A stretch of 64,000 nt of DNA from Macrostomum hystrix. Taxonomy: Eukaryota; Animalia; Platyhelminthes. The notes under the pieces were generated by a model. The model ran no database searches. It was not told the origin of the DNA and saw nothing but the letters and a program-made list of their open reading frames with translations. The stretch spans positions 7,378,001-7,442,000 of the forward strand of contig CATNEN010000034.1 of NCBI GenBank assembly GCA_950097015.1. Reading direction: 5' to 3'. Below, piece by piece: positions 1 to 64,000 of the stretch (positions are counted from its first letter, which is position 1; every line of letters begins with the position of its first letter). A program made the translations under genes and the position numbers.

Positions 1-432
1 GGGAAATACTAGCTGAGAGACTGGGGAAATACTAGCTGAGAGACTGGGGAAATACTAGCTGGAAGACTGGGGAAATACTAACTGAGAGACTGGGGAAATA
101 CTAACTGAGAGACTGGGGAAATACTAACTGAGAGACTGGGGAAATACTAGCTGGAAGACTGGGGAAATACTAGCTGAGAAACTGGGGAAATACTAGCTGA
201 GAGACTGGGGAAATACTAGCTGAGAGACTGGGGAAATACTAGCTGGAAGACTGGGGAAATACTAACTGAGAGACTGGGGAAATACTAGCTGAGAGACTGG
301 GGAAATACTAGCTGGAAGACTGGGGAAATACTGCCTGGAAGACTGGGGAAATACTAGCTGGAAGACTGGGGAAATACTAGCTGAGAGACTGGGGAAATAC
401 TAGCTGGAAGACTGGGGAAATACTAGCTGGAA
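1..432. repeat. 23-bp minisatellite (ggggaaatactagctgagagact), downstream of MED6
   Basis: Directly visible tandem units; runs off the left edge of the window. Confidence 0.95.
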
Positions 433-677
433 GACTTTGGAAATAAGCTACTAAAATCTGTTCGGATCTTTGACAAAAGTTTCGGGAAGAAAGAAACAAA
501 TCTATCAACTTAAATGAAAGATAAATTGCCTACTTTCTATACCGGGCAACTTTTTGAAAATAAACAAATTCAAAACTTGATAATTCGAACAAAAAAGGTT
601 GCAGTAGGACAGGAAAACGGCTTATGTATTTAGTGGTGAATATTTACAAGAGAGAAAAAAGACACAGTTTAGGAAAT

Positions 678-3600
678 TTAAGCCGATGGGGCTTTTTTAA
701 CAACAGTCTGAGATTGCTGCTGCTGTTGCTGCTGCTGTTGCTGCAGCATTGGTTGAAAGTTCGGCGACGGAAACAGCGCCGACCATTCTTTGAGCAGAGC
801 GTCAACTCGCTGTCGCTGATACAAGCTGCTTTCCTTCTTGATGCCAGACCCAGCTTTGCCAACGGAAGCTGCCGTACCGGAAGCGACAGCTGGCGCAGCT
901 GAGGAAGATGCGGCATCGTTAGACTGACTGCCGGGAGTAGCCCAGCTGTAGCCGTCATCCGGATGATGCCTAACAATAGCATTCAGAGAGTTGAACGCGC
1001 TCTGCAGATGATAAGTCGATGTTAAAAGGCGGGAATTGAATAGCGAGCCTAGATCCGGGGCAGCGTGGACCACACCGTTGATGATGTAGTACAGGGATAG
1101 CGGAGTCACCTGCGGGGAAATGTGGGAACGAGTGAGTATAGTGTGAGAGAATAGTATGAGACTTAGTTACAGTAAAGTATGAGGCTTAAGTATAATATAG
1201 TATGAGCATTGAGTATAGTATGAAACTTGAGTATAGTATGAGACTTGAGTATAGTATGAGACTTGAGTATAGTATGAGACTTGAGTATAGTATGATACTT
1301 GAGTATAGTATGAGACTTGAGTATAGTATGAGACTTGAGGATAGTATGAGACTTGAGTATAGTATGAGACTTGAGGATAGTATGATACTTGAGTATAGTA
1401 TGAGACTTGAGGATAGTATGAGACTTGAGGATAGTATGAGACTTGAGGATAGTATGAGACTTGAGTATAGTATGAGACTTGAGTATAGTATGAGACTTGA
1501 GGATAGTATGAGACTTGAGTATAGTATGAGACTTGAGTATAGTATGAGACTTGAGGATAGTATGAGCATTGAGTATAGTATGAGACTTGAGGATAGTATG
1601 AGACTTGAGGATAGTATGAGACTTGAGTATAGTATGAGACTTGAGTATAGTATGAAACTTGAGTATAGTATGAGCATTGAGTATAGTATGAGCATTGAGT
1701 ATAGTATGAGACTAGCAAGTTTTGCCCCCCTTCGGGGAGCAGAAATACTTTTAATTCGTCTAGTATATACTTTTTAGCAGCTGAATTTACAGCTTTTTAA
1801 AGCTACAATGAACCCCCAGTTGACAATGATCCCCCCGTTGATGATGATCTCCCAGTTAATGATGATCCCCCAGTTGACAATGATCCCCCAGTTGACAATG
1901 ATCCCCCAGTTGACAATGAACCCCCAGTTGACAATGATCCCCCAGTTGACAATGATCCCACAGTTGACAATGATCCCTAAGTTGACAATGATTCCACAGT
2001 TGACAATGATCCCCCAGTTGATGATGATCCCCCCGTTGATGATGATCTCCCATTGACAATGATCCCGCCCGTTGATAATGATCCCACAGTTGACAATGAA
2101 CCCCCAGTTGACAATGATCCCCCAGTTGATGATGATCCCCCAGTTGACAATGATCCCCCAGTTGACAATGAACCCCCAGTTGACAACGATCCCCCAGTTG
2201 ACAATGATCCCCCAGTTGATAATGATCCCCCAGTTGACAATGATCCCACAGTTGACAAAGATCCTCCAGTTCACAATGATCCCCCAGTTGATGATGACTC
2301 CCCATTGATGATGATCCCCAGTTAACAATGTTCCTCCAGTTGACAATGTTCCCCCAGTTGACAATGATCCCCCAGTTGATGATGATCACCCAGTTGACAA
2401 TGAACCCCCAGTTGACAACGATCCACCAGTTGACAATGATCCCCCAGTTGACAATGATCCCACAGTTGACAATGATCCCCCAGTTGACAAAGATCCCCCA
2501 GTTGATGATGATCCCCCAGTTGATGATGATCACCCAGTTGACAATGATCCCCAAGTTGACCATGATCCCCCATTTGATGATGATTCCCCAGTTGACAATT
2601 ATCCCCCAGTTGACCATTACCCCCTAGTTGACAATGATCCCCCAGTTGACAATGACCCCCCAGTTTACCATGATCCCCATTTTGATTATGACTCCCCAGT
2701 TGACGTTGATTTTTCAAACGCTGGGTAAGCCAAGATTCAAACTCAGATTTCGCCATGTTTTAAACCCTGATGGGCTATGATTCAAACTCTCGTTTTGCCA
2801 TGATTCAGACTCTGGTTGACTATGATTCAAACTCGGTTGGCTATGATTCAAACTCTGGTTTTGCCATGATTCAAGCTCTGGTTTAGCCATGATTCACACT
2901 CTGGTTTAGCCATGATTCAAGCTCTGGTTTAGCCATGATTCAAACGCTGGGTTAGCCATGATTGAAACTCTGGTTTAGCAATGATTCAAACTGTGGTTTT
3001 GCCATGATTCAAACTCTGGTTTAGCCAAGATTCAAACTCTGGTTTAGCCATGATTCAAACTCTCAAGTTGAGACTTGAGAGGATAGTATGAGACTTGAGT
3101 ATAGTATGAGACTTGAGTATAGTATGAGACTTGAGTATAGTATGAGACTTGAGGATAGTATGAGACTTAAGTATAGTATGAGCATTGAGTATAGTATGAG
3201 CATTGAGTATAGTATGAGACTTGAGAGTATAGTATGATACTTGAGGATAGTATGAGACTTGAGTATAGTATGAGCATTGAGTATAGTATGAGCATTGAGT
3301 ATAGTATGAGACTTGAGTATTGTATGAGACTTGAGAGTATAGTATGAGACTTGAGTATAGTATGATACTTAGTTACAGTAAAGTATGAGGCTTAAGTAGC
3401 TCGTATAATATAGTATGAGCATTGAGTATAGTATGAGACTTGAGTATAGTATGAGACTTGAGGATAGTATGAGACTTGAGTATAGTATGAGACTTGAGGA
3501 TAGTATGAGACTTGAGTATAGTATGAGACTTGAGTATAGTATGAGACTTGAGTATAGTATGAGACTTGAGGATAGTATGAGACTTGAGGATAGTATGAGA

Positions 3601-4919
3601 CTTGAGTATAGTATGAGACTTGAGGATAGTGTGAGACTTGAGGATAGTGTGAGACTTGAGTATAGTATGATACTTGAGGATAGTATGAGACTTGAGTATA
3701 GTATGAGACTTGAGTATAGTATGAGACTTGAGTATAGTATGAGACTTGAGGATAGTATGAGACTTAAGTATAGTATGAGCATTGAGTATAGTATGAGCAT
3801 TGAGTATAGTATGAGACTTGAGAGTATAGTATGATACTTGAGGATAGTATGAGACTTGAGTATAGTATGAGACTTGAGTATAGTATGAGACTTGAGTATA
3901 GTATGAGACTTGAGGATAGTATGAGACTTAAGTATAGTATGAGCATTGAGTATAGTATGAGCATTGAGTATAGTATGAGACTTGAGAGTATAGTATGATA
4001 CTTGAGGATAGTATGAGACTTGAGTATAGTATGAGCATTGAGTATAGTATGAGCATTGAGTATAGTATGAGACTTGAGTATTGTATGAGACTTGAGAGTA
4101 TAGTATGAGACTTGAGTATAGTATGATACTTAGTTACAGTAAAGTATGAGGCTTAAGTAGCTCGTATAATATAGTATGAGCATTGAGTATAGTATGAGAC
4201 TTGAGGATAGTATGAGACTTGAGTATAGTATGAGACTTGAGGATAGTATGAGACTTGAGTATAGTATGAGACTTGAGTATAGTATGAGACTTGAGTATAG
4301 TATGAGACTTGAGGATAGTATGAGACTTGAGGATAGTATGAGACTTGAGGATAGTATGAGACTTGAGTATAGTATGAGACTTGAGGATAGTGTGAGACTT
4401 GAGGATAGTGTGAGACTTGAGGATAGTATGAGACTTGAGTATAGTATGAGACTTGAGTATAGTATGAGACTTGAGTATAGTATGAGACTTGAGTATTGTA
4501 TGAAACTTGAGTATAGTATGAGACTTGAGTATAGTATGAGACTTGAGTATAGTATGAGACTTGAGTATAGTATGAGATGAGATGCGAATATAGTGTGTTA
4601 GAATTTGTAACGTATACATATTTACCTGACTAGGCGAATGCCTATACTGCTTGCGTATGACAAAGAGAATTGGCTCCTGGCATCGAAGAAGTACATACTC
4701 AGTGCCCTGCATGCCAATGAGATGCTCAGGGCTTAGCCTTTGCATTCGAATCTGTTCATTATTGCAGTTCTTTTCATAGAAAGGATTGGAGCGTTCGCAG
4801 AAATAGTCCAAAATATTGGCCGGACACAGCTGCTGCGGATTCCAACGCTTTGTGTCCGACCAGGTCTGCGAGAGCTGCTCAGACCAGGGCAGAGACTGCG
4901 ATGCCATACCGTGTGCCAT
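678..4919 (-). CDS. MED6: Mediator subunit 6; exons 4919-4626 and 1109-678 (about 241 aa; alternative ATG at 4907)
   Basis: Translation has [56 protein letters not shown] and QRQRVDALL, matching the MED6 family. Phase-0 intron CAG|GTAAAT...CCCCGCAG|GTG (1110-4625). Confidence 0.95.
1140..1712. repeat. 18-bp minisatellite (gagtatagtatgagactt), block 1, in the MED6 intron
   Basis: Tandem units visible. Confidence 0.95.
1805..2710. repeat. 21-bp minisatellite (ccccagttgacaatgatcc-type) in the MED6 intron
   Basis: Tandem units visible; 7-aa periodic ORFs (MIPQLT). Confidence 0.95.
2725..3062. repeat. 23-bp degenerate minisatellite (gccatgattcaaactctggttta) in the MED6 intron
   Basis: Tandem units visible. 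Confidence 0.9.
3066..4580. repeat. 18-bp minisatellite, block 2, in the MED6 intron
   Basis: Same unit as 1140-1712. Confidence 0.95.
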
Positions 4920-5044
4920 AGGACTCAACGCGGAGGAATGCTGAAGCCAGAGGAAATATTGAGGATAAAGAGGATATTTATCCCAAAATCTTCAGGCTAC
5001 TCTGCTCGTGGGTCCTGGTCTTAGATTATTAAATTTTCTTAAAT

Positions 5045-5295
5045 CTGTTTCAGGGCCATAGACTGATTCTGAAATCCTCAGGCTGCTGTTTCAGGGCCAT
5101 AGACTGATTCTGAAATCCTCAGGCTGCTGTTTCAGGGCCATAGACTGATTCTGAAATCCTCAGGCTGCTGTTTCAGGGCCATAGACTGATTCTGAAATCC
5201 TCAGGCTGCTGTTTCAGGGCCATAGACTGATTCTGAAATCCTCAGGCTGCTGTTTCAGGGCCATAGACCATTTCTAAAATTCTCAGACAGATTTT
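5045..5295. repeat. 41-bp minisatellite, 5-6 copies, upstream of MED6
   Basis: gtttcagggccatagactgattctgaaatcctcaggctgct repeated. Confidence 0.95.
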
Positions 5296-5566
5296 TTAGG
5301 GTCCTGGACTGACTCCCCTTGTTAATATACTTTCTATACGGTCCCACACTTTATGGCAAAAAAATAAATAATTCAAGATTTTCTATAACATAAAAGCAAT
5401 AAAACTTTCGTTTATTATTACTCCCAAATAATCTATAAAGCCTTGGGCTAGCAATGAGCACAATATAGCAAATTCAAGAATAAACAACAACAACAAAAAT
5501 GTTGAAGGAATAAATCTAACAAAATAAACAAAATATATAAATATCCTTTGATTCTCTTTTTTGCCT

Positions 5567-8313
5567 ATTCCCCAAATCCTTCAGCAGACCAGCCATAATC
5601 CCCAAATCCTTCAGTAGACCAGCCATAATCCCCAAATCATTCAGTAGACCAGCCATAATCCCCAAATCCTTCAGTAGACCAGCCATAATCCCCAAATCCT
5701 TCAGTAGACCAGCCATAATCCCCAAATCATTCAGTAGACCAGCCATAATCCCCAAATCCTTCAGCAGACCAGCCATAATCCCCAAATCCTTCAGCAGACC
5801 AGCCATAATCCCCAAATCATTCAGCAGACCAGCCATAATCCCCAAATCATTCAGCAGACCAGCCATAATCCCCAAATCATTCAGTAGACCAGCCATAATC
5901 CCCAAATCCTTCAGCAGACCAGCCATAATCCCCAAATCATTCAGTAGACTAGCCCTAATCCCAAATCCTTCAGCAGACCAGCCATAATCCCCAAATCATT
6001 CAGTAGACCAGCCATAATCCCCAAATCATTCAGCAGACCAGCCATAATCCCCAAATCATTCAGTAGACCAGCCATAATCCCCAAATCATTCAGTAGACCA
6101 GCCATAATCCCCAAATCATTCAGTAGACCAGCCATAATCCCCAAATCATTCAGTAGACCAGCCATAATCCCCAAATCCTTCAGTAGACCAGCCATAATCC
6201 CCAAATCCTTCAGTAGACCAGCCATAATCCCCAAATCCTTCAGCAGACCAGCCATAATCCCCAAATCCTTCAGCAGACCAGCCATAATCCCCAAATCCTT
6301 CAGTAGACCAGCCATAATCCCCAAATCCTTCAGTAGACCAGCCATAATCCCCAAATCCTTCAGCAGACCAGCCATAATCCCCAAATCCTTCAGCAGACCA
6401 GCCATAATCCCCAAATCCTTCAGTAGACCAGCCATAATCCCCAAATCCTTCAGCAGACCAGCCATAATCCCCAAATCCTTCAGTAGACCAGCCATAATCC
6501 CCAAATCCTTCAGCAGACCAGCCATAATCCCAAATCCTTCAGCAGACCAGCCATAATCCCCAAATCCTTCAGCAGACCAGCCATAATCCCCAAATCCTTC
6601 AGCAGACCAGCCATAATCCCTAATCATTCAGCAGACCAGCCATAATCCCTAATCATTCAGCAGACCAGCCATAATCCCAAATCCTTCAGCAGACCAGCCA
6701 TAATCCCAAATCCTTCAGCAGACCAGCCATAATCCCCAAATCCTTCAGCAGACCAGCCATAATACCAAATCCTTCAGCAGACCAGCCATAATCCCAAATC
6801 CTTCAGCAGACCAGCCATAATCCCCAAATCCTTCAGCAGACCAGCCATAATCCCCAAATCCTTCAGCAGACCAGCCATAATCCCTAATCATTCAGTAGAC
6901 CAGCCATAATCCCCAAATCATTCAGTAGACTAGCCATAATCCCCAAATCCTTCAGCAGACCAGCCATAATCCCCAAATCATTCAGTAGACCAGCCATAAT
7001 CCCCAAATCATTCAGTAGACTAGCCATAATCCCCAAATCCTTCAGTAGACCAGCCATAATCCCCAAATCATTCAGTAGACCAGCCATAATCCCCAAATCA
7101 TTCAGCAGACCAGCCATAATCCCCAAATCCTTCTGCAGACCAGCCATAATCCCAAATCCTTCAGCAGACCAGCCATAATCCCCAAATCCTTCAGTAGACC
7201 AGCCATAATCCCCAAATCCTTCAGTAGACCAGCCATAATCCCCAAATCCTTCAGCAGACCAGCCATAATCCCCAAATCCTTCAGCAGACCAGCCATAATC
7301 CCCAAATCCTTCAGTAGACCAGCCATAATCCCCAAATCCTTCAGCAGACCAGCCATAATCCCCAAATCCTTCAGTAGACCAGCCATAATCCCCAAATCCT
7401 TCAGCAGACCAGCCATAATCCCAAATCCTTCAGCAGACCAGCCATAATCCCCAAATCCTTCAGCAGACCAGCCATAATCCCCAAATCCTTCAGCAGACCA
7501 GCCATAATCCCTAATCATTCAGCAGACCAGCCATAATCCCTAATCATTCAGCAGACCAGCCATAATCCCAAATCCTTCAGCAGACCAGCCATAATCCCAA
7601 ATCCTTCAGCAGACCAGCCATAATCCCCAAATCCTTCAGCAGACCAGCCATAATACCAAATCCTTCAGCAGACCAGCCATAATCCCAAATCCTTCAGCAG
7701 ACCAGCCATAATCCCCAAATCCTTCAGCAGACCAGCCATAATCCCCAAATCCTTCAGCAGACCAGCCATAATCCCTAATCATTCAGTAGACCAGCCATAA
7801 TCCCCAAATCATTCAGTAGACTAGCCATAATCCCCAAATCCTTCAGCAGACCAGCCATAATCCCCAAATCATTCAGTAGACCAGCCATAATCCCCAAATC
7901 ATTCAGTAGACTAGCCATAATCCCCAAATCCTTCAGTAGACCAGCCATAATCCCCAAATCATTCAGTAGACCAGCCATAATCCCCAAATCATTCAGTAGA
8001 CCAGCCATAATCCCCAAATCCTTCAGTAGACCAGCCATAATCCCCAAATCATTCAGCAGACCAGCCATAATCCCCAAATCCTTCTGCAGACCAGCCATAA
8101 TCCCAAATCCTTCAGCAGACCAGCCATAATCCCAAATCATTCAGCAGACCAGCCATAATCCCAAATCCTTCAGCAGACCAGCCATAATCCCTAATCATTC
8201 AGCAGACCAGCCATAATCCCAAATCCTTCAGCAGACCAGCCATAATCCCAAATCCTTCAGCAGACCAGCCATAATCCCTAATCATTCAGCAGACCAGCCA
8301 TAATCCCTAATCA
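5567..8313. repeat. 30-bp minisatellite (cagcagaccagccataatccccaaatcctt) between SARS2 and MED6
   Basis: About 90 tandem units; abuts the SARS2 stop codon. Confidence 0.97.
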
Positions 8314-10508
8314 TAGCATGGGCTGCCTGCGCAGTTTAGCAAAGTACATAGACTTCATTGAAGGCCTACGCTGCAGTGTGAGTTGATTAGGAAACGGCTT
8401 CATATAGAATGCTAGCGCCGGTGGCAAAGTCACAATGCCAGCATCGGGTTGCCAATGCGTCTCAACTAAGGCTTTGATTGTTCGCGTCACTGCGCAAGCC
8501 GTACCATTGAGAGTGTGCGGATATTCAGCGCCACCATTTGCTGGGGAAGCCAGGCGCATGCCCAACCGTCTACTCTGATAGTCTGTACAGTTGGAAGCGC
8601 TGCACAATTCGCCGAATCGATGCTCGCTTGTTAGCCAAGCTTCCCAATCGAATTTTCGATAGGCCGGGGAGCCCAACTCTTCGGTGGCCATGTCCAACAA
8701 GCGGCAGTGCAGGCCCAGACGGGTCAGGATTGCCGCCTGCACTGATAGGATGCGCTGGTGCTCAGCCTCGCTCTCTAACGGCGACGTCAGGCTGAACAGC
8801 TCCACCTGATTGGACGATGCGAGGACTTATTATTGCTTGATTACTTTTTACATGTAGGTTCTTATCAACCTGGGGTCTGTGGGTTCTTATCTACCTGGGG
8901 TCTGAACGTTCTTATCTACCTGGGGTCCGTGGGTTCTTATCTACCTGGGGTCTGCGGGTTCTTATCTATCTGGGGTCTGCGGGTTCTTATCTATATGGGG
9001 TCTGTAGGTTCTTATCTACCTGGGGTCTGTGGGTTCTTATCTACCTGGGGTCTGCGGGTTCTTATCTACCTGGGGTCTGTGGGTTCTTATCCACCTGGGG
9101 TCTGTGGGTTCTTATCTACCTGGGGTCTGTGGGTTCTTATCTACCTGGGGTCTGTGGGTTCTTATCTACCTGGGGTCTGAACGTTCTTATCTACCTGGGG
9201 TCCGTGGGTTCTTATCTACCTGGGGTCTGTGGGTTCTTATCTATATGGGGTCTGCGGGTTCTTATCTATCTGGGGTCTGTAGGTTCTTGGGTCTGTTGTT
9301 TTTATCTATATCTGGGGTCGGCTCATTATTAGCTCACCTTAGTAAACTGCGGCACACGATAGAGCACATCCTCAACTTGGGAGACTTCGCGTCTATAGCA
9401 ACGCGAAACAGCGCACAGCCTAATAGGCAACTGATCCAATGTATAGCAACCGCCGGCCAGGTAGCCAGCCAGAGCCACCTCAGATGTGCCAATTAGGGCC
9501 ATGGCTCTAGTTGATTCCGGCTGATCAGGACCAGCTCCATTGGACGTTAAAAACACCTGAGATCTGGCGCCGTGGACTGTAAAGCCGCAGGCGTTAATTA
9601 GCTCGGGTGGAACTAGTTCCGGCACGCCAATCTGCGATGACAGGGTTGATTGTTTTCGAGGTACGACGTGTCAATTTTTACACCGGACAATTCAATATGC
9701 GTTGCCTACTTTTGCTTTTGTCCTACTTACAGATGCTTATAGTACAAGTTGTGTTACTGTAAGTGGTGCTAAAAGTATAAATAGTGCTACTAACTGGGGC
9801 TAAAATTACAAACTGCGCTACTTAACTGGTGCTAACAGTACAAACTACGTTACTGAACTTGTGAATGGTGATGTTTACCTGCCGATATCCAAACTCGCTA
9901 GCCGTATCCAAGGCCAAATTCACAAGAGCAGTCTCCAAGTGGGCCAGTTGGCCTCTCATAAAATGTGTCCGATGTCCAGTTAATAGGGACAATTTTCTCG
10001 AAGTCAACAATCTCAGCTGTTCCAGTATACTTCGAGCATCTAATCTAGGTGTAGAACTGTGCTCACTACTCCGATCTAGTTGCTGGGGTGATTGGCCGAT
10101 CAGACGAACCAATCGATTATTAGCTTCCCCGCCGATAGGCGAATCCGGATGTGTCCAGTTTGGCAGTCGGGCAGCCAACTCGACAGCCCCAGTTAAATTA
10201 CCTTCAGAGTGCAGTTTTAAGGCTTTGTCTATCAGATCTGGATCAGCACCGCGCAGTCTAGCATTCTCGCGCGCGGCCGCTGCACCAGCTGGATTGGTGA
10301 GACTGGACCAGTCCAGCACGGGTTGAAAGAATGCTTCATCGCTGGCTCCTTTGTTAGCAACGTTTGCCTGGCCAGCGCTGGCAGACAAGGCCTGCCGACT
10401 GGCAAACAGCAGAGACTGACAGCGAAGCCGTGCCAGGCAAAGCACTGAACTCGCTGATAACTGTGGCTGCGGGTAGCCGCAAGTAGCGGAAGCATATGGC
10501 GGATGCAT
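8311..10508 (-). CDS. SARS2: Seryl-tRNA synthetase, mitochondrial type; exons 10508-9879, 9631-9338, 8805-8311 (about 472 aa)
   Basis: Motifs LPNWTHPDSPIG, GTSE, YRRE..LYRVPQFTK|VELF, ELCSASNCTDYQSRRL and HTLNGTACA. N-terminus resembles a mitochondrial targeting peptide. Both introns are GT-AG, phase 0. Confidence 0.92.
8850..9320. repeat. 25-bp minisatellite (gggttcttatctacctggggtctgt) filling SARS2 intron 2
   Basis: Tandem units visible inside intron 8806-9337. Confidence 0.95.
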
Positions 10509-10599
10509 TTGTACTTGAAATTCTATGTAAAATATCAGCAGGGAGCAGCTTATATAAGAGCAGACCTAAATGCCTCTTAATGAATTCGAGAGAAAATGG

Positions 10600-10990
10600 A
10601 GCGGACAGAGAAGGGAGCGGAGAGAGAAGCTTTCTGGGGAGCGGGAGAAGGGAGCAGGTGAAGGGAGCGGAGAGAAGGGAGCAGGTGAAGGGAGCGGAGA
10701 GAAGTGAGGAGGTGAAGGGAGCGGAGAGAGGGGAGCAGGTGAAGGGAGCGGAGAGAAGTGAGGAGGTGAAGGGAGCGGAGAGAGGGGAGCAGGTGAAGGG
10801 AGCGGAGAGAAGTGAGGAGGTGAAGGGAGCGAAGAGAAGTGAGCAGGTGAAGGGAGCAGAGAGAGGGGAGGAGGTGAAGGGAGCGGAGAGAAGTGAGGAG
10901 GTGAAGGGAGCGGAGAGAAGTGAGCAGGTGAAGGGAGCGGAGAGAGAAGGGAGCCGATAGAGAAGGGAGCGGGAGAAGGGACAGAGAGGA
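10600..10990. repeat. 27-bp GA-rich minisatellite (gtgaagggagcggagagaagtgagcag) between TSR2 and SARS2
   Basis: Tandem units; 9-aa periodic ORF VKGAERSEQ. Confidence 0.93.
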
Positions 10991-11309
10991 GTCGAGAAAT
11001 AAAATGTGTTTTGCATTTTAAGTATCCAATCTTTCGAGCACAGAGTATCTGACTTTTGTATAGAAATAAATATAAACAAATATGATTTATTCCACTTGGA
11101 CTCAAGAAAAATCGACTTGTCTCATCTGCTGAACATGAAACTTAACCATTGTATTTTTCTTTCCAACAACCCCTTTGTTTTCAAAAGCGCAGCTGGGAGA
11201 GAAATACAAGAATAAATCGGTGCCAAACGTCAAACAATTTACACAAAGGTATATAAGCGGGATGAAGGATTAAAAGGGCATTCATAAGGCTAAAAGAAGA
11301 GTTAGATTT

Positions 11310-11816
11310 TCACGCAAGCCCGCCAGCAGCTTGTCCCTCACAATCTTCTTCTCCGTCTTCGCTTCCATCATCGTCGTCGTCGTCTTGCTGACTATTTGGC
11401 GCAATGACGCACTGGGAGAGAGTGGCACCGCTGGCCAGTCGAGCTAGAGCCGATTCAACAAACGTCACTTCGCCGCGCCGCAATCGCTCTAGCAGGTCGC
11501 AGAGCAGCCGCGCCACCTCGTAGCAGCTCCCGTCGTCGAAAACACTTTCGAACAATTCGTCAACATACCTTTCTAAGACGTCGCTAAGTTCGTCTGGCGC
11601 CAGAGCACTGTTCTCAACCATCCAGCGGCAGACAGCCTGCTGAAGCCAGTCGACTTTGGCACGAGTGTCCGGACCGCCGGCTTCATGTTCGAGAATGAGA
11701 TTAATGGCTGTCCAGGGAGCGAATACTCGGCGAACCACTGGCAGAAAGTCGGCCTGGCTCACTGACTGGCGAGTTGGAATACCGCCAACTACTGCTGCTA
11801 CCGACGAAGATGAAGC
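11310..11816 (-). CDS. TSR2: Pre-rRNA-processing protein TSR2; coding exon starts at acceptor CCAG|GCT with no in-frame ATG before the domain
   Basis: F..VVRRVFAPWTAINL..EHEAGG....KVDWL...V..W and D.L..Y.DELFESVFDDGSCYEVARLL plus an acidic tail match the TSR2 (WGG) family. The track ORF start at 11885 is TTG, and the first in-frame ATG lies inside the domain. Confidence 0.88.
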   Translation of the reverse strand, partial: ASSSSVAAVVGGIPTRQSVSQADFLPVVRRVFAPWTAINLILEHEAGGPDTRAKVDWLQQAVCRWMVENSALAPDELSDVLERYVDELFESVFDDGSCYEVARLLCDLLERLRRGEVTFVESALARLASGATLSQCVIAPNSQQDDDDDDGSEDGEEDCEGQAAGGLA

Positions 11817-12607
11817 CTGGAATGAGCATTTGTGGGGCAGGTGTTCAGGGAAAGGTAGGTGTTTACAGGAGGCTAGCAATTGCAAAAAACTGGAATATAC
11901 ATTTCAGGTAAGATAAGGCCTTATCATACAAAGGGTGGGATCGATGCTTTCAGGTAAGTCTTTAGGGAAAGGTGAGATAACTTGGTAGTCTAGGCAAATT
12001 TAAAAAAATTTTAGTGCTTAAGTTAGGGTAAAGTGTTCAGAAAAAAGTACATTAGGTAACTATGTTGGGATATTGAAAAGCTAATAAACACAGAATAAAT
12101 ATGAAATAGTTTCAAGAAACCCTGTAAACAACTTTTTAAAATTATATCCTAGCATTTTCTTAAAATAAATAGGGTATCAAACAGTTTGTTAAAGAATATC
12201 CATTTTGTGATTAATAAATGGGGCAGTTAGCTTATTTTGTTTTGCCTGTAAATCTTAACTTTTTTATTAGCATATATCATAACATTAAGTATGGTAAGTA
12301 GCTCACAAGATAGCTAAAAAACTCATGACTAAATAAACTTTGAAGTGATCAATTAATTAATTCAGAAAGAGTTAGCTACAAAATTTGTAGATTGTTCTTC
12401 AGACTTGTAGAAGTCTGAAGCATACAATCTAATTTTGAAACAAGTCAACAAGAAATGGTTTCTGAAGACTTCATAACACTGATGACAAAGAGTCTATATT
12501 TTTTCAATGCTTAGGTCTGCTCCCAAGTTTAGTTGCAGAATGCAACTGGATAATCAATAAAGTTATTTTAAATCAAGATATTTTGAACTTGGTCCCACTA
12601 TATATAG

Positions 12608-12863
12608 CAGGGGTCGGCAACCTTTTTACTTTGCGGGCCAGATTAAGAATTCAGCGGGTGACTGAGGGCCAGTGTTTTAAGTGTGATAGTAAAGAGCACT
12701 AGTAACTGTGGTATATTTTTTGTTTATCAACGTTTATAGTTTAAAATTACAGAATACGCATATATTTGGTGTTTTGCTTCACAGCTTAGAGCAGACACAA
12801 TCGCCTTGCCGAGAGGCTTCGGGGGCCGGATCTGGCCCGCGGGCCGGAGGTTGCCGACCCCTG
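12608..12863. mobile_element. Non-autonomous hAT (Charlie-like) MITE
   Basis: TIRs CAGGGGTCGGCAACCT / AGGTTGCCGACCCCTG; perfect 8-bp TSD atatatag. Confidence 0.93.
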
Positions 12864-12969
12864 ATATATAGTAACATACAATTTTAATTATGATAGCTAT
12901 TTGTATAGATTAAAAGATACCGTACCAAAAATAACTTGCACATATATCTTTATAACCAATGAAGAACCA

Positions 12970-13145
12970 AGGAGAGAGGGGAAAGGTGAAAGGAGCGGAG
13001 AGAGGGGAAAGGTGATGCAAACGGAGAAAAGTGAGCAGGTGAAGGGAGCAAAGAGAAGTGAGCAGGTGAAGGGAGTGAAAAGAAGTGAGCAGGTGAAGGA
13101 GCGAGCAGGTGAAGTGAGCAGGTGAAGGCAGGTGCAGGTGCAAGT
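12970..13145. repeat. Degenerate copy of the 27-bp GA-rich repeat
   Basis: gaagggagcaaagagaagtgagcaggt units match 10600-10990. Confidence 0.8.
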
Positions 13146-13399
13146 GAAGACCTATGTTAAATTATGTTTGGCTATAAGGCAATTAAAAGGTTATTATTGT
13201 GAGTGTGACTATTCGTGTAGGGCCTATGCTATGACAAGGTGTTCAAAAGCTATGAGTGAAAAAGTAACTAGGTGACAAACCTTCAAAAAGGCACAAGCAC
13301 TTGCAGATGACAAACTAATAGGTAAAGGTAAGTAGGATAACAAAGTGTCTGATATTGCAAAGAATATAGGCCTAAGGGTATTTATTTTATGGAAGTGCT

Positions 13400-14010
13400 T
13401 ATTCCCACGGTACTGTGCCGATAATTTTCTGCTTATCCACATGGCAGCTTATATTAATAGGTCTACTTTTTAAGTCCCTACCTATTGTTCTCTGAGCATA
13501 AGGCTTTTGCTTCAGAGTATAGTGTATAGTGTACACTACCAATGAATAGTATAAAATAATAACAATGATATATAATATGTGTGACGAGTTTGGTGCTGAC
13601 TAGAATTATGCTGGTTGACCTGTATGATTTTCTTTGTTAGACTTCTTACTTTTTAAGTCAATACCATTCAAATGAAAACATGTAACGATGACAAAAGATT
13701 TAGTAAGTTGTGAATGTGTAGGATGTGAATATGAATTCAATGAATGTGTAGGTCGAAATGTAGAACACTGTTGTAACACACTGGCAACTTAGTCAATCTA
13801 TTGGCTTGAGGGTTCAACAAAACATTCAAACCCAAAAGGGCCTCATTTCAAAGAACAGAACCATGTCGATAAAATTTAAATTAACGGCACGGCATATATA
13901 AAGAGTTGCAGACCTATTCATACAAGCGGCCATGTGGATAAGCAGAAAATTATCTGCACGGATCCATGTAGATAAAATTAAAATTATTGGCACGGGACCA
14001 TGGGAATAAA
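13400..14010. mobile_element. Possible MITE or foldback element bounded by inverted repeats
   Basis: ataattttctgcttatccacatggc (about 13420-13445) is the exact reverse complement of gccatgtggataagcagaaaattat (about 13929-13953). No clear TSD. Confidence 0.5.
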
Positions 14011-16547
14011 TAAGCTCTGTCTTATTTTATATATCCTTTCTTCCTGTACAATATTTCCTCACCATATTGATGTCCCAAATGCAAAGATACAAAATACCTG
14101 GATTTTGTAAATAAAGTAATACTTAATTTACAATAAATAGCTTTACAATCGAATCTACTCCAATGCATAATAAGCTACATCTTTTTTGCCAATGGCCTTT
14201 TATAAAAAAGGTAATACAAGACAAAAAGTACCTGGTTTGCGAATTAACATAGGCAAGGAGATAAGTTAAGTTCCTTTAAAATTAAATTTGGGGCATAATA
14301 TTGCCACTGTCTCTGCATAAATGGTATCCGCATACTGCATATGTAAAGTCACGATGTATACTAGGCCTACAAATTATTTTTATTTTTTCTAAACAAGTTA
14401 CATATTCTTGTCAATGCAGAAAAATAATAGCTACAAATTGCATAAAATCCAAGATTAAATTGATAACGAAGTTCTTATAAAATAAGATAAGATACGGGAG
14501 CGATATCTAATCGAATGTACCTAACTAATAAATTTGCACAATGCATGCACAACCGATGCACGTTTCGTTTTTTAAAACGAAAGTTTGGTTAGTTTAAATT
14601 TTTTGCAAATGTTAAGCAAAAATAATTAATAATTTTAAGTCTACAGTGCAGTTTTTTGCTTTTGATAGCTTTTTAAGTAAAAAAACATTTTCTAAGTGAA
14701 TGGCATGTTATAATAAGAAAATAGACACAAGTCGGTGGATATTTTTAACTTAGGTTATTTCAGACATTTAATATTTCGCCTTTATTTTGGTTTTTAAGTT
14801 TTATTTTATTTGAAGTGATTTTTTACCAAGGCCTGGCCGTTACTTTCGGCAAATTGGGATAATTTTTGTTACATTCGCCAGTCCCCGGCCGAAGGCCTGA
14901 AGGCTACTGCCTTCAACAGAACATACTAGAAATGTCAAAATAAAAAGCTATTTAGAAATCTAAAAATCAGTCGAAATGGAAAATTGAATTGAATATATGT
15001 AATTTTCCTATTAATACTCGTAGGTCGGGGTCGTAGCTGACAAACAAGTATGGTAAATCTGAAATTTAATTAAACGCGGGAAAGTAAAAGGTGGCCATAA
15101 TTTTATTAATTATTGTATATTTGTATTTATTTCTGTATTTGTCGCTATATTGTAAAATTTAATAAAAATGGTAAAAGTAAAAGATCGCCAAAATATAGAT
15201 TCGCATGTGATCATATTACAGTGGTATGGTTATGCCAAAATTCCCTTTTAGTTCCAATTCCAAGTTGTTATAAAAAATTCTGGCAAAAATTGTGTGGATA
15301 GCTAATTTCTAAATATAGCAACCAATTTTTTTCATTTGCTGGACAATAACTGGACAATACAACTGGACAATATGCTATAATTTAGCCTTATGGCTGGCTA
15401 GGCCTTCATTCAATTCAATAATGTATATATGTAATTGCTATATACTTTATTTACATTATCATTGTCATATTTTCATCAGCAACTACGTGCCAGAAATTTT
15501 CTTCGGCGGGATAGGCCACCCTAAGGGAGAGAAAAAAATTCCAAATCTTGAAGTATTTCATGGTCTGTTGCTAAAAAATCCCATTGCCTATTGTATACTA
15601 GAAAAATGGACTTGAAAAAGATTTGGCCAGCTGTTTGGGGGATATATATCCCCCTTCCCCCCTCCCTACGCCACTGTTCATGAGCTAGTTAGGAGTCTTG
15701 TAAACCAGAAGAGCTATTTGTAATAAGTGAGTAACATTATAGTAATTCTTTTTAAATATTCTATAAAACTATGCTAGGCTTAGCTATTAGTTTATTAGAG
15801 ACAGAATGATTTGCAAACTGCTAAAATCAAATATATATAAATTAAAATAGTATTTTATAATGTCAAATACAAATAATAAATAGTTTGTAGTCCTGTGCCT
15901 ACAATTCAGTGCAGTATTGATATAACCCATAGTCTAGATCATGTTATATGCACTGGAATTTGCCTTGTGGCTAGACCTGAAATGCAAAGTAAGTTTCAGT
16001 GTATATTTAAAATTTATGGCCAATGGGTTAGTGTCTAGGCCTATGGTAGAAATATGTCTTTAGTAAATAGTCCAAATGAATCATTATAAAATGACAGTTG
16101 TGCCAGACAGATTGGCATAGACAATGTTGCCTATTAATCATAGGACTTTTCCATATCCTACCAAGCACATGGATATTGACTAATAGGTGGGAGGCATTTA
16201 ACCAGCTAGCCAACTATTCAATTTTTAACCACCATCTACATTTTGTTGAATATAATAATATAATACTAATATACAAACACTGAAGTGCATATGGGGCCAT
16301 TGTAAAGTGAAATTTCATACAATGCATGAAAAAAGCAGGGCACACTTTCAAAGATACCTGTTAGGAATTGATGTTGCAACAACTCTACTCTGGAACTTTT
16401 AGTGTTTTTTTGCCAACATTTTGTATTGGTTTCAGCACTATTGCAGTTGAACTACTAACTAATACTTTTTTACTTGTTTATTATTTCAAAGTCAGATGAA
16501 AGATAATTTCACAAATGGAACTGTGGAATTGCAACTTGTCATATATA

Positions 16548-17139
16548 CTCAGCAACAGCTAAAACCCCCCAACTCACGCTGTCACATGGGCACAAAAGTT
16601 AAGCAATGTCTTTAATTCTAGTCTCAGTATTGTGTGTAGGAACCACGAGCATGCAAAAGTGCTGTGACTCGTTGTGGCATCCTGATCACCAGCCAGTTGA
16701 TTAACTCTTGGGCAGCTGCTGCCAGGCATTCAGCACCACCAGTCGCAACTGTTTAGCATTCTGTGGGGCATCCTGCTGAACTCTTCACTTTACAAAGTCC
16801 CAGACATGCTCGATGGGGTTCATGTCTGGAGACTTTGACGGCCAGTTCAATGTGCGAATGCCAAGCTGCTCCTTCAGCAGCTACACATGTGCTGCTCGAT
16901 GTGGCGCAGCGTTGTTGTCTTGAAGCATGCCATTCAGCGGGCCGCCAAAGGTTGTCGTAGCAAATGGCAGAAACTGCTGTTGAGTTGAGTTGCGCCACCC
17001 CCTCCCCAAATCCCCCATGCCGCACTTTGCGCTCGCGTCTGGCGGCGGCAGCCTTCCACATTTCTGAGTCACCAATGGCATACAAAACTTTTGGGCTGTG
17101 TGACAGTGTGAGTTGGGGGGGGGGTTAGCTGTTGCTGAG
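16548..17139 (-). mobile_element. Internally deleted Tc1/mariner element with a degenerate transposase C-terminus
   Basis: About 50-bp TIRs (ctcagcaacagctaa..ccccccaactcac.ctgtcaca) flanked by TA. The minus strand encodes LQDNNAAPHRA, WPSKSPDMNPIEHVW and RMPQRVTALLHARGSYTQY with stops and frameshifts. Confidence 0.92.
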
Positions 17140-17858
17140 TATATACAATTTAAAAAGATATCAAGTTATTTTCACCTAATAGTTGTGGATTGTGCCATTC
17201 TAAGTAGCAATAACAGTATGAAATTGGCAAAAACTGTTGCATACTGCTATCTATTGTATTAGGCCTATATATAATATTCCCTAGTAAGATTGACAATTAT
17301 CATCTCAATGTGTTTTTCTTCAAATTTTCCACTCATGTTAAATGTGTTTACTTTAAGCAATACATCCAAATATATAATGCAAATATGTATCTATACTCCT
17401 TATATCTGTTGCCTAGATAGAAAAACTTTTTTTTCTCATTTTGGTATGGTGTTTGCATAACCCAAAATTCCTAGGATGTTGTTCCTCTACTGACTACTTT
17501 GCATACTTTGCATGCTGCATACATTGCACATAATTGAAAGTGTTTTGACATGAGGGCCTGACTTCCTATTTTTCCTATTGATTTATTAATAGTGATATTA
17601 ACTCTGACTATGTGGAATTGATTGTCTTATCTGTTTAAAATGTTAGATAGCTTCACAATTCTATATTATACTATATACTATTAAAAAAACGAATGTGTCC
17701 TGAGTCTGGACTGTGAAGCCAGTCAACTGTGCCAGTGTGGTTAAAATAATTACATATTTCCCACATTTCAGCACAATTAATTATACAGCCTACAGGGCTT
17801 CAGACAGAAACTATTATATCTGGCAGACTTGGGTAGATAACAGCAATCCATTTGAATC

Positions 17859-20800
17859 ATGACATGTGATGTGTCATCAACTCCTAGCAGTCAGGTGTTC
17901 TCACCACTGACACTGTTTGAGTGCACAGTGACCAATGCGCAGATGCTTGTCGAATCTATGGCTGATAGGTAAAGTCCAAATTCAAGCAGAACTTATTCAG
18001 TTCGAGTTTCATATTCACAGTTTCTTCCACTTTGTTTACACAGGGAGCTGCTACGAGCACTAAAGATTGCCAACAGTCTGCACACTCACATTGTTGGCAT
18101 TATGGAGCCGCGATATGATCGAGTCTGTCAGCGCAGTGACGAACACGACGCCTGTCAGCTGCCACCGCCTTCGTTGATTATCAATCGACGCAGGCATCTG
18201 ACCCCGACGCCGCCAAATCAGCACGAGCTGCTGCAACAGCCTGCCTCTAAATTGGCCAAGATTAAAATGTGCACTAATGGCGGCGCACTGTCACCGTCCT
18301 CAGCTGGCTTTCCTAAGGTTGCTGGATTGCGTTCCGTCCATTTTCATTAAATATATTAGTTTTATACTGTTTGAGCACAGAACAAAAATAGTCTATATGT
18401 GATCTTTCAGTGCAAGTAATTCGTTTATGGGTTTGAGGCTTGCACCTAAAGGCTTAGATGCTAGTGGATTCCACTTATATTGAATTAGGGGTTTGAGGCT
18501 TGCACCTGAAGGCTAAGAGGCTAGTGGATTCCACTTATAATGGATTAGGGGTTTGAGGCTTGCACCTGAAGGCTAAGAGGCTAGTGGATTCCACTTATAA
18601 TGAATTAGGGGTTTGAGGCTTGCACCTGAAGGCTAAGAGGCTAGTGGATTCCACTTATAATGAATTAGGGGTTTGAGGCTTGCACCTGAAGGTTCAGAGG
18701 CTAGTGGATTCCACTTATAATGAATTAGGGGTTTGAGGCTTGCACCTGAAGGCTAAGAGGCTAGTGGATTCCACTTATAATGAATTAGGGGTTTGAGGCT
18801 TGCACCTGAAGGTTCAGAGGCTAGTGGATTCCACTTATAATGGATTAGGGGTTTGAGCTAGCTAGGCATGGATAAGTAGGTCGCTCTGCGTATGTACGAT
18901 ATTATTAGCTTTATACAACTAAGGTAGCATTAGTTTTATACGTACTCAAATAACTGAACTGCAGGTTGAACCATCGGTTGAGCAAATGGGCGAAGCTCTC
19001 CATGACGTTACCGGAGCCGACGAAGAATCTTCAACTGGCGCGGCAGCTCTGGGAGCCTACCCCGACGAAAATTTCTTGGACGAAGAGGACGACTGCCTTC
19101 TAGTAGAAGATTCCTGCGAAGGCGTCCTTGGCAGCGGTGCCGGTGCCGGAGTCTCTGCTTTGTCGGCGCCCGCAGGCATCGGCCAGCTTCCTCGCCGGCG
19201 TCAACGCCGTCAGCCGCGTCGTTCCTCCGCTGCCGCTGCGTCGGCATCCGCCGCAGACGACGATGACAACGAAGGCGGCTTCAGCGGCGCCGATCTGAGC
19301 GGATTGGGCATCGCTGGTGCTCCCGGATCGCAGACGGATGTGGCCTCGCTATGCAAGAGTGCCATTCACCTGGCCTACAAAGAGATGAAAGGCAGCGGGC
19401 CGCATCTGTTTGACTTCAGCCTGCCGTGAGTTTTTATGGCTGTGAAATGCTGTTCAGTCTTCAGATTCAATACATATTTAGGATGGTAAGAAGTGGGTCA
19501 GTAAGGACCAGTGGGTCAGTAAGGACTAGTGGGTCAGTGAGGGCCAGTGTGTCAGTAAGGACCAATGGGTCAGTATGAATCAGTGGGTCAGTAAGGACCA
19601 GTGGATCAGTATGGACCAGTGGGTCAGTAAGGACCAGTGGATCAGTATGGATCAGTGGGTCAGTAAGGACCAGTGGGTCAGTAAGGACCAGTGGATCAGT
19701 ATGGATCAGTGGGTCAGTAAGGACCAGTGGGTCAGTGAGGACCAGTGGATCAGTATAGATCAGTGGGTCAGTAAGGACCAGTGGGTCAGTGATGGCCAGT
19801 GGGTCAGTAAGGACCAGTGGGTCTGTGAGGACCAGTGGGTCAGTAAGGACCAGTGGGTCAGTGAGGACCAGTGGGTCAGTAAGGATCGGTGGGTCAGGAA
19901 GGATCGGTGGGTCAGTTGTAATCAGTGAGTCACTCATTACCATCACTAATGATTTACAACGCTGGCGGCGCAGTTTCAGCGATCCGGTGAATTCCACTGC
20001 CGCTGAGCAGGTGATCAATAGAGCCATGCAGCTGCAGCCGCAGGTTGACGTGCCCCCCGATGTTTGGTGGAGTAAGCATCGTGTTCTTTGTTGCTTTTTG
20101 TGACAAATTCTTATTTTTATTTAATGTAGAATGGCTCCTTACTCTCTCTCTCCTTGCTTTATTTTGGGCCGTCTGTTGCAATTGACTAAGCGAAGCAATC
20201 GCGCCAGTTCAAACTATAGGACCTATATGACATTAATTAACTAATCAGCAGGTTTCCATATAGATGAATAGAAATATCAATGATGTAAAAATAGTTTTGC
20301 TGTTCCTCTATTTCAGTCATTTATAAAAAGCAGAGAGAGAGGGTTATTCAATAAATAAATTTCTTTCCAAATTAGACTAGAGGCATTGTTTAGTGTGCGC
20401 TCTCTAAAACTATTGGCAGGCCAATTGTGCCCCGTTGAGCTAAACCGGCAAGCCAGATCTGAGAAGCTGTGGCGTCAGCGAATGCTCATGAGACGTCTAA
20501 GATCCAAGGATAGTGTAGGTTTTGCCAACACATTCGCCTTTTTTCATCCCATTTTTGTAATCTCTTCTATTCGCTTTTGTGGGTCACTTGCTTTTATGTA
20601 TTCTCTGAGATCTTCCAATATTGTCCTAGTGACAAAAATGGTCAATATTCCATCAGAGAATTGTCGAAATGGCTAACAAACCGATCGAATTCCATCAGAC
20701 AATTGTCGAAATGACTTACAAACCGATCGAATTCCATCAGACAATTGTCGAAATGACTTACAAACCGATCGAATTCCATCAGACAACTGTCGAAACGACT

Positions 20801-23403
20801 TACAAACTGATCGAATTCCATCAGACAATTGTCGAAATGGCTTACAACTGATCGAATTCCATCAGACAATTGTCGAAACGACTTACAAACTGATCGAATT
20901 CCATCAGACAACTGTCGAAACGACTTACAAACGATGGATCGAATTCCATCAGACAATTGTCGAAACGACTTACAAACTGATCGAATTCCATCAGACAATT
21001 GTCGAAACGACTTACAAAGTGATCGAATTCCATCAGACAACTGTCGAAACGACTTACAAACTGATCGAATTCCATCAGACAATTGTCGAAACGACTTACA
21101 AGCCGATCGAATTCCATCAGACAATTGTCGAAACGACTTACAAACTGATCGAATTCCATCAGACAACTGTCGAAACGACTTACAAACGATGGATCGAATT
21201 CCATCAGACAATTGTCGAAACGACTTACAAACTGATCGAATTCCATCAGACAATTGTCGAAACGACTTACAAGCCGATCGAATTCCATCAGACAATTGTC
21301 GAAATGACTTACAAACCGATCGAATTCCATCAGACAATTGTCCAAATGGCTAACAAAACGATCGAATTCCATCAGACAATTAGCGAAACGACTTACAAAG
21401 TGATCGAATTCCATCAGACAATTGTCGAAACGACTTACAAACTGATCGAATTCCGTCAGATAATTGTCGAAACGGCTTACAACTGATCGAATTCCATCAG
21501 ACAATTGTCGAAACGACTTACAAACTGATCGAATTCCATCAGACAATTGTCGAAACGGCTTACAACCCGATCGAATTCTATCAGACAATTGTCGAAACGA
21601 CTTACAAACTGATCGAATTCCGTCAGAAAATTGTCGAAACGGCTTACAACTGATCGAATTCCATCAGACAACTGTCGAAATGACTTACAACCCGATCGAA
21701 TTCCATCAGATAATTGTCGAAACGACTTACAAACTGATCGAATTCCGTCAGAAAATTGTCGAAACGGCTTACAACTGATCGAATTCCATCAGACAACTGT
21801 CGAAATGACTTACAAACTGATCGAATTCCATCAGACAATTGTCGAAATGACTTACAAACTGATCGAATTCCATCAGACAATTGTCGAAATCGCTAACAAA
21901 CCGATCGAATTCCATCAGATAATTGTCGAAACGACTTACAAAGTGATCGAATTCCATCAGAAAATTGTCAAAATTGGCTAATTAACTGGTCGACTTCCGA
22001 ACTTATAATTAAATAATGTGATTTGTTTCGGACGCAATTAAGAGTAAATGGGTTTCAAAGTGACCTTTTCCCTTCAAAATCAAATCAGCTTAGACGTATT
22101 TTTGCGAGTATATTGACGCTATAACTGTTGTGTCACTTGTTGTATTTTTAAAGCATTCCTTTTTTACTTTTTCCACTGGACAAGGAGAGAGACGGGAGTC
22201 TATAGCAGGCGAGCGAGTTATTTATGGAACTAGATCATGTTTAACTGTGTGAGGTCATCCAATCGGTGTTGCAGAGTCTCTAGGTCGACAATTTTCAATG
22301 GAGAAGTACAACTGCACAGCCAAGTTTCGCATGCGCAGGCACAGATATATGTGCAGGGTAAATTAGCTGAACCGTCATCATATAGATAGCGCCTTGTAGC
22401 TCTTTTCTGTTTTATTCAATTTACCTGCTCTAACTGAGCTGCGTACTACCTATTGACAACACCTGCTAGTGCTAAAGGTTTTAAATAATCATATTGTTGT
22501 TTAGTTATTCTCACTGATATCACAATCCTGAAGTCTGTCCTTCACTGCATCCAGATCCTGAAGTCTGTCCTTCACTGCATCCATATTCTGAAGTCTGTCC
22601 TTCACTGCATCCAGATCCTGAAGTCTGTCCTTCACTGCATCCAGATTCTGAAGTCTGTCCTTCACTGCATCCAGATTCTGAAGTCTGTCCTTCACTGCAT
22701 CCAGATCCTGAAGTCTGTCCTTCACTGCATCCAGATTCTGAAGTCTGTCCTTCACTGCATCCAGATCCTGAAGTCTGTCCTTCACCGCCTCCAGATCCTG
22801 AAGTCTGTCCTTCACTGCATCCAGATCCTGAAGTCTGTCCTTCACCGCCTCCAGATCCTGAAGTCTGTCCTTCACCGCCTCCAGATCCTGAAGTCTGTCC
22901 TTCACTGCATCCAGATCCTGAAGTCTGTCCTTCACTGCATCCAGATCCTGAAGTCGCGTCCCAATCCCGATATACTTTTCTCTGTCCCGCAGAAGCTGAC
23001 TCGCCGACAGAAAAGTTTCGAACTAATCGCGCCCACGCTCAACACTGAAGCATTCGACAAGTTCCGCCTGATCCTGTCTCGCGACTACACCTCCTCTGAT
23101 GAAGAGGCCGAAGATTTTCCTCCGTCCGGCGGTGGGTCCTCCACCTCCGCCACCGCATTCGCCGGAGCTCCGCTGCGCGTACGCGAACTGCCCTGGGAGT
23201 CGGATGAGATGGGCCAAATGAAGCGCCAATTAGACGCCGCCTATTTAGAATCCTGCGCAACCGCTCGTCAAACTGAACAGCTGCGCAGGGTGTCCCGCGG
23301 CACCGGCTGCGTCAGCGCCCGGCCTCCGCCAGCCGACTGTCCCAACTGGGCCATTCGACGAGACGATGGGGGCGGCGCGGGCGTTGGTAGCATTCTGGAA
23401 TGA
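17859..23403 (+). CDS. Paralog A, uncharacterised protein with a C14orf93/DUF4616-like C-terminus; exons 17859-17968, 18044-18317, 18965-19425, 19974-20071, [candidate 22275-22357], 22993-23403
   Basis: Exons defined by homology to paralog B (FSPLTLFE, NAQML.ESMA, MEPR..R.C.RSD, GPHLFDFS.P, KL.RRQ.SFEL, RDYTSSDEE, LRVRELPWESDE, KRQLD, S.RPPP...P.WA) and phase-consistent splice sites. The fifth exon is tentative, the 18318 donor (GTTGCT) is weak, and the family label is from recalled motif pattern only. Confidence 0.75.
18428..18858. repeat. 60-bp minisatellite, about 7 copies, in paralog A intron 2
   Basis: Consecutive sequence lines repeat with period 60. Confidence 0.97.
19490..19925. repeat. 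18-bp minisatellite (cagtgggtcagtaaggac) in paralog A intron 3
   Basis: Tandem units visible. Confidence 0.95.
20645..21975. repeat. About 42-bp minisatellite (gatcgaattccatcagacaattgtcgaaacgacttacaaact) in paralog A
   Basis: Tandem units with 41-45 bp variants; contains the palindrome gacaattgtc. Confidence 0.95.
22522..22955. repeat. 30-bp minisatellite (cctgaagtctgtccttcactgcatccagat) in paralog A
   Basis: About 14 tandem units. Confidence 0.97.
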
Positions 23404-23734
23404 AAGAGAACTGACGTTTTTTTTCAAAAACTACTTAAAGTAGTTTAGAATTTTTTTACCGAAATTTATTTTTTACTGTTGTACTTTTGTCGATTCGCTT
23501 GTATGTGTCCAGTTATAGGACCAACACTGAAGTAGGCAATTTTAACCGTTTAATTTAGATTTTTATTGACATTCTCACTGTCTACGTTTTTTGCATGTCT
23601 CGTATAATCCTAAAGGGGGAGATTTCCAAAACAGAATTTCTGGTGAACAAATTGAATTCTCCTTTGTTAAAAATATTCATAAAATTTTGGGTTCTTAAAA
23701 TCCGACAGATAATATTTTGGGTACTCATTTTAAG

Positions 23735-24100
23735 GTGAGATTTCAGATTCCAAATCTCATGGGTGAGATTTCAGATTCCTATTCTCACAGCTGAGATTTC
23801 AGATTCCTCATCTCATGGGTAAGATTTCAGACTCCTAATCTCATGGGTGAGATTTCAGACTCCTAATCTCATAGGTGAGAATTCAGACTCCTAATCTCAT
23901 AGGTGAGATTTCAGACTCCTAATCTCATAGGTGAGATTTCAGACTCCTAATCTCATAGGTGAGATTTCAGACTCCTAATCTCATAGGTTAGATTTCAGAC
24001 TCCTAATCTCATAGGTGAGAATTCAGACTCCTAATCTCATAGGTGAGAATTCAGACTCCTAATCTCATATGGGGGATTTCCAATTCTGAATCTCTAATTG
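23735..24100. repeat. 28-bp minisatellite (gagatttcagactcctaatctcataggt) between the paralogs
   Basis: Tandem units visible. Confidence 0.92.
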
Positions 24101-24661
24101 AGATTTCGGATTCCTTGTTTGTGCTACTATATAATTTATTTAGTTAATTAATATTTATTAAGCTAGAAGTAGTTGTTTTATCTATAACCGATTGCTTTCT
24201 GAAGTCGCCCTGTCCTAATTATTTGTTGTTGAATTTGCATTTAATATTCTCGTCTTACAGTGTTTGTATATGTTTTTTTCTTCGACAAAGGGCAGGGCAG
24301 TTAGTTGTCATCAATGAAAAAATAACATAACTTCTGGTTTGTTGTGTTTTAAAAACTAGCTGATTTCATTTCATAAAATGAAATCTGTAATTTACCAGTT
24401 GTGTCCATACAGTATTGCCGCCTCAATTTCACATATTATGTTAAATAAGTACAATATTCGACATTGCTTACGCGTGCAATTAAATTTCTTTTGAATCGAT
24501 GCAGCAGTGCTTGATTGAATAATTTTCATTTCTTTATTCACTGCCACTTTTAATTATAGATTTTGCAAAGAAAGGTGAAAACATAAAATTATTAGTTATT
24601 CAAATATGGCTACTTTCAGTAGGAGAGTTTACATTTTGTATTTGCTCACTACTTGCTAGGG

Positions 24662-24894
24662 CAGGGGTCGGCAAACTTATTAGCATGCGGGCCATGGAGA
24701 GAACCTATAAGACCAGCTGGCTGCATTGACTGTAGGAATATAAGAAAGGAGTTAGATAAGACAGGTGGGAGATTAGACACGGGAGAGAGGAGAAAGGGAA
24801 GAGATTAGACATTGGTGTTAAAAGGGGCAACGGGTCGGATTTGGGAGCTTTGAGGGCCGCATCTGGCCCGTGGGCCAGAGTTTGCCGATCCCTG
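24662..24894. mobile_element. hAT MITE, family 2, short copy
   Basis: TIRs CAGGGGTCGGCAAAC / GTTTGCCGATCCCTG; TSD tgctaggg / agctaggg (7 of 8). Confidence 0.9.
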
Positions 24895-25026
24895 AGCTAG
24901 GGACTAGAGACCTTGTATAGGAAAGAAAATCTATAGGAAATTTGACCGCTTTTGCCTACTATTAGTAGAACAGTTAAGACATTTTTTATTCACTTTTGTG
25001 TTATCTAAAATATTCCAGCTCTAAAA

Positions 25027-28000
25027 ATGGCGGCCTGTGAATCGGCTGCGCCGCCTTTCTCACCGTTGACGCTATTTGAATCGACCATCACCAACGCCCA
25101 GATGCTGCTGGAGTCCATGGCTGAGAGAGAATTGTTCACAGCCATGCGTATTGTCACCTGCCTGCACGCCCAGCTTCTCCAGGTGATGGAGCCAAGATTT
25201 GGCCGACTGTGCGATCGCAGCGACCAGCTGGGTCTGCTGATGGACGCGGAGCCGCCTGTAGCTAGTCGAAGCGGTGATCGGCAGCATCAGCAGCAGCAGC
25301 AGCAGCATCAGGTAGATCAGCCGAACCAGATGTACAGAGCTAAGACCGATCCAGATGGTGGAGATGGAATCCTTGGCGCTGCCCTGTGCGCCATCAAGGT
25401 GAGGCTGCTCAATCCATTGCTGCTAATCCCCATAGATTTCACAGGCCAAATCCCAATGTATTTCACTGGTCAAATCCCAATGCATTTCACTGCTCAAATC
25501 TCAATGGATTTTACTGCTCAAATCCCAATTTATTTCACTGGTCAAATCCCAATGGATTTTACTGGTCAAATCCCAATTTATTTCACTGCTCAAATCCTCA
25601 ATGGATTCCACTGCTTAAATCGCAAATGTATTCCACTGCTTAAATCGCCAATGGATTCCACTGCTCAAATCCTCAATGGATTCAACTGCTTAAATCGCCA
25701 ATGTATTCCACTGCTTAAATCGCCAATGGGTTCCACTGCTCAAATCCTCAATGGATTCCACTGCTCAAATCCTCAAAGGATTCCACTGCTCAAATCCTCC
25801 ATGTATTCCACTGCTTAAATCGCCAATGGATTCCACTGCTCAAATCCTCAATGTATTCCACTGCTCAAATCCTCAATGTATTCCACTGTTCAAATCCTCA
25901 ATATATTCCACTGCTCAAATCCTCAATATATTCCACTGCTCAAATCCTCAATGTATTCCACTGCTCAAATCCTCAATGGATTCCACTGCTCAAATCCTCA
26001 ATATATTCCACTGCTCAAATCCTCAATGGATTCCACTGCTCAAATCCTCAATGGATTCCACTGCTCAAATCCTCAATGGATTCCACTGCTCAAATCCTCA
26101 ATGGATTCCACTGCTCAAATCCTCAATGGATTCCACTGCTCAAATCCTCAATGGATTCCACTGCTCAAATCCTCAATGGATTCCACTGCTCAAATCCTCA
26201 ATGTATTCCACTGCTCAAATCCTCAATGGATTCCACTGCTCAAATCCTCAATGGATTTCACTGCTTAAATCGCCAGTGTATTCCACTGCTCAAATCCTCA
26301 ATGTATTCCACTGCTCAAATCCTCAATGGATTCCACTGCTCAAATCCTCAATGTATTCCACTGCTCAAATCCTCAATGGATTCCACTGCTCAAATCCTCA
26401 ATGGATTCCACTGCTCAAATCCTCAATGTATTCCACTGCTCAAATCCTCAATGGATTCCACTGCTCAAATCCTCAATGGATTCCACTGCTCAAATCCTCA
26501 ATGTATTCCACTGCTCAAATCCTCAATGGATTCCACTGCTCAAATCCTCAATGGATTCCACTGCTCAAATCCTCAATGTATTCCACTGCTCAAATCCTCA
26601 ATGGATTCCACTGCTCAAATCCTCAATGGATTCCACTGCTCAAATCCTCAATGGATGCCACTGCTCAAATCCTCAATGGATTCCACTGCTCAAATCCTCA
26701 ATGTATTCCACTGCTCAAATTCTCAATGGATTCCACTGCTTAAATCCCCAATGGATTCCACTGCTCAAATCCTCAATGGATTTCACTGCTCAAATCCAAA
26801 TGGATTTCACTGATTAAATCTCAATGCATTTCACCAATACAATCCCTCTCGATCCATGGGTGTAACTCACAGATTTACTTTCACTCTAAACTTTGTCCAG
26901 GTTGACCCAGACGACACCGATCGAACCAGTCGCCGCTCCCTTCGCCCGCTCGCCGATTCAAATCTCTGCGCTGGCGTCTCCCAAAGCGCCAACGCTTCAG
27001 CTTCAATCCTCGGCGCCGGACCCGACGATGACGACGAAGAGGAGCTGGAAGAAGAACTCGAAGAGGACGAAGAGTGCGTCATCATGGCCGCCACTGCCGC
27101 CGAGCAGGAGTTCTCGGCCTCGACAGCCTTCGGTGGCTACTCCCAACTGCACCATCATCCGCTCCAGCCAGCCGCCAAGATTGCCCGCTACGATTATTCC
27201 GCTCTAAGCGGCGCTTCCTCTTCCTCTGCCGGCGTCTCCTCGGCTATGCCAGCCGGGGATGTGCCAGCCGAATGCAAAACTGTCATGCGGCGGGCCTACA
27301 AGGCGCTGAAGGGTGCCGGGCCGCATCTGTTTGACTTTAGCCAGCCGTGAGTGAATCTGGTGGAACCCGTCGTTTTATTATTTGTTTATCTTCTTGTCAA
27401 AGTCCTCACCCTCTTGTCATTTCGTACGTTCCCGTTATTATTTCGATTTCCGTCTTTCCATTCCTCTCTTCCCATTCCTCTCTTCCCATTCCTCTCTTCC
27501 CATTCCTCTCTTCCCATTCCTCTCTTCCCCTTCATCTCTTCCCCTTCCTCTCTTCCCATTCCTCTCTTCCCCTTCCTCTCTTCCCATTCCTCTCTTCCCA
27601 TTCCTCTCTTCCCATTCCTCTCTTCCCCTTCCTCTCTTCCCCTTCCTCTCTTCCCATTCCTCTCTTCCCCTTCCTCTCTTCCCCTTCCTCTCTTCCCATT
27701 CCGCTCTTCCCCTTCCTCTCTTCCCATTCCTCTCTTCCCATTCCGCTCTTCCCCTTCCTCTCTTCCCCTTCCTCTCTTCCCATTCCTCTCTTCCCCCTCC
27801 TTCACCTCCTCCCTAGCGCCTTCATATTTTAAGTCCTTTCTGTTTTCTTTCTAATTTTCCTATTGCTCTTATTCCTGCCAAACAATCACCCGTGCATTAG
27901 ATTTGGCGCCGAGGTAAATCAACGCGTCGCGGCTCAGGTGATGACTAAAGCCAAGGAAATGTCCATCGGCAAGGGCTGGCCAGATGACGTTTGGCAGAGT

Positions 28001-28146
28001 GAGTACAGCGGTCTCAATGAGACCTATTTCATATAATCTGTTTATTGATGAATTATTGAGTAAGTCTTATTAGTACAATTGGCAATTTAATTTTTTCACG
28101 CTTACAGCCTGATTGTTCTGGAAACGTCGCAAGTCCCATTTCTCTC

Positions 28147-28178
<32 letters not shown>

Positions 28179-31100
28179 AGTGTGTTTGTGTGTGTATGTG
28201 ATTCTATCTTCTATTACCAAAATTGTCTAATAGCTATTTTAATTTTACTATTTTATTCGTTTGTTATTTATTCGATGCAAATCTGTTACTAAAAGTAGTA
28301 TGACACAAAATGACGCTCTTGTGCGTTATATGATTACTAGTTAATATAAAATTAGACGTATTCTTCTTCTAAATGACCATGGTGCCTGAAATAATTGGCA
28401 CTTTACTGCGAGTGTTGAAACTAATAATTCACTCAACCATGTATGACAGCTTAATTAACTAATTAATTTATTTTGTATCCATTAATTAGCTTGAGACCGT
28501 CTGTGTTGCGCAACATCAGCTAATTTAGCTTCGGGTAGTCAGTCACAGGAGCGTAAACTGACTTAAATTTAGTGAATTTATCACAGCTTCACAAAGTCGG
28601 CCTGTGAGCAGTGAATTTGTTATTGAGCAAATTGCATTTGCTTTCACACGCAGGCCTGCCAAAGAAGAGCAGATTAGACATGATCTTCCTCACCTTTAAG
28701 CACAATAATAAGCAGCGCAGCAGGTCGTTTGTAAGTGCTTTCAATTTGTAAATAGCTTTGGATTATTCTCATGTTTCTCATTCGTGTTATCAGACCGAAA
28801 CACATTATGGCTTTTCCAACTGCTTATTAAAGATGTGTGCTTCTATTTGCTGGCTTTTGAAGCAGCTATTTGATTTTCTATCGGTCATTTCAAACTGATC
28901 ATTTGATCAGCATTGCCATCTGGTCTGTTTGTCGTAACAATCTGATCTGATCTGGTCATTGGGTTAGTCATAAACAATCTGGTCATTGAATTAGTCATAA
29001 ACAATCTAGTCATTGGGTTAGTCATAAACAATCTGGTCATTGGGTTAGTCATAAACAATCTGGTCATTGGGTTAGTCATATCAATCTGGTCATTGGGTTA
29101 GTCATATCAATCTGGTCATTGGGTTAGTCATAAACAATCTAGTCATTGGGTTAGTCATAAACAATCTGGTCATTGGGTTAGTCATAAACAATCTGGTCAT
29201 TGAGTTAGTCATATCAATCTGGTCATTGGGTTAGTCATAAACAATCTGGTCATTGGGTTAGTCATATCAATCTGGTCATTGGGTTAGTCATATCAATCTG
29301 GTCATTGGGTTAGTCATAAACAATCTAGTCATTGGGTTAGTCATAAACAATCTGGTCATTGGGTTAGTCATAAACAATCTGGTCATTGAGTTAGTCATAT
29401 CAATCTGGTCATTGGGTTAGTCATAAACAATCTGGTCATTGGGTTAGTCATAAACAATCTGGTCATTGATTTAGTCATATCAATCTGGTCATTGGGTTAG
29501 TCATAAACAATCTGGTCATTGGGTTAGTCATAAACAATCTGGTCATTGGGTTAGTCATAAACAATCTGGTCATTGGGTTAGTCATATCAATCTGGTCATT
29601 GGGTTAGTCATAAACAATCTGGTCATTGATTTAGTCATATCAATCTGGTCATTGGGTTAGTCATAAACAATCTGGTCATTGGGTTAGTCATAAACAATCT
29701 GGTCATTGAGTTAGTCATAAACAATCTGGTCATTGAGTTAGTCATAAACAATCTGGTCATTGGGTTAGACTCTTGACACTTGACCCTCTTTGAATTCAGT
29801 TTTTATACTGAGTATATATTTTATCGCAATTAGTACTGTTTTGTACTTTAGAATTGTACTAGCTAAAACCTTGTGACGTTTTCAATTTTGCTTAATTAAA
29901 TTTTCTTTGATCGAAGAATAAAAGAAGACTGAGCAACAACAGGCAGTGAGCGCGAGCACAATTCAAAGTTGCTAGTTTGTGCATACCTGTCATTAAGTTA
30001 TTTATAATGATGAGGTGGCGATGGTTAGAACAAAATAAATGTCGAATTGCAGATCTGCCACCAGTCTGTAGATTGTCAACTGTGTTCTCTAAGCTGCGAT
30101 TTGATATTCGAAGAAATTACAAATTTAATGTAAGCTTTTTCTACTAGAGTCGATTGTTTTACTTTTATGTCCTTTTGGTTTTTTCTTTGTTTCCCATTTT
30201 CTTCCATCAGAGCAGCTTGTGACGTTTCGATCAGTCAGATAATCCAATAATGGATATTGTAAATCATGATTTTTTGACGCCTAAACACATTGAAATGGTC
30301 TATCTAAATTTGTAGGGATTGCCTACAAATATCGAATTGATGGCATTTTTAGTCACTTTCGCACCAAGGCAAAATCTAAATATCGCGAAATTGTAAGCTG
30401 GCTAAGTACTATCAGTACCATTCTGCTTGTTGTGTCACATCTTTATCTTTGCATTTCATTGATATTCAGATAGTCATTGAATAGGAAATTTAGATAGTCA
30501 TTGAATAGGAAATTTAGATAGTCATTGGATGGGATATTCAGATAGTCATTGGATGGGATATTCAGATAGTCATTGGATGGGATATTCAGATAGTCATCGG
30601 ATGGGATATTCAGATAGTCATTGGATGGGATATTCAGATAGTCATTGGATGGGATATTCAGATAGTCATTGGATGGGATATTCAGATAGTCATCGGATGG
30701 GATATTCAGATAGTCATTGGATGGGATATTCAGATAGTCATTGGATGGGATATTCAGATAGTCATCGGATAGGATATTCAGATAGTCATTGGATGGGATA
30801 TTCAGATAGTCATTGGATGGGATATTTAATGGTCAATGATTAATGTGCATTATGTAATTATTTTGCCCGTGGTTGCCGAGAAAAGGATCCTACCTATTTT
30901 GTCATCGCGACGTTTTCGTTCGACAATCAGTCTGAAATAGTGAAATTCAGACTGAATGTGACATTCAATTCAGGAAAAATCGGAGCCTGTACGCATGTCG
31001 CCACCTGAATGCAAATAATTACATTTTCAGAAATTCCCTACACATCAAAGCCAGTTTTCTTTTTTTCCAACTTTCGCGCCAAGATGCGGACCAAGTTTAG

Positions 31101-33608
31101 AAACATTGTAAGCTACCGGATGACAGAAACGGTTTAAATGCGAGTAGATGCTTTTCGTGGTGTCCTACTAACAGTAGAATGCATCAAAATACAATCGAGC
31201 GTATAAGGAAATGGCAAAGGGTGCAACCGGGCACTGTAGAAATTATATATAATGGAAGGTCACTGTAAGGACTAGGGCAGGATCATTACTCGTTGGCCAA
31301 GGAAGAAATACGAGACGACGACAAAGACGTACAAAGACGACAGCGGGTCGTAAAGTTATGACTCAGTACGGACATGCGACAATAAAAAGATTAGACGAGG
31401 AATAAGACAGGGGAAGAGACAAGATAGGGGAGAGATAAGTGAGTGGGGAGAGATGTGACAGGGAAGATATGAGATAGGGGAGAGATGAGACAGGGAAGAG
31501 ATAAGACAGGGAAGAGATAAGAGTGGGGAGAGATGAGTCAGGGGAGAGATGAGACACGGAGAGAGATGAGACAGCTGATAATATGAGACAGGGAAGAGAT
31601 GAGTCAGGGGAGAGAAGAGACACGGAGAGAGATGAGACAGTATAAGTAGGCCAGTTGCCAGATTCGAAAGCTTCAAAGGGGTGCATTGGTGTACGAGTAT
31701 GGTGCAGTGTTTTGAGAGTTCAACAAGCATCATGCCAGTGTTGAGTTTGAGCAAAAGGCTGACAAAAGCACGAATTGCCTTAAACAGAAGCTCAGCAGGC
31801 GCCAGCGCAGTTTCGAACTGGTTGCCACCAGCCTCAGCACGGACGAATTGGAGAAATTCCGCGTCATCCTGACTCGCGACTACACCAGCTCGGATGAGGA
31901 GTGCGGCTCCGGCGGCTCCGACCAGCTGCGGGTGCGCGAGCTGCCCTGGGAGTCTGATGAGGTCAGCAACTGTTGCTATGCTCTGCCACTCTTGCTCTTA
32001 TTTTATTTTGAGATTGAGATTTTGAGAATAAAATAATCCAATCTAGGATGGGATTTTGAGAATAATATAATCCAATCTAGGATGAGATTTTGAGAATAAT
32101 ATAATCCAATCTAGGATGAGATTTTGAAAATAATCGGCTTTAATTTGGGGTGAGATTTTGAAAATAATCGGCTCTAATTTAGGATGAGATTTTGAAAATG
32201 ATCGGCTCTAATTTGGGGTGAGATTTCGAAAATCATCGGCTCTAATTTGGGGTGAGATTTCGAAAATCATCGGCTCTAATTTGGGGTGAGATTTCGAAAA
32301 TCATCGGCTCTAATTTGGGGTGAGATTTCGAAAATCATCGGCTCTAATTTGGGGTGAGATTTCGAAAATCATCGGCTCTAATTTGGGGTGAGATTTCGAA
32401 AATCATCGGCTCTAATTTGGGGTGAGATTTCGAAAATCATCGGCTCTAATTTGGGGTGAGATTTCGAAAATCATCGGCTCTAATTTGGGGTGAGATATTG
32501 AAAATCTTCGGCTCTAATTTGGGGTGAGATATTGAAAATCATCGGCTCTAATTTGGGGTGAGATATTGAAAATCTTCGGCTCTAATTTGGGGTGAGATAT
32601 TGAAAATCATCGGCTCTAATTTGGGGTGAGATATTGAAAATCTTCGGCTCTAATTTGGGGTGAGATATTGAAAATCATCGGCTCTAATTTAGGATGAGAT
32701 ATTGAAAATCATCGGCTCTAATTTAGGATGAGATTTCGAAAATCATCGGCTCTAATTTGGGGTGAGATTTCGAAAATCATCGGCTCTAATTTGGGGTGAG
32801 ATTTTGAAAATGATCGGCTCTAATTTGGGGTGAGATTTCGAAAATCATCGGCTCTAATTTGGGGTGAGATTTCGAAAATCATCGGCTCTAATTTGGGGTG
32901 AGATTTCGAAAATCATCGGCTCTAATTTGGGGTGAGATATTGAAAATCATCGGCTCTAATTTAGGATGAGATTTCGAAAATCATCGGCTCTAATTTGGGG
33001 TGAGATTTCGAAAATCATCGGCTCTAATTTGGGGTGAGATTTCGAAAATCATCGGCTCTAATTTGGGGTGAGATTTCGAAAATCATCGGCTCTAATTTGG
33101 GGTGAGATATTGAAAATCTTCGGCTCTAATTTGGGGTGAGATTTCGAAAATCATCGGCTCTAATTTGGGGTGAGATTTCGAAAATCATCGGCTCTAATTT
33201 GGGGTGAGATATTGAAAATCTTCGGCTCTAATTTAGGATGAGATTTTGAAAATGATCGGCTCTAATTTGGGGTGAGATTTTGAAAATGATCGGCTCAAAT
33301 TTAGGATGAGATTTTGAAAATGGTCGGCTCAAATTTAGGCTGCGATTTATGTTGGACTCCAGTCCTTTTAATCCCCAACTGGGCCATTGGCACCCAAACC
33401 GCAGGTTAAGCGGCTGAAGCGCCAGCTGGACCAGGTGTACGCGGACAATTGCGCCACCACCAAACAGCGTCAGCAGCTGGCCAAGAGTATTCGCGATCCG
33501 ATGCGGGCCAGGTCCCAGCGACCGCCGCCTGAGGGCGCCCCGGACTGGGCGCTGAAGTCGGCGCCCGACTCGCCCTCAGGTGCTGCCGGGACTAAGCGAG
33601 TGGCCTGA
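25027..33608 (+). CDS. Paralog B, uncharacterised C14orf93/DUF4616-like protein; exons 25027-25398, 26901-27346, 27901-27998, one of four 77-nt exons, 31788-31961, 33405-33608 (456 aa)
   Basis: All junctions are GT-AG and phase-consistent; total 1371 nt = 457 codons with any one 77-nt exon; homologous to paralog A throughout. Confidence 0.85.
25415..26830. repeat. 25-bp minisatellite (ccactgctcaaatcctcaatggatt) filling paralog B intron 1
   Basis: Tandem units visible. Confidence 0.97.
27455..27800. repeat. 14-bp pyrimidine minisatellite (ttcctctcttccca) in paralog B intron 2
   Basis: Tandem units visible. Confidence 0.95.
28150..28200. repeat. (TG)n microsatellite
   Basis: Directly visible. 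Confidence 0.95.
28654..28730 (+). CDS. Paralog B alternative exon 4a: (S)LPKKSRLDMIFLTFKHNNKQRSRSF
   Basis: tttcacacgCAG|...|GTAAGT; 77 nt; phase 1->0; open frame. Confidence 0.78.
28945..29768. repeat. 27-bp minisatellite (tctggtcattgggttagtcataaacaa) between exons 4a and 4b
   Basis: Tandem units visible. Confidence 0.97.
30053..30129 (+). CDS. Paralog B alternative exon 4b: (N)LPPVCRLSTVFSKLRFDIRRNYKFN
   Basis: gaattgCAG|...|GTAAGC; 77 nt; phase 1->0; open frame. Confidence 0.78.
30316..30392 (+). CDS. Paralog B alternative exon 4c: (R)IAYKYRIDGIFSHFRTKAKSKYREI
   Basis: aaatttgTAG|...|GTAAGC; 77 nt; phase 1->0; open frame. Confidence 0.8.
30465..30825. repeat. 24-bp minisatellite (gatagtcattggatgggatattca) between exons 4c and 4d
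   Basis: Tandem units visible. Confidence 0.97.
31031..31107 (+). CDS. Paralog B alternative exon 4d: (K)IPYTSKPVFFFSNFRAKMRTKFRNI
   Basis: attacattttCAG|...|GTAAGC; 77 nt; phase 1->0; open frame. Confidence 0.8.
31278..31700. mobile_element. Degenerate hAT MITE, family 2, with an internal degenerate 16-17 bp GA-rich repeat
   Basis: Shares aaagacgacagcggg and a gcc.gatt...agcttc.a.gg segment with the 56534 copy. TIRs are eroded and no TSD was found. Confidence 0.65.
32015..33345. repeat. 34-bp minisatellite (gagatttcgaaaatcatcggctctaatttggggt) filling the last intron of paralog B
   Basis: Tandem units within intron 31962-33404. Confidence 0.97.
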
Positions 33609-33689
33609 AGTCTTCGATGACTATTTCGGACTTGGATTTTGTGGATAACAGGATTATTTTGGCTCTAGCTTGGATTAGGGTTGATTGCG

Positions 33690-34550
33690 GATTTGGTTTA
33701 TCACGGCCAATAGTTTAGTCTGACCTGGGTTTATCACAGCCAATAGTTTAGTCTGACCTGAGTTTATCACAGCCAATAGTTTAGTCTAACCTGAGTTTAT
33801 CACAGCCAATAGTTTAGTCTGACCTGGGTTTATCACAGCCAATGGTTTAGTCTGACCTGGGTTTATCACAGCCAATGGTTTAGTCTGAACCGAGTTTATC
33901 ACAGCCAATAGTTTAGTCTGACCTGGGTTTATCACAGCCAATGGTTTAGTCTGACCTGAGTTTATCATAGTTTAGTCTGACCTGGGTTTATCACAGCCAA
34001 TAGTTTAGTCTGACCTGGGTTTATCACAGCCAATGGTTTAGTCTGACCTGGGTTTATCACAGCCAATGGTTTAGTCTTACCTGGGTTTATCACAGCCAAT
34101 GGTTTAGTCTGACCTGGGTTTATCACAGCCAATGGTTTAGTCTTACCTGGGTTTATCACAGCCAATGGTTTAGTCTGACCTGAGTTTATCATAGTTTAGT
34201 CTGACCTGGGTTTATCACAGCCAATAGTTTAGTCTGACCTGGGTTTATCACAGCCAATGGTTTAGTCTGACCTGGGTTTATCACAGCCAATGGTTTAGTC
34301 TTACCTGGGTTTATCACAGCCAATAGTTTAGTCTGACCTGGGTTTATCACAGCCAATGGTTTAGTCTTACCTGGGTTTATCACAGCCAATAGTTTAGTCT
34401 GACCTGGGTTTATCACAGCCAATAGTTTAGTCTGACCTGGGCTTATCACAGCCAATGGTTTAGTCTGACCTGGGTTTATCACAGCCAATAGTTTAGTCTG
34501 ACCTGGGTTTATCACAGCCAATCGTTTAGTCTGACCTGGGTTTATCACAG
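33690..34550. repeat. 33-bp minisatellite (gtttatcacagccaatagtttagtctgacctgg)
   Basis: Tandem units; begins about 80 nt after the paralog B stop. Confidence 0.97.
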
Positions 34551-34879
34551 TTTTTGTGGGCTACTGTTGTAGTCAAAATTGCATTTTGTTTAGCTGGGTT
34601 TCGTGGGGGGTAATTTGGTTCTAGGGTCAGTCGATTCTGTGTTAGAAATGCTTTTAATTATTTTCATTCGATTCATTATAGCAGTTATTGTTGTTTTTTT
34701 AACCTATTTCGAAGCTAATCTACGAAATTAGTGTGTATGATTTAAGTTTTTTTATATTTACTATGTTTTTTGCTTGATAACCTGAATGATTGTGCAGCTA
34801 GCACTTGTCTAATATTATCATGTGTACTTGCAGTGCAGCTTCTTGTTTGTACCCACCCACTCATGCTAGCAAAGTAAAT

Positions 34880-35925
34880 ATTATCTACCAAATCTGTCTC
34901 CCTTCTATCCACCCATCTGTCTCCCTCTATCCACCCATCTGTCTCCCCTCTATCCACCCATCTGTCTCCCCTCTATCTACCAATCTGTCTCCCCTCTATC
35001 TACCAATCTGTCTCCCTTCTATCTACCAATCTGTCTCCCTTCTATCCACCCATCTGTCTCCCCTCTATCTACCAATCTGTCTCCCTTCTATCTACCAATC
35101 TGTCTCCCTTCTATCCACCCATCTGTCTCCCTCTTTCCACCCATCTGTCTCCCCTCTATCTACCAATCTGTCTCCCCTCTATCTACCAATCTGTCTCCCT
35201 TCTATCTACCAATCTGTCTCCCTATATCTACCAATCTGTCTCCCCTCTATCTACCAAATCTGTCTCCACTTAATCTACCCATTTGTCTCCCCTCTATCTA
35301 CCCATTTGTCTCCCTCTATCCACCAATCTGTCTCCCCTCTATCCACCAATCTGTCTCCCCTCTATCCATCAATCTGTCTCTCCTCTATCCACCAATCTGT
35401 CTCTCCTCTATCCACCAATCTGTCTCCCCTCTATCCACCAATCTGTCTCTCCTCTATCTACCAATCTGTCTCCCCTCTATCTACCAATCTGTCTCCCCTC
35501 TATCCACCAATCTGTCTCTCCTCTATCTACCAATCTGTCTCCCCTCTATCTACCAATCTGTCTCTCCTCTATCCACCAATCTGTCTCCCCTCTATCTACC
35601 AATCTGTCTCCCCTCTATCTACCAATCTGTCTCCCCTCTATCTACCAATCTGTCTCCCTTCTATCCACCTATGTCTCCCTTCTATCCACCTATCTGTCTC
35701 CCCTCTATCTACCAATCTTCTCTCCTCTATCTACCAATCTGTCTCCCCTCTATCTACCAATCTGTCTCCCTTCTATCCACCTATGTCTCCCTTCTATCCA
35801 CCTATGTCTCCCTTCTATCTACCTATCTGTCTCCCCTCTATCTACCTATCTGTCTCCCCTCTATCTACCAATCTGTCTCTCCTCTATCTACCAATCTGTC
35901 TCCCTCTATCTACCAATCTGTCAGT
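34880..35925. repeat. 23-bp minisatellite (atctgtctcccctctatctacca)
   Basis: Tandem units visible. Confidence 0.95.
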
Positions 35926-36503
35926 CTCTCCTCTGGTTCTGGTTCTGTTCCTTTATGCCGGTGCCAAGTCTATACCAGTGGCGGTAATAATGCCCTGTTA
36001 AGCATTAAAACTTCAGTCTTTAGTCAGTAGTCTGCAGCGTTCTATGCAATTATTATTATTCATAATCTTCATAAACATGATAAAATTGCACGTATTGTTC
36101 AACCGTTTTCCTACAGTTGATAATCTTACTTAATTCCTGTTTACGTGTTGACATTCTCATCTTAAATTAACAATAATTAGTTTAAAATCACTGCCTAGCT
36201 TATGTCGAAAACTTTCTCTAAAAATATACAAATTTCAAAGGCGCTGAATACCGCAATATTCTGCAGTTCAGTATGTTTTTAAATGTTAAAAATTCAAACA
36301 GTTAATAAAAATTGGCCTTTTCTCTTCGTTTGTACATTTTTACTATTGCTTTTTTAAAGCAAAATATACTACTTTCACTGCTTACAGTAGGCTATTAAAG
36401 ATGTTTTGAAATATGTAAATAAAAAAACGCTTGCGCAAATAAATTCGCTCTTTCAGCGCTGCTTGACGCCGAAGCAATTTATTTAAGAAAAGTCTGACAA
36501 TTC

Positions 36504-39500
36504 ATGGACGATCGCTTGAGCCGACTGTTGCGGCTGTGTGAGCTTGACCGAGGTGTGCTCGAGGTGAGAGATGCAGCACAAAATTATAAAATTATTATCT
36601 GGAATTATGATAAAAAATCTTGACCAATCAAGACATTAAAAAGAACATTTACTTTTTGCAAGAGAAATAGAAATAGAATGTATAGGAACATACCTGCCTT
36701 AGGCAGTGTATAACCTTAGGACAGTCCACATTTCAGTCCGTGGACTGGGGAATCGGCCAACACCCACCCTATTAGCTACCCCAGCTACTGTTGGGGTAGC
36801 TAACATGAGTGAACTGAGAAGCAGTTACCATGAGTGAACTGAGAAGCACAACCGCCTGACCATAGAGTGAACCGAGAAGCACAACCGCCTGACCATAGGG
36901 TGAACTGAGAAGCACAACCGCCTGACCATAGAGTGAACTGAGAAGCACAACCGCCTGACCATAGAGTGAACCGAGAAGCACAACCGCCTGACCATAGAGT
37001 GAACCGAGAAGCACAACCGCCTGACCATAGAGTGAACCGAGAAGCACAACCGCCTGACCATAGAGTGAACCGAGAAGCACAACCGCCTGACCATAGAGTG
37101 AACCGAGAAGCACAACCGCCTGACCATAGAGTGAACTGAGAAGCACAACCGCCTGACCATGAGTGAACTGAGAAGCACAACCGCCTGACCATAGAGTGAA
37201 CTGAGAAGCACAACCGCCTGACCATAGATTGAACCGAGAAGCACAACCGCCTGACCATAGAGTGAACCGAGAAGCACAACCGCCTGACCATAGAGTGAAC
37301 CGAGAAGCACAACCGCCTGACCATAGAGTGAACCGAGAAGCACAACCGCCTGACCATAGAGTGAACCGAGAAGCACAACCGCCTGACCATAGAGTGAACC
37401 GAGAAGCACAACCGCCTGACCATAGAGTGAACCGAGAAGCATAACCGCCTGACCATAGAGTGAACCGAGAAGCACAACCGCCTGACCATAGAGTGAACCG
37501 AGAAGCACAACCGCCTGACCATAGGGTGAACTGAGAAGCACAACCGCCTGACCATAGAGTGAACTGAGAAGCACAACCGCCTGACCATAGGGTGAACTGA
37601 GAAGCACAACCGCCTGACCATAGAGTGAACTGAGAAGCACAACCGCCTGACCATAGAGTGAACCGAGAAGCACAACCGCCTGACCATAGAGTGAACCGAG
37701 AAGCACAACCGCCTGACCATAGAGTGAACCGAGAAGCACAACCGCCTGACCATAGAGTGAACCGAGAAGCACAACCGCCTGACCATAGGGTGAACTGAGA
37801 AGCACAACCGCCTGACCATAGAGTGAACTGAGAAGCACAACCGCCTGACCATAGGGTGAACTGAGAAGCACAACCGCCTGACCATAGAGTGAACTGAGAA
37901 GCACAACCGCCTGACCATAGAGTGAACTGAGAAGCACTCCAACGTGACCATAGAGTGAAGCTTGAGGCACCCCAACGTGACCATAGAGTGAAGCTTGAGG
38001 CACTCTCTCCTGAACATAGAGTAAACCAAGCACTCCCATCCCCGCCTGACCAGGAGCTGCGCTCGCTGTACAACTCCCTGTGGAACGGCTTCCTGACGTT
38101 AAAGTTTCGCCGCACTGTAAACCCGGTGGTGATGCGACATTTTCGCTACCTCACCGATGTCGACTGTGACAATCCGCAGAACGACTGCGTCCAACGGGCC
38201 TGCGAATTTTTTATTGAGATCTGCGAGGCGGTGCGAGACGGCTACGATGCTGAGATTGAGGCGGCCAGAGGGGACAGTGACAGTCGAAAGTTGGTCACGC
38301 TTGAGGACGAGAAACTCTCCGACCTGTCCGTGCTGCAGGTCAAGTGAGCTCTGGCCGTGATTTGAGGAAACCTATCCTCAAATCCCATCTGGACACCAAT
38401 TCTGAGATCCCATCCCGACACCAAATTCATAAATCCCATCCGGACACCAATCCTCAAATCCTCAAATCCCATTCGGACGCCAATGCTCAAATCCCATCCG
38501 GACACAAATGCTCAAATCCCATCCGGACACCAATCCTCAAATCACATTCGGACACCAATGCTCAAATCCCATCCGGACACCAATCCTCAAATCACATTCG
38601 GACACCAATGCTCAAATCCAATTCGGACACCAATCCTCAAATCACATTCGGACACCAATGCTCAAATCCCATCCGGACACCAATCCTCAAATCACATTCG
38701 GACACCAATGCTCAAATCCCATCCGGACACCAATCCTCAAATCCCATCCGGACACCAATCCTCAAATCACATTCGGACACCAATCCTCAAATCCAATTCG
38801 GACACCAATCCTCAAATCCCATTCGGACACCAATCCTCAAATCCAATTCGGACACCAATCCTCAAATCCAATTCGGACACCAATCCTCAAATCCAATTCG
38901 GACACCAATCCTCAAATCCCATTCGGACACCAATCCTCAAATCCAATTCGGACACCAATCCTCAAATCACATTCGGACACCAATCCTCAAATCCAATTCG
39001 GACACCAATCCTCAAATCCCATTCGGACACCAATCCTCAAATCACATTCGGACACCAATCCTCAAATCCAATTCGGACACCAATCCTCAAATCCCATCCG
39101 GACACCAATCCTCAAATCCCATTCGGACACCAATCCTCAAATCCCATTCGGACACCAATCCTCAAATCACATTCGGACACCAATCCTCAAATCACATTCG
39201 GACACCAATCCTCAAATCCAATTCGGACACCAATCCTCAAATCCAATTCGGACACCAATCCTCAAATCCAATTCGGACACCAATCCTCAAATCCAATTCG
39301 GACACCAATCCTCAAATCACATTCGGACACCAATCCTCAAATCACATTCGGACACCAATCCTCAAATCCCATTCGGACACCAATCCTCAAATCCCATTCG
39401 GACACCAATCCTCAAATCCCATTCGGACACCAATCCTCAAATCCCATTCGGACACCAATCCTCAAATCCAATTCGGACACCAATCCTCAAATCCCATTCG

Positions 39501-42500
39501 GACACCAATGCTCAAATCCCATCCGGACACCAATCCTCAAATCCCATCCGGACACCAATCCTCAAATCCAATTCGGACACCAATCCTCATATCACATTCG
39601 GACACCAATCCTCAAATCCCATCCGGACACCAATCCTCAAATCCCATTCGGACACCAATCCTCAAATCCCATCCGGACACCAATCCTCAAATCCAATTCG
39701 GACACCAATCCTCAAATCCAATTCGGACACCAATCCTCAAATCCCATTCGGACACCAATCCTCAAATCCAATTCGGACACCAATCCTCAAATCCAATTCG
39801 GACACCAATCCTCAAATCCCATTCGGACACCAATCCTCAAATCCAATTCGGACACCAATCCTCAAATCCAATTCGGACACCAATCCTCAAATCCCATTCG
39901 GACACCAATCCTCAAATCACATTCGGACACCAATCCTCAAATCCAATTCGGACACCAATCCTCAAATCCCATCCGGACACCAATCCTCAAATCCCATTCG
40001 GACACCAATCCTCAAATCCCATTCGGACACCAATCCTCAAATCACATTCGGACACCAATCCTCAAATCACATTCGGACACCAATCCTCAAATCCAATTCG
40101 GACACCAATCCTCAAATCCAATTCGGACACCAATCCTCAAATCCAATTCGGACACCAATCCTCAAATCCAATTCGGACACCAATCCTCAAATCACATTCG
40201 GACACCAATCCTCAAATCCAATTCGGACACCAATCCTCAAATCCCATTCGGACACCAATCCTCAAATCCCATTCGGACACCAATCCTCAAATCCCATTCG
40301 GACACCAATCCTCAAATCCCATTCGGACACCAATCCTCAAATCCAATTCGGACACCAATCCTCAAATCCCATTCGGACACCAATGCTCAAATCCCATCCG
40401 GACACCAATCCTCAAATCCCATCCGGACACCAATCCTCAAATCCAATTCGGACACCAATCCTCAAATCACATTCGGACACCAATGCTCAAATCCCATCCG
40501 GACACCAATCCTCAAATCCAATTCGGACACCAATCCTCAAATCACATTCGGACACCAATCCTCAAATCCCATCCGGACACCAATCCTCAAATCCCATTCG
40601 GACACCAATCCTCAAATCCCATCCGGACACCAATCCTCAAATCCAATTCGGACACCAATCCTCAAATCCCATTCGGACACCAATCCTCAAATCCAATTCG
40701 GACACCAATCCTCAAATCCAATTCGGACACCAATCCTCAAATCCCATTCGGACACCAATCCTCAAATCCAATTCGGACACCAATCCTCAAATCCAATTCG
40801 GACACCAATCCTCAAATCCAATTCGGACACCAATCCTCAAATCCAATTCGGACACCAATCCTCAAATCCAATTCGGACACCAATCCTCAAATCCAATTCG
40901 GACACCAATCCTCAAATCCAATTCGGACACCAATCCTCAAATCCAATTCGGACACCAATCCTCAAATCCCATTTCTCCAGGTACGAGAAGGAGCCACACG
41001 AGCTGGTTCGGCTTATGCAGGCGTGCCTGTCTGAGGAGGAGGGGTTGTTGGCCAGAGGAACCGCTGCTGCCACTGCTGCCACCTTTGACCCCGCGTCCAT
41101 AGAGTCATTGGGCGGCCTCAGTGCGGCTGTGAGTGAAGTACATTTTTAAGGAGTTTCTAGGGATATTTAAGGATCTAGGACGTGATAGTACGTAGGGGCT
41201 GTAGCCTAGTGGTTAGAGCGTCGGTCGGGGGTTCGATTCTCGACTGCTCTGGACTGGAACAATCTGTGTCCTGTAGCAAGACGCTTAAGTCTGCATTGCT
41301 TCAGTTCACCCAGCTGTTAAACGAGTGCCAGCATTAGCTGGGCTAGTTGAGGTTTGTTGTGGCGTTGTCCGTGGCCCAGTCCACGGACTGTACAGCCGTA
41401 TGCAGCCTTCAGATGCGCCGCGCTATAGCTGCGGCTGTGCTGTCGGCTGCACATCTGGCGTGATCGGGTCAGTTTTAATAATAATAATTGCAGGAGGGCA
41501 GGCAATGGAACATCATTTGGTGACATTAGACCCGTAGCCAGCGAGCAGGCAATTCTGGCCATTTCGCTGACTCCTGAGCGCACACACAGATACATCTGCC
41601 CTGACTTTCTCATCGTCAGGCAGTGTACACTCTCCCCGTGCTTTAAAGGTTGGCCCTCAAGGGCGTAAATTGCACGACAAGCCCCCTAAGCCTTCTCTCC
41701 ACGGCTGCGCCCCAAATAAATGTGGCCTCGCCACGGATTCGAACCTTTGTGCAACAGACAAACGCGTTAACCGCTCTGCCACTCACCCCTTGGGACAGGT
41801 GTAATCAAATGTAAATATAATTTTTTTTGCGTTATAAATTAGTTGAATTCTCGCATCGTGGGATATTTAGGTGTCCTGTGGATTTATTTTTGATAGGATA
41901 TTCTGGGATCTTCCCACCCCCAGGCCAGCCGGAAGCGCTCGCCTACCGAGGACTCCGACCTGCTCGACGAGGCTCTCGCCACCAACCGGAAGCTTCGCCG
42001 GCTGGCAGTCGAGCCGCTCCGCCCGGAGCCGCAGAGCCTGGAGCTCGAGTTGTCAACTCAATGCCGAGCCCTCCTAGACAGACTGGACTGTCGCGAATCG
42101 ATCATCAACAGCGCCAGCTGCGGCCGCGACTCCGACCTGCTGTCCAGGGAATTCTCCTGCGTGCTCGACTCTGTCAGCCGGCTGTACCAGAGCAGGCCGC
42201 TGCCCGAGCTGTCTGAGATGGCCGGCCAGCTCCTGGCTAAGAGTGTGCTCATTCTCAGCCAGGATGACCAGGTGATCAAGCAGCGAAAATCTAATTACTG
42301 CCTGACTGTGCGATGCCTTGCCGGCGAATTCCTGGAACCTGACCGGCTGTACGAGTTCAAGGTGAGGCTTTGTGGGATATTTGAGACAGTTTAATCCCAA
42401 TCTAGGATCTGGGATATTTTGATAATCTGGGATATTTTGATAATCTGGGATATTTTTTTAAGCCGAGGATAAAATATATACTAATCTATGATATTTTGAA

Positions 42501-44629
42501 ATCTGTGATATTTTAATAGTCTGGGATATTTAGATATATTATTAATTATTATTATAGAGTCAGTGGCTGAGCGGTCTAACGCGTTTGTCTTTCGCGCCAT
42601 TGTCCCTGAGCTAAATTCCGCGGCGAGGCCACATTCATTCTGGGCGCCGAAGGCGGAGATAAGGCTTGGGGGCTTGTCGTGCCTGACCATGAGAACGTCA
42701 GGGCAGGTGAACACACCTGTTGGAGTGTGTGCTCAGGGATCAGCAGAATGGAATTGCCTCTCCCTGGCTGCAGCACAACATTATTTATTTGTTGATCTGA
42801 AGCCAATCTCCCGCCCACATCCTCCCAGGTCGGCGTTCTCGACGTCGACTGCGAAGGCGCCGGCTGCGAAGCCGACGACGCTCAGAGCACACCGGGCCGC
42901 GCAGTCCGGCACTGCAGCGACCTCGGCTCCCGCATCGAGCTGCGGTTCGGCTTCCCGAAGCTGCCGGCCAGCCGCAGCCGACGCGGCCGCAACAGCGTCG
43001 ACGTCTGCGCCCAGAAGCGCGCCCTGGAGGTCCACGCGCAGCTGGCCGCGCCCAGGCTGGGTCACGTGACTGTGCGCGCCTCGGCCCGCTCCCTGCCGGT
43101 TGTGTTCGTCACGCACGACCAGCAGAAGTCGTCCGCCTACGCCACCGTCTGCTACGACGAGTTATTCTGCGCCAACGCGTCGTCGCCTCGTCTAAGCTTC
43201 GACGTGCCGGCGTCCGTGCCCGTGACGAGCTCGCTGCTGATGTTCGACAGTCTGGCCAGGCGTCAGCTGGCGCAGCCGCTGCTGCCGATGCAGCTGGACT
43301 ATTTCCGGCGGAAGCTGACCGCACTGATTGGTTCGGTGAGGCTCGCGAAGTTTGTGCACAGCCTTTGGGACTGTGCCGCTTAATATATTAGTAATTATAG
43401 TTAATTAAACCATCTGAGGGCTGCGTACGGCTGTTCAGTCCATGGACTGGGGGGGCCGCCATTCCCACCCTCAATAACCCCAGCTAATGCTGGTACCCAT
43501 TTAACAGTAGAGAGATCACGCTATTTTTCTACGATGGCTGCCAAGGCGAATAACCGATTGTCGTGAACTACCACCAAATGGATCTAAATTTTCCACACTT
43601 TACGACGAAATAACTTTCAAAGCCAATAACAAGTAACATTGCTTCAATGGCGAATCCATATTGGTTCCAAAAAGAAACATTTTTTTCAATCTAAAATCGA
43701 GGACCACTAGAATTAGAAAAGACGGGAAACAACGTTTCTTAGAAAGAAATTGAAGGCTGGTTTTCGCGAAAAAGAAAGTACACTACGGAGATTGAAAATT
43801 TACTTTTTCTTAATGATTTAAATGGTGACAGCTTTTGATTGGAAGCAGATAAAAAGTTGATAGAACTTGCCTAACATGTTCTACCGAATGTTATAAAGTG
43901 TTGTACACTACAATTTGATATTTATACACGGTTTTCTTAAACATGAAAGTTCATTATTAAATAAATTGAATTGGATCTTGATTAGTAAAGAAAATCGTAT
44001 AAGGATAAAATTGTAATGTGCAAAACTTTATAACATTCGGTAGAACAGCATTCTGTTCCTCCATGAAGGACTCAGCCGAAGTCGCACTGGATCAGCTGAT
44101 CAAGTTCAAGATGGCCGATCTGCAGAGCCGCAGCCTGTGGGAGTTCTACTATCAGTCCGTGCGCCTCATCAAGCAGCGCTGCCTCGGTCTCTGGGGCGAC
44201 CGCCTGCTGGTTGGTTTCTTAGAAAAGATTGAAGCCGAGCGACTGGTTCGAGCTGACGGTCGACCCGGCGCCTTCCTGATCCGCGTCTCCGAGACCACCG
44301 GCCGGCTGTCCGTCACCCGCTGCCGCGGCCGGGCCCAGGCCGAGTCCTTGGATCCCTTCACTGATGCCGAGCTGCAGGCGACCGCCTTGGCCGACCGGCT
44401 GATGAACGACTCTGGCCTGGCCTGGCTGATCACCGCCGACAGCCGCAGCCTGGCCAAATCAGCTGCGCTGGCTAGTCACGTGACCCTGGCCCAACCGCCA
44501 GCAACGTCGCCAGCCGCCGACGGCTACGTGCCGAGGCGACGTCGTCTGCGGACCGACGAGGGCGACGATATGAATGACTGCGCCATCATCGACTTCAGCG
44601 GTCAGAGCGACTGCCTGCCAAACTTTTAG
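36504..44629 (+). CDS. STAT: STAT transcription factor (STAT5-like, divergent); exons 36504-36563, 38054-38343, 40981-41128, 41924-42361, 42829-43335, 44069-44629 (667 aa)
   Basis: N-domain YEKEPHELVRLMQACLSEE; DNA-binding and linker SLPVVFVTHDQQKSSAYATVCYDELF and FDVPASV; SH2 LWGDRLLVGFLEK..GAFLIRVSE; phosphotyrosine tail ADGYVP. Splice phases are consistent (2004 nt). Confidence 0.92.
36815..38050. repeat. 33-bp minisatellite (gagtgaaccgagaagcacaaccgcctgaccata) in STAT intron 1
   Basis: Tandem units running up to the acceptor. Confidence 0.97.
38365..40972. repeat. 25-bp minisatellite (ttcggacaccaatcctcaaatccca), about 100 copies, filling STAT intron 2
   Basis: Occupies nearly all of intron 38344-40980. 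Confidence 0.98.
41195..41420 (+). mobile_element. tRNA-derived CORE-like SINE (family 1)
   Basis: A box (gtagcctagtgg) and B box (ggttcgattc), followed by tgtgtcctgtagcaagacgcttaa..gcttcagttcacccagctgttaaa, which resembles the CORE domain. Confidence 0.75.
41530..41787 (-). mobile_element. tRNA-derived SINE (family 2)
   Basis: Minus strand has tggcagagcgg (A box) and ggttcgaatcc (B box); body matches 42557-42772. Confidence 0.75.
42557..42772 (+). mobile_element. SINE family 2 copy, inverted relative to 41530-41787
   Basis: Shares tggc.gagcgg..aacgcgtttgtct, gcgaggccacatt, ggcttgtcgtgc and gtcagggcag. Confidence 0.72.
43411..43507 (-). mobile_element. 3' fragment of SINE family 1 (another fragment at about 36712-36780, minus)
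   Basis: Reverse complement ctgttaaatgggtaccagcattagctggg..cagtccatggactgaacagccgtacgcagccctcagatg matches about 41320-41420. Confidence 0.75.
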
Positions 44630-44694
44630 CTTTTGTAACAGTTTTATGATGGACAGGTGTGGCGTTTCAGGGTTGGCAGGTATCACATTTTTGG

Positions 44695-45305
44695 AACAGG
44701 TAAACAGGTGAAACAGTTATAGGATTAACAGGTAAAGCAGTTACAGGGTTAACAGGTGAAACAGTTACAGGGTTAACAGGGGAACAGTTACAGGGTTAAC
44801 AGGGGAAACAGTTACAGGGTTAACAGGTGAAACAGTGAAACAGTTACAGGGTTAACAGGTGAAACAGTGAAACAGTTACAGGGTTAACAGGTGAAGTAGT
44901 TACAGGGTTAACAGGTGAAGCAGTTACAGGGTTAACAGGTGAAACAGTGAAACAGTTACAGGATTAACAGGTGAAGCAGTTACAGGGTTAACAGGTGAAA
45001 CAGTGAAACAGTTACGGGGTTAACAGGGGAAACAGTAACAGGATTAACAGGTGAAACAGTGAAACAGTTACAGGGTTAACAGGTGAAACAGTGAAACAGT
45101 TACAGGGTTAACAGGTGAAGTAGTTACAGGGTTAACAGGGGAAACAGTTACAGGATTAACAGGGGAAACAGTTACAGGATTAACAGGGGAAACAGTTACA
45201 GGATTAACAGGGGAAACAGTTACAGGATTAACAGGGGAAACAGTTACAGGGTTAACAGGTGAAGCAGTGAAACAGTTACAGGGTTAACAGGTGAATCAGT
45301 TACAG
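44695..45305. repeat. About 24-bp minisatellite (aacagttacagggttaacaggtga) between STAT and the peptide gene
   Basis: Tandem units with 8-bp insertion variants. Confidence 0.95.
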
Positions 45306-45702
45306 TGTCGGTGAGACAGCTCTAGATTGGCAGCGTCTAGTGTGCGGGCTTTAAAAGTACACACATTGTGCTCAAATGTTGAAAGCGTGTTTTTATTAGT
45401 TTTTATTCTCTCATACTGTCTATATGCGCCAATGATTGACCAATAATCACATTTTATATTTTTTTTTGTTTTTTTGTTATTTCCAAAATTAGTTTTTCAA
45501 TGGATATGTGCCATTCATTACTCCACTCCTTATTAGCCTAAGACTTACGTACTAAATATACTCAAGTACGCCGTGTATTTGGGAACTATTTAACGAACTT
45601 TTTTGGACATAAAAGTAACAGTTCTTAAACCTTTAAATTCTTCATCTAAGTTTCCTGTTCCAGAAGCAGAAACAAGATAAGATACGCTGGGGTGTTTTAA
45701 AA

Positions 45703-45957
45703 CTACCACCGGAACGGATTTGGTCTGACAGGCTTGCGACAGACGGCTCGATTGCCAACGTAGCGACACTCATAGCTTTTGCAGCAGGCGCATTTGAACA
45801 TGCCGCATGACTCGCCTTCCGGGATGCAGCTGTCGTGACAGAATGGCCAGTAGCTGGGTATAAGGTCCAGCAGACTGGAACTGCGTTGTTCTGACTGCGC
45901 TACTGTGGACCAGCAGGGCAGGACTAGGCAGCATAGCAACACCAGCCTGACTGACAT
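45703..45957 (-). CDS. Secreted cysteine-rich, knottin (ICK)-like peptide, 84 aa; 5'UTR intron 46788-45971
   Basis: Hydrophobic signal-like N-terminus MSVRLVLLCCLVLPCWSTVA; mature C-x3-C-x6-C-x4-C-x-CC-x4-C-x8-C. Acceptor cacaccctCAG lies 13 nt before the ATG; donor GAG|GTGACG; AATAAA-like signals near 45395. Confidence 0.75.
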   Translation of the reverse strand: MSVRLVLLCCLVLPCWSTVAQSEQRSSSLLDLIPSYWPFCHDSCIPEGESCGMFKCACCKSYECRYVGNRAVCRKPVRPNPFRW

Positions 45958-45984
45958 CTGACGGCTGAGTCTGAGGGTGTGAAG

Positions 45985-46782
45985 TTAATATATTGTCAGT
46001 GTGATATGCTGTATGAGATGTGTGAGATCTCACCTCATGATATTGTCAGTGTGATATGCTGTATGAGATGTGTGAGATCTCACCTCATGATATTGTCAGT
46101 GTGATATGCTGTATGAGATGTGTGAGATCTCACCTCATGATATTGTCAGTGTGATATGCTGTATGAGATGTGTGAGATCTCACCTCATGATGTTGTCAGT
46201 GTGATATGCTGTATGAGATGTGTGAGATCTCACCTCATGATGTTGTCAGTGTGATATGCTGTATGAGATGTGTGAGATCTCACCTCATGATGTTGTCAGT
46301 GTGATATGCTGTATGAGATGTGTGAGATCTCACCTCATGATATTGTCAGTGTGATATGCTGTATGAGATGTGTGAGATCTCACCTCATGATATTGTCAGT
46401 GTGATATGCTGTATGAGATTTGTGAGATCTCACCTCATGATATTGTCAGTGTGATATTGTGTATGAGATGTGTGAGATCTCACCTCATGATATTGTCAGT
46501 GTGATATGCTGTATGAGATGTGTGAGATCTCACCTCATGATATTGTCAGTGTGATATGCTGTATGAGATGTGTGAGATCTCACCTCATGATATTGTCAGT
46601 GTGATATTGTGTATGAGATGTGTGAGATCTCACCTCATGATATTGTCAGTGTGATATTGTGTATGAGATGTGTGAGATCTCACCTCATGATATTGTCAGT
46701 GTGATATTGTGTATGAGATGTGTGAGATCTCACCTCATGATATTGTCAGTGTGATATTGTGTATGAGATGTGTGAGATCTCA
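45985..46782. repeat. 50-bp minisatellite, about 16 copies, filling the 5'UTR intron of the peptide gene
   Basis: gatattgtcagtgtgatatgctgtatgagatgtgtgagatctcacctcat; contains the palindrome gtgagatctcac. Confidence 0.97.
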
Positions 46783-47131
46783 CGTCACCTCAGGAATCCA
46801 GCAAACTCAGGAATTGAGCTGTGTCAAAGCAATCATATCAGCCTTATCTATCATGACTATAAATTATTAACTAAATAAAGTAGGGACTCACCCGGTCATT
46901 TTCAGCTGACTGACTGTCGAGTTTAGGTAACTATAATGCACTGCCGCTTACAGACAACTGTAATAATGCTAAGATTCTGTTTTACACTGAACTCTGAACT
47001 TTGTTCTTACAGACTTCTAGCATAGAAAATGCATTTCTAGCTAATTTATTATCTTTGAAATTATTGTTCGAATGTCTATGGTCGAATTTAATCTTTGAAA
47101 ATCTATTTTTCTTAGAAAATAGCGCTCTGCA

Positions 47132-47680
47132 TTAGTGCGGGCGTGCAGATTCCACATTAAAATCGATACACATTTCAACTAATTTTATCATTGTAGTACG
47201 ATAAAAGCGGTCTTTCGCGTCCCTAGGGAAATCCCAAAAATAGGTTAAACTCAAAATGTCTATGGTCTTTAAGCTATTTGCTGGTGTGCTCCGATCGAAA
47301 TACTTTCGAAGCTTAGCTAGATCATCGTCTTCTATGGAGCTGGATCTCTTTACTTCTCCGCCGTTCTCCAGAAACAGTTTAGCAGCAGCTTTTAACATAT
47401 TGTTCGCTTTTTTGAACAGCTGGTTAGATATGATATCCACTCCACAGAGTTTAACTCGCTATATTCGGCCATAGACATAAGTAATATAGACATCGGTCTT
47501 TAATGGGTGTTTCCCCAGTCAGGCGGTCTTACGCGTCCTCGGACTGATCCATTTTTAGAGAAATCTTTAAAATAGATGGGGAAACTAATATCGTACTACA
47601 ATAACCCTATAGCACGGTTTCCTCGGTCTTTAATGTCTATGGCCTCGAGGCGCTTCGCGCGGAAACCATGCTATAGTATT
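47132..47680 (-). mobile_element. Crypton-type (DUF3504-like) tyrosine recombinase remnant with an upstream hairpin
   Basis: DIISNQLFKKANNMLKA..K....GG..K..SSIEDDDLAKLRKYFDRSTP fits the N-terminal part of the CryptonA/ZMYM/KCTD1-type recombinase domain, then frameshifts. Inverted repeat ctatagcacggtttcc..ggaaaccatgctatag at 47607-47676. Confidence 0.7.
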
Positions 47681-49159
47681 ACATTGAAACAGGTTTGAAT
47701 CTTTGTTTATTCCGGTTCTTAGAATGCTGCGTACAATTCTGTTCAGTCCATGGACTTCTGCCCCAGCTGATACTGTTGCCCGTGAGATTGGAACCCTCGA
47801 CCACCAGGTGCTGCAGCTCCCCTGTGTAATATTTATAATTTCCTGTTCCCCTTGTTTCATCTTATTTTAATGTCTCTAACGGCTGTAGTAGTAAATTGGC
47901 AGGAAAGAAAACAAAAAGTAGCAAATTAATCAGTTAGAGGGGCCGATGATCAGGGCTCCGCTACTGACAGCTGCGCAAATCACTTCCAATTCGTATAATG
48001 CCTTTTTGTTAACAAAAAAGCTCAGTCTAATGTTAGACTGCCTTGGAAGAAATATACACAGCTGACAGTGCCGAGCCGGTAGAAGGTTTGTACGAGCTTC
48101 GCCAGCTGCAGGTAACGAGCTGTGAGTGCGGCCTCTCGGCATCAGCTGTCATAATGGCTTTCTCTTCTAAGCATGGTCGCCGAGAAAACGCATCCTGTAC
48201 AGCTGATGTCGAAATGATTCGGCTCAGTTGTTTCAAGTCCTGCTTTCGGCCTGCAGTGTTGTTGGCAACAACTTTCTTCTGGCTGGCTGTTGGCCTGTCG
48301 GTGGCGATTTCGACTCGCTTTAAATCCTAACGCCGCTATCTCTAAATGGGTATCGCCCGCCGCCACCACCCACGTGAGACCGGTCGAGCTGAGTTGGGTT
48401 TGAGCGAACAGTTTCAAAGATAACGGGGGGCGGCCAAGTGTTGCCCTTCTGAGCGGGCCCCCCCCCGCGAGTTGATTTCTAAATTGAAGCGGAGGTTGGG
48501 GCTGCCTTATCTCATAGGTGGCTATAGTAGGAGACCTTTGGCTTTGTGCTCAGAAACATGACTTCTCAAGCAAGCTGAATAGTTCGCACAGTCTAAGGCC
48601 TTATCTAATTAGCGACCCGTGGTTACCATAGAGCTGCAGGCTGCTTCTTGGCCTTATCTCACTTGGTCTGAAGAAATGGGCTCCACTGACCTTCCACTTT
48701 CAGGTGATCTGCTTCTAGGGGGGTTGAGCAGGCAGGGGCTGTGCTGCATGGATGGCACTATAGCTATAGAGATCGCGTAGAACCCCCCCAATATGCGGGT
48801 GCAGCATTGAAATCAGCTGAGAGCAGTCAGCTGAGCATAGTTAAGCGTCTGCACTTTTTTATAGCTCGCTTTTTTAAGAAAACTTCTCTTAAAAATTGTT
48901 TTTGCTCCGAATATGATTTGCTTGATTTCTAATTTCAATCAAAATCTTAGACATTTTTACTCTAACAATTGTATCTAACACCTTAGTCTAACACAGTCTA
49001 TCTAACAGCCGTGCAAGGAAGACTAAAGCAGACTGACTATTTGTGTTTCATAATGGGATGAATTGCAAGCGGTTTTATTGATTAGTGTAGATTATATTTT
49101 TGAAAAAGTTGCTTATAATCGTATTTTCTTCTTAAGTGATTTTTTTTCAACTCTAACCT

Positions 49160-51600
49160 TATCATTACCCTTGTCTCCCATTTCTAACACTTAATCATTA
49201 CCCTTGTCTCCCATTTCTAACACTTACTCATTACCCTTGTCTCCCATTTCTAACACTTAATCATTACCCTTGTCTCCCATTTCTAGCACTTAATCATTAC
49301 CCTTGTCTCCCATTTCTAACACTTAATCATTACCCTTGTCTCCCATTTCTAACACTTAATCATTACCCTTGTCTCCCATTTCTAACACTTAATCATTACC
49401 CTTGTCTCCCATTTCTAACACTTAATCATTACCCTTGTCTCCCATTTCTAACACTTAATCATTACCCTTGTCTCCCATTTCTAACACTTACTCATTACCC
49501 TTGTCTCCCATTTCTAACACTTAATCATTACCCTTGTCTCCCATTTCTAGCACTTAATCATTACCCTTGTCTCCCATTTCTAACACTTAATCATTACCCT
49601 TGTCTCCCATTTCTAACACTTAATCATTACCCTTGTCTCCCATTTCTAACACATAATCATTACCCTTGTCTCCCATTTCTAACACTTAATCATTACCCTT
49701 GTCTCCCATTTCTAACACTTAATCATTACCCTTGTCTCCCATTTCTAACACTTAATCATTACCCTTGTCTCCCATTTCTAACACTTAATCATTACCCTTG
49801 TCTCCCATTTCCAACAGTATGTCATTACCCCCTGTCTACCATTTCCAACAGTATGTCATTACCCCTAGTCTCCCATTTCCAACAGTATGTCATTACCCCT
49901 TGTCTCCCATTTCCAACAGTATGTCATTACCCCTTGTCTCCCATTTCCAACAGTATGTCATTACCCCTTGTCTCCCATTTCCAACAGTATGTCATTACCC
50001 CTTGTCTCCCATTTCCAACAGTATGTCATTACCCCTTGTCTCCCATTTCCAACAGTATGTCATTACCCCTTGTCTCCCATTTCCAACAGTATGTCATTAC
50101 CCCTTGTCTACCATTTCCAACAGTATGTCATTACCCCTTGTCTCCCATTTCCAACAGTATGTCATTACCCCCTGTCTACCATTTCCAACAGTATGTCATT
50201 ACCCCTTGTCTCCCATTTCCAACAGTATGTCATTACCCCCTGTCTACCATTTCCAACAGTATGTCATTACCCCTAGTCTCCCATTTCCAACAGTATGTCA
50301 TTACCCCTTGTCTCCCATTTCCAACAGTATGTCATTACCCCTTGTCTCCCATTTCCAACAGTATGTCATTACCCCTTGTCTCCCATTTCCAACAGTATGT
50401 CATTACCCCTTGTCTCCCATTTCCAACAGTATGTCATTACCCCTAGTCTCCCATTTCCAACAGTATGTCATTACCCCTTGTCTCCCATTTCCAACAGTAT
50501 GTCATTACCCCTTGTCTCCCATTTCCAACAGTATGTCATTACCCCTTGTCTCCCATTTCCAACAGTATGTCATTACTCCTTGTCTCCCATTTCCAACAGT
50601 ATGTCATTACCCCTTGTCTCCCATTTCCAACAGTATGTCATTACTCCTTGTCTCCCATTTCCAACAGAATGTCATTACCCCTTGTCTCCCATTTCAGCAG
50701 TCGGTCATTACCCCTTGTCTCCCATTTCCAACAGTATGTCATTACCCCTTGTCTCCCATTTCCAACAGTATGTCATTACCCCTTGTCTACCATTTCCAAC
50801 AGTATGTCATTACCCCTTGTCTCCCATTTCCAACAGTATGTCATTACCCCTTGTCTCCCATTTCCAACAGTATGTCATTACCCCTTGTCTCCCATTTCCA
50901 ACAGTATCGTCATTACCCCTTGTCTACCATTTCCAACAGTATGTCATTACCCCTTGTCTACCATTTCCAACAGTATGTCATTACCCCTTGTCTCCCATTT
51001 CCAACAGTATTGTCATTACCCCTTGTCTACCATTTCCAACAGTATGTCATTACCCCTTGTCTACCATTTCCAACAGTATGTCATTACCCCTTGTCTCCCA
51101 TTTCCAACAGTATGTCATTACCCCTTGTCTCCCATTTCCAACAGTATGTCATTACCCCTTGTCTCCCATTTCCAACAGTATGTCATTACCCCTTGTCTCC
51201 CATTTCCAACAGTATGTCATTACCCATTGTCTCCCATTTCCAACAGTATTGTCATTACCCCTTGTCTACCATTTCCAACAGTATGTCATTACCCCTTGTC
51301 TCCCATTTCCAACAGTATTGTCATTACCCCTTGTCTACCATTTCCAACAGTATGTCATTACCCCTTGTCTACCATTTCCAACAGTATGTCATTACCCCTT
51401 GTCTCCCATTTCCAACAGTATGTCATTACCCCTTGTCTCCCATTTCCAACAGTATGTCATTACCCCTTGTCTCCCATTTCCAACAGTATTGTCATTACCC
51501 CTTGTCTCCCATTTCCAACAGTATGTCATTACCCCTTGTCTACCATTTCCAACAGTATGTCATTATCTCTTGTCTACCATTGCTAACAGTCAGTTAATAC
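49160..51600. repeat. Compound minisatellite: 33-bp unit (49160-49800) then a related 34-bp unit (49800-51600)
   Basis: ttaatcattacccttgtctcccatttctaacac, then cattaccccttgtctcccatttccaacagtatgt. Confidence 0.97.
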
Positions 51601-52479
51601 CCCTTGTCTAGCATTTCAACAGTCTGTATTAGCTTTCGAGACTACTTTTAGTAGGGGCTATTAGATTTTATGGAAAATTTTAGCGAAAATATGTATAATT
51701 TGAAAGAGATATAAAAATGCGTGCACGTGTGATTAACTTCAATTGTCTCCCACTTTTATATCATTAAATAGTAGAATATAATTTTTTTATATAATAATTA
51801 AAAATATAAGCAGAAATTAATATCTAAATCAGCATCATTACAGAAAAAATCATGCCGATCTGTTATCCAGGCACAAATATCCCATCCCCACCCCATTCAC
51901 AGCAGCTCGCAAATCTAGTGTGTAGCGTCCGAACGGCCCATAGCAGGAAATGCTTCTAGAATGCTGCAGAATGTGGAACCTGAGAGCAAGTCTTGAAAAT
52001 CCAAGCCGTCTGGCAAGCCGGAAGCTACCGTTGTTTCTTCTCTCTATAGTTGGGAATTCGCAATTATCGATGCAACCTCCGGGTAGGTGAGAATTGAAAA
52101 ACTCGCTGACCCGTGGCGTGGCTCGGACAATTCTTATTATTATTATCATTATTTATTATTCCGTTACGATAAAGTCGCGTGTTGCCCGCTTCGAATCTGA
52201 GGAAGAAAATGCGGGTTCTCATTAATTTTCCCAACTTTTTGCACCTTCCGTTCCGTCTGTCTGTGTGGTTGATTCTCCACTTTGCCGCCAAGAATTCTTT
52301 GGGTGCGGGTCCCGCATATTTGAAATGTGTTGAACAATTTCTATCTCATAGTTCGTCTGTGTGACTGTTTTAGCTAGTGACTCAATATATGGAATAGCGA
52401 TAGGAAGGTATAATAAAGTTTGGGTTGGAGAATTGTCTTGGAATACAAACAACTCAAGCTTGTTTTAGGGCAAAGATTT

Positions 52480-53040
52480 TTGCCAGCTTCCACACAGCTT
52501 CCACACAGCTTCCACACAGCTTCCACACAGCTTCCACACAGCTTCCACACCGCTTCCACACAGCTTCCACACCGCTTCCACACCGCTTCCACACAGCTTC
52601 CACACCGCTTCCACACCGCTTCCACACAGTTTCCACACAGTTTCCACACAGTTTCCACACAGTTTCCACACAGCTTCCACACCGCTTCCACACCGCTTCC
52701 ACACAGTTTCCACACAGTTTCCACACAGTTTCCACACAGCTTCCACACCGCTTCCACACAGTTTCCACACAGTTTCCACACAGTTTCCACACAGCTTCCA
52801 CACCGCTTCCACACCGCTTCCACACAGTTTCCACACAGTTTCCACACAGTTTCCACACCGCTTCCACACCGCTTCCACACCGCTTCCACACTGCTTCCAC
52901 ACAGCTTCCACACAGCTTCCACACCGCTTCCACACCGCTTCCACACAGCTTACACACAGCTTCCACACAGCTTTCACACCGCTTCCACACAGCTTCCACA
53001 TTGCTTTCACACAACTTCTATGTATCTTCCATATAGTTTC
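52480..53040. repeat. 11-bp minisatellite (ttccacacagc / ttccacaccgc / ttccacacagt)
   Basis: Tandem units visible. Confidence 0.95.
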
Positions 53041-53499
53041 CACATAGCTTCCATTTTGCTTATAAATCTATACAGTTTTCGTATCACTGGTAATTAACAG
53101 AATTATTAACAGAAGCACGTTGACAGCAGGGGATTACCATAAATCAGGTGTGTGGGATAATCAGTATATTCGCCCCTTCCAATAAACTCCGAACACGTTG
53201 TCATGTGCTCTCAAAGCTTCTAAACTTGCCAATAGAGTGCGCTAATGCCCTTTCCAAAAATGTACGAGCGTAGAAGACACGAGAAATCTTTGAGAATTAA
53301 GGAGACATTAGTTGCGTAATCAACCGTCACAGTCCTATCTATGCATGCATTATATGCAATGTTAAAGCGATCAAAATTTTCATCGTTTGTTCAGCTGCGT
53401 TCTATGTATAAGGCATTAAAGCGACTTACACACGAAAGCTTAAATTGTTTCACTTACTTGTCCATTTTTACTTACGGTTGGGTAGACTACATCCATGAT

Positions 53500-54270
53500 G
53501 TCTCATCTCTCCCTGTCTTATCTCTCCCTGTCACATCTCTCCCCTGTCTCAACTCTCCCCTGTCTTATCTCTCCCCTGTCTCATCTCTCCCCTGTCTCAT
53601 CTCTCCCCTGTCTCATCTCTCCCCTGTCTCATCTCTCCCCTGTCTTATCTCTCCCCTGTCTCATCTCTCCCCTGTCTCATCTCTCCCCTGTCTCATCTCT
53701 CCCCTGTCTCATCTTTCTCCCTGTCTCATCTCTCCCTGTCTCAACTCTCCCTTTTCGCATCTCTCTGTCTCATATTTCTCCCTGTCTCATCTCTCCCTGT
53801 CTCGTCTCTCCCTGTCTCGTCTCTCCCTGTCTCATCTCTCCCTGTCTCGTCTCTCCCTGTCTCGTCTCTCCCTGTCTCAACTCTCCCATTTCGCATCTCT
53901 CTGTCTCATCTGTCTCCCTGCCTCATCTCTCCCTGTCTCAACTCTCCGATTTCGCATCTCTCTGTCTCATCTTTCTCCCTGTCTCATCTCTCTCCCTGTC
54001 TCATCTCTCTCCCTGTCTCATCTCTCCCTGTCTCATCTCTCCCTGTCTCAACTCTCCCATTTCGCATCTCTCTGTCTCATCTTTCTCCCTGTCTCATCTC
54101 TCTCCCTGTCTCATCTCTCTCCCTGTCTCATCTCTCCCTGTCTCATCTCTCCCTGTCTCAACTCTCCCATTTCGCATCTCTCTGTCTCATCTCTCTCCGT
54201 CTTATCTCTTCCCTGTCTCATCTCTCCCCTGTCTCATCTCTCCCCTGTCTCATTTCTCCCGTGCCTCATC
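53500..54270. repeat. 16-17 bp minisatellite (ctcccctgtctcatct), reverse orientation of the hAT-internal repeat type
   Basis: Tandem, degenerate units. Confidence 0.9.
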
Positions 54271-55339
54271 TGCAGTGAATAATTCCAGTAAAATTTATAC
54301 ATTTCTTCGAGGTAGAAAAACTGAAATAATCGCAGAAGTCACGAACAGAGATCTCAATCACCCCAGGTCCTTGACAAGCTTGCTATGTTTTTAATAAACT
54401 ATTTACTTAGGCGGATTTGAGCTAGTCGCTAATAACAATGGTAGGCCATGATCCCGCAGATGCGCGAACTGAATTCTATTTTTATAAATAGAGGTTTTCG
54501 AGTCCACAATGTGTATAGAGAATTATTCGCTTGAATTGAAAACAACAATATACTCGTATACTGGAATTGAATGCCGAGCATTTCTAGGCTTATCTGTTCA
54601 GATAAGGAAACCTTTAAATATATGCCTACTCAGGAAAAATTCTATTAATTATAATTCAATATTGTCTATAAGGGCTCACAAAGCTCGCGTGTCTAAAAAT
54701 TCTTTTTAAAATCCGATTTTTTTAATTCATATTTCGAAGGCGTGAATAGAGTAAGGATTGGTGTTCAACTAGCTAGCTTTGAAGTGTCCACTGAAAAAAA
54801 TGTCAAAACCATCTGCCGCTACAGGACAGTTTAATTGATATTTTAATATCGAATTTTTCTAGACCGCTTCTCTAAGTCTATAGTTGTTGGACTGCAGCTG
54901 GATGCGAAGCATGCAATTATTATTAATGATTGTAATAACTTGACTTGGCCTCTATATAAAGAAAGTCTTCACTTGAAGAGGAAGACATTTTTGGAATAAT
55001 ATTTCAGACACTGAAGCGCTTACGAGTATGACGTATTGCGCAATGAGTGTCATTTTGAGCTGGCATGAGTGTGAGAAACATGACTCGGCCACACCAAGAT
55101 TTGAGTAGATATTATTGTTGGCATCGGCAGGTGATTTTCTTCTACTAGGTGAACGGTGAAGTAGGTTAGGCGAAAGGCTAAGTGGAGAGGTAGGGGAGTG
55201 GAAGGGTGAGAGGCTGCGGGAGACGGGAGAGGGTGGAGGGAAGAGGATGCAGATAGAAAAGAGGATAAACAGGATGAAGAAATGAAGAACGTCAGTAGGC
55301 AGGGGCTGACGATATGGTGGAGAGGATGAAGGGAGGAAG

Positions 55340-55645
55340 TTTCATAGAGGATAAAGAAAGAGGATGGAGGGGAGAGGATGGAGGATGGAGGGGAGAGGAT
55401 GGAAGATGGAGGGGAGAGGATGGAGTGGAGAGGATGGAAGATGGAGTGGAGAGGATGGAAGATGGAGTGGAGAGGATGGAAGATGGAGTGGAGAGGATGG
55501 AAGATGGAGTGGAGAGGATGGAAGATGGAGTGGAGAGGATGGAGGATAAAGAGGAGAGGATGGAGGATGAAGGGGAAAGGATGGATGATGGAGTGGAGAG
55601 GATGGAAGATGGAGCGGAGAGGATGGAAGATGGAAGGGATGGGAT
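55340..55645. repeat. 21-bp purine repeat (gatggagtggagaggatggaa)
   Basis: Tandem units visible. Confidence 0.9.
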
Positions 55646-56533
55646 GGTGGATACAGTAGTGGGGCCTGATAGCTGTGGTGATTTGGCACAGTCTATTACT
55701 TCTAGGGAAGTCTGTGAACCGTGTCAAATAATAAATTAAGGGCAGGTCTTTGACCAGGTCGCCTTACAACCCGTTTGAATAGCACAGCTTGAGCCACATG
55801 CACCTGAGCTGGTTCCCTAGATTCCCGGGATCAAGTATAGCCTGAGTAAAGTGGAGCTATAAAATGAGCAGGATGACAGTGATAAATAGATCTGAGAGTT
55901 TGAATCCCAAGTTGGGGATAAATTTCCGCGATAACTGGTTGCTATCCAGTTGCTATGACCGGAGGGCTGCAGGTATATAACGCTAAAATAAGCCAAGACA
56001 ATGCTTTCCACACCCTTGAATGCGTGAGCTGCGAAGTGTGAACACTCAGACTGCGCCTTGAAGATGCTTATTAACAGAACATGACTCGCCACTGCAGTCA
56101 AGAAGTCAAAGTCACACACTGGGAGACATCACGCATGACACTTATTCAAGCACCTCCAGTGCCATCTCCACCCATTCACTGAGGCAAACCTGCCATGGTT
56201 ACTAACTAAATGTGTGGGTGGGAAAATATGAGGATTTCTCTGCACACTGTAATATCGTATAGATTGTTAGTGCAGTGTTGCGTGGACGACTGCCTGAATA
56301 GGAAAAATCCCAGAAGCTACCGTTTTAAGAAATTCGATTAGCAACGGGAAATTAGTATAGATTAGCCGGCGATTATTTGACTATAAACAATGCTTTTGTT
56401 TATCCACATTGCTTTCAGAAGAAGAATTTTTATGGCTCATTCTTTGTGAAAGTCCATTGTTATGTTGATAGTTTTGGCGACACTTACACAACAGTATTTT
56501 TGGCCACTGACCCTTCATTGGGTGACACTAGAC

Positions 56534-57431
56534 CAGGGGTCGGCAAACTTATTAGCTGGCGGGCCAAAGAGAGAATCTAAAAGACGACAGCGGGCCGCTT
56601 TGACTGTAGAAATATTATATAAGGGCGAGATAAGACACGGGAAGATGAGACACGGGAGAGATGAGACACGGGAGAGATGAGACACGGGAGAGATGAGACA
56701 CGGGAGAGATGAGACACGGGAGAGATGAGACACGGGAGAGATGAGACACGGGAGAGATGAGACACGGGAGAGATGAGACACGGGAGAGATGAGACACGGG
56801 AGAGATGAGACACAGGAGAGATGAGACACGGGAGAGATAAGACACGGGAGAGATGAGACACGGGAGAGATGAGACACGGGAGAGATGAGACACGGGAGAG
56901 ATGAGACACGGGAGAGATGAGACACGGGAGAGATGAGACACGGGAGAGATGAGACACGGGAGAGATGAGACACGGGAGAGATGAGACACGGGAGAGATGA
57001 GACACGGGAGAGATGAGACACGGGAGAGATGAGACACGGGAGAGATGAGACACGGGAGAGATGAGACACGGGAGAGATGAGACACGGGAGAGATGAGACA
57101 CGGGAGAGATGAGACACGGGAGAGATGAGACACGGGAGAGATGAGACACGGGAGAGATGAGACACGGGAGAGATGAGACACGGGAGAGATGAGACACGGG
57201 AGAGATGAGACACGGGAGAGATGAGACACGGGAGAGATGAGACACGGGAGAGATGAGACACGGGAGAGATGAGACACGGGAGAGATGAGACACGGGAGAG
57301 ATGAGACACGGGAGAGATGAGACACGGGAGAGATGAGACAGGATACAATAGGTGTTGGAAGGGGCAACGGGCCGGATTAGGGAGCTTCGAGGGCCGCATC
57401 TGGCCCGCGGGCCGGTGTTTGCCGAGCCCTG
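56534..57431. mobile_element. hAT MITE, family 2, carrying about 43 copies of a 16-bp unit (atgagacacgggagag)
   Basis: TIRs CAGGGGTCGGCAAAC / GTTTGCCGAGCCCTG; perfect TSD cactagac; unique parts match 24662-24894. Confidence 0.95.
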
Positions 57432-57949
57432 CACTAGACCCGCAGCCAGCGAGGTGATTCTGCCCATTCCTCTTGGGCATCCTCACTGTGCCTTCATTGT
57501 GTTTTGACTATTCTGACAAGGACAGGAATCTATTATCGCAGAAATGTAATCAGCTCGAAAATAGTGACAGCCTTAGCAGGAATATTTAAAAAAATTAATT
57601 TTGATCATCATAACAAGATTAGACAGAAAATGCACGTCCAGGTGTTATTAGCACATTCTTGTCAGTGCGCTTTTAAATAGCAGATTCTGTGCAAATTTGT
57701 CAAAATGATTTTGGCATTAATAAATATCCCACTGAGAATTAGCCTTTCGTGTTAAGATTATTGGTGTTTGGCAGCATTTCGATACTATTGATTTCTCACC
57801 TTTAATTCCCTTCATTTCGCGTCCTCCAATGCAAGAAGTAATCCGAACTCAATTATACTTTTGGGTCTAATTAGCACATTGTGGTTTTAATGTTTTCCGC
57901 ATTATATACATGTACGAGTATTTACATGTTCCTAATCCAAAAGTATGTT

Positions 57950-58710
57950 CTGGAAACTGTTTATTGTGGAAACTGTTTATTGTGGAAACTGTTTCTTCTG
58001 GAAACTGTTTATTCTGGAAACTGTTTATTGTAAAAACTGTTTCTTCTGGAAACTGTTTATTGTGGAAACTGTTTATTCTGGAAACTGTTTCTTCTGGAAA
58101 CTGTTTCTTCTGGAAACTGTTTATTGTGGAAACTGTTTATTCTGGAAACTGTTTCTTCTGGAAACTGTTTCTTCTGGAAACTGTTTATTCTGGAAACTGT
58201 TTCTTCTGGAAACTGTTTCTTCTGGAAACTGTTTCTTCTGGAAACTGTTTATTCTGGAAACTGTTTCTTCTGGAAACTGTTTCTTCTGGAAACTGTTTAT
58301 TGTGAAAACTGTTTATTCTGGAAACTGTTTCTTCTGGAAACTGTTTATTGTGAAAACTGTTTCTTCTGGAAACTGTTTCTTCTGAAAACTGTTTCTTCTG
58401 GAAACTGTTTCTTCTGGAAACTGTTTATTCTGGAAACTGTTTATTCTGGAAACTGTTTATTCTGGAAACTGTTTCTTCTGGAAACTGTTTATTCTGGAAA
58501 CTGATTATTCTGGAAACTGTTTATTGTGGAAACTGTTTATTCTGGAAACTGTTTATTGTGGAAACTGTTTATTCTGGAAACTGTTTCTTCTGGAAACTGT
58601 TTCTTCTGGAAACTGTTTATTGTGGAAACTGTCTATTGTGGAAACTATTTATTCTAGAAACTTTTTATTCTGGAAACTGTTTATTGTGAAAACTGTTTAT
58701 TCTGGAAACA
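57950..58710. repeat. 16-bp minisatellite (ggaaactgtttcttct / ggaaactgtttattgt)
   Basis: Tandem units visible. Confidence 0.95.
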
Positions 58711-61379
58711 GTTTTGTGTGGAAAGTGCTTTCAAATAGATAAATCTGTGGTTGAAGTCAGTGAATCAAATTGACGTTGATAACAGGAAGCCCTTTGAGTA
58801 TCATTTTAGAGTTTTAGCGAACAGTTGGTCGGTAGACTTTTTATGAAATATCAAGCAGTTCGTCTCCTATACACTTTTATCGATAATGTTTCTGTACGCT
58901 TACTTATATGTGCTCTGTAGGATTGCTAGGAATTGTGCCTCAGGCATATTTTATATTTATTATATTATTATTCCTTAGAATTCCAGCGAAGCCCAGTTGA
59001 ACGGCCTATCCCACGTGCCCATTTTTTGAGATCCCCCTATTGCGGGAACGAGTTGGGAGGAAGGGAACAGATTGGGAGCCGAGATTTCAGTCCAGATTCG
59101 AACGGAACGGAAGGGCCAGCCAGGTGTGCAGTCTATTGAGGCCTGGCTTCAACTTCAAAAGATTTTTCGGGGGGGGGAGACTGTCGGAGCGTGCGAGGCA
59201 GTGAGGCAATTTTTTAGTCCAACCTGCCCCAAAGGCCTGCATGCCCACGTGCGGTTCCTGGTCAGACTTCCACCCCCAGCTCACTGGAGGATGCAATAAG
59301 AGGAGGGAGGAATTTCCCAATGAATCTCCCGCCGCGCATTGGGAGAATAGGGACATTTTTCCCCTCGTTCTCCAAATTCATCGCTGTCACAGACCTATAA
59401 CTGAGATGGCTCTCTGATAAGGACTGAGATATTCCACTCGAATTTCGGCCTCTCGAGATTGGCTCGCGAACCATTTTTTTGTTTAAATGAACGGCCATAC
59501 TTGAGCACACACTCAAGCTTGCCTGCGGGATTCAAACTGCGTGCCACCAATTGATCAAGCCATTTTATTCTACGAGTATATATAGCATTGCATGTGTCCT
59601 TGGGCTTTGAACCATTTTTGGGATATTGTTGGCAGGACCATGGTCAGCTCGACTACTTGTCGAGCTCGTTCATATGTGCTACCGCTTTTTTAACCTAGCT
59701 GCGGTTGCTATGGCCACGCGTCCCTGCAGCCTTTAGTTCTATTCTAGAGTTAAAGGCTTTTGCACTAAAATACTTTTGAAAAATTCGGAAATTATTTAGA
59801 GAGTGACTGCAGGGAGGGTTGAGGGAGTGACTGAGGTGTCTGAAAGAGTGACTGAGGGGCTAAGATAATTACTTTTGGGAGTGCTGAGGGAGTGACTGAC
59901 GTTGGAGCTGAATGGGAAAGGTTGATTAAGCTGAGCAATGTGTGGTATAACTGTACTCAACTATTTTTTCTATACTCTACGAGTGGCATTAACTCGGCGT
60001 GCATCTATATAGTGTAAATAATAGTTTAGGAAAAATTTTCAGAACTGAACTGACACAATAAACAGCAAAACGGGAGCTTAATGGACAATAAACAATTCAT
60101 TTAAATAGTAACTAAGCGCTCAGCAGCTTGCGCTGACAACAAAAATATTACAGTAGAGAAGAAGCGGTGGTCCATTATGGGGTAGAAGCTAAACACGCGA
60201 CATCAAGGGAGCTTTATTTCCCTTTAAATAATAGCATCCCATGCAGGGGCCAGGTATTGATACATTGTTGTTGATTATAGTGTGAGCAGTGCATGTGCCA
60301 CACTTCTGTTAATAATGAGTCGGATGTGAATATAAAATTTTATAGAAAACATATAAATTAGCTACAACAAATAGGCAGCTGAATGGTGATAGAAACTGTC
60401 GTTTTTCCCATTTGATATAAAAATCTGACATTTTAAAATTTGACATTTCATTTGGAGCACGCGACAAAATCAAAACATAACTAACTAACTGTTCTGTAAA
60501 CAGTTTAGCTTTAAGTAGGCCTCTGTAAAATACAACCCGAGGGCAAACGATATTCCGCTAATAACAGTCCAGTGCGATCAGTGTGCTCAAATGTGAGAAC
60601 AAAATTACGCGCGACCAATAGCTGCAGGGGCTGTTCAAATTTACATTAGTTTTATTCTAAAATGAGCATCTAACCATTTGAAATGACGACAAACCGTAAG
60701 TTTAGCAACACTGAGAGTCTACGTACACACATGAACCCTAACCAGATTGAAATTGATAATCCGAATTTCAAAAAGGTCAGGCATTTTGGGTAAAATTGCT
60801 AGATAGATCGAATAGAACTCATTATCAGTGCAATCTTGGGACAGTTAATTGTCAAGGTGACAATGCAGGAGCGTCACTCTAAATCTAAACCTGCATATGA
60901 TATAGTGTAAAACAGAGTCCGAGTAGGTTCATGTAAGTGTGATGCAACAGTCTTTGTATCCGGGACGTTTTCTATTCGTCACAAACGGACAACACATGCA
61001 GGATGTTATAAATAAGTAATGGTACATGATGTCACACCCGATGTGATGGTATATACTATTAGTTATTGCCTTGGAAATTGAGTTCACAGATTTGAGCATT
61101 TATTCAAACCAGACATATTTAGACCAGACATATGGCCAGCTAGCAAGAATTTATGGTTAATGTGCACAATTTGACTCTATACAATATTCAACTGCACTTG
61201 TGGGCTCAAATTTCATCTCGAAATTCGAGCTCGAAAATATCATTGTGACACAGAACAGCAGAACATATGCGCAGATGGGAATTCGCAATTTCGTTGGGAA
61301 GTTGAAAATGAGCATTTAGAATTGTTTGAATACGTTTTGTTGTCTACAGACTTCCTGGAATCACTGTAATCACGTGGAA

Positions 61380-63285
61380 TCTCTCTAACACATTCACAAA
61401 TCCTAATAACACATTCCTGAATCCCTGTAACACATTCACAAATCCTAAAAACACATTCCTGAATCCCTGTAACACATTCACAAATCCTAATAACACATTC
61501 CTGAATCCCTGTAACACATTCCTGAATCCCTGTAACACATTCCTGAATCCCTGTAACACATTCAAGAATCCCTGTAACACATTCAAGAATCCCTGTAACA
61601 CATTCAAGAATCCCTGTAACACATTCAAGAATCCCTGTAACACATTCCTGAATCCCTGTAACACATTTAAGAATCCCTGTAACACATTCAAGAATCCCTG
61701 TAACACATTCCTGAATCCCTGTAACACATTCAAGAATCCCTGCAACACATTCAAGAATCCCTGCAACACATTTAAGAATTCATGTAACACATTCAAGAAT
61801 TCATGTAACACATTCAAGAATCCATGTAACACATTCAAGAATCCATGTAACACATTCAAGAATCCCTGTAACACATTCAAGAATCCCTGCAACACATTTT
61901 AGAATCCCTGTAACACATTTAAGAATCCCTGTAACACATTTAAGAATCCCTGTAACACATTTAAGAATCCCTGTAACACATTTAAGAATCCCTGTAACAC
62001 ATTTTAGAATCCCTGTAACACATTTAAGAATCCGTGTAACACATTTAAGAATCCCTGTAACACATTTAAGAATCCCTGTAACACATTTAAGAATCCATGT
62101 AACACATTTAAGAATCCCTGCAACACATTTTAGAATCCCTGTAACACATTTAAGAATCCCTGTAACACATTTAAGAATCCGTGTAACACATTTAAGAATC
62201 CCTGTAACACATTTAAGAATCCCTGTAACACATTTAAGAATCCATGTAACACATTTAAGAATCCGTGTAACACATTTAAGAATCCCTGTAACACATTTAA
62301 GAATCCCTGTAACACATTTAAGAATCCATGTAACACATTTAAGAATCCCTGCAACACATTTAAGAATCCCTGTAACACATTTAAGAATCCGTATAACACA
62401 TTTTAGAATCCCTGTAACACATTTAAGAATCCCTGCAACACATTTAAGAATCCCTGTAACACATTCAAGAATCCATGTAACACATTCAAGAATCCCTGTA
62501 ACACATTTAAGAATCCCTGTAACACATTCAAGAATCCCTGCAACACATTCAAGAATCCCTGCAACACATTTAAGAATCCCTGTAACACATTTAAGAATCC
62601 CTGTAACACATTTAAGAATCCCTGTAACACATTTAAGAATCCCTGTAACACATTTAAGAATCCGTGTAACACATTTAAGAATCCCTGTAACACATTTAAG
62701 AATCCCTGCAACACATTTAAGAATCCCTGTAACACATTTAAGAATCCCTGTAACACATTTAAGAATCCATGTAACACATTTAAGAATCCCTGCAACACAT
62801 TTAAGAATCCGTGTAACACATTTAAGAATCCCTGTAACACATTTAAGAATCCCTGCAACACATTTAAGAATCCCTGTAACACATTTAAGAATCCCTGCAA
62901 CACATTTTAGAATCCCTGTAACACATTTAAGAATCCCTGCAACACATTTAAGAATCCCTGTAACACATTTAAGAATCCATGTAACACATTTAAGAATCCA
63001 TGTAACACATTTAAGAATCCCTGCAACACATTTAAGAATCCGTGTAACACATTTAAGAATCCCTGTAACACATTTAAGAATCCCTGCAACACATTTAAGA
63101 ATCCGTGTAACACATTTAAGAATCCCTGTAACACATTTAAGAATCCCTGCAACACATTTAAGAATCCCTGTAACACATTTAAGAATCCCTGCAACACATT
63201 TTAGAATCCCTGTAACACATTCAAGAATGCCTGTAACACATTCACGAATCCCTGTAACACATTCAGGAATCCCTGTAACACACCC
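61380..63285. repeat. 21-bp minisatellite (gtaacacatttaagaatccct), about 90 copies
   Basis: Tandem units; VLQGFLN periodic ORFs. Confidence 0.97.
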
Positions 63286-63719
63286 GCAGATCTAAAATAC
63301 CATTCGTTTAAGAAAGGGTTAATTTATTCAAATGAAACAGTATTCATTGAACTATGTAAACTAAAGCCCATTTTTTTCTACCCTACTTCAAAGTTTTAAT
63401 TCAGCCAAAGCAGGGAAGAGACAGAGATAACAGATAGAGCCATCGAGCCTTCTCACAGTACAAATAAAGCACCAACTGTCGGCAGTCATAAAATGCAAAT
63501 AAAATCTGAATTACTAATACTATGAAAAGGGCAAAAAATACAGACAGACAGAGCCGCGCAAACAAGCACCCGCAGGGCAAATTGGGCAAATCAAAACACC
63601 GGGAGGGATAAAGAAGCCTGGCTCCCATGTTTACGCAAAGACGAATAGTTGAGTTCTTCCCCCGAAGTAAGTGCGAAATCGAACGGTTTGGCCAGTCAAA
63701 AATGGGTTGAGTTTTGGAC

Positions 63720-63830
63720 ACGCGGGGGCCGGGTTTGACGTCAAGCCTTCTCTCCGAACCCCCTTCCATTCCTAACTATCTCTTCAGTCTGAAAAATCAA
63801 CGAAGCTCTCTGATTGGCTGGCTGGGCCAG
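63720..63830. promoter_or_regulatory. Possible promoter-like patch (CRE TGACGTCA and CCAAT box) in GC-richer sequence
   Basis: tttgacgtcaag near 63735 and tgattggc near 63811. No associated coding exon identified in the window. Confidence 0.25.
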
Positions 63831-64000
63831 GGCCAACCCTATTCCGGCACGCACCCCAAGCGTGTGACACGAGCGGGCGGCCCCCACCCCCTCTACTGCA
63901 ACCCCCACTATCCCTTAACTAGGGCCCCCACATACATTTCATACATAACCGCGAGAACACGCGAGCACACCTTCACCTACACGACGTGACCTATACAATT

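What the first reader, a model, noticed from the sequence alone, without database searches (positions are those of the whole stretch)
28654..31107. Cluster of four mutually exclusive 77-nt exons that swap a basic, putative recognition helix in paralog B
Between constitutive exons ending PDDVWQ-a (phase 1) and starting KLSRRQ (phase 0) lie four exons of identical length (77 nt). Each has a YAG acceptor, a GTAAG(T/C) donor and an open frame. They align without gaps: SLPKKSRLDMIFLTFKHNNKQRSRSF / NLPPVCRLSTVFSKLRFDIRRNYKFN / RIAYKYRIDGIFSHFRTKAKSKYREI / KIPYTSKPVFFFSNFRAKMRTKFRNI (consensus x[LI][PA]xxx[RK]xxxxFxx[FL][RK]...basic). Because 77 is not a multiple of 3, including zero or two exons frameshifts, so exactly one must be chosen. 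None appears in the ORF track. The hydrophobic and basic pattern suggests an amphipathic DNA-contacting helix with variable specificity residues. If so, this is a Dscam/lola/mod(mdg4)-like splicing switch in an uncharacterised family, possibly tuning sequence recognition; a link to the diverse satellites is speculative.
Basis: partly seen in the sequence, partly recalled or inferred. Interest (0 to 1): 0.9.

Follow-up and report, generated by a model that had tools for sequence, protein, structure and literature searches.

The report
Flatworm mutually exclusive exons with docking site
A flatworm (Macrostomum) gene carries four interchangeable 77-base exons, almost certainly used one at a time, and a conserved intronic "docking" sequence that can pair with a matching sequence ahead of most of these exons, the exon-choice design known from the insect Dscam gene.

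Summary
The four 77-nt segments sit exactly where described, with AG acceptors, GTAAG donors and open phase-1 frames.

They are real coding exons. Against the Macrostomum lignano ortholog (L002), only the exons and one intronic island align. Codon differences are mostly synonymous: 14:1 in E2 and 9:0 in E3. The ortholog's model PAA65011 reads U-E3-D, with E3 identical in protein. Sister loci carry 5, 7 and at least 13 homologous 77-nt exons. Skipping all exons, or including two, puts a stop codon in the next exon.

The new result is an invariant 17-nt docking site, CTGGAAACGTCGCAAGT, at 28118-28134. It is the only sequence shared by all four loci. It is complementary to selector sequences upstream of E2, E3 and E4, and of 22 of 29 variable exons overall. 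This is a Dscam exon-6-type arrangement. I found no report of it in flatworms.

The exon encodes part of a long basic amphipathic helix, predicted with confidence, in a C14orf93/RTFC-like domain. DNA binding is untested.

There is no direct junction evidence for E1, E2 or E4 in this animal.

The parts
25027..25398 (+). Exon 1 of paralog B (start codon to GTGAGG donor); N-terminal conserved helix region
   Evidence: tblastn of M. lignano P0008 and splice context
26901..27346 (+). Exon 2 (acidic linker and the ECK...GPHLFDF block); phase-2 donor GTGAGT
27901..27998 (+). Upstream constitutive exon U, ends ...PDDVWQ plus 1 nt (phase 1), donor GTGAGT
   Evidence: 83% nt identity to L002
28118..28134 (+). 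Docking site CTGGAAACGTCGCAAGT, 119 nt after the U donor. Pairing with the E3 and E4 selectors can extend 5' to about 28108.
   Evidence: Unique in the window and in L001. Identical in all four loci, and the source of the only 10-mers they all share. It is the only intronic blastn match to the ortholog.
28313..28327 (+). Second conserved intronic element ACGCTCTTGTGCGTT. It is either a small hairpin or a bulged selector for E1. Its role is unresolved.
   Evidence: 15/15 identical to L002 12384-12398 in an otherwise unalignable intron; fold and duplex
28654..28730 (+). Variable exon E1 (77 nt); no proximal selector found
   Evidence: 89.5% nt identity to L002 E1 with unalignable flanks, 5 synonymous and 3 non-synonymous codon differences
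29870..29884 (+). Selector for E2: 15-bp helix (2 G-U) with docking positions 2-16, 168 nt before the acceptor
   Evidence: duplex -22.3 kcal/mol, z -4.3
30053..30129 (+). Variable exon E2 (77 nt)
   Evidence: 14 synonymous and 1 non-synonymous codon differences against L002
30215..30228 (+). Selector for E3: 14-bp helix (2 G-U) with docking positions 4-17, 87 nt before the acceptor
   Evidence: -23.3 kcal/mol, z -5.4
30316..30392 (+). Variable exon E3 (77 nt), the exon present in the M. lignano ortholog's protein models
   Evidence: 26/26 aa identical to P0008 residues 304-329 and to P0171; 9 synonymous and 0 non-synonymous differences
30907..30930 (+). Selector for E4: 12-bp helix with docking positions 2-13 (30907-30918), plus a 9-bp helix (30922-30930) with the 5' extension of the docking region
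31031..31107 (+). Variable exon E4 (77 nt), the fastest-evolving of the four
   Evidence: 9 synonymous, 8 non-synonymous. In the RNA runs it is seen only inside one unspliced contig.
31788..31961 (+). Downstream constitutive exon D (KLSRRQ...), phase 0; donor GTCAGC
   Evidence: RNA contigs break exactly at 31788; 59/59 aa identical to P0008
33405..33608 (+). Last coding exon, through the stop codon

Best explanation
This is a genuine cluster of four mutually exclusive, tandemly duplicated 77-nt exons in a Macrostomum gene. The protein's C-terminal half is a C14orf93/RTFC-like domain.

Each exon encodes a 26-residue segment (xLPxxxR, then an amphipathic basic helix, net charge +4 to +7). This segment forms the end of one helix and the first 19 residues of a long helix of that domain. 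The hydrophobic and some basic positions are fixed, and the remaining positions differ between exons. Each isoform therefore keeps the scaffold and changes one surface.

Exclusivity is enforced in two ways. First, 77 is not a multiple of 3, so zero or two exons give a premature stop in the next exon; this is shown by translation. Second, and this is inferred, RNA pairings compete. A single 17-nt docking site 119 nt downstream of exon U can pair with only one selector at a time. The selectors lie 87-168 nt upstream of E2, E3 and E4. Pairing loops out the exons in between and brings the chosen exon next to the U donor, as proposed for Dscam1 exon 6.

How E1 is chosen is not resolved. Candidates are a default choice or the second conserved element at 28313. 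It is also unresolved how exons downstream of the chosen one are kept silent.
For: Homology of the four exons.

Conservation: against the M. lignano ortholog L002, only U, the docking site, E1-E4 and D align. Flanking introns are at near-random identity. Synonymous to non-synonymous codon differences are 5:3, 14:1, 9:0 and 9:8.

Public M. lignano models that include exactly one variable exon: PAA65011 and PAA81625 read U-E3-D, and PAA90078 reads U-E9-D at the L003-type locus.

The same architecture, with 5, 7 and at least 13 exons of 77 nt, is present in L002, L001 and L003. Orthology groups keep the same order.

The docking 17-mer is invariant in four loci, and it supplies the only 10-mers shared by all of them.

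Of 29 variable exons, 22 have a perfect helix of at least 9 bp with the docking site within 180 nt upstream. The opposite-strand control gives 1 of 29. With 1000 shuffled docking sites the mean is 3.5 and the maximum 14. Twenty of 29 have duplex z below -2.

Selectors cover different, overlapping parts of the docking site. At the core docking positions that are G or U (positions 3, 4, 9, 10 and 12), non-Watson-Crick cells are G-U wobbles 23 times and mismatches 9 times.

Structure: AlphaFold2 with 45 homologs gives pLDDT 90.3 and pTM 0.78, with the segment in helices H61-69 and H72-105.

Against: No read or contig shows U-E1, U-E2, U-E4 or Ei-D junctions in this animal. There, E4 appears only in an unspliced contig in one of two RNA runs.

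E1 here and in L002, and 5 further exons elsewhere, have no clear proximal selector.

Selectors descend from one another by duplication, so the 22 cases are not independent.

The docking site never varies, so no compensatory double changes can be shown.

One M. lignano model (PAA59491) joins U directly to D out of frame, so skipping does occur.

Nothing has been tested experimentally.
Confidence: 0.8

Rival explanations
1. The exons are truly mutually exclusive, but choice and exclusivity come from the frame rule with nonsense-mediated decay and from protein factors. On this view the repeated GACGTTTC-type motif upstream of the exons is a protein-binding splicing element inherited with each duplication, and its complementarity to the 17-mer has no function.
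For: Selectors are homologous by descent, so they would resemble each other anyway. No compensatory covariation is possible, because the docking site is invariant. Seven of 29 exons lack a clear selector.
Against: The 17-mer is not part of the duplicated unit, yet it is the reverse complement of the selectors and is the most conserved sequence in the whole interval. Selectors pair with different sub-segments of it, from positions -1..10 through 9..17, which one protein-binding motif would not explain. Changes in selectors favour G-U wobble. The opposite-strand control gives 1 of 29.
Confidence: 0.13
2. Only E3 is a working exon. E1, E2 and E4 are decaying duplicates that happen still to be open.
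For: The only ortholog models available carry E3. E4 was seen only unspliced.
Against: E1, E2 and E4 align to their M. lignano orthologs while their flanks do not, and they keep length, frame and splice sites. E2 shows 14 synonymous against 1 non-synonymous codon difference. All 29 exons in four loci keep 77 nt. At the L003-type locus the models carry other exon types: E9 in the NCBI model and E7 in a UniProt model.
Confidence: 0.05
3. The four open 77-nt windows arose by chance in AT-rich intron sequence.
For: None beyond the small size of the segments.
Against:: GTAAG donors, pairwise homology, and cross-species conservation limited to the exons.
Confidence: 0.01

Closest known systems
Dscam1 exon 6 cluster of Drosophila (docking site and selector sequences; Graveley's model, as summarised in PMC6071210)
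   Same: There is one conserved docking site in the intron just downstream of the upstream constitutive exon. A selector lies upstream of each variable exon. Each selector is complementary to an overlapping part of the docking site, so only one can pair. The exons are tandem duplicates of equal length.
   Different: The gene family and phylum differ (a C14orf93-like gene in a flatworm). There are 4 to at least 13 exons rather than 48. The first exon type lacks a proximal selector in two loci. No repressor equivalent to the one invoked for Dscam is known. The mechanism here is inferred from sequence only.
Insect 14-3-3zeta, Mhc and MRP1 mutually exclusive clusters with competing RNA structures (PMC6071210, PMC4691838)
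   Same: Small clusters of homologous exons are governed by competing intronic pairings.
   Different: According to PMC6071210, the docking sites in those genes lie downstream of the cluster. Here the docking site lies upstream, as in Dscam exon 6.
Tandem exon duplication model for the origin of competing structures (Ivanov and Pervouchine 2018, PMC6071210)
   Same: The exon and the adjacent intronic arm were duplicated together, giving many selectors for one docking arm. A related paralog (L004) still has a single 77-nt exon.
   Different: The single-exon paralog L004 shows no stem that could be the ancestor, so the origin of the docking arm is not explained.
Human C14orf93 / RTFC (mouse 4931414P19Rik), Pfam DUF4616
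   Same: It is the best fold match to the domain that contains the variable helix (Foldseek E 3.7e-5, probability 1.0). A lancelet protein annotated 'C14orf93-like' is also among the cluster hits. The molecular function is unknown in both (PMC5322522).
   Different: Identity is only 17% and TM-score 0.41. None of 45 family members matches any Pfam model at E up to 1, PF15394 included. I know of no exon cluster in the vertebrate gene and did not test for one.
lola / mod(mdg4) of Drosophila
   Same: Many isoforms share a common N-terminal part and differ in a putative recognition module.
   Different: From my own knowledge, those genes use alternative 3'-terminal exon sets, partly joined by trans-splicing. 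Here the variable exons are internal and flanked by common exons on both sides.

Membership tests
Mutually exclusive spliced exon cluster from tandem exon duplication (criteria named in the title of Pillmann et al. 2011, PMC3228551) | Neighbouring internal exons of equal or near-equal length | tested here: met
   All four are 77 nt and lie in one interval between exons U and D. All 29 exons in four loci are 77 nt.
Mutually exclusive spliced exon cluster from tandem exon duplication (criteria named in the title of Pillmann et al. 2011, PMC3228551) | Conserved splice sites and the same reading frame/phase | tested here: met
   AG acceptors, GTAAG donors, phase 1 in and phase 0 out for each.
Mutually exclusive spliced exon cluster from tandem exon duplication (criteria named in the title of Pillmann et al. 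2011, PMC3228551) | Sequence homology between the exons | tested here: met
   Ungapped pairwise scores exceed shuffled controls (p 0.0000 to 0.0044). The position pattern is shared.
Mutually exclusive spliced exon cluster from tandem exon duplication (criteria named in the title of Pillmann et al. 2011, PMC3228551) | Transcripts contain exactly one exon of the cluster, and each exon is used | tested here: inconclusive
   M. lignano models carry exactly one exon: E3 type in PAA65011 and PAA81625, L003 E9 in PAA90078. There is no junction evidence for E1, E2 or E4 in this animal. One skip model exists (PAA59491).
Docking site / selector competing RNA structure system (Dscam1 exon 6 type) | A single conserved docking element in the intron next to a constitutive exon | tested here: met
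   The 17-mer at 28118-28134 is invariant in four loci and unique in each source searched.
Docking site / selector competing RNA structure system (Dscam1 exon 6 type) | A selector complementary to the docking site next to every variable exon | tested here: inconclusive
   Met for E2, E3 and E4 (helices of 15, 14 and 12 bp) and for 22 of 29 exons overall. Not met for E1 here or in L002, nor for 5 other exons. The element at 28313 may serve E1.
Docking site / selector competing RNA structure system (Dscam1 exon 6 type) | Selectors overlap on the docking site, so pairings exclude each other | tested here: met
   All 22 helices lie within the 17-mer or within a few nt of it, and most share core positions 5-10.
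Docking site / selector competing RNA structure system (Dscam1 exon 6 type) | Disrupting the pairing changes exon choice, and compensatory changes restore it | not testable with these tools
   Needs minigenes or transgenic animals.
C14orf93 / RTFC family (Pfam PF15394, DUF4616) | Sequence match to the Pfam model | tested here: not met
   No Pfam match for the worm proteins or for 45 family members at E up to 1.
C14orf93 / RTFC family (Pfam PF15394, DUF4616) | Shared fold of the C-terminal domain | tested here: inconclusive
   Foldseek best Swiss-Prot hits are human and mouse C14orf93 (E 3.7e-5 and 4.8e-5, probability 1.0), but TM-score is 0.41. A 'C14orf93-like' lancelet protein is in the cluster hits. 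Language-model feature hits to DUF4616 clusters are weak.
lola / mod(mdg4)-type alternative 3' modules | Variable modules are alternative terminal exons | tested here: not met
   The variable exons are internal. Exon D and a further exon follow in every isoform.

The most novel reading that the evidence does not exclude
Flatworms evolved a Dscam-exon-6-type docking/selector switch independently. They use it to generate a repertoire of recognition surfaces on one helix of the otherwise uncharacterised C14orf93/RTFC-like domain: 4 variants here and 5, 7 and at least 13 in the three M. lignano copies. Exon choice would be cell-type-specific or stochastic, and the variable face would set target specificity for a nucleic acid or a protein. 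That would give the first mechanistic handle on this animal-wide orphan family.
Probability: 0.2. Interest if true: 0.85.

Novelty: new member of a known kind. Interest (0 to 1): 0.68.

Why it matters
According to the papers I read, docking/selector control of mutually exclusive splicing has been worked out mainly in arthropod genes, with a few vertebrate cases. Full-text searches found no report in flatworms or other spiralians.

A clean upstream-docking system is present here in an unrelated gene. Copy number differs between closely related loci (4, 5, 7, at least 13). A related paralog still has a single exon. This supports the idea that tandem exon duplication repeatedly creates such switches (PMC6071210).

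To my knowledge, M. lignano can be made transgenic, so the pairing model could be tested in vivo. The result also corrects public gene models that end in the intron or join two variable exons out of frame. It points to the one helix of the C14orf93-like domain that evolution chose to diversify.

Tried and rejected
- **Wide energy scan:** a scan with a 37-nt docking window did not separate signal from shuffles. It was replaced by helix-based and narrow-window tests.
- **Libraries with no result:** Pfam and NCBIfam gave no match above their curated cut-offs. The PDB sequence search gave only a match to yeast Rrn11 in the low-confidence linker region, which I disregarded. The PDB fold search gave nothing at E 0.001 or better. 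Rfam gave nothing.
- **UniProt-only models:** P0002 and P0004 have no contig on record.
- **Fifth exon:** a remnant of the fifth exon type of L002 was sought between E4 and D and not found.
- **Paralog A:** its U-to-D interval was scanned for a cluster and none was found in the window. Protein models of its type carry one longer basic segment between the conserved W and KL.RRQ. The docking 17-mer occurs only once in the window and once in L001, in paralog B.
- **Single-exon paralog L004:** no docking-like sequence was found in it.
- **First structure model:** the full-length model from 5 sequences was too poor to use (pLDDT 52.5).
- **Gene identifiers:** searching papers for the M. lignano gene ids found nothing.
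Full report
**1. The observation.** Reading the sequence and a script confirm the four segments: E1 28654-28730, E2 30053-30129, E3 30316-30392 and E4 31031-31107. Each is 77 nt, has a (Y)AG acceptor and a GTAAG(T/C) donor, and is open in the frame left by the phase-1 end of the upstream exon U (ends 27998, donor GTGAGT). Each hands over in phase 0 to the downstream exon D (starts 31788).

In the 3.8-kb interval only seven AG / 77 nt open / GT candidates exist, and only these four have GTAAG. The four peptides align without gaps, and every pair beats shuffled controls (p 0.0000-0.0044). Joining U to D directly, or including any two exons, gives a stop codon inside exon D, upstream of the last intron.

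**2. Organism and gene.** Protein searches found only Macrostomum lignano proteins at close range. The window is not M. lignano's own copy of this locus. Exons are 77-93% identical in DNA to the best M. lignano locus, and the introns do not align.

- 25027-25398
- 26901-27346
- U, 27901-27998
- one variable exon
- D, 31788-31961
- 33405-33608

An upstream tandem paralog A (about 17886-23358) is found in the same order in M. lignano locus L001.

**3. Are the four exons real?** I fetched four M. lignano loci through their NCBI proteins. L002 encodes P0008 (PAA65011) and is the ortholog.

Blastn of window 27850-32000 against the L002 interval returns only seven collinear matches:
- U (83%)
- a 23-nt intronic island (96%)
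- E1 (89.5%)
- E2 (79%)
- E3 (89%)
- E4 (77%)
- D (93%)

The 30 nt on either side of each variable exon are at 8-17 of 30 identities. Codon differences, synonymous to non-synonymous, are 5:3 for E1, 14:1 for E2, 9:0 for E3 and 9:8 for E4. All four are therefore maintained as coding sequence.

P0008 and P0171 (PAA81625) read U-E3-D, with E3 identical in all 26 residues to the window's E3. P0177 (PAA90078) reads U-E9-D at the L003-type locus. These NCBI proteins start upstream of the Met with translated leader, so I infer that they come from assembled transcripts. P0172 (PAA59491) joins U directly to D, out of frame.

UniProt models of the same genes either stop in the intron after U or join two variable exons with a frameshift. 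I treat those as prediction artefacts.

Two runs of one study behave as RNA. A 244-letter contig and an 876-letter contig match 31788-31925 perfectly, then continue upstream for 106 and 738 letters that are not the intron. The acceptor at 31788 is therefore used. The 106 letters equal 77 + 29, which would fit one variable exon plus a k-mer's worth of U, but the letters were not shown.

E4 was covered only by one unspliced contig in one run. This is weak negative evidence, because contigs drop rare forms.

**5. The cluster in sister loci.** The same scan finds homologous 77-nt exons between U and D in the other loci: 5 in L002, 7 in L001 and at least 13 in L003. Clustering gives exon types that keep the same order along the loci. 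The window's E1-E4 are types 1-4, and L002 has a fifth type that the window lacks. A more distant paralog (L004, P0011) has one 77-nt exon of this kind and short introns. In protein models of the paralog A type, a single longer basic segment takes that place. The cluster therefore grew by tandem duplication of a single exon.

The 23-nt conserved island contains CTGGAAACGTCGCAAGT at 28118-28134, 119 nt after the U donor.
- It is unique in the window (0.13 expected within 3 mismatches) and in L001.
- It is identical in all four loci, 76-437 nt after the U donor.
- It supplies the only 10-mers shared by all four U-to-D intervals, exons included.

Upstream of E2, E3 and E4 lie sequences that form perfect helices with it (G-U allowed) of 15, 14 and 12 bp. 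They sit 168, 87 and 112 nt before the acceptors. For E3 and E4 the pairing extends into 28108-28117.

Across the four loci, 22 of 29 variable exons have a helix of at least 9 bp within 180 nt upstream. The opposite strand gives 1 of 29. With 1000 shuffled docking sequences the mean is 3.5 and the maximum 14. Twenty of 29 have duplex energies more than 2 sd better than shuffled introns.

Selectors use different, overlapping parts of the docking site: positions -1..10 for the L003 E1-E3 type, 9..17 for L003 E8, and 2..16 for others. In register, 266 cells are Watson-Crick, 36 are G-U and 72 are mismatches. At the core docking positions that are G or U (3, 4, 9, 10 and 12), there are 23 wobbles against 9 mismatches.

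Apart from one AT-rich 12-mer, every low-copy intronic 12-mer shared by the window and L002 belongs to the docking site, to selectors, or to one further element: ACGCTCTTGTGCGTT at 28313.

This is the layout of Dscam1 exon 6 as summarised in PMC6071210: the docking site follows the upstream constitutive exon and a selector precedes each variant. That review says the other insect clusters have their docking site downstream.

**7. What is not explained.** E1 here and in L002, and five exons elsewhere, have no clear proximal selector. The element at 28313 could pair with the docking site through a bulged 10-bp helix, or it could fold into its own 4-5-bp hairpin. I cannot tell which.

The docking site never varies, so compensatory covariation cannot be shown. 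Selectors share ancestry, so they are not independent observations. Nothing indicates how exons downstream of the chosen one are silenced.

**8. The protein.** A profile of five family members found 331 relatives (E up to 0.001), among them a sea star protein and a bivalve protein. The family is therefore animal-wide, and it is unnamed.

With 45 homologs, AlphaFold2 models residues 240-454 of P0008 with mean pLDDT 90.3 and pTM 0.78. The variable 26 residues are model residues 65-90. They form the end of helix 61-69 and the first 19 residues of helix 72-105, with block pLDDT of 86-92.

Over 29 exons, positions 2, 3, 7, 8, 11, 12, 15, 16, 20, 22 and 24 are nearly fixed (L, P, R, L/I, I/L, F, F, R/K, R/K, K/R, R/K), and positions 19 and 23 stay mostly hydrophobic. 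Positions 5, 9, 10, 13, 17, 21, 25 and 26 are highly variable. Net charge is +4 to +7. This fits a fixed helical scaffold with one changeable face.

The best fold matches among reviewed proteins are human and mouse C14orf93/RTFC (E 3.7e-5 and 4.8e-5, probability 1.0, TM-score 0.41). Cluster hits include cnidarian, brachiopod, lancelet ('C14orf93-like') and fungal uncharacterised proteins. Language-model features had pointed weakly to DUF4616, but no Pfam model matches by sequence. PDB fold search found nothing. PMC5322522 states that RTFC's molecular function remains elusive. I found no evidence for or against DNA contact.

**9. Novelty.** Full-text searches for docking/selector systems in flatworms or other spiralians, for Macrostomum with mutually exclusive exons, and for the gene ids returned nothing relevant. 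I rate this a new member of a known kind: a Dscam-exon-6-type switch in a new phylum and gene family.

**10. Verdict.** A mutually exclusive cluster is very likely (about 0.9). The docking/selector mechanism is likely (about 0.8) but inferred. The helix swap is supported by a confident model. The DNA-recognition idea is untested.

Noticed in passing
window 17886-23358 (paralog A); L001 1526-8265: A tandem paralog lies upstream of the gene, in the same order as in M. lignano locus L001. Protein models of its type have a single longer basic segment where paralog B has the cluster. The docking 17-mer occurs only once in the window and once in L001, in paralog B.
   Followed up: partly
window 28313-28327; L002 12384-12398: A 15-nt element (ACGCTCTTGTGCGTT) is perfectly conserved in the intron between the docking site and E1. 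It can form a small hairpin, or a bulged 10-bp helix with the docking site.
   Followed up: partly
window 31405-31640 (also 53499-54271 and 56623-57340): Contigs resembling the 16-nt GAGATGAGACA-type minisatellite reach summed word depths above 100,000 in the RNA-like runs of organism A and about 2,000 in organism B. The repeat family is therefore extremely abundant in these libraries.
   Followed up: no
window 31962-33404; L001 15664-16053: The intron between exon D and the last exon consists almost entirely of two different 34-nt minisatellites (32015-33348). It is absent from the M. lignano paralog L001, where D and the last exon are one continuous open frame.
   Followed up: no
whole window: Tandem Repeats Finder lists 49 rows with score at least 100 and units of 5-167 nt. 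Within this gene, arrays fill much of the introns (for example 25447-26834, 27453-27795, 28950-29768 and 30461-30826). Introns did not align with the M. lignano ortholog, so the arrays appear to turn over quickly.
   Followed up: partly
M. lignano proteins P0005, P0006, P0176, P0002, P0182, P0012, P0016: UniProt models of these genes join two variable exons out of frame or run into introns. They also carry names, such as exocyst Sec8, Exo70, Rab-GAP TBC and protein kinase, that nothing in the sequences supports.
   Followed up: partly
M. lignano P0172 (PAA59491): A model joins exon U directly to exon D and reads on out of frame, so a form that skips all variable exons seems to exist.
   Followed up: no
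L003 12876-12952: A possible fourteenth variable exon (KLLRRTVAMFAEFRR...) lies between the docking site and E1 of L003. It appears in UniProt model P0182, but in my scan it had a GC rather than a GT after 77 nt.
   Followed up: no
window 28138-28200: A CT-rich run and a (TG)n microsatellite follow immediately 3' of the docking site.
   Followed up: no
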